A stretch of DNA of 54,941 nucleotides, taken from IMG/VR virus record IMGVR_UViG_3300010403_000008, positions 1 to 54,941 of that record; one strand, given 5' to 3'. A program made the translations under genes and the position numbers. The notes under the pieces were generated by a model. That model did no database searches and was not told the DNA's origin. It was given only the letters and a program-made list of their open reading frames with translations. How positions within the stretch are numbered: the stretch's first letter is position 1; the number at the start of each line of letters is the position of its first letter. Positions 1 through 54,941 of the stretch are shown one piece after another. The DNA is from a virus (lineage: Duplodnaviria; Caudoviricetes).

Positions 1-123
1 CGGTCGAATCCGGGTTGGGACCACAAAAAATGCAAATATTTGACCGGGGTGTCGCCAATTCTTTCGCCTTTGTATTTCCCGAAAGGCATCCTGAAATCAT
101 CATTTATCGGGTCTGGAGCTTTA
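1..123. repeat. Terminal direct repeat, left copy (assembly overlap of a circular or circularly permuted genome)
   Basis: Bases 1-123 are identical to 54819-54941. Confidence 0.95.
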
Positions 124-131
124 ATGATCAT
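1..131 (-). CDS. 5' part of a DUF3820-like small protein spanning the circular junction (continues 54818..54740)
   Basis: ATG at 131 overlaps the upstream stop (ATGA). It reads MIIKAPDPINDDFRMPFGKYKGERIGDTPVKYLHFLWSQPGFDRKSPVGLYIQNNLSALETENTDLIWT* across the join, with an MPFGKYKG motif. Confidence 0.75.
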   Translation of the reverse strand, partial: MIIKAPDPINDDFRMPFGKYKGERIGDTPVKYLHFLWSQPGFD

Positions 132-1027
132 GCCGTGATTCCGTTAATGTGATTGATTACTACCGTAGCACACTTGGCAGAATCCGTGTTAATATCATGC
201 TCCCAGAACCTTAAAACCGTGTATCCGTTTTGCTTCAGTGCGGCGTCTCGGTTTCTGTCTTTGGCTTTGATTGCCGCAGTCATTTTGGGATTTTTCTGAT
301 GTCCGCATTGTTCGCAGCAGTGCCAAAAGCATCCATCGCATTCGATGACTATTCCATGTGATGGAATGTAAATATCAACAAGGAACCCAGCCACTGGACA
401 GCTTGAAACATATTGAACTCCAAGCAACGAGAGTTGACGCTGCATCTCGCGCTCAATAGAAGTATTTTTTCTGGAATCGGCCCCTTTGGCGGCAATTGAC
501 TTAATTGTTGATGCGCTCATTTTAGCACGCATTTCTGGAGTGCGCTTATGGTGTCCACATCTATTTAAGCGGGATGCTATGCTGATTTTTGCGCAGTGCT
601 CTGGTGTTCGTATTTTGCCTTTAAGTGCGGCAGCTATTTTGGCTTTATGCTCTGGAGATTTCTTACGACCACGCAATGTCTTGCTGGCGCTTATGGCCCG
701 TTGGGCTTTAGTTCGTTCCAATGATTTTCTGATCTTTTCTATTACATGTGGTGGAACTACTTTGCCAAGATTGGCTGCGCGTAGTTTTGCACGAGCTTCT
801 AAGGTTATTATTTTCCCTTTTTGAGAAATGGAAATTTTGGCCTTAGTCTCTGGAGAATGCTTTCTTCCCATTTGTGAGAAGGCCATTCTTATTTTAGATG
901 CTTCTGAATGTTTCTTCCCAGTCCAATATCCTTTTCTTTTAGGCGTATCCTCCATCCGCTCCATCTTGTAGGGTCCGTAGGGCATCCGGTCATCAGCAGT
1001 CAGTGCTTTAGGGGCAGAGAGAATCAT
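128..1027 (-). CDS. Putative homing endonuclease: NUMOD3-type repeats plus a C-terminal DUF559/Vsr-like nuclease domain
   Basis: Repeated GKKHSEASK / GRKHSPETKAKIS / KSPEHKAKI units, and a C-terminal VDIYIP..IVIECDGCFWH...KDRNRDAALKQNGYTVLRFWE. Likely start is the ATG at 1027. Confidence 0.8.
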   Translation of the reverse strand: MILSAPKALTADDRMPYGPYKMERMEDTPKRKGYWTGKKHSEASKIRMAFSQMGRKHSPETKAKISISQKGKIITLEARAKLRAANLGKVVPPHVIEKIRKSLERTKAQRAISASKTLRGRKKSPEHKAKIAAALKGKIRTPEHCAKISIASRLNRCGHHKRTPEMRAKMSASTIKSIAAKGADSRKNTSIEREMQRQLSLLGVQYVSSCPVAGFLVDIYIPSHGIVIECDGCFWHCCEQCGHQKNPKMTAAIKAKDRNRDAALKQNGYTVLRFWEHDINTDSAKCATVVINHINGITA

Positions 1028-1348
1028 TTCCGTCTCATCCTTCGTTTCCTGCACTCCATCCTGACCCACCACTTGGGTGGAAGGAGCGGGCCCCAGACAG
1101 TGCGGGGTGTTTCGTAACGATTCATAAAAGATAAACCGGCAACGTCTCCTGTCCGCTAATGCACTAGCGTCTACAGGTCTAACGCGCCGGTAAAGTGTTT
1201 CCAGTCAATTCCAAGTATGCCTGCTCAAACATGGAGATGTCCATACGTGCTTTCACCCTGTACTCGACCAGAAGTGGAATCTCTTTGGCGGTACAGTGAA
1301 TGACGCTCCCGTCCTCCAGCTTGATTCTGGCTCTCTGCTCTCTGTCAT

Positions 1349-1555
1349 TCATGCCCCAATGTACTTGTGGAACTGTTCGTTCAAGTTGTGGAATGCCTTC
1401 TTCTGTGCCAGCAGGAGCTTCAGCCTGCGCGTATCCATCATCGCCTTACCTCTAAGGTCATAGTCGGTCTTGAATGCATTACGGGCCTTTTCCCATGTGT
1501 GCAAGGCAGATTGGAGTGATTGGGTGTGGGAGGGAGTTGGTTTGGTTCGTTTCAT
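1349..1555 (-). CDS. Hypothetical protein
   Basis: ORF in a tightly packed minus-strand gene run. Confidence 0.5.
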   Translation of the reverse strand: MKRTKPTPSHTQSLQSALHTWEKARNAFKTDYDLRGKAMMDTRRLKLLLAQKKAFHNLNEQFHKYIGA

Positions 1556-1567
1556 TTTATGTTCAGT

Positions 1568-1867
1568 TCATTCAGCAGAGTATCCACATTCCCTATCAGC
1601 CTGTTCTTCCCGTTCATCGTGCCTGTCTTCACAGGACTGATGAACGAACTTCCCATTGGGGACTGGATTGTTGCAGTACGCGCACAGGTGAATGGATGCG
1701 GTGGGTTGTTCGGGGGTGAGTGTTTGTTCAGTTTGAAATTCCATAAAGTCACGATAGCAAGCAGGACACACCCTAGCATTGTGTACCCAGTCGATATGGT
1801 ATTCTGTGAAAGATTGGCCACACCAACCACAGTGATGGTCTGATATGGGTTTTGTGGCTGGAATCAT
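1568..1867 (-). CDS. Small zinc-finger protein
   Basis: CGWC, CPAC, CAYC and HQSC motifs; start overlaps the upstream stop. Confidence 0.55.
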   Translation of the reverse strand: MIPATKPISDHHCGWCGQSFTEYHIDWVHNARVCPACYRDFMEFQTEQTLTPEQPTASIHLCAYCNNPVPNGKFVHQSCEDRHDEREEQADRECGYSAE

Positions 1868-2589
1868 CGTTCAAATCTCCTTGTACATTCCATTCGTTGC
1901 AGGCATTCAACAACGGATTCGTTGGGTAGCAAGTTCCAGCCACATCCCGTTACCCCACCCTTCCATGATCCACGTTCCGGTCCAACTTCCTCACTGAAAT
2001 TAACCCAAATCGAATCTCGGACCTTCCTGAATGGAGTCCATTTATAGCGTCCGGTCCATCGTTCAACTGTGACTGCTGCCTGAACCTTCTGCTGTTCTCC
2101 ATTTAGCAGCGTATAAGCGTAATTGAATGTGCCAGTGTTCTCTGTCTCTGCCTTCTTTTTAGATTCGTAATCGTCCATGAACTTCTTTCCACAGACATGA
2201 ACCACTCGCTTACGATCCAGAGACAAAACTTCTGACTTTATGTGAACTGTGGTGATGAATGGAATTCCGAATGAGCAGTAAAGATTTCCCCATCTCCAAA
2301 TGAATTCTACCCGATCCATGAAGTAGAATCCCCAACTTCGGCATGAATCATCCCACCTTCGGGTGTCGCGCTTGGTATAAAGCAGGGCAGTGTTCACCCA
2401 TAACCACAGGAATCCAGCAGCCAGTCTGATTTGGGTTCCTGTTGATTCTCGTTCGTCTTCATAGACTTTGAATTCTGGCATCTGCCATCGTTTACGCAGG
2501 CCACATTCAAATGGCTGATCTCCAGTTTTGTGATTTGCGCTCCTGAGACATGCCCCATCAAACCAGAATCGTGTATTTCCAATAGTCAT
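1864..2589 (-). CDS. Hypothetical phage protein (Trp-rich)
   Basis: Long ORF; the probable start at 2589 overlaps the ATPase stop (ATGA). Confidence 0.55.
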   Translation of the reverse strand: MTIGNTRFWFDGACLRSANHKTGDQPFECGLRKRWQMPEFKVYEDERESTGTQIRLAAGFLWLWVNTALLYTKRDTRRWDDSCRSWGFYFMDRVEFIWRWGNLYCSFGIPFITTVHIKSEVLSLDRKRVVHVCGKKFMDDYESKKKAETENTGTFNYAYTLLNGEQQKVQAAVTVERWTGRYKWTPFRKVRDSIWVNFSEEVGPERGSWKGGVTGCGWNLLPNESVVECLQRMECTRRFER

Positions 2590-3260
2590 ATTGCCTGTGG
2601 AATCTTCGGTCTGTATGAGGGCATCCCTGCCAAATCGCACCAGTGCGCCATGTTCATCCGGTCCAGCACCCGATGATCGTACTTGGCTGCAATCATGGGC
2701 TTGTCCAGATTGGTCGTAATGAACAGCCACTTCCCCTGACACATATCCAGTACCCTGCACAACCGTGAAGTCGTTTCCCCCTGCTTGAACCGATCCACTT
2801 CAGCCCCCACATCATCCAGGAATACGATGTGAGCAGTTTTCAGGTCAGTGATTGCATCCTCGAATTCAGCGTTCTTGTCGTGCGAAGAGATGCTTGCCCA
2901 CGCCCCCCGCCACACCGCAGGCACAGTTCCACCCCATCCCCCTAAAGATGCGTCTACGGCCATGCAGGAGAGCGCACGGGCCAGCCTGCGGGAGACGGTG
3001 GATTTGCCTGTGCCAACAGGGCCACTGACAACCAGCCAAGTTCCAGACTTGCGGGTATTGTTCATGGCATTGTGGTAGAACCATGCCCCCCACATGGTCA
3101 GACGATAAACAAGTGGATGATGGCTTTCATCTAGCCTGAAAAGCTTTGTCCGCACTGCTGAATGTACAGTTAATATCTTTGGCTGACATGTCCCAAAACC
3201 AGATTGGGTCTTTACACCCACCACGCTTTGCAATGCTTTGGTGATTTGGGCTGCGTTCAT
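2586..3260 (-). CDS. DnaC/IstB-like AAA+ ATPase (helicase loader)
   Basis: Walker A GPVGTGKS, Walker B IVFLDDVG, sensor ITTN, and C-terminal RVLDRM. Confidence 0.8.
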   Translation of the reverse strand: MNAAQITKALQSVVGVKTQSGFGTCQPKILTVHSAVRTKLFRLDESHHPLVYRLTMWGAWFYHNAMNNTRKSGTWLVVSGPVGTGKSTVSRRLARALSCMAVDASLGGWGGTVPAVWRGAWASISSHDKNAEFEDAITDLKTAHIVFLDDVGAEVDRFKQGETTSRLCRVLDMCQGKWLFITTNLDKPMIAAKYDHRVLDRMNMAHWCDLAGMPSYRPKIPQAI

Positions 3261-3498
3261 TGAAGATTGAATTCAGCGGGCCGGGCGCTACTCCGACTGT
3301 GGCTACGTGCGGGACGGTCGTATCGTGCCGCGCTTGCATTGCGCGTTCCGGCATCGAGCCGGACAGCTTGTTCCACCAGGATTAACATTCGGTGGGCCTT
3401 GTTACCGCGTTCCAGTGCCAATCCCTGGACGCCGCTGCATACCTTGGCACGTCTAGATGCGTGTCTGCTTTCCACGCCGCCGCTGAAATTGTTCAAAT

Positions 3499-3756
3499 TC
3501 ACGATGGTTCAACCCGTTCTCCATTCTGCACATGCCTGCACGGATGCCCACCCCTGCGACCGGGAAGGGGCACCCCACGCTCCCGCAGCCCGTGCTTCAG
3601 AAGCTTACGCTTGAGGGTGGACACGGACAGCTTCAGTTCGCGGGACACAAGAACCAAGTTGTTCTCGTGCTTGCCCATCAATTCCTTGAGGGTTTCGCAC
3701 TCAACAACCTCAAGCTTGTTGTACTGAAGACCGTTACCGCAGGCGGCACAAATCAT
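3499..3756 (-). CDS. Fis-family helix-turn-helix DNA-binding protein
   Basis: LMGKHENNLVLVSRELKLSVSTLKRKLLKHGL resembles the Fis-type HTH. Confidence 0.65.
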   Translation of the reverse strand: MICAACGNGLQYNKLEVVECETLKELMGKHENNLVLVSRELKLSVSTLKRKLLKHGLRERGVPLPGRRGGHPCRHVQNGERVEPS

Positions 3757-3903
3757 ACGGAGTTGGTGAGCATGGCAGGATTGGGTACCTGAGCAGGGAC
3801 ACGGGTCTTACTGTTGTTCGCAGGTTTACTCGGTTCTTCCCCGGTATTGCGTTTCCGCCACATGCTCATTTTGGGTTATCTTGCTGTGCGTTATTGACCG
3901 TGC

Positions 3904-3933
3904 AAGATTGCACGATTGTTCTTGCTCTGTCAA
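3904..3933 (-). promoter_or_regulatory. Putative sigma70 promoter, related to those at 47956 and 49959
   Basis: Minus strand reads TTGACA-gagcaagaacaatcGTGCAATCTT, upstream of the minus-strand replication genes. Confidence 0.45.
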
Positions 3934-4139
3934 ATTATTCATGCGATTTATTCACCGATGATTGCATGGAAAGAGATGAACAGGAAGAACGGTTGGCAGT
4001 TTGGCCCTTGGCCCCCGCTGGAAGAAGTGCGTCATGGTGTGAATCGTTTCGTCTGCAAACAGAACCCATTGAACCAAACTCCCGAGCCTGTCAATTCACC
4101 TGAACGAACACCCGTACAAATCATCGTGATTGTTCTGCA

Positions 4140-4466
4140 ATGAGAAGAATCGCCTCACTGTTTGTACTGGTACTGGCAGCCCTCCCGCTTCAGGCTTCCC
4201 CTGATATGGACAGGTTGTTGGATGCGGTGTGGAAGGCAGAGGGAGGGAAGAAGGCTCGTGTCCCGTACGGCATTACGACAGTACGGGTGAATTCACCCAG
4301 TCATGGTCGTGCGATTGCGCGCAGGACTCTGACTCGTGCGTTGAGTGAACGGCCTGACTTGCCCTGGATTGAAGCGACAGCGCGGGTTTATTGTCCGGTA
4401 GAGGCTGATCCTGTGGGACATCGTAACTGGAAGAAGAACGTATTGCACTTTTACAATAAGCGATGA
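4140..4466 (+). CDS. Signal-peptide-bearing lysozyme/transglycosylase-like protein (possible endolysin)
   Basis: Hydrophobic N-terminus, then DAVWKAEGG (candidate catalytic Glu), PYGI, YCP and NWKKNV. Confidence 0.5.
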   Translation: MRRIASLFVLVLAALPLQASPDMDRLLDAVWKAEGGKKARVPYGITTVRVNSPSHGRAIARRTLTRALSERPDLPWIEATARVYCPVEADPVGHRNWKKNVLHFYNKR

Positions 4467-4850
4467 GCAATATTTCGATTGATGAACTCAGACGCAGATT
4501 CCCAAACGCTTCCGCCAGTGTGCTCAAAAGGAATAGCCATGGTCATCAAACGGTGCGGAAGGATCGTGGGCCACAAGAACCGAAAGAAGATTGCGGGCAA
4601 AAGGCTGATCACAGACCCAAGAGTAAAGTCACACATGGAGGCAATTATCCGCAATTTCGAGTCCGAATTACTTTCTTTTATTCCGACAAGCGAAGGATCG
4701 ACTTGGACGGATCAGCAAACACACTCCTTGATTGCCTCTGTAGCGCCGTCAGACGATTCTTGGACCGTTATCCCGGAACTGCACCTGACAGGCAAGCTGT
4801 GCGAAAAAGGGAATGAAGGTGCAGAAATAATCATCGAACGAATCCAATGA
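4463..4850 (+). CDS. RusA-like Holliday junction resolvase locus with two overlapping open frames (4463-4816 and 4479-4850)
   Basis: One frame has VRITFFYSDKRRIDLDG..TLLDCL. The other has DDSWTVIPEL...GNEGAEIIIERI. Confidence 0.55.
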
Positions 4851-5086
4851 GAAAAATTTCCAACGAAGAACGGGACAAGATCACAGAGAAGATGGCCAAC
4901 CATTTGGGGGTAGACAACGTAATCATCATTTACGGGGATCATGTGGAGGGGAAGATTGACACGATGATGTGTTGCCATAAAGAGGTTGATTCGTTGAATT
5001 TCGGGGAGAATGCCATCGGGGCATTGCAGACCCTTCTGCGTGGAGTTGATCGTGGCAGGAAGCAGGAACAGACCAAAACTGAATAG
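4847..5086 (+). CDS. Hypothetical protein
   Basis: ATGA-coupled to the upstream ORF. Confidence 0.5.
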   Translation: MRKISNEERDKITEKMANHLGVDNVIIIYGDHVEGKIDTMMCCHKEVDSLNFGENAIGALQTLLRGVDRGRKQEQTKTE

Positions 5087-5107
5087 GCTTCAAATCCACA
5101 CAGAATC

Positions 5108-5701
5108 ATGCATCTTGATCACATGCGCCTAATTCTGGTGGTTTGGATGGCCCTGATTGCTGTTGTCGCTTGCTCAATGGAATTCAGGGATGTTTACGGG
5201 ATCGTTCACAATACGGATGGGAAGAACGTGATTATAGTTGTGGGCAATACCAACTGCCCTCCACTCGACAACATGATCAGGTTTCAGTTGTCTGGACTGA
5301 TCGAAGACTACCCAGATGTACTAGCTCTTGCTGTATTCCCATGCACGAATTCAGCCCCTGAAGCAGTGAAGGCGTGGCAGGCACGAGTACCTGGTGCGAA
5401 CCGATTCTGTCCTATTGAACTGGACGCCAGAATCCCACACCCATTGCTGACTCAGTGGCAGAACATGGGGTACCCGCAATATGCAGGATTTGTATTCAAT
5501 GGGTCAGGTGAATGCGTTGTGGAGTGGCCTTACTGGAAATCAAGACAGGCCGTCGAAATTCCACTCACCCGCGAATTGAATTCACTACGCATTACTGGCG
5601 GTAGCAATGGGCCTGTGGTATCGTTCAGGCAGACAAAGATTGCATGGAGGGTGATTACGAACAATGGACCAGCCACAACGTATCAACTTGTTTATCCATG
5701 A
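5108..5701 (+). CDS. Exported protein, possibly thioredoxin/redoxin-like fold
   Basis: Hydrophobic N-terminus, and FRDVYG...GKNVIIVVGNTNCPP resembles a redoxin N-terminus. Confidence 0.35.
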   Translation: MHLDHMRLILVVWMALIAVVACSMEFRDVYGIVHNTDGKNVIIVVGNTNCPPLDNMIRFQLSGLIEDYPDVLALAVFPCTNSAPEAVKAWQARVPGANRFCPIELDARIPHPLLTQWQNMGYPQYAGFVFNGSGECVVEWPYWKSRQAVEIPLTRELNSLRITGGSNGPVVSFRQTKIAWRVITNNGPATTYQLVYP

Positions 5702-5986
5702 GAGAGTCAATATCTCCATATTCAATTAGGCCAACCACATCTGGAGGAATGCCTCAGTGTAGGTGTCCTGAGTGTGGATACATTGTGGATTCTGCGAGAT
5801 GCATGGAAACTTCAGCCGAGCCGTCTTCTGGTGATGTTTCTCTGTGTCTTAATTGTGGTAGTGTGAATCAGTTCACAGACATCCTTACCCTGAAAGGGTT
5901 TCCAAACTGGCAAACGGAAGTTGAGCCAGATCAGTTCCGAATGTTAACAGCCGCGATCAATATAATCAGAAAGCGAGGATTGCTAC

Positions 5987-6721
5987 ATGCCAAGATTGAG
6001 AAATAGGGCCAACCTAGTTCCTTACGGGTTTCAATTCTACCAACCTCAAACTCAATGGAGTCTCCCTGTTGACCTGTCCCGTTCCTTTGACGTGACAGTT
6101 CAACAGATTTACGATTATCGGAAAGGCAACCCAGGACTGACTGCACAGCACAACCTGTCACTGGATCGAAACGTGATTGCAGACGAACTGGACAGATTCA
6201 ACGCAGCCAGAATGGTTGCAGGTGGGTGGACGGGGTTTATCACGGAGGACGCCTCGGACCCCAAGATACCTCCGCAACTTTCGATCCCGGCCCGCCTCCA
6301 GCAGCGGGTTCAGGGTGTTGCGGAGGCCGCAGAAAACGCTAAGGCTGCTGCCGTATTGCTGGCTGAATGGCTGGGGGAGGGAGGAATGCCCGTCTCTACT
6401 GAACTGTCGAACAAACGTGCAGCAGTCTGCCTGCATTGCCCACAGAACGTAGACCCACAGTGGATTCAGAAGCTGGAAGCCAAAGCAGCGAAGAAGATCA
6501 TGGCATTGTTGGCATGGAAACATCAACTGTCCCCACCCGTTGAACAGGAAGGGAAGCTCTTGACGTGTCAGGTATGCGATTGCTACCTGCCATTGAAGGT
6601 TGTGGTTCCGTTCAAGCACATCATCAAAGGGACCAGTGCAGAAACGATGGCTGAATTGAAGACCGTGCTGACGAATGCGGGGGAGAAGTGTTGGGTAGTG
6701 ACGGAGGTGGAAGCGAAATGA
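5987..6721 (+). CDS. Hypothetical protein sharing its N-terminal domain with 7776-8834, plus a C-terminal Cys motif domain
   Basis: RLRNRANLVPYGFQFYQPQTQW...IADELDRFNAAR versus RLKSRHEFPPNGWKFYQPQTRW...VADELDEYNAVR; also CLHCP and CQVCDC. Confidence 0.65.
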   Translation: MPRLRNRANLVPYGFQFYQPQTQWSLPVDLSRSFDVTVQQIYDYRKGNPGLTAQHNLSLDRNVIADELDRFNAARMVAGGWTGFITEDASDPKIPPQLSIPARLQQRVQGVAEAAENAKAAAVLLAEWLGEGGMPVSTELSNKRAAVCLHCPQNVDPQWIQKLEAKAAKKIMALLAWKHQLSPPVEQEGKLLTCQVCDCYLPLKVVVPFKHIIKGTSAETMAELKTVLTNAGEKCWVVTEVEAK

Positions 6722-6958
6722 GCAGATGTTCAAGATGTGGCAGAACTTGGGCCATGAGTGGAATTAACTGTGGGTGTGAATATGAACGAACCTCAAAGAC
6801 CAACAATCGAAGAACTGGAAAGACTGCTAGCCAGCAACGAGCCTCTGGACATCGAAATTCAGCCAGACGGATCAATCAGATCAGTCCCACATGGAACGGC
6901 AAAGAATGCTGATGTAAAGCCAGTCACATTCAAATACGCAGTCGCAGAATATTACTGA

Positions 6959-7774
6959 ATGAACGTCGTAATTCCTTTCCACAACGGAGACGCGCACTTG
7001 GCTATTGATCTGGTCAAGTGGATTGGGCAATTGGGTGGGATTGGGGATGGGCAATTGTTCATTATTACCGATTCCGCAATCAAGGAAGAACATCTTGTTT
7101 CAATTAGGCAAGCGCTCACTGGTATTCCACCAGAAACGAATTGGGTCGTAAATTCGGATTGGACAGCAGTGATCGGTTGGCCACAGGGATCGAATTCGTT
7201 ACTCAGAATGGCCCTGTCTGGTTTGGGTGGACGAATCAAAGGCCATTGGATCTGGCTTGAACCAGACGCAATCCCGCTCAAGCGTGGGTGGCTGGACGCA
7301 ATCCGTAAGGAATACGCAGCCTGTGGGAAGCGGTACATGGGGAATGTGTACGTCTGCGACAACCCACAACTGCCCAACAGGCTGATGTCTGGGATCGGGG
7401 TGTATCCGGCTGATGCGAAGGAAGAGTTGGAGCATTTCACCACAACCCAGTACGCGTGGGATGTTGAGGCTGCACGATTCCTGGTTGAGAACTGTGCCCA
7501 CACCAAACTAATTCATCACTTCTGGGGGATTATGGGAATGCCCCCCACTTTCGCTGCTGCTCGCACACCTGAATCCCAGCCCAATACGTTCACGCTGGAA
7601 TCAATTCACAAGGATGCCGTGATCTTCCACAGGAATAAGGATGGGACGCTGCTGGAATTGTTGAAACGGTTGAATTCAATGACTGTTCCTATACCAGAGG
7701 TTGAGACTCTTGCACCCATCAAGAACGATGCTGAGTTGATTGCGAAGATCAGGAGTTCGGTGGAAGATTGGTAG
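6959..7774 (+). CDS. Putative GT-A-type glycosyltransferase
   Basis: N-terminal VVIPF strand, WIWLEPDAIPL (DxD-like position), GVYP and IFHRNKD. Paralogous to the C-terminal part of the next gene. Confidence 0.55.
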   Translation: MNVVIPFHNGDAHLAIDLVKWIGQLGGIGDGQLFIITDSAIKEEHLVSIRQALTGIPPETNWVVNSDWTAVIGWPQGSNSLLRMALSGLGGRIKGHWIWLEPDAIPLKRGWLDAIRKEYAACGKRYMGNVYVCDNPQLPNRLMSGIGVYPADAKEELEHFTTTQYAWDVEAARFLVENCAHTKLIHHFWGIMGMPPTFAAARTPESQPNTFTLESIHKDAVIFHRNKDGTLLELLKRLNSMTVPIPEVETLAPIKNDAELIAKIRSSVEDW

Positions 7775-7775
7775 T

Positions 7776-8834
7776 ATGGCCCGTCTTAAATCCAGACACG
7801 AATTCCCCCCAAATGGCTGGAAGTTTTACCAACCCCAAACCAGATGGGAATTGCCCGGCAACCTGTCGTTCAATGGGGCCGTGCTAGAGATTATCCAGCA
7901 TCGCACAACACACGCTGGTTTCCTGCATCAGTACAAGCTGTCTTGTGATTACAACACGGTGGCTGATGAACTGGATGAATACAATGCAGTCAGGTGCCTG
8001 AATGCCGGGCATCTGCATTTCCTGTCTGATTGCACGCAGTCTAATGACTATGCCCCCACAGGCGAAAGAACGTGGGTTTCTGACGATGTATCAAGCGGGG
8101 CTAAACGAAGGGATGTGGGCAATCTGATTACGGTAGCCCTTCCGTTTTGCAGGAAGGACGCTGGATTGATGTTCAAGCAGATTTCGTGGATGGGTGAATT
8201 GGGCGGTGCCAGAGATCATCATGCCGTCATCGCTTTCGATCACGATACCCCACAACCCGATGTGGCACGAATTGGGGATATTGCGAAGGTAGTGTTCAGA
8301 TCAGTCAGCATCTTCAACTATTCCAATCCTCCAAATACTCACGTCACATTTGCTTCCAAGCACGCATTCAACCTGATTGCTGGGTTCATGGAGAACGAAA
8401 TTAAGACTCCGTGGATTTGGTGGGAAGCAGACATGACGGCACTGAAGCCAGGGTTCATGTCGATTCTTCAGAACGCATACGAACGGGCAGGAAGGGCTTT
8501 CTTTGGGCCAATCGTGCCACAGATGGGGCATATGAATGGGACAGCCGTTTATCCACCCAACACGTACTCACTTTGCCCCAGTCTCAGGGTTAAAAATAAC
8601 GATGCGTTCGATACTGGCATGAATGGAGAACAGTCAGCGCAAAGGGCAGATGCCAGTCCGTTGATTTACCACGTCTGGTGCATGGATGGGGGCAGGTTCC
8701 ACCCTCACGGACACGGGGAGGTTCCTCACAACATCACCCCACAATTACTGAATCAGGTTCCAGCACAGGCTGTGGCCTTTCACCGTTGCAAGGATGACTC
8801 AATCATCAGACTCTTGCGAGCCAGAAACAAATAA
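7776..8834 (+). CDS. Putative glycosyltransferase fused to the N-terminal domain shared with 5987-6721
   Basis: VALPF, WIWWEADMTAL, AVYP and AFHRCKD align with 6959-7774. Confidence 0.55.
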   Translation: MARLKSRHEFPPNGWKFYQPQTRWELPGNLSFNGAVLEIIQHRTTHAGFLHQYKLSCDYNTVADELDEYNAVRCLNAGHLHFLSDCTQSNDYAPTGERTWVSDDVSSGAKRRDVGNLITVALPFCRKDAGLMFKQISWMGELGGARDHHAVIAFDHDTPQPDVARIGDIAKVVFRSVSIFNYSNPPNTHVTFASKHAFNLIAGFMENEIKTPWIWWEADMTALKPGFMSILQNAYERAGRAFFGPIVPQMGHMNGTAVYPPNTYSLCPSLRVKNNDAFDTGMNGEQSAQRADASPLIYHVWCMDGGRFHPHGHGEVPHNITPQLLNQVPAQAVAFHRCKDDSIIRLLRARNK

Positions 8835-8836
8835 TC

Positions 8837-9628
8837 ATGGAAATCGTTATCGTCACATTCGCCAGAGACTTCTCGTATTTGGAATACTGCCTCAAATCCA
8901 TCGACAAGTTTGCCAGTGGGTTTGAAGTGGTGACAATTATGATTCCCGTCAATGATCTTCCGATTCTCCTTGGACTGACTGGACCCTGGAACATCAAGAC
9001 TCCTGTTCGTATCAGAACAATGAATGAGTGGCCCGGGGCCGGATTCCTGCATCACATGTACATGGTGATGACTACGGATGAGTGGAGGACCGGAAAGAGT
9101 CCATACATTGCGCACATTGACGCAGACTGTTGTTTTACTGATCCGGTGACACCAAACGATTACATGCGTGATGGGAAGCCGATTCTGAGGTACGAAGAAT
9201 TCAACAGCCTGTGTGCAAGGCATCCTGCCCACATGGAGTGGTTTAATTGTACGTCACAGTGCCTTCCATTCCCAGTGAAGTACGAGACAATGCGTGCCCA
9301 TCCCGCCGTTTACCATGTTGATACGTACGCCCGTGCTCGGGAACGAATGAGGGAGAAGACAGGCGAGGAAGTGAACACGTACATTATGAGGCAGAAGAAC
9401 TCGTACCCGCAAACGTTCTGTGAATTCGTGACGTTGGGGAATGTGGCGATGCACGATCAACAGCATCTCTACACCCCAGTCAGGCAGAATGGAGATTGCC
9501 CAGACCCAGACAACAAAGTGATTCAGTTCCATGCCCCTGATCCCGTTCATTTGCCACAGGACATCTGGATTAAGGGAAGACAGCAGGTGATTGTTCCACT
9601 GGAAGTAATTCAAAAACTAGGACTCTAA
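8837..9628 (+). CDS. Putative glycosyltransferase (GT-A fold)
   Basis: EIVIVTFARD...CLKSIDKF N-terminus and IAHIDADCCF DxD motif. Confidence 0.6.
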   Translation: MEIVIVTFARDFSYLEYCLKSIDKFASGFEVVTIMIPVNDLPILLGLTGPWNIKTPVRIRTMNEWPGAGFLHHMYMVMTTDEWRTGKSPYIAHIDADCCFTDPVTPNDYMRDGKPILRYEEFNSLCARHPAHMEWFNCTSQCLPFPVKYETMRAHPAVYHVDTYARARERMREKTGEEVNTYIMRQKNSYPQTFCEFVTLGNVAMHDQQHLYTPVRQNGDCPDPDNKVIQFHAPDPVHLPQDIWIKGRQQVIVPLEVIQKLGL

Positions 9629-10192
9629 ATGAGCATTGAAATCAATCATCGGGAAGCTCTTGGGTTTTGGTTGAACAGGATCAAGAATCGTCCTGGCCAC
9701 ATTCTTGAGATGGCTGAGATTGGCTGTGCTCATGGGGGGTTCGCCAAGACTGTTTTGAGGCAGTGGAGGGGTGAACGGTACTGGATGGTTGATCCGTGGG
9801 CTGTGCAGGACAAGGAAGTGTATAAAGAGAACCAACCCACTCAGGAACAGTACGATCAGCAGTTTAGAGAGTGCGAAGAATTGTCTGAACGAGACACCCG
9901 TGTTCGTATCATTAGAGACACGTCAACGGAAGCAGCCAAGCAGTTCCAAACCAGTCAACTTGTCTGTGTCTATATTGATGCGAACCACAGCTATCGTTCA
10001 GCGATGGAGGATATGGATGCGTGGTGGGACAAGGTTCAACCCGGAGGAATTATGGGTGGGCACGATTTCAGAATGAAGACAGACGAAGGATGGTTCTGTG
10101 AAGTTGAGGAAGCGGTAAAAAGGTGGGCAATGGAACACAATGTCCCGTTCACCGTCACCCCCTGTACTAGTTGGTGGATCATTAAGCCGTAA
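9629..10192 (+). CDS. Class I SAM-dependent methyltransferase (Methyltransf_24-like)
   Basis: AEIGCAHG, VDPW, VYIDANHSY and PGGIMGGHDF. Confidence 0.85.
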   Translation: MSIEINHREALGFWLNRIKNRPGHILEMAEIGCAHGGFAKTVLRQWRGERYWMVDPWAVQDKEVYKENQPTQEQYDQQFRECEELSERDTRVRIIRDTSTEAAKQFQTSQLVCVYIDANHSYRSAMEDMDAWWDKVQPGGIMGGHDFRMKTDEGWFCEVEEAVKRWAMEHNVPFTVTPCTSWWIIKP

Positions 10193-10195
10193 ATC

Positions 10196-10936
10196 ATGGA
10201 TCACGAGGCCATAACAGCAGTTATCACCAGAGATGGACCATGGGGAACTGGTGTGAATCCAAACCCGTACGCCAAACAGCAGGCAGAATGGGAAAGGCGC
10301 ATTCAGTTCGCTAAAGATCGTGCCCACATCACTGATAAAATCACTTCGTTATTCGAGCCTCGTTACATCACTCCACCAGAAACCAGTGAGTTGATTGAAT
10401 CGCTGGTGACAGCCTCCGATTCAAGAAAGATATTGGAGGTTGGGACGTACACTGGATTTACCACATTGCACATTCTGCGAGCCTTGGTAGGCAAATCGGG
10501 GGCCAAGTTCATCAGCATAGACGCGAGACCAGCATTCGATGCCACATGGTGGGAGCCGTGGTATCCGACTATGGAATTCATAAATGGCTGGACGCCTGCC
10601 ATCCTGTCTGATCCCAGAATTCAAGCTCATGCCCCATACGATCTTGTGTTTGTGGACAGCGATCATTCTGTAGAGCATACGCAAAAGGAACTTGAAGCGC
10701 TGTGGCCACTCACCAAAGTAGGAACCATCTTCCTATTTCACGATGTGCCAGAATGGAAGTCCCCGCAGGATCGTGCTGCCCATCCTGTCCGCACGATGCT
10801 GTTGGAGAATGTGGCTCCTGGCAGGTTCTACGGTTTAATCGTGCCCACCTGTGAGCAGTTGGATTGTCTGGACGCTTGGGGACCGGGCTATCCCAAGGAA
10901 TGCAATCCTCACTTGGGGATATTCATACGTAGATGA
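10196..10936 (+). CDS. Class I SAM-dependent (O-)methyltransferase
   Basis: ILEVGTYTGFT, YDLVFVDSDHS and GTIFLFHD. Confidence 0.85.
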   Translation: MDHEAITAVITRDGPWGTGVNPNPYAKQQAEWERRIQFAKDRAHITDKITSLFEPRYITPPETSELIESLVTASDSRKILEVGTYTGFTTLHILRALVGKSGAKFISIDARPAFDATWWEPWYPTMEFINGWTPAILSDPRIQAHAPYDLVFVDSDHSVEHTQKELEALWPLTKVGTIFLFHDVPEWKSPQDRAAHPVRTMLLENVAPGRFYGLIVPTCEQLDCLDAWGPGYPKECNPHLGIFIRR

Positions 10937-11523
10937 CATGCGTCTCGTCATATCGTCCATTTGGCAAGTTCCCAGACATTGACCGGAACCAGATCATTTC
11001 CAAACACAGTTGGGAATCGGTCTTTGGTGGGATCGTTTACCTGAACCAATTCAACGTGCAGCTTTGGTCTGAACACACCACATTCACAGGCACAACCAAA
11101 CGCCCACGTATGAGTGAATTGTTCCTCACTGCTGCGTTATTGGGTGGGGTTGTGGCAGTCTTGAATTCTGACATCGTGATTGGGAATGGGTGTTCTCACT
11201 TCCTTGAAAGTACTATAAGGAACGGGAATGCCTGTGGATTCTCCTTTCGTTACGAGTTTGATCCTGTAGCGATGAATTTGGAATCAGCCAGACAGGTTGA
11301 TTCTGGGTTGGATTTCTTCATTGCAAATCCAGGAGTTTGGTACAAGACATTCAATGCCTGCCCTGAACGATTCATCATTGGGAATGGGGAATGGGACTCG
11401 TGGTTATTTGAGTACTGGAAAAGGAAGTACGGGAGATTCTGTGTTAACTTCACTGATCGTAAACTGGTATTCCATCCCAAGCACGGCGACAGGGAAAGGG
11501 AAGTTGACCCAGTACTAGCGTAG
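10933..11523 (+). CDS. Putative glycosyltransferase-like protein
   Basis: AVLNSDIVI motif, GLDFF, IGNGEWDSW and FHPKH; lies in the glycan-modification cluster. Confidence 0.5.
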   Translation: MTCVSSYRPFGKFPDIDRNQIISKHSWESVFGGIVYLNQFNVQLWSEHTTFTGTTKRPRMSELFLTAALLGGVVAVLNSDIVIGNGCSHFLESTIRNGNACGFSFRYEFDPVAMNLESARQVDSGLDFFIANPGVWYKTFNACPERFIIGNGEWDSWLFEYWKRKYGRFCVNFTDRKLVFHPKHGDREREVDPVLA

Positions 11524-11539
11524 GCGTAAGGATACACTC

Positions 11540-13873
11540 ATGGCAAAATTTACCAGTGCAGCCTTTGTTGAGGATACCGTCTGGACCATGCGTTTGGGGG
11601 ACTACCCCCGCTCCCTGAACCGTGCCCGTATCAACGATCTGTTCAATGGGGTTGCCCCATTCACGGCTGAATCAATCAAGGCGACCAATTCAGTCACCAA
11701 CGTCAATTTCCTTGAGTCAACCAAACTGGCCCAAGATGCGCGTGGGCAAGGGATTGGGGCACTGACCAAACCAGTCAACTACTTCACAATTACGGAGGTT
11801 GATCGTGGGCCAAAGCACAAACGCAAGGGCTTTGCCTCCACGATCACGAAGTTGATCAATCGCAAGGCGATGAAGAACAGCCTGCCTTATTACGAATCCC
11901 TGCGCTCAGTCGTAGCGAACGTAGTACTGCATGGGATTGGGCCAGTCATTTGGGATGACATGGAAAGCTGGTGCCCGAATGCGTTAGGGGTGGAGGATGT
12001 GCTTGTCCCAAGCAACACGAAGCTGACGATGCGGGATATTCCGTTCTTTGCCATCTTCAGGCCATATACAGCATTGCAATTGTACAGGCTCACTCACGGA
12101 CCCAAAGTTGATCCTGGTTGGAACATGAAGCTGGTGAACGCCTGCATTGAGGACGCAGACAGAAGGATCATTGATTTCGGTGTCCCGTACTCAGACCTGT
12201 ACTGCCCGGAAAAGCTGGCTGAACGGATGAAGGCTGACAGTGGGCTGTATTCGGCTGATTCAGTCCCAACGATTGATGCGTGGGATTTCTTCTTTTACGA
12301 TGATGAGGATGGGGAAGCGGGCTGGAGACGCAGGGTAGTACTGGATGCGAACTGGCAGTTGGGAACAGGTGGATTGGCTGGGTATTCAGGAACCAAGTCT
12401 ATTCAAGGGATGCGAACAAAGGTCGATACGAAAGGTGATTTTCTTTATGATTCAGGTGATCGGGTATATGCCGAAAAGATCAGTCAAATCGTTCACTTCC
12501 AATTCGGGGACCTGTCATCCGTCGCCCCATTTCGATACCATTCTGTTCGTTCCCTTGGGTTCCTCATGTACGCAGTTTGCCACTTGCAAAACAGATTACG
12601 ATGCAAGTTCAACGACTCATTATTTGAGCACATGCTTCAGTACTTCAGGGTTCGTTCATTGGAGGATTACGAGCGCACACTCAAGATCAACCTGATTGAG
12701 AAGGGGGTGATTGATGAGACAGTGCAGTTCATCCCGAACAACGAACGTTGGCAGGTGGATGCTGGACTGATTCAGATGGGCTTGGCTCAGAATCGGGACA
12801 TTATGGCCAGTAACAGCAGTTCCTACGTTCAGCAGAATCAGTTTGGAGGGAACCAGCCTGAGAAAACCGCAACCCAAATCATGGCTGAAGTGAACAATAA
12901 CACAGCCTTAATCAGTGCAGCCTTGGGGCAACAGTACATGTACCAGAAGTTTCAGTACATGGAGATATGCAGGCGGTTCTGCAAAGAGAATTCCCGTGAT
13001 CCAGATGTTAGAAAGTTCAGGTTGGAAGCACTGAAGTCAGGAATCCCTGAAGATGTACTTGATCCAGATTGCTGGGAACTTGAACCAGACAAGACGATGG
13101 GGGCTGGGAACAAGACATTGGAGATGGCGATTGCTGACAAGTTGATGAGTGTTCGTAATCTGTTCGATCCAGAACCTCAGCGTGACATCCTGCGTGATTA
13201 TACGCTGGCTGTGACTGATGATCCTGGACGCACGGAACGACTCGTCCCAGAGCAACCTGTGCTCGTTACGGATGCGGTGCATGATGCGCAGATTGCGGCT
13301 GCATCACTGATGATGGGGATGAAGGTGGATGTGAAGGCTGGGATGAATCACATCGAGTACATCGAAACGATGCTGGGGCAGATTGGATTGATCCTGCAAC
13401 AGATTCAAGCGTTTGGTAATATGGCCCGACCACAACAACTGGTTGGGATTGAGAACATGGTTGGGCATGTTGCCAAACACATTGCCATACTGGCTCAGGA
13501 CAAGAACGAGAAACAGCGGGTCAAGCAGTACGGGGATGCGATTGGGCAGATAATGAATCAGGTGAAGATGTACCAGCAACGATTGGTGCAGGCTCAACAG
13601 GCTGCACAGGCGCAGAACGGTCAGCCCAGAATGAGTCCTGAAGAAGCTGCGAAGGTGCAGGCGATCAATGCGCAGACACAGGCGAAGATTGAGGCCAGTG
13701 CCAAGAGCAACGCACAGAAGACAGCCCAGAGACAGACCCAGTTTGAGATTACGATGCAACAGGATGCACAGAAGCACGCTGCTGACATGGAGCAGCAGGC
13801 TAATCAGGCGCTTCTGAAGACCGGTCAAGAGGCCCTTAAAGCGGAAGCACAGCAAAATGGACCAACCGAGTAA
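11540..13873 (+). CDS. Portal protein (P22-like, Q/A-rich C-terminal barrel)
   Basis: 777 aa, first gene of the head module, KTATQI motif and a long Gln/Ala coiled-coil tail. Confidence 0.75.
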   Translation: MAKFTSAAFVEDTVWTMRLGDYPRSLNRARINDLFNGVAPFTAESIKATNSVTNVNFLESTKLAQDARGQGIGALTKPVNYFTITEVDRGPKHKRKGFASTITKLINRKAMKNSLPYYESLRSVVANVVLHGIGPVIWDDMESWCPNALGVEDVLVPSNTKLTMRDIPFFAIFRPYTALQLYRLTHGPKVDPGWNMKLVNACIEDADRRIIDFGVPYSDLYCPEKLAERMKADSGLYSADSVPTIDAWDFFFYDDEDGEAGWRRRVVLDANWQLGTGGLAGYSGTKSIQGMRTKVDTKGDFLYDSGDRVYAEKISQIVHFQFGDLSSVAPFRYHSVRSLGFLMYAVCHLQNRLRCKFNDSLFEHMLQYFRVRSLEDYERTLKINLIEKGVIDETVQFIPNNERWQVDAGLIQMGLAQNRDIMASNSSSYVQQNQFGGNQPEKTATQIMAEVNNNTALISAALGQQYMYQKFQYMEICRRFCKENSRDPDVRKFRLEALKSGIPEDVLDPDCWELEPDKTMGAGNKTLEMAIADKLMSVRNLFDPEPQRDILRDYTLAVTDDPGRTERLVPEQPVLVTDAVHDAQIAAASLMMGMKVDVKAGMNHIEYIETMLGQIGLILQQIQAFGNMARPQQLVGIENMVGHVAKHIAILAQDKNEKQRVKQYGDAIGQIMNQVKMYQQRLVQAQQAAQAQNGQPRMSPEEAAKVQAINAQTQAKIEASAKSNAQKTAQRQTQFEITMQQDAQKHAADMEQQANQALLKTGQEALKAEAQQNGPTE

Positions 13874-14044
13874 AATGCAGGTGATCGTTGATAGGGCTAT
13901 TGAGGCCAATCTTAAAGGCAATGCTCATGAGGCGATAAACGAACTCATTGAAGCCGTGAAACTGCTTTCAAGGGCACAACAGCAGGTAATGGGTGACATT
14001 TCAGATAGAAGCTTTAGCAACACAAGCACACCAATTGGAAGCAA

Positions 14045-14317
14045 ATGAGTCCCAGAACCAAACTACTGAATAATAAACCCTTGGCTGATAAAGTCAGGGA
14101 CATGGTGGATGGGGAAGTATTCGATACGGCTGCTGATGCGGCTTTGTTGCAGTACATCGAAGAACTTCCAAGTGTTGATTCTATGGATAGATACGCCATA
14201 AAGGCTGCCCAAATTGATGGAGCCAAAGGATTTCTTAAACTCTTCAGGAGAATTGCAGATGCCACCACACCCAGACAGAAAGCAGGATTGCCTGACAACC
14301 TAGACTTCAAAGCATGA
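14045..14317 (+). CDS. Small head-module protein following the portal
   Basis: 90 aa helical ORF between portal and scaffold. Confidence 0.55.
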   Translation: MSPRTKLLNNKPLADKVRDMVDGEVFDTAADAALLQYIEELPSVDSMDRYAIKAAQIDGAKGFLKLFRRIADATTPRQKAGLPDNLDFKA

Positions 14318-14673
14318 ACAGAAGAGGCTTCATAACGGAAATCTCAATAGGATTGTCTGCGCTAGTTTTTACGCCAAGGCTGATTCAGGCGAGTTGGAAA
14401 CAGCTTCCAGTCCAGAAGTTATGGACCCCTCATTGGGCGTTTCTTTCAGACAGATGGTTTCGAGCACGGCAAGTAGCATTCCATACAGAAAGAGGGTATC
14501 CGCTTAGTGAATTACTCCTTCAGGCACCGAGTTTTAATCGTGGAAATGACCCTGTTTTCTTGCGGCACAGCTTTTACGAGGAAATGTATCCAGTCGTTAA
14601 GGCTGCGAGTGGAATCATCGTAGAGCCATTTGAACACATGCCTGCAAATTGGAAACCAAGTTGTGATTTATGA
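14314..14673 (+). CDS. Hypothetical protein with a twin-arginine-like N-terminus
   Basis: MNRRGFITEISIGLSALVF; ATGA-coupled to the upstream ORF. Confidence 0.45.
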   Translation: MNRRGFITEISIGLSALVFTPRLIQASWKQLPVQKLWTPHWAFLSDRWFRARQVAFHTERGYPLSELLLQAPSFNRGNDPVFLRHSFYEEMYPVVKAASGIIVEPFEHMPANWKPSCDL

Positions 14674-14802
14674 AAAGAGGAGCAGGAACGATCACTGTAT
14701 TCAGACTTCCAAGCGCCCGAACCGGTCCTCAACTTTGGCTTGAGGGTTGCGTGATCGTTCCCATAAATCCATAATCCATGATAGCTTAAATTGCAAATTA
14801 TT

Positions 14803-16092
14803 ATGCCCGAATCCGCTACCGCCTCACCCCCACCCCCTGCCCCCGACTTCACCCCCCTGCCTGTCCAGCAAGACTCCAGCAGTGGTTCTGCCCCACCGAT
14901 TGTGCCGTCAGCATCCCCTCGTGAGATTGATGTTGGAAAAGCTTCAGGCGGGGCCAAGCAGGACAAGACGGGTTCGGGGATGGATGATTCGATGAGTGAT
15001 TTGGACAGGCTGTTTGCGGAGACGGAGGCAAAGCCGGAAAAGCCCGCTGGTAACGCGAAGGATGAGAAGAAGCAGTCTGACCAGTCTGGGGACGAAAAGC
15101 CTGCTGGTGAGGCAGCAGACGCCAAGGAAGAGGGGTCTGGTGAGAAGTCTGGGGAGGACAAGACTGGGAACGGAAAGGCTGTCAGTGCCCCTGAATTGAG
15201 GAAGGCGTACGAGGCCCTGAAGAAAGAGGCTGCTGAACTGAGGGAGAAAGTGAAGTCCCGTGGTCCATCCGAGGATCAGGTGAAGGAATTGCAGACGTTT
15301 AAGGAACAGTACGAATCTGAGTACAAGCGTAGGCAGGAATTGGAAAAGGAATTGGCACAGAGCGCGTACGAACGATCCCCAGAATTCAATGAGAAGCACG
15401 CTGGCCCGTTCCGTAATGCGTACCAGAACGCTCGTAATCGCATTGCACAGTTCAAGGTGACTGACAGTGAAGGGGCAACCAGACAGGCGAGTCCTGATGA
15501 TTTTGATGCGATCATGCAGATTGGGGATGATATGCAGGCAGCAACGGCTGCACGGGAACTGTTCGGGGATACGGTGGGACCGATTGTGATGATGCAGCGG
15601 GAGAAGGTGCAGGAATTGCATGGGTCAATGCAGAAAGCGATTGCAGATGCAGAAACCAACTTCACCAAACACCAGCAGGAACAGAAGGTGATGTCAGAGC
15701 GCAAGCAGGCGCATTTGAACAAGCTGTGGACGACGCTAAATACGGGTGCAGCCGAGAAGTACCCCCAACTGTTCAAGCCTGTGGATGGGGACGAAAAGGG
15801 CAATGAATTGCTTCAGAGAGGATTTGAGCTTGTAGATAAAGTGTTCATGGATGGGAGCCAAATGGACCCTGAAGAGACGATTAAACTGCACAGTCAAGTG
15901 CGCAACAGGGCAGCAGCGTTTGGGAGACTGGTGTACCAGAACCGTACGATGAGTGAGAAGATTGCTGCACTGGAGAAGGAGTTGAACGCCTTTAAGGATA
16001 GTGCCCCGAAGAATGGGGATGGGAGAGCGGGGAAGAAGGGGGAGGGGGAATTGTTTGGGGAGGATGCATTGGAGAAGTATGTTGATCGGTAG
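14803..16092 (+). CDS. Capsid scaffolding protein
   Basis: Pro-rich and acidic N-terminus with long coiled coils; lies between portal and MCP. Confidence 0.7.
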   Translation: MPESATASPPPPAPDFTPLPVQQDSSSGSAPPIVPSASPREIDVGKASGGAKQDKTGSGMDDSMSDLDRLFAETEAKPEKPAGNAKDEKKQSDQSGDEKPAGEAADAKEEGSGEKSGEDKTGNGKAVSAPELRKAYEALKKEAAELREKVKSRGPSEDQVKELQTFKEQYESEYKRRQELEKELAQSAYERSPEFNEKHAGPFRNAYQNARNRIAQFKVTDSEGATRQASPDDFDAIMQIGDDMQAATAARELFGDTVGPIVMMQREKVQELHGSMQKAIADAETNFTKHQQEQKVMSERKQAHLNKLWTTLNTGAAEKYPQLFKPVDGDEKGNELLQRGFELVDKVFMDGSQMDPEETIKLHSQVRNRAAAFGRLVYQNRTMSEKIAALEKELNAFKDSAPKNGDGRAGKKGEGELFGEDALEKYVDR

Positions 16093-16096
16093 GTTG

Positions 16097-16501
16097 TTAC
16101 GATTTGCTGTCATCGTTATGGCGATTCATTACGGCAAATGAGTCTTCCATATCGTTCGTGATTGAATCAAGTTCGCTGAACCATTGAATTAGGTCACGAT
16201 TCCATACCCATTGCTCCCCCTTAAGGTCTCCAGTCACGAGTCTGGCTCGTCCGTTAATGTCTCCGCTGACTTCATTTACAATCCAACAACAGAAGCGTCT
16301 TGATGGAAGACTTCTGCCCTTAAGCACACTGGGATTGAAATAGAAATCACCAGAATTGCTCTTTTTAATAATGGCTGCTATTTCTTCAGGTGTTTTGTTC
16401 CAAAGCTTCTTCTCATCTTCAAAGAAGTTGGATAGCATTTTCAATTTCTTTTGTGCATGTATAAGGCTTCGTTTTACGTCTTTTGATTTATGGGTTTTCA
16501 T
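16097..16501 (-). CDS. Hypothetical protein, last gene of the inserted cassette
   Basis: 134 aa AT-rich ORF overlapping the upstream gene. Confidence 0.55.
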   Translation of the reverse strand: MKTHKSKDVKRSLIHAQKKLKMLSNFFEDEKKLWNKTPEEIAAIIKKSNSGDFYFNPSVLKGRSLPSRRFCCWIVNEVSGDINGRARLVTGDLKGEQWVWNRDLIQWFSELDSITNDMEDSFAVMNRHNDDSKS

Positions 16502-17252
16502 TGGTTGTAAAATTTCGTGCGATCAGATCAAACCGTTCCCTTCCCTCCCGATTGCCAATTAGCTGCCATCCCCTCCATGTCATTCGATGTCCATTGACTA
16601 TACTAACAAGACCATAAGTAGCGGCACATGAAATTGAGCTTTTGTATTTCTTTCCGGGTCTCCAGTTCAGGGTTTCTGGCGGAAACAGGTCAGGATTCAT
16701 GTGAACGAATCTGGTGATGTTTTTCACATAATGAATAACCCCACTGGGGTCTCTTAAAAAGCATTCTCTGGCCCTGATGTGATTTGGACTATAGCGTTTA
16801 GATTGTGGTGTGTTTCTAATCTTTCCAAGATGCAGTTCTCTTGTGCGAATCCTATTCTTTTCAGACTGAACAGCGGCCAGCCATTTCGATTCATCCCTGA
16901 ACAAGATTGGGCTGTGTCCTTTTTCCCGTTGTTGTATCCCGTGATACAGATAGGCACATTCTCTTGAGCAAGAGATATTACTTCTTGTCTTCCATGTGGT
17001 TTGGAATGTTTTACCGCATTGTACGCATACCTTTTCCTTGTCGTTTATTCGGATGGAGTTTCCGGCACACTGGGTTGAGCAATACTTTCTCCACGAATGA
17101 TTTGGTTTCTCAAGCCATTCCTTTCCGCATTTCTTACAGGTTAATGTGATACGTTTTGGTCTCATAATGAGAACCTGCATAATGTGGGATGTATGCGGGC
17201 ACGCATTTGGGGTTTGAGGAGATGGAGGGTCATGTGCTGGTTCCGTTTTCAA
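16488..17252 (-). CDS. CxxC zinc-finger repeat protein, homing-endonuclease-like DNA-binding architecture
   Basis: CKKCGKE...YCSTQC and CVQCGKTF...SCSREC repeats, with C-terminal LRDPSG..HYVKNI..F and WRGWQL. True start may be the ATG at 17165. Confidence 0.55.
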   Translation of the reverse strand: MKTEPAHDPPSPQTPNACPHTSHIMQVLIMRPKRITLTCKKCGKEWLEKPNHSWRKYCSTQCAGNSIRINDKEKVCVQCGKTFQTTWKTRSNISCSRECAYLYHGIQQREKGHSPILFRDESKWLAAVQSEKNRIRTRELHLGKIRNTPQSKRYSPNHIRARECFLRDPSGVIHYVKNITRFVHMNPDLFPPETLNWRPGKKYKSSISCAATYGLVSIVNGHRMTWRGWQLIGNREGRERFDLIARNFTTNENP

Positions 17253-17754
17253 TCTGTCTCAGTCCAGACTTGATCGACTCTTCTGCCGTCAGCCTGCGTT
17301 TAGCTGCCTCCGTAGCTGCTTCTAACGTATTGAGTGATCGTTTAGATGTTGCCATCGCAATCACTCCATGACTGCTGAACTGAGCGTGGAATTTGATTCG
17401 TTCTTCGTTCGTCATTTTATCCGGGTCTGCATCCTTGACCAACATTCTTCGGATGGTTCGTCTTGAGAGCCTGTGAATTCGTCTGGTTGCATCTGCTCCA
17501 ACCATGTGAAATTCACCAGCCTTCAGCCTGCGAATTCCTTGACCCCGCACATGGGCGAAATACTTCCCCGTCTCACGCTGAACGATTAGGATTGCACGAG
17601 ACAGAATCCATGCGTGTTTCTTGAACAATTCACGTCCCGGTGTCAGTGCCTGCAATTCAGCCCTTGTGATCAATTCGTGATGCTCAATCTTGTTTAGGTA
17701 TCGAGCGATGGTCACGGAATCAATGTTGGCCTGATGTGGGATTGCTGACTGCAT
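17230..17754 (-). CDS. Accessory protein of the Cas7-like/array cassette, possibly winged-HTH
   Basis: LITRAEL...ILSRAILIVQRETGKYFAHVRGQGIRRL; starts 6 nt after array 4. Confidence 0.65.
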   Translation of the reverse strand: MQSAIPHQANIDSVTIARYLNKIEHHELITRAELQALTPGRELFKKHAWILSRAILIVQRETGKYFAHVRGQGIRRLKAGEFHMVGADATRRIHRLSRRTIRRMLVKDADPDKMTNEERIKFHAQFSSHGVIAMATSKRSLNTLEAATEAAKRRLTAEESIKSGLRQIENGTST

Positions 17755-17760
17755 AAAATA

Positions 17761-17920
17761 GAGTGGTGTGTGGTGATTTGACTTGGGGTTATGTGCAGTG
17801 CGGTAGCTTGACGTGATCTGATTTGCGGTGCTGTGGGTTACTGTGTATTGGATTGCCGTGGCGTGAAGTGGCGTGCGTTTGATTGAGTTAGTGTGGCTTG
17901 CAGTGTTTTGGTGTGACGTG
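17761..17920 (-). repeat. Pentamer guide-like array 4: 32 units of CAM-NN (plus strand NN-KTG)
   Basis: Exact 5-nt period: gaGTG gtGTG tgGTG atTTG acTTG ggGTT atGTG caGTG...; non-coding. Confidence 0.9.
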
Positions 17921-17941
17921 GAGAGAAATTGGCCCCTAAAG

Positions 17942-18071
17942 ATGGTGTGTTGTGTCGTGCGTTGTTGTGACTTGATTTAGGGTGCAGTGGAATGCTGTGG
18001 GTTGCAGTGTAATGTTGTGACTTATCGTGCTGTGGTTTTGAGTGGAGTGGCGTGACTTGGGATGTAGTGTG
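17942..18071 (-). repeat. Pentamer guide-like array 3: 26 units
   Basis: ATGgt GTGtt GTGtc GTGcg TTGtt GTGac TTGat TTAgg GTGca GTGga...; exact 5-nt period. Confidence 0.9.
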
Positions 18072-18098
18072 GAGAAATTAAACAGCACGCAATGGGGG

Positions 18099-18228
18099 AT
18101 GGTGTGGAGTGTTGTGAGTTGGCGTGTCTTGTGTTGGCACGAATTGCGGTGTCGTGTTTTGATTTAGCGTGCAGTGTTTTGAAGTGTTGTGTGTTGCGGT
18201 GCCTTGTTGTGTCCTGATGTGTTTTGGT
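18099..18228 (-). repeat. Pentamer guide-like array 2: 26 units
   Basis: ATGgt GTGga GTGtt GTGag TTGgc GTGtc...; begins 2 nt after the Cas7-like stop codon. Confidence 0.9.
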
Positions 18229-18230
18229 GA

Positions 18231-18791
18231 TTAAATTCGTTCTAACTTGGACACTTCAAATCGACCATTAGTTCCGCCCTTCTCAGCACGGAACTGGCCC
18301 AACCCAATGAACATCCCCGCATGGTCCAAATGCTCCCGTAAAATCTTCTCGTCAATCGCATCATCCAGAACGGCGATTGTAACGGTGGTCTTCCATGAAG
18401 TCAGGGTTGGGATGCAGCGAGCAACCCGCTTTCCTGAGCCTCGTATCCCGTCTGAGTTGGCGTTGATCCAGATTGGCTTGGCATCAGCACGAGTCATCCC
18501 AAGGTCCGCATCGTCCATCACGAGTAGGCCGCTCTCGAACAGCTTCGTATAGGTTCGTTTACCCTTACCCGGAACCTGTCTGCCAAGATGCTTGGCTGCT
18601 GCACAGATGCAGAACTTCAGAGCCATAGCTGGAATGATGCACCTACCAGCCTCGTTTACGCGAAGCTTTTCGAGGTAGCAGCGAACTTCAAAATCTTCGT
18701 GGGTTTCGCGGTCTGCGCGTTTGGACGTGAATGGAGCGCCTCCCCCTAACGGGGTGACGGATTGTAAGGTTACTCGGAATTTGTTTAACAT
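18231..18791 (-). CDS. Stand-alone Cas7/RAMP-like RNA-binding protein (Vipr-like)
   Basis: RAMP hallmarks: N-terminal FRVTLQSVTPL strand, IIPAMALK (IP.S.LKG-like), and a C-terminal Gly-rich loop AGMFIGLGQFRAEKGGTNGRFEV. Confidence 0.8.
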   Translation of the reverse strand: MLNKFRVTLQSVTPLGGGAPFTSKRADRETHEDFEVRCYLEKLRVNEAGRCIIPAMALKFCICAAAKHLGRQVPGKGKRTYTKLFESGLLVMDDADLGMTRADAKPIWINANSDGIRGSGKRVARCIPTLTSWKTTVTIAVLDDAIDEKILREHLDHAGMFIGLGQFRAEKGGTNGRFEVSKLERI

Positions 18792-18910
18792 GATGGAGTG
18801 ATGTGGTGTGTTTTGGTGTGCCGTGTCTTGATGTGTCGTGTGGTGTCTTGAATTGCAGTGAAGTGAGGTAGGTTGGTTTGCTGTGCAATGGTTTGTGTTG
18901 TCGTGTCGTT
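18791..18910 (-). repeat. Pentamer guide-like array 1: 24 units, decodes to an MCP-gene target
   Basis: Minus strand AACga CACga CAAca CAAac CATtg CACag CAAac CAAcc TACct CACtt CACtg CAAtt CAAga CACca CACga CACat...; abuts the Cas7-like start codon. Confidence 0.92.
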
Positions 18911-18914
18911 TCGG

Positions 18915-19064
18915 GTCCGGTTAGACCGGACAAAAAGTCCGCTCAGGTGAAAGACCAGATCGAATGGGGCTGGTCCGGTTTCCCGGAACTGAGCGGACCG
19001 AAAGTCCAAAGTGTCAGTCTTGCGCCATTCGACCGGCTTTCACACCAGTCACGGACGAGCGGAC
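18915..19064 (-). ncRNA. Structured, potentially pseudoknotted leader RNA of the cassette
   Basis: Perfect complementary pairs: 18915-21/18925-31, 18937-46/18989-98, 18953-58/18970-75, 18960-67/19025-32 and 18947-53/19037-43. Confidence 0.55.
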
Positions 19065-19091
19065 AATCCACCACTACCAGATGTTTGTCAA
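19063..19091 (-). promoter_or_regulatory. Putative sigma70 promoter driving the leader, arrays and Cas7-like operon
   Basis: Minus strand TTGACA-N17-GATTGT. Confidence 0.5.
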
Positions 19092-19103
19092 ATTGAAATC
19101 CGT

Positions 19104-19132
19104 TTGACTTTTACTTTACCGATAATTATTGT
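19104..19132 (+). promoter_or_regulatory. Putative sigma70 promoter for the MCP operon, divergent from the cassette promoter
   Basis: TTGACT-N17-TATTGT. Confidence 0.55.
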
Positions 19133-19308
19133 GCAAAACAGCTAGGCGTAATTGGCTTTCACTAGCGGCCATCACCTGTCGTTCGGGGTGGAATAAACAA
19201 TCGAACTACAGCGTAGCGGTATGGGAACCAGAAGGTTCGCTGTTCTTCAAAAGAATCCCCAACGGAATCTCTCACGTACGAGAGAAAAACTTTTAACGAA
19301 GAACTAAA

Positions 19309-20640
19309 ATGGCTAGTACACTTTCCTGTGGGGCATTTACTCAGTACCTCGTCGATCAGCTACCTGTTTATGATAAGTTGATTTTGGAGGACATTCGTCC
19401 GATGGACGGTTGGATCGGACATGTTAAGACGGGTACGTTCGAGGCGTACTCGGGCACAGAGCATACTCTGGACCGTTTCAATCACGTGTACCCGGATACA
19501 ACCAAGGCTTGGTCCCGAACTCAGGCCAGTAATTGCATCGGAACTCCTTGTGACAAAACGGAATACTGCATTGGGTGGGGTGCGACAAGAATCACTTATT
19601 TTTTGGAAGAGCAAAGTTGGGCGACGCCATTACTTTGTTTCGATCAGGAAATGCACATCACAAAAGCAAGAGAAAATTTCCGATATATTATCGGAGGAAT
19701 TCTCAAGCCCGCCACTTCGACCATCATGTCGAACTTCCTGCGTCGTCGTGCCCTCACGATTGGCACGGGCAAGAAGTGGGTGGCCAATGCCACAATGTCT
19801 GATTTCGTGCCCACCTGGGTCACTGTAGGCGGTTCTGAACTGTATCTGGACGTGACTGTGGAACCCACTTCCCGGCTCACTCCACAAATGCTTCAGCGTC
19901 GTGTGTCCCCACTCATGCTGATGGGCTATTTCGGGAAGAACCCGTTCGGGGACCGCAAATCCATTCCTTTGATCGAACTGGTCACTGGCATGGAAACTCT
20001 GTGGGACTTGGACAAGCAGGTCTGCGACAGCAACATCTCTGGCGCATGGCGGTTCACAGAATGGACGGCAGCCAACGAGTACTGGCGGTACGGCTTCAAC
20101 GGGCAGTTGGGCAACTACGCAACCCGTGCAGACCCAATGGAGATGCGGTTCAACCGTGTTGGTCCCGTGGCTGGTGGCAAGATTCGTTTCCAGTTCATCC
20201 AGCCCTACGTGAACGTCGCATCCAGTGGGGCTGGTGGTGCCCCCGGTCTCAAGTCGATTGAGAATGAAGACTGGCAGAATGCTCGTTACTCCATCAGCTT
20301 CATCTGGCACAAGATGGCGATGGAAGCACTGGTCGCAGACGCAACCCCGGTCAATCCCGAAATGCCATTCTCGTCCCGTAACTTCGGTGGACGCTGGCAG
20401 TTCGTGAAGGACAACCTGGGTGCGTGTGAGGACGGGACAGTCATTGAGAACAAGCGCGGGAACAAGGGTCAGTTCATCAGCGACTTCAAGCTGTCGATCA
20501 GACCCATGTACACCGAATTCGCGGAAGCGATCTTCCACATGCGCAATCGGGCCTGCATCACGATCTGCCCTCCGTGTGGCACTGATCCTGGGTATCCGAC
20601 TCAGAGCTACAACAGTTGCAATCCTGACTGCACACCGTAA
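19309..20640 (+). CDS. Major capsid protein
   Basis: 443 aa, follows the scaffold (apart from the insert), strongly biased codon usage, and followed by a terminator hairpin. Confidence 0.75.
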   Translation: MASTLSCGAFTQYLVDQLPVYDKLILEDIRPMDGWIGHVKTGTFEAYSGTEHTLDRFNHVYPDTTKAWSRTQASNCIGTPCDKTEYCIGWGATRITYFLEEQSWATPLLCFDQEMHITKARENFRYIIGGILKPATSTIMSNFLRRRALTIGTGKKWVANATMSDFVPTWVTVGGSELYLDVTVEPTSRLTPQMLQRRVSPLMLMGYFGKNPFGDRKSIPLIELVTGMETLWDLDKQVCDSNISGAWRFTEWTAANEYWRYGFNGQLGNYATRADPMEMRFNRVGPVAGGKIRFQFIQPYVNVASSGAGGAPGLKSIENEDWQNARYSISFIWHKMAMEALVADATPVNPEMPFSSRNFGGRWQFVKDNLGACEDGTVIENKRGNKGQFISDFKLSIRPMYTEFAEAIFHMRNRACITICPPCGTDPGYPTQSYNSCNPDCTP

Positions 20641-20666
20641 TCATCCGTCTGGGTTGATAGTAATTG

Positions 20667-20706
20667 GGAGGCTGGCTGTTTCGATGAGCAGCCAGCTTCC
20701 TTAATT
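20667..20706 (+). terminator. Putative intrinsic terminator or attenuator after the MCP gene
   Basis: Stem ggaggctggctgtt / agcagccagcttcc followed by ttaatt; a second hairpin follows immediately. Confidence 0.55.
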
Positions 20707-20759
20707 CGCTCCGAGAGCAATCTTGGAGCGCGGATTGAAACATTTGAAAGGCACACAAT

Positions 20760-21125
20760 ATGCCAGTAATTTACGGGAATAATCACAAGGAGAGTGACGA
20801 TGACGGTTACTCGGATGATTCAGGGATGGATTCCAAGGACGGGATGGCCAAGGAGGACAATGATGATTCAGCATCTGCGTTGCTGCCCAAATCAGTTCTT
20901 GGGGATCACAAGCTTAAGCCCGGAGATCAGGTCATTCTGGAAGTGGTCCACATTTATGAGGATGAAGTGGAAGTGAAGTACGGGAAGAAGAACAAGAAGG
21001 ACAAGGATAAGGACGATTCTGACGAGAACGAAGACAAGCCTGATCGTAATGACGATGACGATAATTCAGCAGGCAGTCAGATGGACATGTCTCAGAAGCA
21101 ACTGAGTGGCTTGATGGACGAATAA
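20760..21125 (+). CDS. Highly acidic small protein
   Basis: Asp-rich termini around an LKPGDQVILEVVHIYEDEVEVKY core. Confidence 0.6.
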   Translation: MPVIYGNNHKESDDDGYSDDSGMDSKDGMAKEDNDDSASALLPKSVLGDHKLKPGDQVILEVVHIYEDEVEVKYGKKNKKDKDKDDSDENEDKPDRNDDDDNSAGSQMDMSQKQLSGLMDE

Positions 21126-21127
21126 TC

Positions 21128-21682
21128 ATGGCAATCGCCTGCGATGCTGCCTCGTTGATGCTCAATGCCGCCTGTATTACTGAGTGCATTGCGCATGGGC
21201 AGGCGAACGCAATCAAGACCCAGCTTCTGGCTGACATTGCGGGTGGTTCTCAGGACCCGGGCACCCTCCTAGACGCTGCCCGCTGTTTCCTTTGCCTGAC
21301 CCGTACACAACTACTGGCCATTCGCGTTTACCTGCTGGCCATTCTATCCGGTACGTCTCCCACATCTCAGGCGATACAGGATCAATCGTGTTGCCTGCAA
21401 AATTGTCTGACCATTGGTCAGTTGAGTCTAATCCAGATTTACATTCTGGCAGTCAAGGCTGGTGAGTCTCCTAATGGCAATCTCCTCGATCCTGCCCGTT
21501 GCTTCCTTTCCTGCCTGATGGGGATTCAGAATGATGCGATCCAGACCTACCTTCTGGCTGTGATTGCGGGTGGTTCGACTGACCAGCAAGCCCTTCTATC
21601 ACTCGCTTCCTGTATTCTGGAATGCCTGTCTGGAGAGCAGTTGCTGGCTGCTGAGACGGTCCTAATGTGTCTTTGGGTTTAA
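21128..21682 (+). CDS. Cys-rich internally repeated protein, putative virion component (paralog 1)
   Basis: About five repeats of LL.AA.C..CL...QL.AI..YLLA. Confidence 0.65.
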   Translation: MAIACDAASLMLNAACITECIAHGQANAIKTQLLADIAGGSQDPGTLLDAARCFLCLTRTQLLAIRVYLLAILSGTSPTSQAIQDQSCCLQNCLTIGQLSLIQIYILAVKAGESPNGNLLDPARCFLSCLMGIQNDAIQTYLLAVIAGGSTDQQALLSLASCILECLSGEQLLAAETVLMCLWV

Positions 21683-21685
21683 GAT

Positions 21686-22327
21686 ATGCCATTTGAATGC
21701 GATGCAGCCTCACTGGTAGAAGCAGGGTGTTGCGTTTCCTGTTTGGAAGGGGGTCAGCTACAGGCAATCAAGACCCATCTGCTGGCCCAAATCGCAGGAG
21801 TCCCAACAAACATCGCTTCCCTGCTTGAAGCAGCCAGTTGTTTCTTCTGTCTGACCAGTCAACAATTGGCAGCAATCAGGGTGTGGCTTCTGGCTGACTT
21901 GGGTGGGATTGAACAGGACCCACAGGCGATCATGGATGAAACATGCTGCCTGTTGCAGTGCTTGTCCAAATTTCAAGCACTGTCTGCCCAAGTCGCAATC
22001 CTGGCTGAAATCAATGGGGACGATCCAAACAACGTTGCTGGGATGTTCAATGCTTGTTGTGAACTCTCTTGTCTGTCTGGAATTCAAAACGATGCGGTCC
22101 AAACTTATTTGGTGGCAGTTGCTGCGGGTGGTAGCACAGATGCAATCGAACTATTCGGGAATGCATCATGCGTTTATACATGTCTTTCACCGGGCCAGAT
22201 GGTGTATGCTGAAACAGCGATGATGTGTGCATGGTCAAACAATCTGGGTGGAACGTTCTTCAGGATCACTGACGATTTGGAACGAAGAATTACTGACGAA
22301 CTGGATAACAGGATTTGGAGAAATTGA
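21686..22327 (+). CDS. Cys-rich internally repeated protein (paralog 2) with a C-terminal RITD..ERRITD motif
   Basis: Co-linear with 21128-21682; the C-terminus resembles short fibre-attachment motifs. Confidence 0.65.
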   Translation: MPFECDAASLVEAGCCVSCLEGGQLQAIKTHLLAQIAGVPTNIASLLEAASCFFCLTSQQLAAIRVWLLADLGGIEQDPQAIMDETCCLLQCLSKFQALSAQVAILAEINGDDPNNVAGMFNACCELSCLSGIQNDAVQTYLVAVAAGGSTDAIELFGNASCVYTCLSPGQMVYAETAMMCAWSNNLGGTFFRITDDLERRITDELDNRIWRN

Positions 22328-22330
22328 TTT

Positions 22331-24307
22331 ATGGCTGATAAAAGAATCCAAGACCTGACAGCGGCAGTATCGGTGGCATTGACTGATCTGTTTGAAATCT
22401 CTCAGGGTGGAGTGGCCAGCAGGAAAGCCACAGGTAGCCAGATTCAGACATCATTTACCGGCAAACAGGATGCCCTTGGATTCACCCCTGAAAACGTAGC
22501 AAACAAATCCATTGATGGGACTCTTGCTGCCAATTCAGACACCCTCTACTCCAGCCAGAAGGCGGTAAAGACGTACGTAGACAACAGTGTTGCTGCTACT
22601 GCCCCATTCGTTGACACCACATCCATCGTAAAAGGTAGTGCGGATGGGACCAAACAACTGCGCTTCGAGGTTGACGGGTTCACAGCCGGAGCTACCAGAA
22701 TCGCTACCCCTCCCAACCAGAACTTCACGATGGCTGGGATTGATGTTGCGAACGTGTTCTCAAGTGGTCAGACGTTCACCCCAGCAACGAATACGATTGC
22801 ACTCAATATTACGGGAGTCACCGTAACAGCCGCTTCCAGCCAGACCTTCTCTCGCATTGTGGGGACGTGGAACACGACTGGCACTCCGGCAGCGATGCTG
22901 ATTAACATTACTGACACCGCCAGCAATGCTGCCTCAACTTTTATCGAATGCCAGATTTCAGGAAACCAAGTATTCTCGATTGGCAAGACTGGCTCTCTTA
23001 ATTTCGTTTATAATGTTCGCCAGACGTTCAATCCCGGTGCCAACAATTCAGGACTCAATGTGGGTTCTGTGGCCGGCGATCCTGGCACATTGGTAAACGG
23101 GGACTTGTGGTACGAATCTGGAGCCAATGAACTTCATGCCAGAATTAACGGTGTGACAGTAGCCCTGGGGGCAGGTGGCGGTGGTTCCCCCCCATTTACT
23201 GACGCGACAGCAATCATCAAGGGGAGCGCAGATGCTACAAAACTACTGCGTATTGAAGTGGATGGGTTCACTGCTGCTACGACTCGTGTAGCTACCCCAC
23301 CAAATCAAGATTTCACGATAGCTGGTCTGGAAGTTCAGCAGACATTCACGAAGCGCCAGACAATTACTCCACCAGTAGATACGGCTGGATTGGTTATTTC
23401 AGGCGCATCAATTACTGGGGCAGACTTTAGCAACATCCTTGATTTGGCTGGTACTTGGAATACTACGGGTGCCCCAAGGGGGATTAAGCTTAACATCACT
23501 CATGTTGCTAGTGATGCGGCTTCACAGTTGCTAGACCTTCAGGTTGGTGGGAATACCATGTTTGGGGTGGATGTTACTGGATTTGCAGCAATATCAGGGG
23601 GCATCCTTTCTGGGGCATCCATTACCATAAATCCAGGGACATTAAATATTACCCCTGTTGTTAATACGTCTGCCTTGATCGTGTCAGGGTATTCGCTTAC
23701 GGGAGCAAATACACAGCCTGTCTTTAACTTGTCTGGAACATGGAATACTAGCGGGGCACCGACCGGGATAAGTCTTAACATTACCAATACTGCATCAAGT
23801 GTATCTTCTAGGTTAATTGATTTGCGAGTTGGAGGAATAACGTTCTTCAACGTAGACAGGCTTGGAAACCTTGAAACAGCATCTGGAATCAATGCCGCTG
23901 TTGGAAATTTCACAGTCGCCTCAGACGGCTCATTCCAAGCCGCCGGTGGTCCGTTCGCTGTGGATGTTTCGTCTAATTTGACGATTAACAGCATTCTTAC
24001 TTTCAATAGTTCTGGATTAACATTAACGGATAATGGCGCTGGACTTCTTATATCAAGTAATGCTATCTCACTTAACAATAATCTGATCAATGATGTAGCT
24101 GAACCAGTTTCACCGTCTGATGCTGCTACAAAAAACTACGTAGATAGCGTAGCGTCACTATCTGGATCAGGTTCACCGGAAGGGTCCGTAACAGCTTCGG
24201 TCGGAAAATCCTATCTGGACATTTCAAATACTGACAACCCAGGACTTTGGTACAAGGCAACCGGATCAGGAAACACAGGTTGGAGGAACCTAATTGCAGC
24301 AGGATAA
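22331..24307 (+). CDS. Tail fibre protein
   Basis: MADKRIQDL..A...D......G.ASRKAT N-terminus, SQKAVKTYVD and DAATKNYVD motifs, G/T/S/N-rich with internal repeats. Confidence 0.8.
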   Translation: MADKRIQDLTAAVSVALTDLFEISQGGVASRKATGSQIQTSFTGKQDALGFTPENVANKSIDGTLAANSDTLYSSQKAVKTYVDNSVAATAPFVDTTSIVKGSADGTKQLRFEVDGFTAGATRIATPPNQNFTMAGIDVANVFSSGQTFTPATNTIALNITGVTVTAASSQTFSRIVGTWNTTGTPAAMLINITDTASNAASTFIECQISGNQVFSIGKTGSLNFVYNVRQTFNPGANNSGLNVGSVAGDPGTLVNGDLWYESGANELHARINGVTVALGAGGGGSPPFTDATAIIKGSADATKLLRIEVDGFTAATTRVATPPNQDFTIAGLEVQQTFTKRQTITPPVDTAGLVISGASITGADFSNILDLAGTWNTTGAPRGIKLNITHVASDAASQLLDLQVGGNTMFGVDVTGFAAISGGILSGASITINPGTLNITPVVNTSALIVSGYSLTGANTQPVFNLSGTWNTSGAPTGISLNITNTASSVSSRLIDLRVGGITFFNVDRLGNLETASGINAAVGNFTVASDGSFQAAGGPFAVDVSSNLTINSILTFNSSGLTLTDNGAGLLISSNAISLNNNLINDVAEPVSPSDAATKNYVDSVASLSGSGSPEGSVTASVGKSYLDISNTDNPGLWYKATGSGNTGWRNLIAAG

Positions 24308-24308
24308 C

Positions 24309-25655
24309 ATGAAAACATTTCTGGCACTTTTACTGACAGTAGTTGGTGTTTCAGCGCAGCCGTTGTTGCGCAGTGAATTAACCACTAACAATCCCCCATC
24401 TGGAATATTCTGGACCAACAGCATTTTCTCGGACTTGAGCTTTCTATCATTGGCGGACGGAAATGTGCCATCATGGAACTCAGCAGCCAAGAAATGGACC
24501 AATGTGGTTCCATCTTCTGGTGGTTCAACGCAGATGGTGGCTGCTGCAATAGGGGCATTGACTGTAACAAATATAGGGGTTGGGACAGCATTTCCAGATG
24601 CCGCTGGAGGGATAGGACTAAAGGGAACAAATAGTGGATTTCTTTTTGCTAATTCAGCTACTCCAAACTTAATCACGTACACCAACGGTCAACTGTTAAT
24701 TGCTCAAACCAATCAAGCAGGATTCAGCAATTTTCTGGCAGGGTATTCGTTGACTCTATCCAATGGATGGCCCGCCGCGACAAACACAATCGCCTCTATG
24801 TTCATGCGGTTTGCGGTCAATGCGTTTCAGACTGGCACAGGTGCTACAAATGCAAACCAATTTGCGGAGTATGGGTACATACCGAATATCACTGCGGTCG
24901 GCACTACCAATGGAGAATGGTTATGGATTACGAGATCACTCCAAAACGGGATTCCGTCGACAAATATGATATTAACATCCTCTGGGGCCGTAACAACATT
25001 TGGAGGAATCACCGCATCTAGTGGAAGCATAGTCGCTACTGGTGGAAGCTTGGCTGCATTAAACGGGAGTGTTCAACCCGGTTCCGGTTCTGCCACCGGG
25101 GTTGGTATATTCTTCGGAGGGTCAACGACAAAGCTGAAAAGTGCGGTCGATGGAATCCTGCTCATTCAAAACGCAGCCAATGCTGATGCCTTTGGCATAT
25201 CATTCGGCGGCACAAGTCAATCTAACGGTTTACTCAGAACAATATCTTCCAGCACCGGCAACTCCAATATGGTTTGGGAGTTGCGCTCCGGTAACACCAA
25301 TCAATATGGCATATTGACTGTCGGGGAATTGCGCGCGACGAATTCAATATCGCTTACCAATGGCGCGTTAATTGTGGGTCCTTCTGGTGCCGCTGTGACG
25401 AATATCCTGTCAGCTTCGGCAACACTGGATTTCCCTAGCACACTTGCGCAGACCGATTCTGATTTACCGATCACTGTTACCGGGGCGGCTCCTGGGGACA
25501 CTGTTCAGTTGGGAACTCCGACAATACCGTTAACAGGATCAACCTACACAGCCTTTGCATCAAATGACACTGTGTTTGTTCGCTTCAGCGTCTATGGGCT
25601 TGCGGCGAAAGACCCGGCAAGTGGGACATTCAAGGTGATCGTGACAAAGTTCTAA
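24309..25655 (+). CDS. Fibre-like G/T/S/N-rich protein with a signal-peptide-like N-terminus
   Basis: MKTFLALLLTVVGVSAQ; C-terminal ATLDFPS...ITVTGAAPGDTV..G...DTVFVRF....DPASGTFKV resembles fibre tip domains. Confidence 0.6.
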   Translation: MKTFLALLLTVVGVSAQPLLRSELTTNNPPSGIFWTNSIFSDLSFLSLADGNVPSWNSAAKKWTNVVPSSGGSTQMVAAAIGALTVTNIGVGTAFPDAAGGIGLKGTNSGFLFANSATPNLITYTNGQLLIAQTNQAGFSNFLAGYSLTLSNGWPAATNTIASMFMRFAVNAFQTGTGATNANQFAEYGYIPNITAVGTTNGEWLWITRSLQNGIPSTNMILTSSGAVTTFGGITASSGSIVATGGSLAALNGSVQPGSGSATGVGIFFGGSTTKLKSAVDGILLIQNAANADAFGISFGGTSQSNGLLRTISSSTGNSNMVWELRSGNTNQYGILTVGELRATNSISLTNGALIVGPSGAAVTNILSASATLDFPSTLAQTDSDLPITVTGAAPGDTVQLGTPTIPLTGSTYTAFASNDTVFVRFSVYGLAAKDPASGTFKVIVTKF

Positions 25656-25660
25656 CAATT

Positions 25661-25933
25661 ATGACATACGAAACAACAGAACAGCAGGATTTCGATCTGC
25701 GTGATTACGCAGCGATTCTAAATGTTGGCAAAGGGGCAGAGCCGCCTGAGCCGATAGATCAATTGTTCACACGCCTCGTGAATGAGTTTATGAACGAGAT
25801 AAGCAGAAAGGTTTCAGTTCAAAAGAAAGAGGAAGTTAAAGCCAAGATTGACACGCTTAACTCTGAAACTCTTGCTGCCATTGTTGCCATTATAGATAAC
25901 GCTGCTATCGGGGGAGGGTTGGTGGTGCCATGA
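25661..25933 (+). CDS. Hypothetical protein (possible fibre chaperone)
   Basis: Small ORF immediately after the fibre genes. Confidence 0.45.
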   Translation: MTYETTEQQDFDLRDYAAILNVGKGAEPPEPIDQLFTRLVNEFMNEISRKVSVQKKEEVKAKIDTLNSETLAAIVAIIDNAAIGGGLVVP

Positions 25934-26148
25934 AATTATGGATCACAAATCTTGGACCATTCGGCACTGGGATTCAAACCATCGCCTGCCTGTATGGTTT
26001 CAAGTCTCTTTACGATGCTCACAATATTGGTGGGGATGCGCCCAACCTAAAGCTGGTAATGGCACTTGCGGCAGTGGGTGGGATGTTGTCTATTATTGGT
26101 AAACTGATCAGTCACAAAGAAACATCCACAAACGATGCCCAAAACTAA
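25930..26148 (+). CDS. Small membrane protein (holin candidate)
   Basis: 72 aa with two hydrophobic segments. Confidence 0.35.
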   Translation: MKLWITNLGPFGTGIQTIACLYGFKSLYDAHNIGGDAPNLKLVMALAAVGGMLSIIGKLISHKETSTNDAQN

Positions 26149-26311
26149 AACCATCACGTTTACTGAACAGGAACTTCAGGTATGGGAAACGCTCTGTGAT
26201 CATGCCCTGAAGTCAGGGGGAACGAAGCTGGCCCATTCTGTGGTGTACTTCGTGCAGAAGTTCAATGAAATCCCATTTGTAGAAACACCCGATCCGCCCA
26301 AACCAAAATAA
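26135..26311 (+). CDS. 58-aa protein missed by the ORF track
   Basis: MPKTKTITFTEQELQVWETLCDHALKSGGTKLAHSVVYFVQKFNEIPFVETPDPPKPK* fills the gap between its neighbours. Confidence 0.6.
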   Translation: MPKTKTITFTEQELQVWETLCDHALKSGGTKLAHSVVYFVQKFNEIPFVETPDPPKPK

Positions 26312-26314
26312 ATT

Positions 26315-26902
26315 ATGAGCACACAAATTCTACCCATTGGTGAAATCATACTGACGAACGAACGTGGATTAATTGGGGCTGGGTACGATTACCAGCTTCG
26401 CAGTGGACCAGGGAATGCATTTGATACAGGATCGTTTGGACTTCCCATTTCAGACATTCGCAGACTGCGCTTCGATCACTGTTTCATCATCACCCCGGAA
26501 TCAATCCCATGGGTACCAGACGTGGAGGATTTGAAGGGATTCTTTCATTTCGTTCTGTCCAGTGAAGAGGGGGAGATCGTTACTGATGTTAAGAAGGACT
26601 TCTCGATTGATCCCAAATCGGACTTCTCCCACATCGTTCATTACATTGAGGGGCACAACCCGTGGTACAACATCCCAGCCGAACACGATAAAACCCCTGA
26701 TGGGAAGTACACCTTGACCTGTTTCGTGAATCCATTGCTGGTTGTGTGCCAGCCAGTCAGTTTCTTCCTTGAAATCATGGGGGAGAACATTTGGATGTAT
26801 GCTGCCCCAGTGCGGTCTGCTGCATTCCTCGTCCCGTTCCGTGAGGGCGTTGTGACGCGAGAGATGCTAAATCCTGCTGCCCCACCTCCAAAACCCGCTT
26901 GA
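26315..26902 (+). CDS. Hypothetical protein with faint lysyl-oxidase-like motifs
   Basis: RRLRF, F.L..EEGEIV..VK..F and PDGKYTLTCFVNP. Confidence 0.4.
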   Translation: MSTQILPIGEIILTNERGLIGAGYDYQLRSGPGNAFDTGSFGLPISDIRRLRFDHCFIITPESIPWVPDVEDLKGFFHFVLSSEEGEIVTDVKKDFSIDPKSDFSHIVHYIEGHNPWYNIPAEHDKTPDGKYTLTCFVNPLLVVCQPVSFFLEIMGENIWMYAAPVRSAAFLVPFREGVVTREMLNPAAPPPKPA

Positions 26903-26956
26903 CGGGCACGCAAGAGCGAATTTAGGGTGTCTGCGTACAGAGTCCCAAGAGTCCAT

Positions 26957-26991
26957 GGGCTGTCAGTTCGGTGGAACTGGCAGCCCTTTTT
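26957..26991 (+). terminator. Rho-independent terminator between convergent operons
   Basis: gggctgtcagttc-ggtg-gaactggcagccc-ttttt. Confidence 0.8.
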
Positions 26992-26993
26992 GT

Positions 26994-29945
26994 TTACGCT
27001 GAGTAGTTCAGTGCCCCCGCATGATGCAGATCAAGCGCCTTCTTCCTGAGCGTGTCCTTCCAGTCGTCATTCTGGGGCTTCTGTGGGGCAGCAACGGAGC
27101 GTAGCTGGAAGCCCTTTTGTCTGGCCCCTTCGATCAGTGTGGCGAGCCAGTCCATCAAGTCTGGGGACCTTCCCATTCGTTCCTTGGTTTTTATCTTAGG
27201 CTCAATTTCGATCCTGTTTCCAGCAACCATTGTCCACTCCCTGGTCATCCCATCCTCCAAAACGTCTTCAGTCAGGCCCCTAAATTGGCCAGCCTCCATA
27301 GCGTACCGGGTCATAAACCACAGTTCGGTCACAAATTTACTGAAATGTTCGTCACATCTCTTTGGTCGCATCTTGCGTTCAGACTCATCATAAATCTGAA
27401 GCTCTGTAGAGACGGGCCTTGATGTGGGCTTTCCCCCAAACTCCAGAGGATTTACGAATGGACTCCAGATACGGGAGAATGCGGTCCCAAGGGACCCCCT
27501 CCCGGTGGCGTCGTAGAATACGTGATTGGCTGGAATCCCCGCTTCAATGCACGCCTCCCTGACAAACATTACGATCTGATCTTCCGGCTCTGTATCTGTG
27601 CCAGCTTTAACTGGAATAATAACATGCGGCATCATGTGGATAATCAGGTCGCCATTGGCATCCAATCCAAACGAACCCCATCCTCCAACACAGCGATCTC
27701 CTCCAACTTCTCCGTATGCTGCATCCACTGCGTAGATTTTAGTCTGCCTATCATCTTTCCAAGCGACTTCCTCAAACGCCTTGAACTTGATTGCGATATT
27801 TCGTGTGAATATCCTGCGTCCGTTAAGCCCTGCCTTCCTGACACCCTTACATTGACTCCAGAACTGGAGACTGTCCCGACCATAGAAAGCAGCAACGGAT
27901 TCAATGCTTTTGGAATTTATCATCCAAGGGTACTTCGTTGGCTGATCTTTGGGATAATCCTCATTTGGAGAATCTGTGCCAACAAGATTAACCGTTCTGC
28001 CGTTCTCAAAACGATTATCCCAAACTGTTGTCTTGGTGATTTCCCCTTCGGTTCCCCAACCATTTTTAGGTTCAGAGATGCGGTCCAACGGATCACCGAT
28101 ACCAAGTGGATTCCCAACGAATACCCCTTTGAAGTCGTGTCCTTCGCCAGTGCCGGAGTTAAGGTTGGCTAATGCATCCAAGTAGCCAGCCTTCATTAAC
28201 TGCGATTCGTCTCCTAGTAGTCTCCTTCTTTTTTGTTTAATCCCCACGTACTTCCCTAATCCCTGCCATGAACCGCCAGAGGACATGCACGGGATGCAGT
28301 TGTGAACTACGACTCCATTTACGCTGTACGATGGGTGATTGTCAACCGAGAGATTGTAGACGCGATGTCCTGAATCACTAAATCCAACTCTTCCCTCACT
28401 CTTGTTTTCGAGAACCTCAACACTTGCCACCCAAGCGTGTTTAGTTCTTCCGTTCTCTTCGCGTCCGCCTTTCGCTTGAATGCTATCCGATGAATCCCAC
28501 CGTCGATTTCGACTGCCAGTTTCAGCCACGGGAACGCTATGTCTATTTCGTAAAAATGCCGAACGTTTTTTCTGGTTCTCCTGCCCGTCATTACTCTGAA
28601 ATGAAGTTCTGCTCCGATGAATGCTGAGGCGATTGCCTGTTCCTCTTTGGTGATTTTCAGATGATCTTCCCCGCTCTTGCGATCCCTGTTTTTCCATCTG
28701 CAAGATTCTCCGCAAAATCTCGTCCGAAACCTCGTCTTGGAAAGAATTATCGAGATGAATGGTTCCGCACATTCCTCGCATTTCCTTTGTTCTGGAAGCA
28801 TCTGGCAGAATTTCGTGCAGAACAGTTGGTTCGGGTGAGCCTGAAATGCTTTTCCGCAATGAGCACAGTTCTGCGTCGTTCGCTTTGGTCCAAGCCCATT
28901 TGCTGCTGCCCAACGACTCGCGCATGTTGTGCTGCAAAATCTGCCCCAATGTGGTGGGCGACTTGGTTTTGGTTTTACTGGTCTGTAAATTGCCTGACAG
29001 AATTCGCATGGTCTTTCTGGAAGCCTGTCTCGACAAAGAGCAGAGCAATGTTTCCTGTTTGGGTATCCTGGTCCGAGTGGTTGGTTGCAAGAGGCGCAGA
29101 GTTTCATGTATTGAGAACACCCTATCGTAAGTCTTTAACTTACTCGCGTCAACCCATCCTCTGCGTGTAAAGAACGGATGCTCAGGTGTGCAATCTATGG
29201 TTCTCCCATCCGATAACGTTACCCTTACTAACTCTCTGGCAATACTGCATTGTATTTCTGTTACTTTACCGATACCGAAAGCATTTAACACTTCTTCTCC
29301 AGGACTGATCGTTTCGATTGATTTTTTTCCTGACGGAGTATCGACTTGAGTTCCCGCCACAAAACAAATAATCCCCTTTCTTAAATCCCTAGTCTCCCCC
29401 TCAATAAGATTGTCGGTACAAATCGCGTGCTTACTATCGAGCAGATGCCCCGGAAGGGATGGGTAGCGATCTTTCGCCTGCTTGAACATATTCTTCATGT
29501 CACCCCAAACACGAAGCTCCAACCCACGAACGTCTGTGGACGAAACAAGAATGAGTGTGTTGTGGGGGAATGCGAAGTAGTCAGTCAATGCGTAACGCGT
29601 TAATGCACAATGAGTTTTTCCGCTATCTCGCGGGCCTAGCACAGCTAGGATTGTGCTTTTAAGCGTCTCCTCTAAAATCAAATCGCTCCATCTATGATGG
29701 GCGTCTTTAGGCCATAAAAGTTGCATCAGACGCTTGTAGTGGAAAAAATCCCCCATCCCCAATGTTTGACCTTGTTTCCCCTTCCAGCTTCCGCCCTTAC
29801 GTATGCAGTATAGCTCGATTTCAATTGCATCCATAACTGGCGGAAACGAAAGCCCGTACAGGTTTTTCTTCGCTTTCGGATTCCGCTTTGGGCCGCTGAA
29901 ACGTGGCACTGTGGGGTCGTTCGGATTCGCTGGATTTTCGCTCAT
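26994..29945 (-). CDS. terL: Terminase large subunit containing an intein
   Basis: Walker A GPRDSGKT, Walker B LLGDESQ, coupling motif VGNP, and nuclease motifs YAVDAAYG, YDATGRG and GRSPDLMD. Confidence 0.85.
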   Translation of the reverse strand: MSENPANPNDPTVPRFSGPKRNPKAKKNLYGLSFPPVMDAIEIELYCIRKGGSWKGKQGQTLGMGDFFHYKRLMQLLWPKDAHHRWSDLILEETLKSTILAVLGPRDSGKTHCALTRYALTDYFAFPHNTLILVSSTDVRGLELRVWGDMKNMFKQAKDRYPSLPGHLLDSKHAICTDNLIEGETRDLRKGIICFVAGTQVDTPSGKKSIETISPGEEVLNAFGIGKVTEIQCSIARELVRVTLSDGRTIDCTPEHPFFTRRGWVDASKLKTYDRVFSIHETLRLLQPTTRTRIPKQETLLCSLSRQASRKTMRILSGNLQTSKTKTKSPTTLGQILQHNMRESLGSSKWAWTKANDAELCSLRKSISGSPEPTVLHEILPDASRTKEMRGMCGTIHLDNSFQDEVSDEILRRILQMEKQGSQERGRSSENHQRGTGNRLSIHRSRTSFQSNDGQENQKKRSAFLRNRHSVPVAETGSRNRRWDSSDSIQAKGGREENGRTKHAWVASVEVLENKSEGRVGFSDSGHRVYNLSVDNHPSYSVNGVVVHNCIPCMSSGGSWQGLGKYVGIKQKRRRLLGDESQLMKAGYLDALANLNSGTGEGHDFKGVFVGNPLGIGDPLDRISEPKNGWGTEGEITKTTVWDNRFENGRTVNLVGTDSPNEDYPKDQPTKYPWMINSKSIESVAAFYGRDSLQFWSQCKGVRKAGLNGRRIFTRNIAIKFKAFEEVAWKDDRQTKIYAVDAAYGEVGGDRCVGGWGSFGLDANGDLIIHMMPHVIIPVKAGTDTEPEDQIVMFVREACIEAGIPANHVFYDATGRGSLGTAFSRIWSPFVNPLEFGGKPTSRPVSTELQIYDESERKMRPKRCDEHFSKFVTELWFMTRYAMEAGQFRGLTEDVLEDGMTREWTMVAGNRIEIEPKIKTKERMGRSPDLMDWLATLIEGARQKGFQLRSVAAPQKPQNDDWKDTLRKKALDLHHAGALNYSA
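28299..29366 (-). mobile_element. Intein (356 aa) in the TerL ATPase domain
   Basis: Begins CFVAGTQV, block B CTPEHPFFT, and ends VYNLSVDNHPSYSVNGVVVHN followed by a +1 Cys. Confidence 0.92.
28319..29107 (-). CDS. Endonuclease nested in an alternate frame of the intein: CxxC repeats plus DUF559/Vsr-like domain
   Basis: Four CxxC...(F/H)C...C repeats, then YEIDIAFPWLKLAVEIDGGIH...DAKRTEELNTLGWQVLRF. Confidence 0.85.
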   Translation of the reverse strand: MKLCASCNQPLGPGYPNRKHCSALCRDRLPERPCEFCQAIYRPVKPKPSRPPHWGRFCSTTCASRWAAANGLGPKRTTQNCAHCGKAFQAHPNQLFCTKFCQMLPEQRKCEECAEPFISIILSKTRFRTRFCGESCRWKNRDRKSGEDHLKITKEEQAIASAFIGAELHFRVMTGRRTRKNVRHFYEIDIAFPWLKLAVEIDGGIHRIAFKRKADAKRTEELNTLGWQVLRFSKTRVREELDLVIQDIASTISRLTITHRTA

Positions 29946-29989
29946 GCCGGGGGTAGTCTGTGTTCCGTTAACGGTAAACTTTACTGATT

Positions 29990-31759
29990 ATGGCCCAAGC
30001 CACCAACGGAACCCGTGTCACAGACGGGTCTACCACGTTTGAGGGTGGAATTGACAGTGGGCGCATCCCAACGATTGCTTCTCAGTCTAATCCACAAGGG
30101 CTTGCTCGCAACGAATTATCATGGGCAACCAACGCAACCATGCGTGGTGGGGGTATTTCCCCACGGGCAGGCTGGAAGCGATTAACCAAGATCAAGAGTG
30201 CCCCTGGACTGTTTCAGGGAGGACAGATTTACGAGCCTGATTTCGCGTTCCCATACCTGATGGTGGACATTTCAGGGCGAACCTACCAGATCAGGGTGGA
30301 TACAGACAACAGCGTTCACGATGTGACTGGCCCAGCCATGCCTGCCAATGAGGTTCAGCACTGGATCAGGCAGGGGGAACAGTTCTTAATCACTCAGGAT
30401 GGCGTATCTGAACCACGAGTTTGGGATGGGGTTCAACGACGCTTGATCAGCGCCATGGGTGGTGTCCCACCCTACCTGCCCATCGGTCAACCCATGGATT
30501 ACTTCATGGGCAGAATGTGGGTTGCGTTTGGCCGGGAGTACATGGCGGGAGATATTGTGTTCGGTCCTTCAGGAACTGCCCCGTATCAGAAAAGGGATGC
30601 GATCCTTCACAGCACCGAGAACACGTACTTGTCTGGGGGAGGGAACTTCATTGTCCCTACGGTTGCTGGAAACATTCGTTCACTGGACCATACGGCCAAC
30701 ATGGACACACAGCTTGGTGAAGGGCAGCTATACATCTCAACCAGACGAGCCATTTACACATTGAACGTTCCCCCAACCAGGGCAGCTTGGTCAATGCTTT
30801 CAGAACCATTACAGCGCATTGTCCAGAGACAGTTCGGTGTGACATCGGATCGTTCAGTTGCTCCTGTCAATGGAGACTTGTTTTACCAGTCAATCGACGG
30901 AGTAAGGTCCCTCTTGATTGCAATTCGTGACTACCAGCAATGGGGACAGTCAGCAATCAGCCGCGAACTGAACAGGGTCCTTCAATTCAATGATCGTTCA
31001 CTTTCAAGATTCGGAACAGGAATCAACTTCAACAACCGGATGCTTCAGTCTGTTCTCCCAAAGCAGACTGCTGCTGGCGTAATTCATCAGGGAATCGTTG
31101 CCCTTGACTTCGACCTGATCAGCAATCTTGGGAGCAAGCTGTCCCCCGTGTGGGAGGGGATGTCTGAGGGGTTGCAGATTCTTCAGATGTGGAGTGCGGA
31201 CTTTGGTGGTCTGGAACGAGCATTTGCAGCCATCGTTTCCCAGAACCCACTGACTCTTGGGGACATTGAACTTTGGGAACTGACTCAACAGGACAACTTC
31301 GATGAAGATGACAGGCGTATTCAGTGGTACATCGAAACCCCTGCCTATACCTGGGGCACTCAGTTCAGTCTGAAGAAGCTTGATTCTGCTGAAATCTGGA
31401 TTGATCGGTTGATTGGGAAGGTGGAATTCAAGGTTCAGTTCAGGGTGGATCAAGACCCATGTTGGTACGACTGGTTTGAATGGGAGGAATGCAATGCGCG
31501 TACTTCATGCGAACTGGCTAGTGATCCAGTCTGCTACCCTGAAGACACATTCTGTCCTGGGTATCGCGCAACAATGACACTACCGAACCCTCCCGTTCAT
31601 GCAGGACACGGAAACAATCGACCCATCAATATTGGATACCAGTTCCAAATGCGTATCTTTATCAAAGGCTACTGTCGAATCAGGGGCATACTGGTTCACG
31701 CACAGCCACGGGATAAGGCCCCGTTTGAGGGAATCGTTACAGAAAGCTTTGTCCCATGA
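29990..31759 (+). CDS. Tail nozzle / DNA stabilization protein (P22 gp10 or T7 gp12-like)
   Basis: 589 aa and beta-rich; N-terminal F.GG.DS...N...RGG.ISPR.G pattern; positional context. Confidence 0.65.
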   Translation: MAQATNGTRVTDGSTTFEGGIDSGRIPTIASQSNPQGLARNELSWATNATMRGGGISPRAGWKRLTKIKSAPGLFQGGQIYEPDFAFPYLMVDISGRTYQIRVDTDNSVHDVTGPAMPANEVQHWIRQGEQFLITQDGVSEPRVWDGVQRRLISAMGGVPPYLPIGQPMDYFMGRMWVAFGREYMAGDIVFGPSGTAPYQKRDAILHSTENTYLSGGGNFIVPTVAGNIRSLDHTANMDTQLGEGQLYISTRRAIYTLNVPPTRAAWSMLSEPLQRIVQRQFGVTSDRSVAPVNGDLFYQSIDGVRSLLIAIRDYQQWGQSAISRELNRVLQFNDRSLSRFGTGINFNNRMLQSVLPKQTAAGVIHQGIVALDFDLISNLGSKLSPVWEGMSEGLQILQMWSADFGGLERAFAAIVSQNPLTLGDIELWELTQQDNFDEDDRRIQWYIETPAYTWGTQFSLKKLDSAEIWIDRLIGKVEFKVQFRVDQDPCWYDWFEWEECNARTSCELASDPVCYPEDTFCPGYRATMTLPNPPVHAGHGNNRPINIGYQFQMRIFIKGYCRIRGILVHAQPRDKAPFEGIVTESFVP

Positions 31760-33498
31760 CAATTAGGCCCTGCAACGAATTTATAGACTGCGAGTGTTCG
31801 GATAATCCGTTCATCAACACGAGCGCGGAAGCACCTGACCCAAACCTGTTCTTTGCCAGAAAGTATTATGCAAATAATCCCTCACTGAATGAGAATGATT
31901 CGTGGTACGAACGATCATCTTGTTTGGGAACATGCTTCTCTGAAGTCTCTCAACAAGATGCTGAAGACTGCGCTTTGCGTAATGCCCAACTCTGCACTTG
32001 GGACCCAGTTCGGCCAGAACTGACACTTCTGTCTGATGATCCCCCATCAACCCCTCGTTCAAACATCTTTGGGAATGCAGCCGTATCGTGCAGTTCTCCC
32101 TGCCCCACAGGACCAGACTTCACATTCACGGTTCCTGCCAATACGTTTTACGCACTGACTCAGCAGGAGGCTGATGCAATCGCTCAGTCGATCTGTGATT
32201 ACAGGGCGCTGGTATTCAGGATGTGTTCTGGAGTGCCCCCTGAGCCTCCCATCTGTGACGTTACGATCACGAGCGTAATGCCGCCCACATTCACACAGGA
32301 TGCAGAGGTTGGAGACAGTGTGGCGATGGGGGTGACATTCAATTACACCGGGACTGAATCAGCAGTCTTCCTGTGGTACAAGGATGGGGTCCCATACGTC
32401 ACGACCCAAAATCCAAGCCTTACTTTGGATGATGTGCAGACATTCGATGCCGGGGTTTATCAGTTGCACATTCTGATTCCTCATTGTCCACCCGTACTGT
32501 CTCCGAATCTTACGCTAAACGTACTGTCCTGTTCCCAGACTGGTTCCCCAATCCCTGATCCATTATTTGATATAGACCAAACCCCGCAGGATTTGGGAAG
32601 CTTTGTCACCCCTCCCAATACGAGTGTTCCAGTTGGAAGCTTCCCACCCGGAAGTTTTGAGATTACGTACGAGGAAGGGGCATACGGACACACCCTTGGG
32701 ACAAACCCGTGCCCACTGGACCCATTCGCATACCATCAGGGATTCAATAGTTTTGTTGCTGTTGGGTTTCAGATTACTCAGCTATTGGGCTGGTTTGGAC
32801 AAACCTGCGCAGCAACAACTGGAGCAATTACTACGCAGATTATGGGTGGTGGTGGTCCACTAAATGAAACAGTGGACCATGAAGGCGGAAGTGCTTCGTT
32901 TGTCAGTTCTGGTCAGGATGGGGTTCCGGGTGCCCCCAATCCTACGTGGCACGTTGTTTACACCCCTTCACCCCCTCCAGACACAGCCCAATTTCAGATT
33001 GAAGATGTGGCTGAAATACTTCCCAAGCTGGCCCATCCAGACTGGACAGATAGTCCACTGATTCCAGTTTGGGATGGTAAATTTGCAGGAACCGGAGCCG
33101 ATCTTATTGCTCCAGACCAAATTGTTAGGTATGGAATCAGTGCCTCTAGTGCTTGTTCTGATGCGAAAAGACTTGGCAATAAAAAGACTGCCGAGACATT
33201 GGTTGAAGGTCCACGGACAGGACAAGAAATAGCAGATACAATAGATGGGACGGGGGACCCTGATACGGCAGGACTTGGGGCAGCCCTTTTGGCAAGTGGG
33301 ATGCTGGTTGCAACAGACAAGTACTGGTGGTTCCAGGCTTGGGACTGCTGTCATGGTGCAGGAGGGGTCGAATGCGTTCCTCATTTTTACGGATGGCTGG
33401 GTGTGAAAGAGTACGGTGCAGACATTGACGGCAATTACAGAAAGATTTACGGGCCACACCCGGAGTCTCCTGACTGTATAACAATAACAGAACTTTGA
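31756..33498 (+). CDS. Cys-rich virion protein with an Ig-like domain
   Basis: FTVPANTFYALTQQEADAIA repeat and an Ig I-set signature WYKDG....LTLDDVQTFDAGVYQL. Confidence 0.6.
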   Translation: MTIRPCNEFIDCECSDNPFINTSAEAPDPNLFFARKYYANNPSLNENDSWYERSSCLGTCFSEVSQQDAEDCALRNAQLCTWDPVRPELTLLSDDPPSTPRSNIFGNAAVSCSSPCPTGPDFTFTVPANTFYALTQQEADAIAQSICDYRALVFRMCSGVPPEPPICDVTITSVMPPTFTQDAEVGDSVAMGVTFNYTGTESAVFLWYKDGVPYVTTQNPSLTLDDVQTFDAGVYQLHILIPHCPPVLSPNLTLNVLSCSQTGSPIPDPLFDIDQTPQDLGSFVTPPNTSVPVGSFPPGSFEITYEEGAYGHTLGTNPCPLDPFAYHQGFNSFVAVGFQITQLLGWFGQTCAATTGAITTQIMGGGGPLNETVDHEGGSASFVSSGQDGVPGAPNPTWHVVYTPSPPPDTAQFQIEDVAEILPKLAHPDWTDSPLIPVWDGKFAGTGADLIAPDQIVRYGISASSACSDAKRLGNKKTAETLVEGPRTGQEIADTIDGTGDPDTAGLGAALLASGMLVATDKYWWFQAWDCCHGAGGVECVPHFYGWLGVKEYGADIDGNYRKIYGPHPESPDCITITEL

Positions 33499-33872
33499 TT
33501 ATGCCAGACTTCGTTAAAATGCCAGATGGTTCACTGATCATGGTCGGGACACCTAAGGCCCAACCTTCAGCATGGGAACGATTCAAGGCGACAGTGCGTG
33601 CCATCCCTGATCGTTTCAGTCCCAAGCCTGCCCCATGGTGGATCGAACAGCCACGACCCGTGCCTGTTCAGGCACGAGAACCAATGATACAGGTTCCCGT
33701 GATGCAGCAGACTGCCCAACAACTACTGGCCCCGTCTCCCGGTGCTGCCCCTGTGAATGATTTCGAGGAAGCTGAGAAGGAAGCGAATAAGCGTGCAGCC
33801 ATCGTGAAGCAGCTTGGGGATGTTCCTCGAAACATGCTGGCCAATGAATTCTTTGTAGGAAGAGAACGATGA
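33495..33872 (+). CDS. Hypothetical protein
   Basis: Coupled to both neighbours. Confidence 0.5.
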   Translation: MIMPDFVKMPDGSLIMVGTPKAQPSAWERFKATVRAIPDRFSPKPAPWWIEQPRPVPVQAREPMIQVPVMQQTAQQLLAPSPGAAPVNDFEEAEKEANKRAAIVKQLGDVPRNMLANEFFVGRER

Positions 33873-34918
33873 GAACCAACTTCGCAGCAGTCCGTGCATC
33901 CCGTATTCCTCAGGCTCTTGGAAAGGACTCCAAAGACGGACCATCGCTGGCATCGTACGTGAATGAAGCGCAGATTCGTTTGCTACAGGCTGCTGGTGAG
34001 GCTGGTTGGTGGGGGACATGGGCACGAATGGCATTCACAGTCAGTCAAGATGATCCTTTCATTACGGTCCCACGGGAAGTGGCCAGACTGATTGACGTGG
34101 ATGTCTGTCGCACTCCTGTCCCCATTCAGAACCAGTTTTACGAATTCCTTCAGTTCGGGGTGGGAGAACAGCGTGTTTTGCCAGAAGCCAACAGAAGCAG
34201 CGCGTGTCCAGTTGGGGTGTACGATCGGGGTGAATTCCCCACGTTCAAAGACATCACTTCTGGCAGCATGGTACGGGTCTACATGACGAATCCCGCAGAC
34301 AATACGAAACGAATCTTCTTCAGTGGAACCAACTCCGCAGGGCTTCCAATCTACACGATTAATGGAGGGAATCAGGTCAATGGGTTCTTCCTCAATCTGG
34401 ATTCCACCCAACCATTCGTTGAGTACATGGTTCCCATTGGTCAACTGACAGCTATTGCCAAGGACATTACGTACGGACCCGTGCAGGTGTTTGAAGTCAG
34501 TCTTGATACAGGAGAACAGACCCTGATTGCCGTACTTGCTCCTGGGGAAACGACTGCTTCGTACCGTCGTTACTTCCTTCAGAACCTTCCCAAGCGATGC
34601 TGTGAATGCAATCTGGACATGGCCACCACACCCATTCAGGTTTCTGCCTTGGCCAAACTGGAGATGATTCCAGTCGCTGTGGATACGGACTACCTGTTGA
34701 TCGGGAACATTCCCGCACTCAAAGAGGAATGCCTGTCAGTCAGGTATTCAGAGATGGATACGGATGAAGCGATGCGAATGTCGGAGTTCAAGCACAAGAA
34801 AGCGATCAGGCTCTTGAATCAGGAATTGATTCATTATTTAGGCAAACAACAGCCAGCCATTGGATTCAAGCCATTCGGGTGCGACACTCTTGAACGGGTT
34901 GCCCTGCAAATGATTTAA
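33869..34918 (+). CDS. Head-tail adaptor / tail tubular protein A-like
   Basis: YVNEAQIRLL N-terminal helix and a helical C-terminus; lies before the ejection proteins. Confidence 0.6.
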   Translation: MRTNFAAVRASRIPQALGKDSKDGPSLASYVNEAQIRLLQAAGEAGWWGTWARMAFTVSQDDPFITVPREVARLIDVDVCRTPVPIQNQFYEFLQFGVGEQRVLPEANRSSACPVGVYDRGEFPTFKDITSGSMVRVYMTNPADNTKRIFFSGTNSAGLPIYTINGGNQVNGFFLNLDSTQPFVEYMVPIGQLTAIAKDITYGPVQVFEVSLDTGEQTLIAVLAPGETTASYRRYFLQNLPKRCCECNLDMATTPIQVSALAKLEMIPVAVDTDYLLIGNIPALKEECLSVRYSEMDTDEAMRMSEFKHKKAIRLLNQELIHYLGKQQPAIGFKPFGCDTLERVALQMI

Positions 34919-34921
34919 CTT

Positions 34922-35722
34922 ATGGCCACTACCCCTCTCGATTACATCCCCAAGATTAACACTGGCGTGAACGCTGGTGGATTGCCACCCGCACTCCTTA
35001 AACAAACTGCTGCCAGCCTGTCTGGCGCACTGCGGGGTGAACTGCCAGAGGATGTGCAGAATCTCCTGATGCAGCAGGCAGCCGAGTATGGGGTTGCTTC
35101 TGGAATGCCGGGCAGTCAGTTCCAGTCGTACCGTGGGTTGCGCAACTTGGGCCTGACCAGTCTGGATAGAATCAGGGGAGCAGAGGGAATCCTTGGGAAT
35201 CAGTTTATCAATCCAGCACAGGCACAGGAGATCAATTTGCGCGCAGGTACAACCAGAGCAGGACTTGCCCAAGCTGGCCTTGAACTGGCACAGCAGAAGG
35301 AACTGGAACAGGAGAAGCTGGCACAACAGGGGACCCTGACTCGTGAACAGCTTGCGAATCAGGCTTCCATTGCTTCAGCAGGGGAGGCTGGCCAGAATTA
35401 CCGGGCATCCCTTGGACTTGCTGCCAGTGCAGCAAATGCTGCTGCCAATAGGGGAGGCAGTCACGGTGGGGCTGGTATAAATATCAGTGGAGGAACCGGA
35501 AGCGGTGTCGCCTACACTCCCGGTGGAACCGGGCCAGTTGGTGGTATTTCGTACGGTTCTCCATCTGCTGGATTTGATTGGGCTGGATATTACAATGCCA
35601 CAGGATTAAGCCCGGGAGCAGGTACTACCTATGGTTCCAATGGTGTTCCAACTTATGACAATTCGTACGATGATAGTGGGTTCACGAACTACGATGATGT
35701 GATTGACTATTATGGCTACTGA
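34922..35722 (+). CDS. Putative ejection (internal virion) protein
   Basis: A/G/Q-rich, precedes the large final virion gene. Confidence 0.55.
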   Translation: MATTPLDYIPKINTGVNAGGLPPALLKQTAASLSGALRGELPEDVQNLLMQQAAEYGVASGMPGSQFQSYRGLRNLGLTSLDRIRGAEGILGNQFINPAQAQEINLRAGTTRAGLAQAGLELAQQKELEQEKLAQQGTLTREQLANQASIASAGEAGQNYRASLGLAASAANAAANRGGSHGGAGINISGGTGSGVAYTPGGTGPVGGISYGSPSAGFDWAGYYNATGLSPGAGTTYGSNGVPTYDNSYDDSGFTNYDDVIDYYGY

Positions 35723-36647
35723 ACCTGGAGATACGGTTTACAATCCCAACTCATTGAGAATCGTTGGGCGGGGTGCTGACTCTTCGATTCCAGAAGGGTT
35801 CATCAGGGTCAATGACCAGCTTCAACGTTCTCAGGCAGCCCCACAACCATTGCCGTGGTGGATTGCGCAGGCTGACGAAGAAGCAGAGGCTCGTAGGATT
35901 CGTGATGAAGCCCAACGTCAGGCCAACATCGAAGAACAAGACCCAACCGGACAAGCAGCAAGGGGGATTGAACGGGCAATGCAGTTGGAGGGGGCGTTGG
36001 GTTTCGATGCAGACAGGAAGCGCGGTGTTCCCATTCAGGAAGCACTGATGAAGTGGGCACCCAAGATGTACTTCAGGAATCCAGCAGCAGTCGCAAGAAT
36101 CTCAAGGGACTTTACCCAATCTCAGCCCTTCACCCCTACCGAAACAGAAGTGGGTGGACAGCGATTGATTCAGGTGTCCCCTCGTCAATTCAGGTTCCCC
36201 CCACAACAGCAACCTGCTGTTGATGTTAATGCCCCCATTCCTGCTGTTGAAGTTAGGAGTCCCAGTGGGGAAGTATTGGGCCATGCAGTTCGTGGGAGTA
36301 GTGGGGCGATCCATCCCATGTCCAAGACCAAGGACAATCAGCAACTCTCGCCCTCACAGAAGTTGCAGGTTATGCGTGCTCAACTTACTCAGTTGAATGA
36401 TCAGCTAAAATACGCTTTGGGAAATCCAGAACTTAAAAAGTCACTAACCGAAAAGCGTGATGCAGTAATGGAATCTATTTCAGAACTTTCTCCCAGCAAA
36501 TCCAAGGCTGATTCCGCTCCTGCCAAACAATCTGCTCCCGACAAATCAGAAGCACGCAAGGAAGCTGAAGCATTGATCAAGAGCAGACCTAGAATCGCTG
36601 ATCAAGTACGTGCCCGATTCAAGCAGACGTACGGAGAGGATCTGTAA
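35712..36647 (+). CDS. Putative ejection (internal virion) protein
   Basis: Q/A/P-rich helical protein, coupled to the next gene. Confidence 0.55.
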   Translation: MATEPGDTVYNPNSLRIVGRGADSSIPEGFIRVNDQLQRSQAAPQPLPWWIAQADEEAEARRIRDEAQRQANIEEQDPTGQAARGIERAMQLEGALGFDADRKRGVPIQEALMKWAPKMYFRNPAAVARISRDFTQSQPFTPTETEVGGQRLIQVSPRQFRFPPQQQPAVDVNAPIPAVEVRSPSGEVLGHAVRGSSGAIHPMSKTKDNQQLSPSQKLQVMRAQLTQLNDQLKYALGNPELKKSLTEKRDAVMESISELSPSKSKADSAPAKQSAPDKSEARKEAEALIKSRPRIADQVRARFKQTYGEDL

Positions 36648-39600
36648 TGCCTACTGGTTTGTTCGATGATTTGGTAGAGACGGAAGAACCCAAGCCTTCC
36701 GAAACAAAGGGGTTATACGATGATTTGGTTGATCGGGATGAGGGCACAACACTTTCTGGTAAATACTTTCCCCCCGAGGAACGTAAGGGTGTTACGTACG
36801 AGGGACATTACTACCCATCCATCTATGAGATGGAAAAGGAAAGGGAAACACAGGTTCGCAAAACACTTCCCAAGGGAGCATTCCAGCATTTCAGGGAAGG
36901 GGTAACGAAGGGATTCGCTGGCTCTGCTGCAACAGGTGGATACGTCCTGACTCAATCAGATGACAAGCTGAAGAGCCTGCTTCTGTCTGAGCAAGAGAAA
37001 CTAAAAGCTTCTGAAGGTGAACCCACCCTGACAGAGAAGGCTTCTGAGATTGCTGGTAATTTGCTGGGGGCAGGAATCACTTCTGTTGCAGGTCAATTGG
37101 CAGGTGGTGGGAAACCAGCACTGGCTGCACAGTTCGGATTACAGTCTGCGGGAGATTCATTTCTCAAGGCCGGATTGAGGGCCATGGCAGAAGGCAAGAC
37201 CCCTGACGAAGCAGTCAAGATTGCCCGGCAAGTAGCGATTGCGGGTGCAGGGATTGGGGCAGTTGAGGGGACAGTGGTTCCCACAGGTGGACTTGGGTCT
37301 GCTGGCCAGATTGCCAAGACAGCAGGTGCAGGTGGAGCGATCTTTGGCGGGGGTGCAATTGCCAGGAACGTTGCTGAACGAGCAGCAGGACTAAAGACCC
37401 CCATCATGGAGGGGGTGCCGCAGGCAGGATTATTCGGGGCAGCTTTCCCCGTCGCTTTAGGGGGAGCCGGTGCGGCAGCCAGGGCATTACTACGCAAGGG
37501 TGCCAGAACACCAGCACCGGCCCTGCCCGAGCCAATCTCTGAACCCATTGCCCCCACAGAACCAATCCCACAGGTAACACAGGAAGCCTCAATTCCAGCA
37601 CCAGAAGGCTTCCCACCGCTTCCAAGGCGTGAACCCTCGGGATTGACGATGGTTGAAGCCCCGACGCAGCCACAGCCATCCAGAGGCGAAATAAAGGCTA
37701 CTCCCGCATTGCTTGAACAACTGCCTCCCGGGAAGTTGACTGAAGTACCAGTCAGTGAACTGCTTAAACAACCAGTTGAACGTGGCCCATCACTGGCAGC
37801 GGTAGAGGAATTGGGTCAGTCCATTCGCAGGCGTACTGATTTCGAGAAGGCTCGGGCTGAAACAGTCTCCCAACAACACGAGGCAATTGTTCACCCCGAC
37901 AAGCCATTGACCGATAATCAGCTTGGTTTGATCGAAGACAGCCTTCGCAAAGCAATCCTTGAGAACCAGATTCCCGGGGAGCGTCCTGGGTTCATTGCTG
38001 GTAGTGGATTGGAGAAGTGGGCCGATGATGTCCTGTCCTCTGACCTTCGTGGAAGAATGTCCATCAATCCTGTGGATATTTTAACCAAGGACATTGCAGC
38101 GTTAACGATAAAGGGAGCCAGCGTACTGGAACGTGGGATCAGGGATTACCCAGCATGGTCTGCTGAGATGTCCAAGTTGTACGGGGAGGAGTTCAAACCA
38201 ATTTTACGCAAGGTCTATATGCAGTCCTTGCAAGTGAAAGGAGCAAATGCCCTACAGCGAGAAACAGCGCAGGTTCTTCAACCTTTGCGCGAACAACCCG
38301 GAGAAGGCCAAGGGCAAGTGCCCGTCCAAGAAAGAGTCAGAGAAGCTGGCCCACGAAGCGAACAGCCTGTACAACCGGGAGAAACCGGACAAGCGCAAGT
38401 TCCACTGACTGAGATACTTAACAAGCCAGTGCAAGAGATTGCTGCTGCCTACGAAAGCATCCCACCTGATCAAATCGCCAGCTACGGTGTAGAGAACTTC
38501 AACCGTGCCATAGGGGAAAAGGCAAGTACGCCTGAAGACATTGCTGCCTTAAAGGCGATGGCTGAATCGCACAGTGCCAGAATCAACCAGCTTAAGAAGG
38601 ATGGCAATTTCCCTGAAGCAATGAGGCTGTCAGGATTCCAGCCAATGGAGGCGTACAAGTTTGCAGTTGAGAAAGGCCAAACGAAAGGGGGTGGTACTCC
38701 TGAAAAAGCGCAAGAAACGAAAGAAGCTGTACTGACCCAACCCCAACCTGCTTCCCGTGGCATTGCAGCTTCAGCCCGGGAAGCCTTGGGTTCTGGGATT
38801 GTTCCACGTGGAACAGGCGGGTTCGTTCGCCTGCCTGAAGGGACTGAACAGACCATCCTTGGGACTGCTGGTAAACTGGCTGGCAGGTCTGCCCCACGTA
38901 CTTCTGCTGCCTCAGAACAATCAGGAAATGCCCTAGTGCGTTATGCCTCAAGCCATATCGCAGCCAAACCCATTGCCAGGGTGATGGCAACTGAAGTTCT
39001 GGGTGGGAATGCTGCCCCTGAATTCAGTGAACGGTTGGGGGCCGTGCTGGTTGAGGACAGGCTGAGAGCAATCCGTGATTCGTTTGAGCGTAATGGGCAG
39101 ACCAAACAAGCCGGAGAGGTTGGTTCCGTTATCGGTAAAGATTGGTCTCCTTTGAAGACTGAGGCTGATTTCGAGGCTGCCCTGTCTGACCCAGCCATTC
39201 AACACGCCATCGAAGTACACAAGGCCACAGTTCAGCCCGAAGCACAGAGGATGCATGAAGTCACAGAAGGGGTCGTAGCGGGTCCAGGATTGCGTACAGG
39301 CGCGTTTGTCAACCTGAAGGCAGTTCTGGAGGATCAGCCCGAAGGAACGTTCTCAGGGGCATTCAGGGGCAATCTGGAGAACCCCCGCCATCTCAAGACC
39401 AAGTTCGGGCAGAAGGCAACAGGTACGGCGCAGGAGTACGAACTGGATTACCGGACGTTGGCAGAGCGAATGATGGAGGCGAATTACGCTGAATCAACCA
39501 AGCGTGAACTACATCAACAACTTGTGGCAGATGGGTTAGCCAAGCTTGGAGTGCCGGGTGATTCAGCCCCACTGTTTCATGGGCAGAAAGGCCAACGATT

Positions 39601-41221
39601 CACGATTGAGCGTAGAGGTGGGAAGGTTGAACACCTGTGGGTTGATCCCAAGATTGCGGGAGAATACAGGCAGGCGATCAATACCGATGGACCCATTGGG
39701 GAATCGGCTGCTTCGGTCGCAGCCAACCTGCTCAACAAGATTCAGTTGGCTGGTCCCACAGATGCGGTGTGGCACACAGCCAACATGATCAGTTCGATTG
39801 CTGGCTCTCAAGGGGGGAAGACCTTGCTCACCGATTTAGCCCGCAAATTCCCGGGAGTAAATATCATTGATGCAATTGGGAGGGTTGTCCTGAAAGCTCG
39901 TCAGGTATCAAATGATCCCGAAATACAGAATCAGTTGGCTGAAATCGCCAAGATCGGGGCATTACGTGGGGAAGGTCCTCCAACCCCGGTTCGTGCCAGA
40001 TTCGACCCAAGACGAATCAGTGATGCTACCCACAACGCACTGCTGGTGATTGATCGGGCGGGCAGGTTGGTTCGTGACGACTTGTACCAGAACCTTGTTT
40101 CCCGTGGCTTGGTTGACGCTAGTGAGGCTGGAAGGCGCGAGTGGATCAATCAGATGGGTCAGTACAATTCACGGCTCATGGGGCAATTTGAGCGCATTAT
40201 GAAGGAGTCTGGTCTGGCCCCGTTTATCGTGGCTGGTCGTAACTTCAATCGTCAGGCGATGCGCAGGCTGTCCCTGTCACCCGGGGTGAAGGCAGCCAAC
40301 CTGCAATCTGCTGCCTTGATGCGTGGGGTGGAATTGTTCGGGACAGCAGCAACCCTGTTTCTGATCCCAGCTACCATCAACTTCCTTACGACAGGTAACG
40401 TGAATGGCAGGCCCGGAACCAAGTTCGGTCAGATTGACACAGGTAAGGATTCTGGGGGCAAGCACATCGTCATTGATCCTGCTCAATGGATTGGGATTAG
40501 GCGCGGGTTGCGTATCACAGGAGCACAATCAACGATTGAGGGGATTCGTGAGGGGAAACCCATGCAGGAGATTCGCAATGAAGCGATCAGGGATGTGATT
40601 GGTGGATTGATCCATCCATGGGCAGGCCCTGCCGTCCATGCCGCCTCAACTGCCGGGACTGGATATTCCCCCACGCTGTGGAAGGAATCCAAGAATCCGA
40701 AAGACTTCGGTGAGAACGGACTGGCTGCATTGAAGCAGTTGAATCCAACCATTGGCGCATTGTTCGAGGGACACGAACAGCCAGGGACAACTCCCGCAGG
40801 CAGGGCTGGAATGTCACTGGCTGGTGCGGGTGGGGTGAAACTGGTTTCTCCTGTCACAGCCTCACAGCAAGTCGGAAATATGGTTCGCAAATGGATGAGT
40901 CTTTCTAAGGTGCCAGAGATTCGCAAACGATACGATCAGAAACAGCAACAGAATTTTGGTGAGAGCAAGTATAAATCAATTCGTGATGCCTTAAAAGCTG
41001 GAGACAACAAGGCAGCTAAAAATGCTTATGAAGAACTCTTAAAAAGAGTTCCAGAGCATAGAATTTGGAAGGCTTTTGAACCAAAGCCATCATTTACAGG
41101 ATCAGATGTATTGGAACCAATGTTTGTCGATTCCCTTTCAGCCAAAAATCTTGCTATCTACAATCAGGCGCAAGAGGAACGTCAGGCCATGTGGCAAAAG
41201 TTTCAGACGGCTGTGAAATAA
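36647..41221 (+). CDS. Large ejection / DNA transfer protein
   Basis: 1524 aa with repeated GLFDDLV/GLYDDLV N-terminal motifs and an A/G-rich membrane-like region; ends the virion operon. Confidence 0.65.
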   Translation: MPTGLFDDLVETEEPKPSETKGLYDDLVDRDEGTTLSGKYFPPEERKGVTYEGHYYPSIYEMEKERETQVRKTLPKGAFQHFREGVTKGFAGSAATGGYVLTQSDDKLKSLLLSEQEKLKASEGEPTLTEKASEIAGNLLGAGITSVAGQLAGGGKPALAAQFGLQSAGDSFLKAGLRAMAEGKTPDEAVKIARQVAIAGAGIGAVEGTVVPTGGLGSAGQIAKTAGAGGAIFGGGAIARNVAERAAGLKTPIMEGVPQAGLFGAAFPVALGGAGAAARALLRKGARTPAPALPEPISEPIAPTEPIPQVTQEASIPAPEGFPPLPRREPSGLTMVEAPTQPQPSRGEIKATPALLEQLPPGKLTEVPVSELLKQPVERGPSLAAVEELGQSIRRRTDFEKARAETVSQQHEAIVHPDKPLTDNQLGLIEDSLRKAILENQIPGERPGFIAGSGLEKWADDVLSSDLRGRMSINPVDILTKDIAALTIKGASVLERGIRDYPAWSAEMSKLYGEEFKPILRKVYMQSLQVKGANALQRETAQVLQPLREQPGEGQGQVPVQERVREAGPRSEQPVQPGETGQAQVPLTEILNKPVQEIAAAYESIPPDQIASYGVENFNRAIGEKASTPEDIAALKAMAESHSARINQLKKDGNFPEAMRLSGFQPMEAYKFAVEKGQTKGGGTPEKAQETKEAVLTQPQPASRGIAASAREALGSGIVPRGTGGFVRLPEGTEQTILGTAGKLAGRSAPRTSAASEQSGNALVRYASSHIAAKPIARVMATEVLGGNAAPEFSERLGAVLVEDRLRAIRDSFERNGQTKQAGEVGSVIGKDWSPLKTEADFEAALSDPAIQHAIEVHKATVQPEAQRMHEVTEGVVAGPGLRTGAFVNLKAVLEDQPEGTFSGAFRGNLENPRHLKTKFGQKATGTAQEYELDYRTLAERMMEANYAESTKRELHQQLVADGLAKLGVPGDSAPLFHGQKGQRFTIERRGGKVEHLWVDPKIAGEYRQAINTDGPIGESAASVAANLLNKIQLAGPTDAVWHTANMISSIAGSQGGKTLLTDLARKFPGVNIIDAIGRVVLKARQVSNDPEIQNQLAEIAKIGALRGEGPPTPVRARFDPRRISDATHNALLVIDRAGRLVRDDLYQNLVSRGLVDASEAGRREWINQMGQYNSRLMGQFERIMKESGLAPFIVAGRNFNRQAMRRLSLSPGVKAANLQSAALMRGVELFGTAATLFLIPATINFLTTGNVNGRPGTKFGQIDTGKDSGGKHIVIDPAQWIGIRRGLRITGAQSTIEGIREGKPMQEIRNEAIRDVIGGLIHPWAGPAVHAASTAGTGYSPTLWKESKNPKDFGENGLAALKQLNPTIGALFEGHEQPGTTPAGRAGMSLAGAGGVKLVSPVTASQQVGNMVRKWMSLSKVPEIRKRYDQKQQQNFGESKYKSIRDALKAGDNKAAKNAYEELLKRVPEHRIWKAFEPKPSFTGSDVLEPMFVDSLSAKNLAIYNQAQEERQAMWQKFQTAVK
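38247..38408 (+). CDS. Nested 53-aa basic protein in the +1 frame of the ejection gene
   Basis: AAAGGAG RBS then MPYSEKQRRFFNLCANNPEKAKGKCPSKKESEKLAHEANSLYNREKPDKRKFH*. Confidence 0.65.
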   Translation: MPYSEKQRRFFNLCANNPEKAKGKCPSKKESEKLAHEANSLYNREKPDKRKFH

Positions 41222-41337
41222 TCAATCCCTGCTCGATACGATCCAGTCCAGCGTGATCAGTCCAAGAGCCAGTGCAGCAGTTCCCATCAGTACAATGATT
41301 CGCCACACTTCCCCATTGATGTCCACGTTAAAGATCA

Positions 41338-42270
41338 TCATTGCCTGATTTGGTAGAATGCTGATCCACGTACTGATTCCTGATCTTCCCACTCCCCAAT
41401 CGCTTCCTCCCCAATCGTCAGTTCCCCTACCCGACTCCACGGACCAGCCAGTGAGGCTGACTTGTCGATCCCATGTTTGTCCCCCGTAATCCCAAGCATC
41501 GTAATCTTTGGTCCCTTCGATCCCATCGTAATGCCAGCAGGACTCCCGACCATGCTGGGTGATCCCGTAGCGGGTGGGATGGAGGCAAGTGGGGGCCAGA
41601 GGTTGCAAGACTCCCCACACGTAATGCAGTGGTCAAAGTCCATGCAGAACAGAAATCCTCCCAGTCTGCGAGGAAGTGGAAGGATGATGTCTTCGCCAGG
41701 ATGGATAGTACTTTTGGTCAATGTCAGCCAAGGTTCACTGCGCTGTTCAGGTACCCGCCATAGACTCACGACAGTAGCAGTAATGTTTGTTGGGAGTGAA
41801 CAGTACTGCGTGTCTCGTGCGTGCCAGCGAATCAGTGCGTCGCTGGTCCTGATCCTGAACCATGACGAACCATCAGAGTAATTTCGCATGGCAATCCCTT
41901 GAGCGAACGATTCCTCGAATGTGGTCCATGCTCGTGTTGGGTCAGGGACTGTCCAGTTGGTACTTAATGGCCAGCCTGAATCGTATTCAACCGTAGTACT
42001 TCCACCAGTCAGCATAAAACGCGGTCCACCTGCTGTGGAGCATTTGCTGGTGATGACTTGCTGTGTAAGGCCAAGAGAATCGAACGTAGTGGAGACTTCG
42101 GTGAGGTTGGTAACGTCACGCAACTGCTGGTTGCGCCAGAAGGTGGGGGTATTATTTGGATTCGTCCATTTATCCACATGAGTCCCACGAGCGGGCCATG
42201 CTTGAGGTTGGGCACTTGCGATCAGGGGGATGGTCAAGGTGAGAAGTGCCAGGAGACGAGTTGATTTCAT
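41338..42270 (-). CDS. Secreted protein with a Verrucomicrobia-style C-terminal motif
   Basis: Signal peptide MKSTRLLALLTLTIPLIASAQ; ends S.SL.GPW...EWED......SAFYQI. Confidence 0.55.
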   Translation of the reverse strand: MKSTRLLALLTLTIPLIASAQPQAWPARGTHVDKWTNPNNTPTFWRNQQLRDVTNLTEVSTTFDSLGLTQQVITSKCSTAGGPRFMLTGGSTTVEYDSGWPLSTNWTVPDPTRAWTTFEESFAQGIAMRNYSDGSSWFRIRTSDALIRWHARDTQYCSLPTNITATVVSLWRVPEQRSEPWLTLTKSTIHPGEDIILPLPRRLGGFLFCMDFDHCITCGESCNLWPPLASIPPATGSPSMVGSPAGITMGSKGPKITMLGITGDKHGIDKSASLAGPWSRVGELTIGEEAIGEWEDQESVRGSAFYQIRQ

Positions 42271-42315
42271 TGTATTACATACGTTTTGTTTGATGGTTCG
42301 GTACTGTAGGGGGAA

Positions 42316-42639
42316 TCATTCAGGAATCTGGTTCAGAAGGGTTTCGATCATCTCCCCAAGATCATCCAGGCTTTCGATGGTCTGACTAGTGTCCACCGAT
42401 TGATCAGCATACACCGCCCGTATCGCATCCATGGCAGCCTGAACTAATTCGTGATGCTTCACCCAATGATCGTGTCTGGGGTCCGTGGAAACGACAAGCA
42501 TGGTTTTTTTACCAACCTGCCTTGCGACTGGAGGTTTGGGATGTTTGCCCCTGTAAATACGGCAGTAGAGGGTGTGTGGGGCAATCCCGAGCATCCTGCT
42601 TTCGAGGAATAGCCATTCCTTGAAAGGCATTGAAGTCAT
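42316..42639 (-). CDS. Hypothetical protein, possible DNA-binding N-terminus
   Basis: SRMLGIAPHTLYCRIYRG is HTH-like. Confidence 0.45.
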   Translation of the reverse strand: MTSMPFKEWLFLESRMLGIAPHTLYCRIYRGKHPKPPVARQVGKKTMLVVSTDPRHDHWVKHHELVQAAMDAIRAVYADQSVDTSQTIESLDDLGEMIETLLNQIPE

Positions 42640-42883
42640 GCGGGTTTGGCAGGCAGAACAGCCATCTTCTTGATCTCTGTTTTTGGCATCCTCAGAATCT
42701 CAGACAGAAGGACAATTGCTTCTGGCCCCTTCTCTCTCCTTAAAACAATTCCACCCATTGGATGAATCGTTTTAATCCACCACGGGCCATGAAATGCCTT
42801 CCTGCCACTATTGAATCGGTCTATAGCCAACCAGACTTTATCACCCGGGAAGGCATTTGTGACGTAGAATTCCTTTGGGTAGT

Positions 42884-43300
42884 TCATTGTGCCCAGCTTG
42901 GGACTGGAATCCCATAACGTTTAGCCTTGGCCAGCTTGGAATACACAGCCACAACCGGAAGGCCAGAGACGAATGCGGCTGACTTCGCATCCTTGGCTGA
43001 CAGGATGGGCTGCATCTTTTCCTCGAATTGTTCGAGCATGTATTCAGCAATAATTGTCCGTGGATCAGTTGTCATGACTTCCGAAGTACGCAGGATGAAC
43101 TGTTCCCCATTGTGCATCAGCTTCGCCATGCCTCCAGGATAAATCCCAATCAGCTTCATTGGACTGCGGGGAAACTTGCCCTTAGTATCGCACACTTCGG
43201 GATGGATGTAGACTGGTTTGGTTACTGGCTTCGCATCTTCACCCTGCGCTGACAGAAAGTACTTTTCCTGAAATGTGGACGGAACTTCGTGTAATTTCAT
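42884..43300 (-). CDS. Hypothetical protein
   Basis: ATGA-coupled within the minus-strand operon. Confidence 0.5.
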   Translation of the reverse strand: MKLHEVPSTFQEKYFLSAQGEDAKPVTKPVYIHPEVCDTKGKFPRSPMKLIGIYPGGMAKLMHNGEQFILRTSEVMTTDPRTIIAEYMLEQFEEKMQPILSAKDAKSAAFVSGLPVVAVYSKLAKAKRYGIPVPSWAQ

Positions 43301-44076
43301 ACAACCCTCGGATCAAACCCATCCCTCAAGTATCTCCACAACCCAAACGCCTGCTGGAATGCTTCGTAGTAGTACGATTGTTCGCGAGGCCAGATGTGGG
43401 TGTAGAGTCTTCCCTTGGACAATTCATTGGTGGAGATGATGACAGACATTAGTTTGGGTGGCACCGGAAACGATTCTGCGTAGGCAGCCAACTGCATCGC
43501 CCACTCATCGTAGAAGTTGGGCTTGTCTTTTACGTCCTGACTCTTGAAGTCGAAGACGAACCCGTTTTCGTTAAAAACCCCACCCAAGTCCAAAGTCCCT
43601 GCGTACCCCAATCGCTCAGAACCGATTGTCATTTCAGTCCCCATTGCCTTTATCCCGTCCTTGAATTTCATCCACTCACCCATGTACGGCTGCATATCAT
43701 CACCCACAGGCTGCCCCTGTAATGAACCCGCAATCGCAGCATGAATACGGGTGCCCAAATCAGCAGCCTTCTCCCTGTGCTGGTCAGAATCCAATTCAAC
43801 CCGCAATGCGAATGAGTCCAGGTCTTCACCTTCGATTCGTGGAAGAGTCAGGGCTGACTGCAATACTTGGTTCAGCTTGTATCGCTCAAGCACTGGCTTG
43901 TGAATGACTTTTAGAATTTCAGTAACAGATGGCAGCAGTCCGAATTTCTTGGCCTCTCGTAATGTGGGGGCTTTATCTCCTACCCCATCTGCCTTCTTGA
44001 CCGTCCAAACAGGGGACAACTGCCCATTACCGATGGGTTTGTACCATTTGGGGGCTTTGGCGTTGAAGAGTTTCAT
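43297..44076 (-). CDS. PD-(D/E)xK exonuclease (phage recombination nuclease)
   Basis: LPSVTEIL, GTRIHAAI, YAGTLDL, VFDFKS and QLAAYA. Confidence 0.8.
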   Translation of the reverse strand: MKLFNAKAPKWYKPIGNGQLSPVWTVKKADGVGDKAPTLREAKKFGLLPSVTEILKVIHKPVLERYKLNQVLQSALTLPRIEGEDLDSFALRVELDSDQHREKAADLGTRIHAAIAGSLQGQPVGDDMQPYMGEWMKFKDGIKAMGTEMTIGSERLGYAGTLDLGGVFNENGFVFDFKSQDVKDKPNFYDEWAMQLAAYAESFPVPPKLMSVIISTNELSKGRLYTHIWPREQSYYYEAFQQAFGLWRYLRDGFDPRVV

Positions 44077-44510
44077 TCAGCGGGCGGTGTTACTTCTGAT
44101 GTGGAAAACAATTTCTCAAACTGATCCTTTAGCTTTGGGAAAACCCGGACCAGTTCAGCTTTATACTCATCACTGAGTTCCTTTAGCCTTCCGGTTTTTA
44201 CTTTCTCAAAGTCAGCCTTCCATTTGTCTGGTACTTTGAAGACGTACGTGGCGTAGGTACAATCGTACGAATCATCGAATGTTGTCACAAAGTTTGGATC
44301 AACATAAAGTAATTCCTCTCCATAGCCTTGCCCCCTGTTTCCACCACCTACACGGGTATAGACATGGATGAAGTCATCATATTCCTCATGCTCTTTATCG
44401 CGCAGGAAACAATCTCTGTACCTTGGATATTCGTCTGGATGCCTTCCCAGCATCGGGAGAACAAAGAATGTGGCTGGACTAACCCCATTGATTATGTTGT
44501 ACAGGCTCAT
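44073..44510 (-). CDS. Hypothetical phage protein
   Basis: PRYRDCFL...VYTRVGGGNR...DD.YDCTYATYVF. Confidence 0.55.
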   Translation of the reverse strand: MSLYNIINGVSPATFFVLPMLGRHPDEYPRYRDCFLRDKEHEEYDDFIHVYTRVGGGNRGQGYGEELLYVDPNFVTTFDDSYDCTYATYVFKVPDKWKADFEKVKTGRLKELSDEYKAELVRVFPKLKDQFEKLFSTSEVTPPAE

Positions 44511-44782
44511 ATCGGTGTCACATTCATCGCAGCCAACCCCTTCTCATTCTCAATGGGGGTGAACAGGACTCGGGTTCCGGTCTTTATAGTCTTGTACGGT
44601 TTCTTGCCTGTTTTTGTGAAACCATTCGTAATCACATTCAGTTGGGAATGATGGAAGAACCTGTCTTGCGCTTTGTCTGAGGAATCACAGCCTTCAGGGG
44701 TGATGAACCCGTACCCTTTGACTGTCATGTAGAACTTCACTGTTCCTGTTTGGACTCTTCCATTTGGTTCAGAATGGAACAT
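44507..44782 (-). CDS. Cold-shock domain protein
   Basis: GTVKFY...KGYGFITP (RNP1), FFHHSQL (RNP2) and KGLAAMNV. Confidence 0.8.
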   Translation of the reverse strand: MFHSEPNGRVQTGTVKFYMTVKGYGFITPEGCDSSDKAQDRFFHHSQLNVITNGFTKTGKKPYKTIKTGTRVLFTPIENEKGLAAMNVTPI

Positions 44783-45590
44783 CGTCTTCTCCTTTAGCGG
44801 GCTGTGAGTCAATAAATGCCTGAATAGATGCCATCACATTATCGAACTGCGGCTTGGTTGCAGGACAGTATTGCAATGGCAATTCGTCTAGTGGCTGATC
44901 ATTCCCCAATGCTCCCAATGAATTGAAGTACTTGGCAGCATTCTCTTTGATGGGCAGGAGTAGGGCCAGGAACTTGTCCTTCTGTTCCTGGGTTGCGATC
45001 TTGCCCGTAATCCCCAAAGCCCCCTCACGGTACAGTTCATCGGTTTTGGGGAGCGGGCCAGCAGATTGGGAGGCAATGCGGCCCCCAGCGTTATCCGTGC
45101 TGGGCTGGGCCTGTTGGGGGGCAGGCTGTTTAGCCGCACTGCCAGATTGTTTGGGTTGGGTAGGGTCTTTGCGCTTGTAGTAGCCAGACGGGCGTACCCG
45201 TTCATTGCATGGCATCGCAAGGTCAACATTCGCGTACACCTTGCCAGACTCTTTCGTGCTGTGAGAAACGAAGACGCTGGCTGGCTTGAGCAGGAAATCG
45301 TCAAGGTCGATTGCTTCCCCTTCCTTGATTTGTACTCCTCCACGCCACTTCGACAGGAAGGGGCCTAGGCTACCCTTCTCGTTTAACGTGGCTGTGAACA
45401 TACGAGCCACAATGAACGGTCTTCCATCGTCCATTAGTGCATCAGGCAACTCCCAATAGAACCTGACCTTATGTTGCATCTTGCCCCCGAACCCGGTCTG
45501 CATCCCAAGGTCTACAATGTCCACGCACACAGCTTTGTGCAGACCAGCAGGGGCGGGTACGAAGTCTCTGTTTTCGTTAACGAGTTTCAT
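44769..45590 (-). CDS. Putative ssDNA-binding / recombination protein
   Basis: PAG.H.AVCVDIVDLG N-terminal OB-like domain and an acidic DDVPF tail. Confidence 0.65.
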   Translation of the reverse strand: MKLVNENRDFVPAPAGLHKAVCVDIVDLGMQTGFGGKMQHKVRFYWELPDALMDDGRPFIVARMFTATLNEKGSLGPFLSKWRGGVQIKEGEAIDLDDFLLKPASVFVSHSTKESGKVYANVDLAMPCNERVRPSGYYKRKDPTQPKQSGSAAKQPAPQQAQPSTDNAGGRIASQSAGPLPKTDELYREGALGITGKIATQEQKDKFLALLLPIKENAAKYFNSLGALGNDQPLDELPLQYCPATKPQFDNVMASIQAFIDSQPAKGEDDVPF

Positions 45591-45594
45591 TCAG

Positions 45595-45801
45595 TTAGGA
45601 TTGTTTGCTTGAACCATTTGATGATTTGAACAGAAGCCCAGACAGAATGGACAGGCCAAGAGCTTGCAACCATGAGATTGTTTTAAGTCCAAAGATTGCA
45701 GGCATGAGCCAATTCCACAGCAGCCAGACCGGAATACTGACCAGTGCGGCAATGATGACAACGAGTCCAACGACTCCGATTCCGACGATTAGGTGTTTCA
45801 T
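45595..45801 (-). CDS. Small membrane protein
   Basis: WLLWNWLMPAIFGLKTISWLQALGL; hydrophobic throughout. Confidence 0.6.
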   Translation of the reverse strand: MKHLIVGIGVVGLVVIIAALVSIPVWLLWNWLMPAIFGLKTISWLQALGLSILSGLLFKSSNGSSKQS

Positions 45802-46004
45802 TTGAGATTAGATGAGCGCGGTAGAGAATTGCACTCTACACTGTGAGTTTTGTGGTACGTATATAAATCACAAGCTTCGCCACACTTAGGCCGCGTCTTA
45901 TTCCGCCACACGCTCATAATTAAAACGCATCCGCAGGCATCGCTTGCGAAGTGATGTGCCGTGTGGAATGCCCGGCCCTGCGAATGCGTAAAGTGATTCA
46001 TTGA

Positions 46005-46568
46005 TTAACAGGAGCAGGTGAATGCCTCGAAATATGAGGCATCAATCTTTTGTCCAAGAACAATGCTTAGATGCTCGAACAATTCTTCAGCATCTTCAAC
46101 GTCAGCAAGTTCGTGGCAGTCTGATCCTTTGTAATAAATCCAGCGTTCGCGCTTCACGTAGCGCATGAATTCTGAATATCCGTTATCGTGGCTGTCTGCC
46201 CAATGTGGGCAATGCCTTCTCACATAGCCTTCCAGCCATTGCTTGGATGCAGCCATTTCATCTGAAGGTTCAGATGGCTTTGGCGTGTCTGTGGCTGGGA
46301 ACGCAGGATGCACCCACTCATGGCGAAGGGATGTGATGGTTTTGGGGTAGAGACAAAGCCAGAAGGATTCACCTTGCTTTACTCTGGCCTTAAGGAAGGG
46401 GTCAACAATTCCAATCGAATCTGAAGACGCGAAGGCAATTCCATTCTCCAATCGTACATGTTCACCAGCCTCCAAAGCCTCTCCCGCCACTGCCGGAGCC
46501 ACAGCGATATGAATCGCATCCCTTCCAGGATTGCCTGTAATGAGTTGACCCAAATTCGTTTCACTCAT
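46005..46568 (-). CDS. Hypothetical phage protein
   Basis: RDAIHIAVAP...GIVDPFL...LYPKTITSLRHEWVHPAF. Confidence 0.6.
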   Translation of the reverse strand: MSETNLGQLITGNPGRDAIHIAVAPAVAGEALEAGEHVRLENGIAFASSDSIGIVDPFLKARVKQGESFWLCLYPKTITSLRHEWVHPAFPATDTPKPSEPSDEMAASKQWLEGYVRRHCPHWADSHDNGYSEFMRYVKRERWIYYKGSDCHELADVEDAEELFEHLSIVLGQKIDASYFEAFTCSC

Positions 46569-46912
46569 GCCCCACCCCCATTCAACAGCTTGGCTGCCTT
46601 CTCCCTGTGCGTTTTGGCCTGTGCTTCCAGTTCTTCAGCAGTGCGAATCATCCCAGAAGCTGTTTGCTGTCTGTCTGGCAAGCGACTGACTGCCTCAGCG
46701 ATTGATCCAGACACCCCACACTGCCCAGTCTCGTTCCACGCTGCCACATAATCCCCCACCAAATCACAGTTGACCCGCATTGAAAGGGAAGTGAGTCCGT
46801 TCTGCTTTGCCTGCTCCTTCAAATACTCAAATACCGCTGCTTCGTTGATACTGCTCATGCTTCGTTGGTTGGATTGTACTGCTTCTGCTTCGCTTGCTAT
46901 GCAATGTTGCAC
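46565..46912 (-). CDS. Hypothetical protein
   Basis: ORF in the early minus-strand run; start uncertain. Confidence 0.45.
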   Translation of the reverse strand: MQHCIASEAEAVQSNQRSMSSINEAAVFEYLKEQAKQNGLTSLSMRVNCDLVGDYVAAWNETGQCGVSGSIAEAVSRLPDRQQTASGMIRTAEELEAQAKTHREKAAKLLNGGGA

Positions 46913-47571
46913 GGTCAGGATTGGATGTCAAGTGCCCGCTTAAAGGCAATAGCTGCCCGGCAATGGCTTTCGTAGTTAAAGCCCTTTGGCTTGGTGTTTA
47001 GCCACTTCTCAAGGGCATCATCGTCCAATTTGAGGCTCATTCCAATCAGTTGACCCGCTACCAGAATCGCGTTCTGAACTTCGGGTTGTGTCTTGTCTTC
47101 TTTGTCTGGCATGGGTCGTATTCGCTCTAGGACTGCGCTGGGGGCGTTTTGTTTACTTGGGGGTGTCTGGGGACGGGTTGTGGGTTAAAGTGGCTGTAGG
47201 GCGATTCTGGGAGGCAAGGCGTTCATGTTTACGGGCAACCAGCTTCACGATGGCCGCTTTGGCCTTCTGTCCCGTCAACCAGCGGCATGTTCAGAGTAGC
47301 CCCACCGAACCCTTGGAATCCGTCTCTGGGGCTGGTTGTGTTCTGTGGGTTGTTAGTAACGTAAACATTCTCCGCAGCGTGGGGGCAATCAGCTACCAGC
47401 CAAGTGCGGCCAGACTTGCCAACGTGCTTGTGGTACTTCTGGCTGACTGCTTCAGCTTGACCGGAGAACATGCTATAGCTGTCAGTCACGAATTCACCGG
47501 GTTTTGCGATATAGGGTTGTTTCATGGGAATTAAATGCGGGGCCTCCCTGCCCCTTGTAGGAGCCGATGGT

Positions 47572-47907
47572 TTAGTCGGCAGAGTCGGGAGCGGGTTGTT
47601 CCTGGGAAATCTCTTCCAGCATATTCTCTGCAATCTCATGCCAATTGACTTCAGACAATGCTGCCCCCATCAAGTCAGCCCAGAACCCTTCCGTGCATGG
47701 GTTGGATTCCTCGAAATGATCCTTGAGGGATGCAGCGAGAAAGCAGGAAGCATCCAGTTTCCTGTCATCATCATCCTTGCCCGTTCGGTCCCATGCTTCC
47801 TGCGCTTGTTCAGCCCAGTACGCTTGGGATGATTCTTCGTTGTCGATCCAGAGGGAAACCAACCACGATTCGTAGTTGTACCAGCCGTTATATTCCTTGT
47901 GCGTCAT
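47572..47907 (-). CDS. Hypothetical early phage protein
   Basis: YNGWYNYESWLVSLWIDNE...LSEVNWHEIAE; directly downstream of a promoter. Confidence 0.6.
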   Translation of the reverse strand: MTHKEYNGWYNYESWLVSLWIDNEESSQAYWAEQAQEAWDRTGKDDDDRKLDASCFLAASLKDHFEESNPCTEGFWADLMGAALSEVNWHEIAENMLEEISQEQPAPDSAD

Positions 47908-47955
47908 ACTTCGTTACTTCGTTTATGGGTTGCTGTTGTTGTGTACTACCTGTGC

Positions 47956-47984
47956 AACATTGCACGGGCAAGAATGGATGTCAA
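47956..47984 (-). promoter_or_regulatory. Early promoter, near-duplicate of 49959-49987
   Basis: TTGACA-tccattcttgcccgtgc-AATGTT. Confidence 0.6.
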
Positions 47985-48211
47985 GGGGTGGGTTCGTGTT
48001 TGTTTCTGCGTAATTCTTGTGGGATGGGTTTGGACCATCGGCCCTTTCGCCAGATACGCCACTGGCCATTGGGGAGCAATCGCCAGGATGAACACCAGCA
48101 GCCGTGCGTACGTTCGCGGTACCACTTGGGGCACGCCTTGTCTGTCTTTCGCAGGGGCGAACTGGGCATGATGTAGGTGCAATTCAAGTGATGGAATCCG
48201 ATCATGTGGGG

Positions 48212-49916
48212 TTATACGTTGGCATTCTTGCAAACCTGAATGACTTCAGCAACGGTGCGTTCTGGTCTGTCATTCCATTCAACGATTCCTTCTCCACCGA
48301 TTGCTTCGTCAATTAAATCAATCACTTCGTTGCGTGCGGGGACGGGGTAATTAAGACACCAGCCGTACAGGCAAAATGCGGTGCGACCGTCAGGCAATCC
48401 CTTCTCAATTGTTTTCTGGCACCATAAATCAGGAGCCTGTGACAGTATTTCGTGAATCTTCATGGGTATGCCCCGTAATCGTTCTACGATGGCTGTGGGG
48501 GCGTTTTAGGGGGTTGGGTGGTGTCAGGGGATGGTTTGCCAGAACAGGATGCGTGTACGGGGCTTCACAGGCAAAAATCGCAGAGTTCTTCGGTTGTAAA
48601 GGCTTGGGCATCATGTTGGCCTACACGACAGCCAAAGAATGCCTGTCCTGTTGTCAGGAATCCCTGAACCACGTAGAGAATCTCAACGTATTGCCCCGTA
48701 CTTCGCAGGCGAGCCGTGCGGTACATGTGGGCTTTGTCTTTGATTTCGTCCCAAGTGGGGCAGAAGCAGGGACAAGAGTCGATGGGGAGGGTGAGCATGG
48801 AGTTCATGCCTTTGTTGCGTCTAGTTCAGAGTCAGTCAGTTTGTCTTCAGGACGAATCAGGTAGAATCCCCCCGACTGCCATACGACAACGGAGTCAGGC
48901 GGTCTTCCATCGGTGATGATGGTGGCGTAATAATCCCCTGCCAGTTTGGGCATGATTGCCCCATCCCGCATGAATTCTCCCCCGTACTGATTGGAAATCC
49001 AGGAATCAATCAGGGATTCAAGGTCGAGGGGTGTTTCGTCAGAGATGGGGACTATGTACTTCTGACCGGAAGCACATTCTTCAACGAACAAGTATTGATC
49101 GGGCCAAGGTTCAAAGCTCATACGGCAAAGAAGGAATACCCGCCATTATCGCAAAGCATGGCGCGTACGGGTTTATCGTGAATTGAGGGATGGGACAGAC
49201 GGTAGAGCAGGATTTCCTGGGGGCAATCTTCGTTGCCGTCCATGATGGCGAAGGATTGGAAGTCGGGGATGGGATTGGCGTTATTCCAGTTCTTTTGCGC
49301 AAGGTGCGTATCACGCAACCAGGAGCAATCGTCGGGAGTGTTGAGAAAGGTTTGAGTCATACAGCCTGCTGAGTGTGGGAGTTGAAAAGCTTATGGGCTT
49401 GTTGAATGGCGAATTGGGTTGTGATGTACCCGTGGGAATCAAAGACACGGGAGACAAGGGAGTGAATAGAATCCCAGTCAATTCCCCGAGCATCGGTGAC
49501 AGTATTGTTTTCGACAACAATTCCCGCAATCGAGTACCCGTCTGAGTCCAGCAATTGCCAGCAATTGACGGGTACGGGAATGAAGCCTGGAATCGTGTAG
49601 GAAAGGCCAAGGTGGATTTTGGTTTTCATGCTTTGAATTTCTTGGGGAATTTCTGTTTAAGGAAAGCGATTGTGGGGTGAGAGGCTCCGATCATGTCTTC
49701 ACAGAAGGCGTTTAGTTCGTGCGTATCACAGTCAGCCTGTCTGCCGTTCAATTGGAATTCGACTAAATCCCCATTGGTTACTGAGAATTCAACGTAAAGT
49801 CGATTGTCAGATAGGGTAGAGCAGGGCCATGAACTACCGTTCCTGTGCGCCCAATCGTACGTTTCCTGTGTGGAGAACTGGAATCCAGCGAAACAGCCTT
49901 TATTGTAAACTTTCAT
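48212..49916 (-). other. Run of small early genes (48212-48463, 48565-48807, 48804-49121, 49118-49360, 49357-49629, 49626-49916)
   Basis: Consecutive, mostly ATGA-coupled 80-105 aa ORFs downstream of the 49987 promoter. Confidence 0.6.
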
Positions 49917-49958
49917 GCCTTGTCTTCGGTTGATTCTGTTAAATACTTTAACCCGTCC

Positions 49959-49987
49959 AATCTTGCACAGGCAAGAATGATTGTCAA
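49959..49987 (-). promoter_or_regulatory. Early promoter
   Basis: TTGACA-atcattcttgcctgtgc-AAGATT. Confidence 0.6.
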
Positions 49988-50033
49988 GTGAGGGATTGCA
50001 GAAGTGTGCAAATATGCATACCATGTTGAGAAC

Positions 50034-50435
50034 ATGGCAGAACCACAACGGGAAGCAGAGGACGACGATGAAGAAGATTCAGACGAAGTGGGGCCAGCGA
50101 ACGGATTAAACGGAACCACAGAGCGAGCAGAGAGGGTAAAGCCGGGAAGGAGAACGAGTCTGCATCAAGTATATGAAATGCAAAGGGATGCATTCTTGAT
50201 AAGTAAGAAGCTGGCCGGAACCCTGACTGCACCAGTCGATTCTTCTGAGAAGCTTTCCAATGACGATCTAGCCAGACTATCGTCTGCATTCAGTTCTGTA
50301 TCAGGTGTATGGACTAAATTGCAGGACACTAAGCGTGAGATACGTGGTAAGGGTAAGGTTATGCCAGTACCTGCTAAACAGCCCACTCCCAAACGTACTT
50401 CCTTCGACATAGACGAACAGCCTGCTACTCCGTAG
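50034..50435 (+). CDS. Hypothetical helical protein (possible terminase small subunit)
   Basis: Isolated plus-strand ORF next to the long non-coding region; function inferred from position only. Confidence 0.35.
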   Translation: MAEPQREAEDDDEEDSDEVGPANGLNGTTERAERVKPGRRTSLHQVYEMQRDAFLISKKLAGTLTAPVDSSEKLSNDDLARLSSAFSSVSGVWTKLQDTKREIRGKGKVMPVPAKQPTPKRTSFDIDEQPATP

Positions 50436-51042
50436 TTCCTTCCCGTCTTACTCCAGGTAATTCCACGACAGACTTCTAGCGTACTTCCCTCCGTCTGCTG
50501 TGCCGTACTAGTACGTACCACTAACGATTCCACGCTCGCTAACGCGAGTTACTCCCACCACGCACCCAACGAGGGAGTAGGCTGACAACGTATAGTCCAT
50601 GCTTGGCGTACCTACTATCAGGCGTAATTATTACGAAAGGAATCTCTTTTATACGGTCAGACCGTCCCTACGGGGTGGAGGGGTGGGAGGGGAATTTGAA
50701 TGGTGGTAGTAAGGAAGGGACCCTATTTATTCTTTTTCTTTCTTAATCCATAATACGATTTCCTTCCTACAAACTGCTTTCCTTTTCTCTCCCCAAATTC
50801 CTTCTCAATTATCCCCAAAGTACTTCCTAATTTCTTCCCAAACGAATCAGGCTTCTACCAGAATCAATCTGAATGAAATTATCCCCAAATCACGTACTAG
50901 TACGTACTGGTACGGATCAGGGGGATTTCTTGTTTTCAAAGCCTTAGGAGTCGGGAACCCTATGAATCTGTCTCTGACTCTGTATGTGTGCATTTTGATA
51001 ACAAATGTTGACAGACTGTAACGAATGAGGTAAATGGTTTAG

Positions 51043-51486
51043 ATGATTGGATTTACCAAGCTGTTTGGGACGATAATCGCATCCTCAATCTGGGACCTTC
51101 CGCACGCAACGAGGGTTGTTTGGATCACAATGCTGGCGCTAAAGGATCGGGACCACATGGTCAGAGCCACGGAGAAGGCATTGGCCTTGATGTCAAGAGT
51201 GACTGATGATGAGGCCAGGATTGCTCTGGAGGCGTTTTCATCCCCAGACCCAGCCTCTCGTACTTCTGAGTTTGAGGGCCGTCGTATTAAGGCTGTGGAG
51301 GGAGGATGGCTGATTCTTAATGGGGAGAAGTACCGCAAGCTTCTCTCAGCCGCAGAGCGCAAGGAGTATAATCGGGTCAAACAAGCCGAGTATCGCAAGC
51401 GTAAAAAGACAATCGAACATGATGGGGCGTGTGCGGGGGCAACTCAGGCGATCAACGAAGGGTTCGCTCGCTACAACAAAGAATGA
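51043..51486 (+). CDS. Protein resembling the N-terminal domain of phage replication initiators
   Basis: GFTKLFGTIIASSIW...RVVWITMLALKD...PDPASRT.EFEGRRI..VEGGWLILNGEKYR. Confidence 0.55.
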   Translation: MIGFTKLFGTIIASSIWDLPHATRVVWITMLALKDRDHMVRATEKALALMSRVTDDEARIALEAFSSPDPASRTSEFEGRRIKAVEGGWLILNGEKYRKLLSAAERKEYNRVKQAEYRKRKKTIEHDGACAGATQAINEGFARYNKE

Positions 51487-51926
51487 CCAAACGACAAAAG
51501 GAGTACCAGTTGTTTCTGGAAAGCGATTGGTGGAAGATGTTCAGGGTTCGAGCCTTGGCGTATTATGCCGGACATTGCTCGAAGTGTCTTTCCAAACAAC
51601 AGATTCACGTTCATCACATTCGATACCCGTATCCATGGACAAAAACGACACTACAGGATGTTGTTTTGCTTTGTCACAAATGCCACGAGTGGGTTCATAA
51701 GGATGAATGCCATATACTGTCTGGCTTAACCTCGAAGCAGTGGCGCTTCATCCAGAAACAAAAGGATAAGAAAATTCGTAAGAGAATTAAGAATCGAATG
51801 CAGAAGATGCTAAAAAGACTGAACAAGAAAAGGAGTCAGAATTATCAGCATCATCAGCTTACGCACAACAGGAAGGCACAGGATCAGTGGCCCAGAGACA
51901 AGTGGCATCCTACCATTCACTACTAA
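51483..51926 (+). CDS. HNH endonuclease
   Basis: CSKC...IHVHHIRY...VLLCHKCHEWVH. Confidence 0.8.
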   Translation: MTKRQKEYQLFLESDWWKMFRVRALAYYAGHCSKCLSKQQIHVHHIRYPYPWTKTTLQDVVLLCHKCHEWVHKDECHILSGLTSKQWRFIQKQKDKKIRKRIKNRMQKMLKRLNKKRSQNYQHHQLTHNRKAQDQWPRDKWHPTIHY

Positions 51927-52740
51927 ACCTCACCACGCCCATCCTAGAGCGAAGTTTTAGGAGCAGATCGTTCTAAAGCTGCCCTGGCCTTCCTGAAATC
52001 ACCCATCGTAACGATTAGCGTGATCGGAAAGCTGTCTGGCATCTTTTCATTCCACTCCCGTCTGGATTGAGAGGTTCTTCCGCTTTCTTCAAGAAAGCGT
52101 TCAAACACATCAACGAATGGCAGCAGTGCGTTGTACAGTTGATCTTTTTCGTTCATCACGACTTCCCATCCCTCAAATCAATAATCTCCTGCTGTATTCG
52201 TTCCATGCATTTCCTGACCACCCTCAAGTCAATCTTAACGACATCATTGTGGGCATGAGTCCCTTCCAAATCAGTCTCAAATGCAGTCAGTGCCAGTCCA
52301 ATCTTGTGGACATGATACATGAGCAGTTTGGCGGTGTGGTCGTTTAGGGGTGGGTTCATAATTACCACCTGTCCAATTCTCGTTCGTACGCTTCTCTAGC
52401 TGATTCATGCGCACTGTCACGATAGTCTCGCTGGAGTTCACGAAGCTCCTTCCACATCTGATCTTTGGTGATTCTACCCTCAGCTTCGGCTTTGATGATT
52501 GCCTCTTCTTCTTTTTCGTATTGATTCATTGGATTCATGGCTTGGTTGACTATTTCTAAGGATTGTGTTCAGTTTCTTCCATGAGCTTCGCCCTCTTGTT
52601 CGCTGTTCTGATGATTCTGTGGTTCATTTGGGGCATTCTTCCCAATCCTCCCCAACAAGCACGGGTTAATCATGTGTTGCTGTTCGTTCTCATCCTCTTG
52701 TTGGGCTGGAAGTGCTTTGGTCCCCTGGTTCATCCCTGAA

Positions 52741-53103
52741 TCACAGCCCACCCTTCATCCCTTTCACTCCACCCTTGGCCATTCCTTCAGCAGCCTCTTT
52801 CAACAGTTCGGCCATTCCTTTCAAGAACACAGCCATCGTGGCTGCCCCTCCATCATTGGCATACCCTCCCAGCGAGAACGTCCCATTCGTATTGAATTCC
52901 AGCCCCTGTAACTGCACGGCCTGGCCAGACGATAATCGGTCCAGGGATGCGTTGTGTTTGTTGGTTCCGTAAAACACGTTGGTCTGCCCATTGACCACCA
53001 GCACGTACGGTACGACTGACTCACGTACGACTTTTACTTTGGTAGATGTTTGGCAGGCAGTCAGCAGGAGCAGTGGGAGGAACTTGATGATGTGTATTTT
53101 CAT
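52741..53103 (-). CDS. Lipoprotein
   Basis: Lipobox LLLLTA-C. Confidence 0.6.
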   Translation of the reverse strand: MKIHIIKFLPLLLLTACQTSTKVKVVRESVVPYVLVVNGQTNVFYGTNKHNASLDRLSSGQAVQLQGLEFNTNGTFSLGGYANDGGAATMAVFLKGMAELLKEAAEGMAKGGVKGMKGGL

Positions 53104-53126
53104 GGGGTACAGGCTATCATACTAAA

Positions 53127-53513
53127 ATGGATTCAAAGAACGAATTACTGGCCATCATGGATGAACGGGAGAAGCGGTACAATGAGCGCCACGCTGCATT
53201 GGAGAAGTCTTTCCTGCTGGCCATGTCCAGTGCAGACAAAGCCGTGCAAAAGGCAGAGACAGCCATTGAGCGACGTTTGGAGGGGGTTAATGAGTTCAGG
53301 GCAACCTTGGCTGACCAGCAGCGATTGCTCATGCCCAGGGCTGAAGTCGAAGTCATCGTCAATTCCATGAATGAGCGAATTGGGGAACTAAAGCGACAGA
53401 TCGACACCCTCCAGTCTGAAAGACAGGGGATCAAGGGAGGATGGGGGTACGCAGTGGGGGTGGTAGGGTTTGTTCTGTTGATCCTGTCACTCATGCGATT
53501 CATGGTGAAGTGA
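53127..53513 (+). CDS. Coiled-coil protein with a C-terminal transmembrane helix (lysis-accessory candidate)
   Basis: Heptad-rich body ending in GWGYAVGVVGFVLLILSLM. Confidence 0.55.
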   Translation: MDSKNELLAIMDEREKRYNERHAALEKSFLLAMSSADKAVQKAETAIERRLEGVNEFRATLADQQRLLMPRAEVEVIVNSMNERIGELKRQIDTLQSERQGIKGGWGYAVGVVGFVLLILSLMRFMVK

Positions 53514-53905
53514 TTGGGGTTTTGATCAGAACGTTGGTGTCAATTGGTCCGAACTGTTGGTAAAACGTGTGCTCGAATCGTTGAGGGGATGATCCACCGG
53601 GAATTCTGTACATCCAGATCAGGGTGTGATTGCTCACTACTTGTGGATGATGTAGGATGTAGGGAGGCTCGATGCCATTGGGATAAAACTTGCCCACTGA
53701 AATCAGGTTGGTCTTTGCCTCAATCACCACGTTTACCCCGTTCGTAATGGCAGGCATTGTTTCCTGTCCACAGGCCAGTCCCACCCAGCAAAACAACAGA
53801 AGGAATATTCTCATAATGTGAGAGGGACAGTGAGGGATCATGGCGCACATGCTTCCCAGCCAAGGGTTGTACGTGTAGTCGCTCCCCCTCACCATCCCAA
53901 AAGAT

Positions 53906-54226
53906 TCACTTGGGTTCAGGCGTGCCAGCAACCAGTCCAAGGTTCTTGGCCCGTGCCCCTTCCACAGTCAGTTTGATTGTGTCTGAAACCTCTTCCCTGC
54001 CTTCTCCCAGGTCAGCGTCCGCCGTTACCATGTAAACTGTATCACCGGGATCGTCGGAGGAAATCAGGTAGGCACTCATTCCATCTTCAGCCACTTCCAG
54101 CTTTGAGAATCCACTGACGATTTCCCATACAGGCTTGCCATCAAGCTTTGCTGGCTTTTCAGTGCCGGTGATTGGGGCCAGTGTTGCCTTTACCTTTTCT
54201 TCATTTGTTATCGTTTTTTCGATCAT
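53906..54226 (-). CDS. Small beta-rich (Ig-like) protein
   Basis: DGKPVW...DGMSAYLIS...VTADADLGEG. Confidence 0.55.
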   Translation of the reverse strand: MIEKTITNEEKVKATLAPITGTEKPAKLDGKPVWEIVSGFSKLEVAEDGMSAYLISSDDPGDTVYMVTADADLGEGREEVSDTIKLTVEGARAKNLGLVAGTPEPK

Positions 54227-54465
54227 GTCCGTTTTTGTCCTTCATCCGGGGTTTTGGGTTCAGGCGTACCCACTTGTGGGTTTAACCTGACTTTGGGCTT
54301 CCGGTTCAAGCCCCAAAGTATCCATGCCATGATAGCTAACGGAACCAGCAAGAGGAAGAGGGGAATGAGGATGGTCATATCAGTGTAAATGATTGCCGTC
54401 AGTATGCCAATCAATGGGGCCAGAGTCATATACAGCACGATCCGGCATTCACGATCTAAGCTCAT
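54223..54465 (-). CDS. Small membrane protein
   Basis: Two hydrophobic segments. Confidence 0.5.
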   Translation of the reverse strand: MSLDRECRIVLYMTLAPLIGILTAIIYTDMTILIPLFLLLVPLAIMAWILWGLNRKPKVRLNPQVGTPEPKTPDEGQKRT

Positions 54466-54818
54466 GGCAACTCCTTCAGGTTGTCGGCGGCGGTGAGGAT
54501 GGCGCGCTTCGCCATGATTGCGCCCTCCCTAATAAGGTAGACATGCCCCGATGCGCTTGGCCCAGCAAGTCCCGCCGCGTGCCTCATCCCGGCGCGGAAG
54601 GCGTCGAGTTGGATGTTGCGAATATCGGTGGACGTGACAATGGAGACATTTCGCTCTGCGAGTTCAATCGGGCCGCTCAACGTGGGATGTGTGGTGAAGC
54701 CAAGAATCATCATCCACTCTTCTGCTGGTCGTGGCTTGCTCACGTCCATATCAAATCCGTATTCTCTGTCTCCAGTGCAGACAGGTTGTTTTGGATGTAA
54801 AGACCCACCGGACTCTTG

Positions 54819-54941
54819 CGGTCGAATCCGGGTTGGGACCACAAAAAATGCAAATATTTGACCGGGGTGTCGCCAATTCTTTCGCCTTTGTATTTCCCGA
54901 AAGGCATCCTGAAATCATCATTTATCGGGTCTGGAGCTTTA
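54819..54941. repeat. Terminal direct repeat, right copy
   Basis: Identical to bases 1-123. Confidence 0.95.

What the first reader, a model, noticed from the sequence alone, without database searches (positions are those of the whole stretch)
18791..18910. Array 1 decodes to a major capsid gene target at codon positions 1-2
The minus-strand dinucleotides are GA GA CA AC TG AG AC CC CT TT TG TT GA CA GA AT GA GG AC AA. The MCP codons at 19606-19665 (EEQSWATPLLCFDQEMHITK) begin GA GA CA AG TG GC AC CC TT CT TG TT GA CA GA AT CA AT AC AA. That is 12 of the first 16 and 14 of 20 identical, with the skipped base falling on the wobble position. My rough binomial estimate (p=1/16 per unit, about 1e5 positions) gives a chance expectation of about 1e-5 or lower. 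This is internal evidence for the read-2-skip-1 code. Inference: the true target is the MCP gene of a related competing phage (approximately EEQTW[S/R]TPL[L/F]CFDQEM), and skipping wobble bases makes the guide resistant to synonymous escape.
Basis: partly seen in the sequence, partly recalled or inferred. Interest (0 to 1): 0.96.

Follow-up and report, generated by a model that had tools for sequence, protein, structure and literature searches.

The report
Phage VIPR guide RNA targeting capsid gene

Summary
On the minus strand, 18910..18791 is 24 five-base units (22 begin with CA). Laid at a spacing of 3, its variable dinucleotides match codon positions 1-2 of ORF 19309-20640 at 19606 in 14 of 20 units. 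Every other position, strand and spacing gives at most 8, and 0 of 1000 shuffles reach 14. A sister phage's array 1 (L003) hits the same gene block, 13 of 13 in three other phages' alleles but 10 of 13 in its own. The adjacent 186-aa ORF folds as a Cas7-like RAMP and is homologous to the Vipr protein of coliphage SUSP1. The next gene is vap1-like. This is therefore a VIPR system (three bioRxiv preprints, 2026: GGY/NN vrRNAs, "1 nt skip rule", inter-phage repression). Three features were not found in the text I could read: a G-free CA(C/A/T)/NN scaffold, a capsid-gene target, and an 80% match to the phage's own allele. Arrays 2-4 have no target in the sequences I could scan. Expression and binding are untested.

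The parts
18791..18910 (-). vrRNA array 1: 24 five-base units of CA(C/A/T)+NN. Units 1-20 (18910..18811) are the variable guide part. The last units (18810..18791) carry a 3' end shared by all seven arrays of this lineage. The array runs into the ATG of the vipr gene.
   Evidence: for parsing and composition; for the period-3 match.
18231..18791 (-). vipr gene, encoding a 186-aa minimal RAMP (Cas7-like) protein.
   Evidence: phrog_4652, E 4e-11. AF2 model pLDDT 95.2. Foldseek top hits are type VII Cas7, Csm3 and Cmr4, E down to 2.3e-8. hhalign to SUSP1 Vipr gives Prob 96.7%, E 4.6e-10.
18097..18226 (-). vrRNA array 2: 26 units, 24 beginning with CA. It starts directly after the vipr stop codon.
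   Evidence: No period-3 target in the window or in G001-G005.
17940..18069 (-). vrRNA array 3: 26 units, 23 beginning with CA.
   Evidence: No target found.
17761..17920 (-). vrRNA array 4: 32 units, 27 beginning with CA. It ends 6 bases before the ATG of the next gene.
   Evidence: No target found.
17230..17754 (-). vap1-like accessory gene (174 aa).
   Evidence: Local jackhmmer from this protein recovers the first downstream ORF of 50 of 77 related loci and SUSP1 vap1, E 1e-16 in a set of 79. Pairwise BLASTP to SUSP1 vap1 finds nothing.
19591..19665 (+). The block of the phage's own capsid-like gene (codons 95-119) that matches array 1 of this phage (from 19606) and array 1 of the sister phage (from 19591) at codon positions 1-2.
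   Evidence: Residues 100-119 rank 3rd of 424 twenty-residue windows for conservation.
19309..20640 (+). 443-aa ORF, probably the major capsid protein (HK97/N4-gp56 type).
   Evidence: No Pfam, PHROG, NCBIfam, PDB-sequence or INPHARED hit. The Atlas model of homologue P0054 has capsid-family structural neighbours with TM 0.55-0.61 by query and 0.73-0.79 by row. The feature search gives capsid families as leads only.

Best explanation
Positions 18791-18910 (minus strand) encode vrRNA1 of a VIPR (Viral Interference Programmable Repeat) system. The system consists of the 186-aa Vipr protein, four arrays of CA(C/A/T)+NN units and a vap1-like gene. By analogy with the solved SUSP1 system, one Vipr protomer binds each unit, hides the constant triplet and presents the two variable bases. 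The filament then pairs with double-stranded DNA in which every third base is skipped. Here the variable bases equal the coding strand, so pairing would be with the template strand. The site is codons about 95-119 of the capsid-like gene, close to the most conserved block of that protein family. The skipped base is the wobble base, so synonymous changes do not help a target escape. The most likely role is to repress the capsid gene of closely related, co-infecting phages. The phage's own allele would be partly spared by mismatches. Shown here: the array structure, the non-chance period-3 match, the better or perfect matches in other phages' alleles, the RAMP fold and the homology to SUSP1 Vipr and vap1. 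Inferred: transcription of the arrays, filament formation, DNA binding, repression, and that rivals rather than self are the target.
For: Array and match: (14/20, next best 8, 0 of 1000 shuffles reach 14). Independent support from the sister phage: array 1 of L003 differs in length and content yet hits the same block. It matches 13/13 in L083, L084 and L117, 11/13 in this window and 10/13 in its own allele L085. Zero of 1000 shuffles exceed 8. Specificity of period 3: among seeded hits of 212 arrays against 1.2 Mb, 31 at period 3 score 9 or more, against 1 at period 6 and 0 at periods 2, 4 and 7. Thirty of the 31 are these two arrays on alleles of this gene. Protein: AF2 pLDDT 95.2; Foldseek gives Cas7, Csm3 and Cmr4; hhalign to SUSP1 Vipr gives 96.7%; vap1 link. 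Same layout as SUSP1, with arrays on the gene strand, one upstream and three downstream of vipr. Family-wide: a dominant period-5 triplet could be called near vipr in 76 of 81 loci. Rivals: L083 and L084 carry other genes at the syntenic site instead of the cassette. Two complete relatives, G004 and G005, have no Vipr. Mechanism: preprints 10.64898/2026.04.26.720920 (Results, Discussion, four Methods sections) and 10.64898/2026.04.26.720927 (abstract, sections 5-6).
Against: No allele fits this window's array 1 above 16/20 units (34/40 bases, 85%). Units 17-18 fit none of the 41 DNA alleles or 150 protein representatives, so the guide may be partly decayed or its target unsampled. The phage's own allele reaches 32/40 = 80%, which is the cut-off the preprint uses for a natural target and at which it reports no self hits. 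Self-action is therefore not excluded. The constant triplet is CA(C/A/T), not GGY, and position 3 is A in 37 of 107 units, whereas the solved pocket excludes purines. No structured 3' tail is predicted. Arrays 2-4 and the sister's arrays 2-3 have no target in the window or G001-G005. Across the 212 arrays, period 3 shows no general excess on their own loci. L083 and L084 are 33-35% complete fragments, so they may carry a VIPR elsewhere. There are no expression data.
Confidence: 0.72

Rival explanations
1. Self-regulation. vrRNA1 acts mainly on the phage's own capsid gene 700 bp away, for example to delay or tune late gene expression. The matches in other phages then simply reflect conservation of the block.
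For: The phage's own allele matches at 32/40 bases (80%), and the sister phage's own at 22/26 (85%). In both phages the array that matches is the one next to the capsid gene. No allele perfect for this window's array 1 was found. The other 210 arrays show no nearby targets.
Against: The sister array fits three foreign alleles 13/13 but its own only 10/13. This window's array fits 10 of 40 foreign alleles better than its own. The own-allele mismatches include Leu and Ser codon-family switches, as avoidance would predict. The published VIPR guides had no self hits at 80% or above.
Confidence: 0.15
2. Relic guide. Array 1 once matched an ancestral or foreign capsid allele and is now drifting without function. 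The match is history, not current targeting.
For: There are six mismatches to every close allele class. Units 17-18 never fit. Degenerate units such as TAC and AAC occur inside the arrays.
Against: The scaffold is intact: 97 of 107 units have C at position 1 and 106 of 107 have A at position 2. The vipr and vap genes are open and conserved. The sister phage keeps a perfect 13-unit guide.
Confidence: 0.1
3. Protein-binding leader without guide function. The arrays would be TRAP-like triplet repeats or unstructured translation leaders in which the two spacer bases are free. The capsid match would then be chance.
For: The arrays lie in the 5' leaders of vipr and vap, and array 1 is unstructured (fold z -0.40). 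Most arrays of the family have no detectable target in the data held.
Against: The chance expectation is 1.2e-7, and 0 of 1000 shuffles reach the observed score. A second, different array matches 13/13 on the same block. The homologous SUSP1 system is experimentally a guide system.
Confidence: 0.02

Closest known systems
VIPR systems, type II as in Escherichia phage SUSP1 (KT454805.2) and the Pseudomonas fulva prophage clade; bioRxiv 10.64898/2026.04.26.720920, 10.64898/2026.04.26.720927, 10.64898/2026.10.15.759431
   Same: A small single-domain RAMP (Vipr) with homology shown here. A vap1-like second gene. Arrays of five-base units with 3 constant and 2 hypervariable bases on the gene strand, one upstream and three downstream of vipr. 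The target is read with one skipped base that falls on the wobble position of a coding sequence. The targets lie in competing phage genomes.
   Different: The constant triplet is CA(C/A/T) with almost no G, not GGY. It also differs from the alternatives named in the text (NNNGG, YNNNG, NNNNG). The arrays have 23-32 units, against 9-16. Arrays 2-4 lie between vipr and vap, not after both genes. No structured tail or pseudoknot is predicted, only 2-4 conserved terminal units. The target is a capsid-like gene of sibling phages, which I did not find named as a vrRNA target in the main texts ('capsid' occurs 0 times in the first preprint). The match to the phage's own allele is 80%. By the hhalign alignment, SUSP1's G-contacting D177, W178 and R138 correspond to Q166, F167 and I127 here (inference). 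I could not see the figures or supplements (fig. S17, data S3, data S4), and they may already cover such variants.
Class 1 CRISPR-Cas backbone subunits (Cas7 / Csm3 / Cmr4 / type VII Cas7)
   Same: RRM core with a glycine-rich loop. Best structural matches are 8z4j_J, 9g9e_D, 6xn3_F and 6s6b_I, with probability 1.00 and TM 0.5-0.6. In both, a filament forms along a guide RNA with periodic displaced bases, as shown for CRISPR and, in the preprints, for Vipr.
   Different: There are no CRISPR repeats, no spacers and no other cas genes. The period is 5 on the guide and 3 on the target, instead of 6 and 6. Sequence identity is 13-19%. The system is encoded by a phage.
TRAP and similar ring proteins that bind triplet repeats separated by 2-3 spacer bases (recalled, not from a call)
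   Same: Repeated triplets separated by two variable bases in an RNA leader.
   Different: In those systems the spacer bases carry no information. Here they spell codon positions 1-2 of a gene, and the protein has a RAMP fold.

Membership tests
VIPR system | Vipr protein: a small RAMP (single RRM, G-loop, thumb) related to the described Vipr proteins | tested here: met
   AF2 pLDDT 95.2. Foldseek gives Cas7, Csm3 and Cmr4 with E down to 2.3e-8. The family profile against SUSP1 Vipr gives hhalign Prob 96.7%, E 4.6e-10 over 126 columns, including the C-terminal G-loop.
VIPR system | vrRNA: tandem pentanucleotide units with a conserved triplet alternating with a hypervariable NN | tested here: met
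   107 units in four arrays. Position 1 is C in 97, position 2 is A in 106, position 3 is C 60 / A 37 / T 8 / G 2, and positions 4-5 are near uniform. The sister phage has different NN content and unit numbers in a conserved setting.
VIPR system | The conserved triplet is GGY, or one of the alternatives named in the preprint's text (NNNGG, YNNNG, NNNNG) | tested here: not met
   The triplet is CA(C/A/T). In the preprint's register this unit reads H-NN-CA and has no G. Relatives in IMG/VR use CGC, GGC, CTC, CAC, GAC and GTC. The preprint allows 'a related consensus' (fig. S17, which I could not see).
VIPR system | 1 nt skip rule: NN dinucleotides match a target with one skipped base, mostly the wobble base of a coding sequence, at 80% NN match or more | tested here: met
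   Only period 3 gives outliers. The match is in frame with ORF 19309. The sister array reaches 26/26 bases in L083, L084 and L117. This window's array reaches 34/40 (85%) in L094-L096.
VIPR system | Accessory vap gene next to vipr | tested here: met
   jackhmmer links the 174-aa ORF to the downstream ORFs of 50 of 77 loci and to SUSP1 vap1 at E 1e-16 in a set of 79 sequences. Pairwise BLASTP is negative.
VIPR system | Invariable, structured 3' tail after the repeat tract | tested here: inconclusive
   All seven arrays of this lineage end in a shared pair of units followed by a T-rich stretch. No stable fold is predicted for array 1 (z -0.40) and there is no Rfam match.
VIPR system | No self-target at 80% NN match or more | tested here: inconclusive
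   The phage's own allele matches at 32/40 = 80% over 20 units, or 35/48 = 73% over all 24 units. That sits exactly on the published cut-off.
VIPR system | vrRNAs are transcribed, processed and bound by Vipr, and the complex binds DNA and represses | not testable with these tools
   No RNA run is listed for this sequence. The evidence is by analogy only.
CRISPR-Cas (class 1) | Repeat-spacer array and a set of cas genes | tested here: not met
   The only repeats are the period-5 arrays. The neighbouring genes are vap1-like and an HNH gene, and no other RAMP is present.

The most novel reading that the evidence does not exclude
Two linked readings are not excluded. (1) The constant triplet is an evolvable address. 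This Vipr lineage reads a G-free CA(C/A/T) scaffold, while relatives read CGC, GGC, CTC, GAC or GTC. Vipr-scaffold pairs could therefore be mutually orthogonal, which would also shield a phage from rivals' decoy vrRNAs. (2) Self is told from rival by synonymous recoding. A wobble-skipping guide can see synonymous change only where codon families switch (Leu CTN/TTR, Ser AGY/TCN). The phages' own capsid alleles differ from their own guides at just such codons. That would be immunity by codon-family switching in an otherwise invariant protein block.
Probability: 0.3. Interest if true: 0.7.

Novelty: new variant of a known kind. Interest (0 to 1): 0.45.

Why it matters
The finding shows that the gapped VIPR code can be recovered from raw sequence alone. 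It also extends the code beyond the published examples in four ways.

- The scaffold triplet has no guanine, although the solved structure explains recognition through two guanines.
- The guides are long, at 23-32 units.
- The natural target is the most conserved block of a capsid gene of sibling phages.
- The guide sits on the published threshold for matching its own genome.

If scaffold triplets are protein-specific, they would offer orthogonal programmable DNA binders. The own-versus-rival allele pattern also offers a natural test of how many mismatches VIPR tolerates. The principle itself is already in print, so the value is as a variant and a test case, not as a discovery of kind.

Tried and rejected
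**Chance.** Rejected.

**Other gap sizes.** Periods 2, 4, 5, 6 and 7 give nothing above background.

**Arrays as coding sequence or codon-plus-spacer reading.** I considered this on paper. NN plus the next C would give Asp where the gene has Glu, so I dropped it.

**Cis RNA pairing of a plus-strand transcript of the array with the capsid mRNA.** Dropped. In all related loci and in SUSP1 the arrays are on the gene strand, and the published target is DNA.

**Targets of arrays 2-4 and of the sister's arrays 2-3.** None was found in the window, in the loci, or in the whole contigs G001-G005. I made no collection-wide search.

**General period-3 targeting of their own neighbourhood by the 212 arrays of 80 related loci.** No excess over control periods.

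**Enrichment of codon-family switches in the target block.** Window against L083: 2 of 4 conserved Leu/Ser/Arg codons switch family in the block, against 10 of 77 in the whole gene. Position 1-2 differences are 3 in 25 codons in the block, against 17 in 443 overall. The numbers are too small, so this is suggestive only.

**Capsid identity by sequence.** Pfam, PHROGs, NCBIfam, PDB sequences, INPHARED tblastn and hhalign to the SUSP1 capsid protein were all negative.

**Host.** Four MAG contigs from four phyla carry homologues of the capsid-like gene, so no host call is possible.

**Signals and expression.**
- The promoter and terminator scan was uninformative.
- No RNA holder is listed for the stretch, and read laying was not used.

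**Literature.**
- 'Cas7-like' + phage + 'tandem repeats' found 0 papers.
- The VIPR preprints were found.
- One search added nothing further.
- Supplementary files and figures were not seen.

Full report
**What is there.** The window is a complete virus record of 54,941 bp with direct terminal repeats. On the minus strand, 18910..18791 parses in a single phase into 24 five-base units, and 22 of them begin with CA. A scan of both strands finds only four such arrays, all on the minus strand:

- Array 1 ends in the ATG of a 186-aa ORF (18791..18231).
- Arrays 2-4 (18226..18097, 18069..17940, 17920..17761) fill the gap to the next ORF (17754..17230).

Over 107 units, position 1 is C in 97 and position 2 is A in 106. 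Position 3 is C 60 / A 37 / T 8 / G 2, and positions 4-5 are close to uniform.

**The observation.** I laid the first 20 variable dinucleotides of array 1 at a spacing of 3 on the + strand. They match at 19606 in 14 of 20 units (32 of 40 bases), and in 12 of the first 16 units. The position is in frame with the ATG at 19309, so the skipped base is the wobble base.

- Among all 109,982 positions on both strands, the next best count is 8.
- Spacings of 2, 4, 5 and 6 give at most 8, apart from the array's own position at spacing 5.
- In 1000 order-shuffles the highest maximum is 11, and none reaches 14.
- The binomial expectation for the window is 1.2e-7.

Arrays 2-4 show no such outlier: their maxima are 9-11 of 27-32 units, no higher than the best counts at the control spacings.

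**A second, independent array.**

- One close relative exists in IMG/VR (L002/L003; the 186-aa protein is 92% identical). It has three arrays whose length and NN content differ from the window's, although the flanking sequence is conserved.
- Its array 1 hits the same block of the same gene, starting five codons earlier (19591 against 19606). It matches 11 of 13 units in the window and 10 of 13 in its own allele (L085). It matches 13 of 13 (26 of 26 bases) in the alleles of L083, L084 and L117. None of 1000 shuffles exceeds 8.
- I ran a seed-and-extend search of all 212 distinct arrays from 80 related loci plus the window against 1.2 Mb of fetched DNA. At spacing 3, 31 hits score 9 or more, against 1 at spacing 6 and 0 at spacings 2, 4 and 7. 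Thirty of the 31 are these two arrays on alleles of this gene.
- The window's array 1 fits its own allele at 14/20. It fits seven other alleles at 15/20 and three (L094-L096) at 16/20, out of 40 other alleles scored.
- No allele does better. At amino-acid level, none of 150 representatives of the protein family does better either, and units 17-18 fit none.

**The proteins.**

- The 186-aa ORF has no Pfam or NCBIfam hit and one PHROG of unknown function.
- An AlphaFold2 model built on 32 homologues is confident (pLDDT 95.2, pTM 0.87).
- Its best PDB neighbours are all Cas7-family backbone subunits: type VII Cas7, Csm3 and Cmr4, with E down to 2.3e-8, TM 0.5-0.6 and 13-19% identity.
- The family is large. 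There are 50 hits in the protein collection, and 339 of 362 candidate stretches in IMG/VR encode a relative.
- Period-5 arrays on the gene strand flank the gene in the related loci, and a dominant triplet could be called in 76 of 81.
- The constant triplet differs by lineage. Among the 212 distinct arrays, CGC has 111, GGC 46, CAC 16, CTC 12, GAC 8 and GTC 5.
- On a tree of the 81 proteins the dominant triplet changes 20 times, against 36-42 in the ten label shuffles I printed. Relatives share labels, so this shows clustering and nothing more.

**Comparison with what is known.** A literature search found three 2026 bioRxiv preprints from one laboratory describing VIPR systems.

- The first preprint is 10.64898/2026.04.26.720920. 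I read its abstract, Results, Discussion and Methods sections 18, 20, 26 and 27.
  - It describes a minimal RAMP (Vipr), an accessory gene (vap) and vrRNAs made of 9-16 GGY/NN pentanucleotide repeats with a conserved 3' tail.
  - The NN bases recognise double-stranded DNA with one skipped base, mostly the codon wobble base, on either strand and without a PAM.
  - Natural targets lie in competing phages and satellites.
  - Natural targets were called at 80% NN match or more, and no self hit passed that cut-off.
- The second preprint is 10.64898/2026.04.26.720927. I read its abstract and sections 5-6. It shows one protomer per repeat in a helical filament. The two guanines are read by G-loop and thumb residues, and the pyrimidine sits in a pocket that excludes purines.
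- The third preprint is 10.64898/2026.10.15.759431. I read its abstract and section 17 and searched it for terms. It shows a phage using VIPR against a satellite.

I then tested membership directly.

- The record of phage SUSP1 carries GGY/NN arrays on the gene strand, one upstream and three downstream of a 195-aa and 146-aa gene pair.
- The profile of the window's family aligns to the 195-aa SUSP1 protein with hhalign probability 96.7% (E 4.6e-10, 126 columns including the C-terminal glycine-rich loop).
- The 174-aa ORF shows nothing by BLASTP against SUSP1 vap1. An iterative profile search over the first downstream ORFs of 77 loci recovers 50 of them plus SUSP1 vap1, at E 1e-16 in a set of 79 sequences.
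- A cultured Pseudomonas phage, LESphi2, carries a 29%-identical homologue with GGC-type arrays.

**Where it differs from the published systems.**

- The scaffold is CA(C/A/T), without G. That is neither GGY nor any alternative named in the preprint's text, and position 3 is often a purine.
- By the hhalign alignment, the SUSP1 residues that contact the guanines (D177, W178, R138) correspond to Q166, F167 and I127 here, while R179 is kept as R168. This is an inference from an alignment, not from a structure.
- The arrays are about twice as long as the published ones, and arrays 2-4 lie between vipr and vap.
- No structured tail is predicted. The seven arrays of this lineage share only their last few units and a T-rich stretch, and Rfam finds nothing.
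- I did not find a capsid gene named as a vrRNA target in the main texts.
- The phage's own allele sits exactly on the 80% threshold.
- I could not see the figures or supplements, and they may cover some of these points.

**The target gene.** The 443-aa ORF has no hit in Pfam, PHROGs, NCBIfam, PDB sequences or the INPHARED phages, either alone or as a profile.

- A profile search of 1.84 billion representatives finds 301 relatives. Ten distant ones also lack PHROG hits.
- My structure job was not accepted.
- The ESM Atlas holds a model of homologue P0054, which is 51% identical and is modelled at pTM 0.62. Its structural neighbours include clusters carrying Phage_capsid_4 or Phage_capsid_3 and named N4-gp56 family major capsid protein. 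TM is 0.55-0.61 by query and 0.73-0.79 by row, over about 300 aligned residues.
- The capsid label is therefore supported, but only indirectly.
- The targeted block (residues 100-119) ranks 3rd of 424 twenty-residue windows for conservation in a 24-sequence alignment.

**Who is the target.**

- L083 and L084 have capsid alleles 98% and 96% identical in protein to the window's. At the syntenic site they carry other small genes, including an HNH and an XRE-type gene, in place of the 2.8-kb cassette.
- Two complete, more distant relatives have no Vipr.
- Where the phages' own alleles differ from their own guides, the differences are largely Leu (CTN/TTR) and Ser (AGY/TCN) family switches plus one Phe/Tyr change. 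These are the only synonymous changes such a guide can see.
- The enrichment of such switches in the block is not significant with these numbers.
- I therefore favour rival targeting (0.72). The alternatives I keep open are self-regulation (0.15), a decaying guide (0.10) and a leader without guide function (0.02).

**Verdict.** The system is a VIPR system, already described in preprints. This locus is a variant with a G-free scaffold, long arrays and a capsid-gene target that nearly matches its own genome.

Noticed in passing
L003-L082 (IMG/VR loci around homologues of the 186-aa protein): The constant triplet of the period-5 arrays differs by lineage: CGC 111, GGC 46, CAC 16, CTC 12, GAC 8 and GTC 5 of 212 distinct arrays. 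It clusters on the protein tree, with 20 changes against 36-42 in the printed shuffles. CTC, CAC, GAC and GTC are not among the repeat forms named in the preprint's text.
   Followed up: partly
window 16092-18929 versus L083 351-2118 and L084 945-2339: The VIPR cassette, together with an HNH gene and a 134-aa ORF, sits in a variable island between a Glu/Lys-rich 433-aa gene and the capsid-like gene. In L083 and L084 the island holds other small genes, including an HNH and an XRE-type helix-turn-helix ORF.
   Followed up: partly
window 18811-18820 (units 17-18 of array 1): These two units fit none of the 41 DNA alleles or the 150 protein representatives, where the residues are almost always His-Ile/Val. 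This is unexplained. The effective guide may end at unit 16.
   Followed up: partly
window 18915-18932, minus strand: A 7-bp hairpin lies immediately 5' of array 1. It could be a processing or start signal for vrRNA1. The sister phage has different sequence there.
   Followed up: no
L008 4030-4547, L009 7188-7705, L066: Some relatives carry many consecutive arrays: seven CGC-type arrays in L008 and L009, and fourteen array calls in L066.
   Followed up: no
L136 (Pseudomonas phage vB_Pae_LESphi2, OQ594955.1) 980-1290: A cultured temperate phage carries GGC-type arrays upstream of a 29%-identical Vipr-like gene annotated as hypothetical, close to its CI repressor gene.
   Followed up: partly
window 26994-29945, minus strand: A 983-aa ORF has Hint/intein-type domains (Intein_splicing E 5.9e-10, PT-HINT E 1.1e-7).
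   Followed up: no
window 21128-21682 and 21686-22327: Two adjacent ORFs (184 and 213 aa) just downstream of the capsid-like gene look like paralogues, with a repeated Cys-containing motif (translations).
   Followed up: no
whole window: Almost no ORF has a PHROG or Pfam match. Of 20 large-ORF scans (10 ORFs in each library), only a methyltransferase (10196-10936), DUF6492 and the Hint protein gave named hits. This is a very poorly charted phage group.
   Followed up: no

Follow-up and report, generated by a model that had tools for sequence, protein, structure and literature searches.

Phage free-standing homing endonucleases lie beside the gene that they target, in genomes whose own copy of the site is resistant, and sequence flanking the element is inherited along with it. 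Targeting that is guided by RNA has been described, in preprints of 2026 only, for VIPR, the Viral Interference Programmable Repeat, in the SUSP1 and P. fulva type II systems (bioRxiv 10.64898/2026.04.26.720920,.720927 and 2026.10.15.759431). The accessible text of these preprints argues that skipping of the wobble base prevents escape by silent mutation, and in the discovery preprint, as far as its accessible text goes, the characterised VIPRs silence transcription, some types come with predicted nucleases and a control against the systems' own contigs is without self matches of at least 80%, the level of NN match at and above which targets are called there. A further preprint (bioRxiv 10.64898/2026.10.21.760802) lists CAC/NN, GAC/NN and other patterns as non-canonical VIPR arrays beside a Vipr-like fold; its accessible text catalogues repeat patterns and deals with neither targets, self-match nor allele linkage.

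In W, the phage of record IMGVR_UViG_3300010403_000008, a VIPR system on the minus strand appears to have been inserted between a scaffold-like and a capsid-like gene. The window, by which we mean the whole stretch of DNA analysed (positions 1 to 54,941 of the record; 54,941 nt), is the complete genome of this soil phage, and related phage loci, labelled L001, L002, L003 and so on, were used for comparison with it. The cassette has a gene for a Vipr RAMP protein, a second, vap-like gene and four vrRNA arrays, which are of the non-canonical CAC/NN type; it lies within a region (16092-18929) that is without counterpart in L001 and L002, homology to L001 resuming at 18929. The vipr gene (18231..18791, minus strand) encodes a small (186-aa) single-RRM RAMP (Cas7-like) protein that matches phrog_4652 (E 4e-11); a profile built from 32 members of its family finds PDB entry 36pp_D, 'SUSP1 Vipr protein' (E 6.6e-7, residues 97-182), and its AF2 model (pLDDT 95.1) has as its best Foldseek matches the Cas7/Csm3 subunits of type III and VII complexes (E about 4e-8, TM 0.5-0.6). 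A collection of 50,697 phage records gave one weak match to it, in Pseudomonas phage LESphi2 (28.9%). The vap-like accessory gene (17230..17754, minus strand, 174 aa) matches no named family in Pfam, PHROG or PADLOC and is kept beside vipr in L003, where its counterpart has 77% amino-acid identity; another homologue (25% identity, E 9e-12) adjoins a further CAC/NN VIPR locus, L058. Two more minus-strand genes lie in the inserted block. The first encodes a 254-aa zinc-finger protein (16488..17252) whose weak PHROG matches (best E 5.6e-7, residues 33-100) fall in HNH-endonuclease families but outside their catalytic parts, and whose ESM-Atlas leads, to be read as leads only, are zinc-binding, zf-FCS and NUMOD1 clusters; Pfam and NCBIfam gave it no match and a catalytic nuclease domain was not detected. 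The second, a 134-aa ORF (16097..16501) placed by the ORF list at the far end of the block, is without match in Pfam, PHROG, PADLOC and NCBIfam. Rfam and tRNA scans of the window returned nothing, and a promoter and terminator scan stayed at background level and gave no decision on the strand of the vrRNAs.

Periodicity counts place three arrays downstream of vipr, as read on its strand, A1 (17763..17922, 32 units of 5 nt), A2 (17942..18071, 26 units) and A3 (18099..18228, 26 units), whilst A4 (18793..18912, minus strand, 24 units), which carries the near-self guide, lies directly upstream of the gene. All four have 24-32 units of 5 nt, with the fixed positions kept in 22-33 of 24-34 units, and the fixed trinucleotide is CAM on the vipr strand, or KTG followed by NN as read on the plus strand. 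The same Vipr protein family is accompanied by GG-type arrays at 12 loci and by CA-type arrays at 3 (vipr strand), in a census where a strict detector found arrays in only 16 of 79 Vipr-encoding loci. Array tails differ as well: there is a clear hairpin in the GG-type relative L025 and a short GGAAC-like motif in the CA-type L058, and in W a few constant terminal units that are shared by eye, with no Rfam match and no recognised pseudoknot tail. By eye, the final units of A4 (AA, AC ...) are seen in L003 too and stand in each of the four arrays at the end nearer vipr, and being thus common they are probably not part of the guide. Across 1.71 Mb of related loci, neither A1-A3 nor the two downstream arrays of L003 had a target at 10/12 or better.

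The gene on the other side of the arrays (19309..20640, plus strand, 443 aa) probably encodes the major capsid protein, the name that the initial annotation had given it. In favour of the name, the gene follows the scaffold-like gene, its GC3 is the highest in the window, and its nearest named ESM-Atlas clusters, a lead only, are all capsid families (0.94-0.95). Against it, the protein has no match in Pfam, PHROG or the PDB, a PDB profile search with the capsid alignment included, so the name stands as a probable one; the phage collection of 50,697 records likewise gave no match, and the AF2 model is poor (pLDDT 44.8), too low for a fold search.

The variable dinucleotides of A4, on the minus strand, match codon positions 1 and 2 of this gene in frame from 19603 onwards, in 14/24 units overall and in 12/16 for codons 100-115 (19606..19653, plus strand). 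In 1000 shuffles of the A4 unit order, searched over the whole window on both strands, the best match was never above 9/16, and 13/24 was reached once. The match is an outlier at a target period of 3 only, periods 2, 4, 5 and 6 giving none, and targets appear to obey a 1-nt skip rule in which the skipped base is the codon wobble position. The four mismatches among the 16 units fall on Ser103, Ala105, Leu108 and Leu109; that two of them would lie on adjacent leucines, written TTA CTT against CT and TT in the guide, had been noted in the initial annotation and is exactly what is found, Leu108 and Leu109 (19630..19635, plus strand) each standing in the other Leu codon family. This TTR-CTN combination occurs in 2 of 44 scored homologues, both of them distant (L004, L126). 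Against other alleles A4 scores 13/16 for L001, L002, L003, L147 and L172, and 14/16 for six homologues of about 61% identity, which at the read positions differ from self solely in the two Leu codons; no homologue among the 44 scores above 14/16. The margin of the W guide between self and its nearest relatives is therefore one unit (12 against 13 of 16). Since two A4 units mismatch all 44 scored homologues (one of the two, the Ala105 unit, does match L147, with AGT), the array would seem either to be aimed at some other true target or to have drifted. A single IMG/VR match to the exact 10-unit A4 pattern, in L146, sits in an ORF of 20 codons and does not continue beyond those 10 units; as about 0.2 chance matches are expected, on a rough estimate, it was taken as chance.

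The second carrier of the cassette, L003, gives a wider separation between self and non-self. Its upstream guide falls on codons 96-107 (19594..19629 in W, plus strand) and matches L001, L002, L113 and L172 in 12/12 units, W in 10/12 and its own allele in 9/12, the self mismatches being TAC to TTT (Tyr to Phe), CTG to TTG (Leu) and AGC to TCT (Ser). Self match is thus 75% in both carriers (W 12/16, L003 9/12). The argument that only amino acids with six codons can change positions 1 and 2 silently holds up well here, for two of the three L003 mismatches are silent switches of Leu and Ser codon family. The broader proposal, that the 5' region was recoded to escape self-targeting, survives in part: the few changes at positions 1 and 2 fit it, whereas the A/T-ending changes at the wobble position would not be read, and as VIPR skips that base they cannot themselves give escape; the margin in W is also small. 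The VIPR triplex preprint yielded no data on mismatch tolerance.

Could the partial match instead be intended, with A4 tuning or timing expression of W's own capsid gene? A 12/16 in-frame match to an adjacent, divergently transcribed gene is far above chance, as such self-regulation would have it, yet both guides fit other phages better than their carriers (12/12 against 9/12 for L003, 14/16 against 12/16 for A4), silent family switches at the self mismatches would weaken any regulation, and in other VIPRs the own-contig control of the discovery preprint, in its accessible text, had no self matches of at least 80%. We hold this to be very improbable. Nor does the arrangement extend across VIPR loci at large: in 34 arrays, taken from 15 other loci, matches to the own locus (within about 10 kb) reached 5-7 of 10 at best, which equals the controls, so that a near-self guide would be special to the lineage of W and L003. 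The GG-period run that precedes the capsid gene in L095 is irregular, and no target of it rises above background.

A step in codon usage at about 19700, just past the target, had been proposed for the capsid-like gene, and it proved measurable. A single-changepoint fit to GC3 over 19309-20637 puts the break at codon 131/132, nt 19702, with 0.481 to the left and 0.708 to the right (window-wide mean 0.52); its LLR of 10.1 was equalled in 2/5000 permutations and makes it the largest intragenic step among the 24 window ORFs of at least 200 aa, the next-largest (LLR 9.5) being that of a 658-aa ORF at 22331-24304. GC at codon positions 1 and 2 has no comparable step (LLR 2.8). The GC3 minimum within the gene, 0.40, lies at 19579-19713, and over codons 66-131 W stands at 0.41 against 0.73 in L001, 0.70 in L002 and 0.62 in L003; the dip is not a lineage-wide 5' feature. 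Directly before the break, a cluster of synonymous changes in codons 118-131 (19660..19701, plus strand), all towards A/T and including Arg CGG to AGA, is found in W alone and neither in L003 nor in cassette-less relatives. One might suppose that low 5' GC3 was selected for efficient translation initiation, as a ramp or through mRNA structure, and L001, L002 and several outgroups do have lower GC3 in their first 20-70 codons. We find this hardly credible for W, where the dip is deepest at codons 66-131, a stretch in which L001 and L002 are high, where the step coincides with a breakpoint in divergence, and where a shift of phylogenetic affinity is seen that a ramp does not predict.

That breakpoint had also been anticipated near 19700, and alignment with relatives that have and lack the cassette bears it out. 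Divergence of W from the cassette-less L001 and L002 is 22-25% before 19702 and 8-10% after it. A max-chi2 scan of W against L001 breaks at gene nt 393 (window 19702; 0.22 left, 0.076 right; 0/1000 permutations) and against L002 at 19723, with max-chi2 values of 52-54, and there is no such break between L001 and L002. The codon step at 19702 is a recombination breakpoint, which closes a divergent, cassette-linked 5' tract (19309..19701, plus strand) of low GC3 and high synonymous divergence from L001 and L002. Between nt 72 and 393, 26 informative sites group W with L003 against L001 with L002, and the other two splits have 3 and 1. A maximum-likelihood tree of codons 25-119 joins W to L003 (bootstrap 95) on a stem of 0.26, apart from L001, L002, L172, L147 and all outgroups; for codons 132-443 W falls instead with L001 and L002 (98-100) and L003 beside the cassette-less L147. 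L003 has a break of its own against L147, at codon 109/110 (0.27 left, 0.14 right; 0/1000 permutations). The divergent tract of L003 thus stops two codons beyond codon 107, where its own target ends, and the break in W lies 16 codons past the end of W's target (codon 115).

Cassette and divergent allele occur together in W and L003 (2/2), and absence of the cassette goes with the standard allele in L001, L002, L172 and L147 (4/4), an association of two carriers and four non-carriers in which the L147 contig ends 575 nt upstream of the gene, so that a cassette further away is possible there. On this pattern the guide-mismatched 5' allele is linked to the cassette. The suggestion that a resistant segment travels with the cassette is to that extent upheld, by the shared allele class of W and L003, its absence from four non-carriers and tracts that end past the target, whilst the resistance itself is a matter of what the mismatches would do. 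In the 5' tract of W against L001 synonymous sites are saturated with only 2-3 amino-acid changes (Nei-Gojobori), and the same analysis gives no sign that silent sites are under positive selection; such high synonymous divergence is as compatible with an old, separate allele lineage under strong purifying selection as with deliberate recoding. Switches of Leu, Ser and Arg codon family are in excess in the tract (5/14 against 4/57; Fisher p 0.012), but since overall divergence is higher there, this is not independent evidence. Two other metagenomes covered only fragments of the cassette and capsid gene, in which no joints were found.

It is worth noting that the place where the cassette sits is itself changeable. 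The slot between the scaffold and capsid genes is a general insertion hot spot, at which ordinary mosaicism could put breakpoints in the same place: W and L003 have VIPR there, L001 and L172 have an HNH-endonuclease-like gene, and L002 and L147 have other small genes. An inverted repeat with an 11-bp stem (18937..18999) marks its right edge and is also present in cassette-less relatives; an alifold of five sequences gives it 20 pairs, mostly invariant, and across 18950-19050 identity between W and L003 is 96-100%. Between 18929 and 19308 the intergenic DNA is finely mosaic, L001-like for instance at 19100-19150, and on that account the linked tract is not one clean block. To the left of the insertion point (near 16092), resemblance to L001 stays at about 90% or more until shortly before it, falling to 0.68 over the final 50 nt, and no matching conversion tract is seen; the linked tract is on the capsid side only. 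Codons 110-117 (24 nt) are identical in all six close relatives and may be a favoured crossover site. Everything could then be ordinary phage mosaicism, in which mobile genes pass in and out of the slot by homologous recombination, more or less of the capsid 5' end being carried along, and the guide match and breakpoints are coincidental or by-products; four different slot contents in close relatives, the fine mosaic, the invariant stretch and the similar GC3 step in the ORF at 22331-24304 all speak for it. We nevertheless regard it as unlikely, because it leaves unexplained why both carriers, on two backbones, have one allele class, why the L003 guide is perfect to non-carriers and mismatched to self by silent family switches, and why each tract ends just past its genome's own target.

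Our preferred reading, to which we give a probability of about 0.6, is that a guide-mismatched capsid 5' allele is kept linked to the VIPR cassette by selection against recombinants that would silence themselves. In this phage lineage the target of the vrRNA upstream of vipr would be a highly conserved part of related phages' capsid gene (peptide TYYLEEQSWATPLLCFDQEM), of which the vrRNA reads codon positions 1 and 2, skipping the wobble base. A carrier must avoid silencing its own capsid gene, and would on this proposal have a distinct capsid 5' allele for that reason, one which differs at positions the guide can read (Tyr to Phe, Leu and Ser family switches) and at many wobble positions as well. 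Were recombination to bring the cassette together with a matching allele, the product would be self-silencing, and the allele would so stay linked. From the cassette to a little beyond the target, the DNA would then form a separate lineage, the remainder of the gene recombining freely with cassette-less relatives, and the sharp divergence and GC3 step at 19702 would be its outcome. From these patterns we infer both that a carrier is spared self-silencing by the mismatches and that the linkage is upheld by selection against recombinants. If the mismatches do protect the carrier, the locus offers a simple and testable model of how VIPR could discriminate self from non-self, and an RNA-guided weapon and its resistant target would be evolving as a linked unit; in any case, a divergent tract bearing the target is inherited along with the cassette on two phage backbones, ending shortly after the target of each guide.

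More tentatively, and as a possibility we would not rate highly, cassette and mismatched allele might act as a selfish unit resembling poison and antidote, the guide silencing the standard allele of co-infecting relatives or, with an unrecognised nuclease, damaging it. Only genomes with the linked allele would then be safe and separated recombinants would be lost, which would leave, up to the target, an island of old divergence and let the unit pass as a block between phage backbones. Phages would then have an RNA-guided analogue of homing or allelic drive, and the wobble-skipping code would not be escape-proof, in that Leu, Ser and Arg codons allow silent escape.

Closer still to the homing endonucleases would be RNA-guided homing proper, in which VIPR and a nuclease damage or block a relative's allele during co-infection and repair copies in the cassette with its resistant tract. 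The likeness to a co-conversion tract that was initially drawn has its basis in real features, namely a target in the gene flanking the element, carrier sites that are altered and mismatched, and a co-inherited tract spanning the element to just beyond the target, and VIPR types with predicted nucleases figure in the discovery preprint. The mechanism itself we judge quite improbable: searches of the four cassette proteins with Pfam, PHROGs, PADLOC, NCBIfam and ESM-Atlas detected no nuclease domain, characterised VIPRs silence transcription and do not cut, the left flank, L001-like to near 16092, is without a conversion tract, and the linked tract, with synonymous sites near saturation, is old and not a recent conversion.

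Set beside the described systems, the locus shares with homing endonucleases a target in the flanking gene of cassette-less relatives, an altered carrier site and a co-inherited tract, and differs from them in recognition through an RNA guide, in having no detected nuclease, and in a linked tract that looks ancient and lies on one side only. With the Cas7/Csm3 backbone of Class 1 CRISPR it has in common the RAMP fold and one protein subunit per repeat along the guide RNA; unlike Class 1 CRISPR, it is phage-encoded, without CRISPR array or cas genes in W, and keeps a 5-nt and not a 6-nt register. The likeness to published VIPRs is closer, with a small RAMP Vipr, one array upstream and three downstream of the genes, a small, putatively accessory gene beside vipr, 5-nt units of a fixed trinucleotide and variable NN, the skipped base on the codon wobble position, and targets in competing phage-like elements. 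It departs from them firstly in its arrays, whose fixed trinucleotide is CAC/CAA and not GGY and which have no recognised pseudoknot tail, and secondly in its target, which is the relatives' allelic copy of the neighbouring capsid gene and not a satellite recombinase or prophage regulator. Thirdly, W has a near-self site at 75%, against a published control without self matches of at least 80%, and the carriers' own alleles suggest silent escape through six-fold-degenerate Leu and Ser codons, contrary to the claim made in the preprints. The accessible text of the VIPR preprints describes no guide against relatives' allele of the carrier's own neighbouring capsid gene, no natural silent escape at six-fold-degenerate Leu and Ser codons, and no divergent, target-bearing tract co-inherited with a cassette. 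As far as the main texts of those preprints go, then, a guide directed against relatives' allele of the phage's own neighbouring, essential capsid gene would be new for VIPR.

W, the phage of the window, is a complete virus record of 54,941 bp with direct terminal repeats, in which a minus-strand block of genes and repeats (~16092-18929) is inserted between a scaffold-like gene (14791-16092, plus strand) and a 443-aa gene (19309-20640, plus strand) that, judged by its position, its codon bias and leads from the Atlas, is likely to encode the major capsid protein. Within the block, a 186-aa minus-strand ORF, vipr (18231-18791), is flanked by four runs of 5-nt units, A1-A3 on one side (17763-17922, 17942-18071 and 18099-18228) and A4 directly upstream (18793-18912), which read K-T-G-N-N on the plus strand and N-N-C-A-M on the minus, with the fixed positions kept in 22-33 of the 24-34 units per run. 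The 174-aa neighbour of vipr in this block (17230-17754) is kept beside it in a second carrier, L003, and in another CAC/NN locus. The protein encoded by vipr has a PHROG match (phrog_4652, E 4e-11) and ~50 metagenomic relatives, all lacking Pfam annotation; a profile from 32 of these retrieved a single PDB entry, the 'SUSP1 Vipr protein' (36pp_D, E 6.6e-7), and the best structural matches to its AF2 model (pLDDT 95.1) are Cas7/Csm3 RAMP subunits.

The text of four 2026 preprints, covering discovery (10.64898/2026.04.26.720920), structure (10.64898/2026.04.26.720927), competition (10.64898/2026.10.15.759431) and a language-model survey (10.64898/2026.10.21.760802), describes VIPR as filaments of the Vipr RAMP protein on vrRNAs built of 5'-GGY-NN-3' units. 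According to this text, the NN of each unit pairs with the target, passing over a single base that is usually at the codon wobble position; the effect is transcriptional silencing of competing phage elements; and in phage SUSP1 a single vrRNA precedes the genes and three follow them. As Vipr relatives have their arrays on the vipr-sense strand (GG-type at 12 loci, CA-type at three), we read the vrRNAs of W as minus-strand CAM/NN arrays, with CAM as the fixed part where the published canonical units have GGY. The survey text lists non-canonical fixed trinucleotides, CAC/NN among them (10.64898/2026.10.21.760802). Cassette and guide are therefore a VIPR locus whose repeat type is non-canonical but already noted, and whose machinery is known. 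A locus of the same Vipr family (L025:5255-6785) has seven canonical GGC/NN arrays, each ending in the same ~45-nt hairpin tail, with small ORFs interspersed between them.

Read in frame against the neighbouring capsid gene, the A4 dinucleotides agree with codon positions 1-2 at 14/24 units, starting from 19603, and at 12/16 in a core spanning codons 100-115; shuffled guides never exceeded 9/16 anywhere in the window (1000 shuffles), and nothing was found for A4 at target periods other than 3. Mismatches to self fall at Ser103, Ala105, Leu108 and Leu109, the last two being the adjacent Leu codons singled out in the initial annotation (self TTA CTT, guide CT and TT). The switch in codon usage reported there at about 19700 is equally real: GC3 is 0.48 before the codon 131/132 boundary (nt 19702) and 0.71 after it (2/5000 permutations), the largest step among 24 ORFs. 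A 658-aa ORF with internal repeats (22331-24304) has a step nearly as large (0.53 to 0.36 at codon 299, LLR 9.5), and may be another mosaic joint. In A4 itself, contigs of a freshwater metagenome run (85-99% match to this region) have 5 nt inserted at 18823; this equals a single repeat unit, and guides thus seem to vary in steps of a complete unit. For the downstream arrays of both carriers (17763-18228; L003:4730-4959), no match of at least 10/12 units was found in 1.7 Mb of related loci plus the window.

Capsid homologues were taken from IMG/VR and metagenome scans, and the slot content of close relatives differs from W's block. L001 (98% aa identity) and L002 (96%) lack arrays and vipr, and W is ~90% or more identical to both upstream of the slot, almost to the insertion point near 16092. 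In L172 (97% over 119 aa), whose contig spans the slot completely, an HNH-like ORF is the sole content; L147 (90%), with only 575 nt of upstream sequence on its contig, has an ordinary ORF in place of the array; and L003 (88%) carries a homologous cassette with a Vipr 92% identical. The HNH-homing-endonuclease-like ORF lies directly upstream of the capsid gene in L001 (5161-5652, minus) and L172 (~420-880, minus), and scores slightly below the curated Pfam cut-offs (zf-His_Me_endon 25.3 bits, HNH_3 22.7 bits). At the right slot edge, an inverted repeat with an 11-bp outer stem and two inner stems (18937-18999) is kept with or without the cassette (L001:5612-5695, L003:5603-5683, L147:200-285, L172:883-968); over 18950-19050, W and L003 are 96-100% identical, against ~75-80% elsewhere in their genomes.

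Among codons for the same amino acid, W differs from L001 at 50-70% in codons 1-130 and 10-30% thereafter, whereas L001 and L002 differ at ~20% throughout. Maximum chi-squared analysis found the breakpoint sought near 19700: at gene nt 393 (window 19702) for W/L001, with divergence of 0.22 to the left and 0.076 to the right, and at 19723 for W/L002 (each 0/1000 permutations). The step in GC3 and divergence at 19702 is a recombination breakpoint. Informative sites in nt 72-393 group W and L003 against L001 and L002 at 26 positions, with the other splits at 3 and 1. In maximum-likelihood trees of codons 25-119, W and L003 form a pair (bootstrap 95) whose long stem (0.26) separates them from L001, L002, L172, L147 and seven more distant homologues; for codons 132-443, W joins L001/L002 (98-100) and L003 sits beside L147 (59). 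Two different backbones therefore carry the cassette with a divergent 5' class, and their cassette-less relatives carry the standard class. The second carrier has its own break: differences between L003 and L147 are dense to codon 109 and sparse beyond, with a breakpoint at codon 110 (divergence 0.27 left, 0.14 right; 0/1000 permutations). In both carriers the divergent tract spans from the cassette to just past the carrier's own target, which ends at codon 107 in L003 and, for the core, at 115 in W, whose tract runs to 131. Caution is due on two counts. Codons 118-131 (19660-19701) hold W-only silent changes in 10 of 14 codons, all to A or T and including CGG to AGA, that are absent from L003 and every cassette-less relative. 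Secondly, codons 110-117 (19636-19659, 24 nt) are nearly invariant in W, L001, L002, L172, L003 and L147, except for wobble ATT at 117 in L002 and Glu-to-Leu at 114 (CTT/CTC) in L003 and L147, amid silent sites near saturation; they may be a favoured crossover site or under nucleic-acid-level constraint.

The upstream guide of L003 reads codons 96-107, a stretch that overlaps the A4 target and is read in the same register. All 12 units match in L001, L002, L172 and L113 (a 61%-identity homologue), 10/12 match in W and 9/12 in L003's own gene. Its three self mismatches are TAC to TTT (Tyr98Phe), CTG to TTG (Leu99) and AGC to TCT (Ser103), the latter two being silent switches between the codon families of amino acids with six codons; the Tyr98Phe and Leu99 changes also occur in W. 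A4 matches self at 12/16, L001, L002, L003, L147 and L172 at 13/16, and six homologues at 14/16, which depart from self, at the positions that the guide reads, solely in the two Leu codons. Across the 44 scored homologues (8 duplicating earlier loci; 11 of 55 loci were left out as the site motif was not found), scores were 14 in 6, 13 in 16, 12 in 19, 11 in 2 and 9 in 1. Two A4 units mismatch all 44; the Ala105 unit alone has a counterpart, in L147 (AGT). The one-unit margin of A4 between self and nearest relatives is a weak point. L095, another 61%-identity relative and among the natural sequences that A4 matches best, has an irregular GG-period run upstream of its capsid gene (3640-3790, minus), with no vipr gene within 5 kb and no target above background.

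In codons 25-119 the proteins of W and L001 are 97.9% identical and yet 59% of identical-residue codons differ; L003 and L001 likewise differ at 59%, with 92.6% protein identity. Homologues with only 70-79% protein identity to L001 differ at 42-55%, so silent sites are saturated. Codon preference is shifted, too (GC3 in codons 66-131: W 0.41, L003 0.62, L001/L002 0.70-0.73), and W-specific changes are mostly G/C to A/T. The initial annotation described this 5' end as looking recoded. Directed recoding is not demonstrable: given the strong conservation of the region (dN/dS near 0.03), an old allele lineage evolving separately accounts for this pattern. Divergence between W and L003 themselves is also high, with pS at 0.65 within the tract and at 0.56-0.59 in the cassette genes.

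On the best reading of these sequences, the cassette remains linked to a capsid 5' allele that mismatches its guide. The stretch from cassette to far target end would form a separately evolving island, because a recombinant that combined the cassette with an allele matching the guide would have its own capsid gene silenced; the rest of the gene would be exchanged freely with relatives. Three further points weaken this reading: only two carriers were found; 34 arrays of 15 other VIPR loci gave no near-self match; and the slot is a mosaic hot spot, with HNH-like genes in L001 and L172. The earlier proposal, in which the cassette takes a resistant segment along in the manner of a homing element, holds in part. 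Trees and breakpoints support the co-inherited tract; the analogy falters in that, unlike homing elements, the cassette has no left-hand tract and no nuclease domain was found in any of its proteins (Pfam, PHROGs, PADLOC, NCBIfam, Atlas).

Set against published VIPR systems, both carriers are unusual in their near-self sites. The discovery preprint text counts an NN match of at least 80% as a target, and its own-contig control has no self hit at that level (10.64898/2026.04.26.720920); self matches in W and L003 lie at 75%. In the text covered of the four preprints, we found no guide against an allelic counterpart of an essential gene next to the carrier's own cassette, no silent escape via Leu/Ser codon-family switches, and no joint inheritance of cassette and mismatched target bounded by breakpoints at the edge of the target. 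The preprints do argue that a target cannot escape a wobble-skipping guide unless the gene itself is damaged (10.64898/2026.04.26.720920, 10.64898/2026.10.15.759431). The shift at wobble positions, once read as consistent with escape, cannot itself provide it. The carriers' own alleles nevertheless suggest a silent route around the wobble-skipping barrier.
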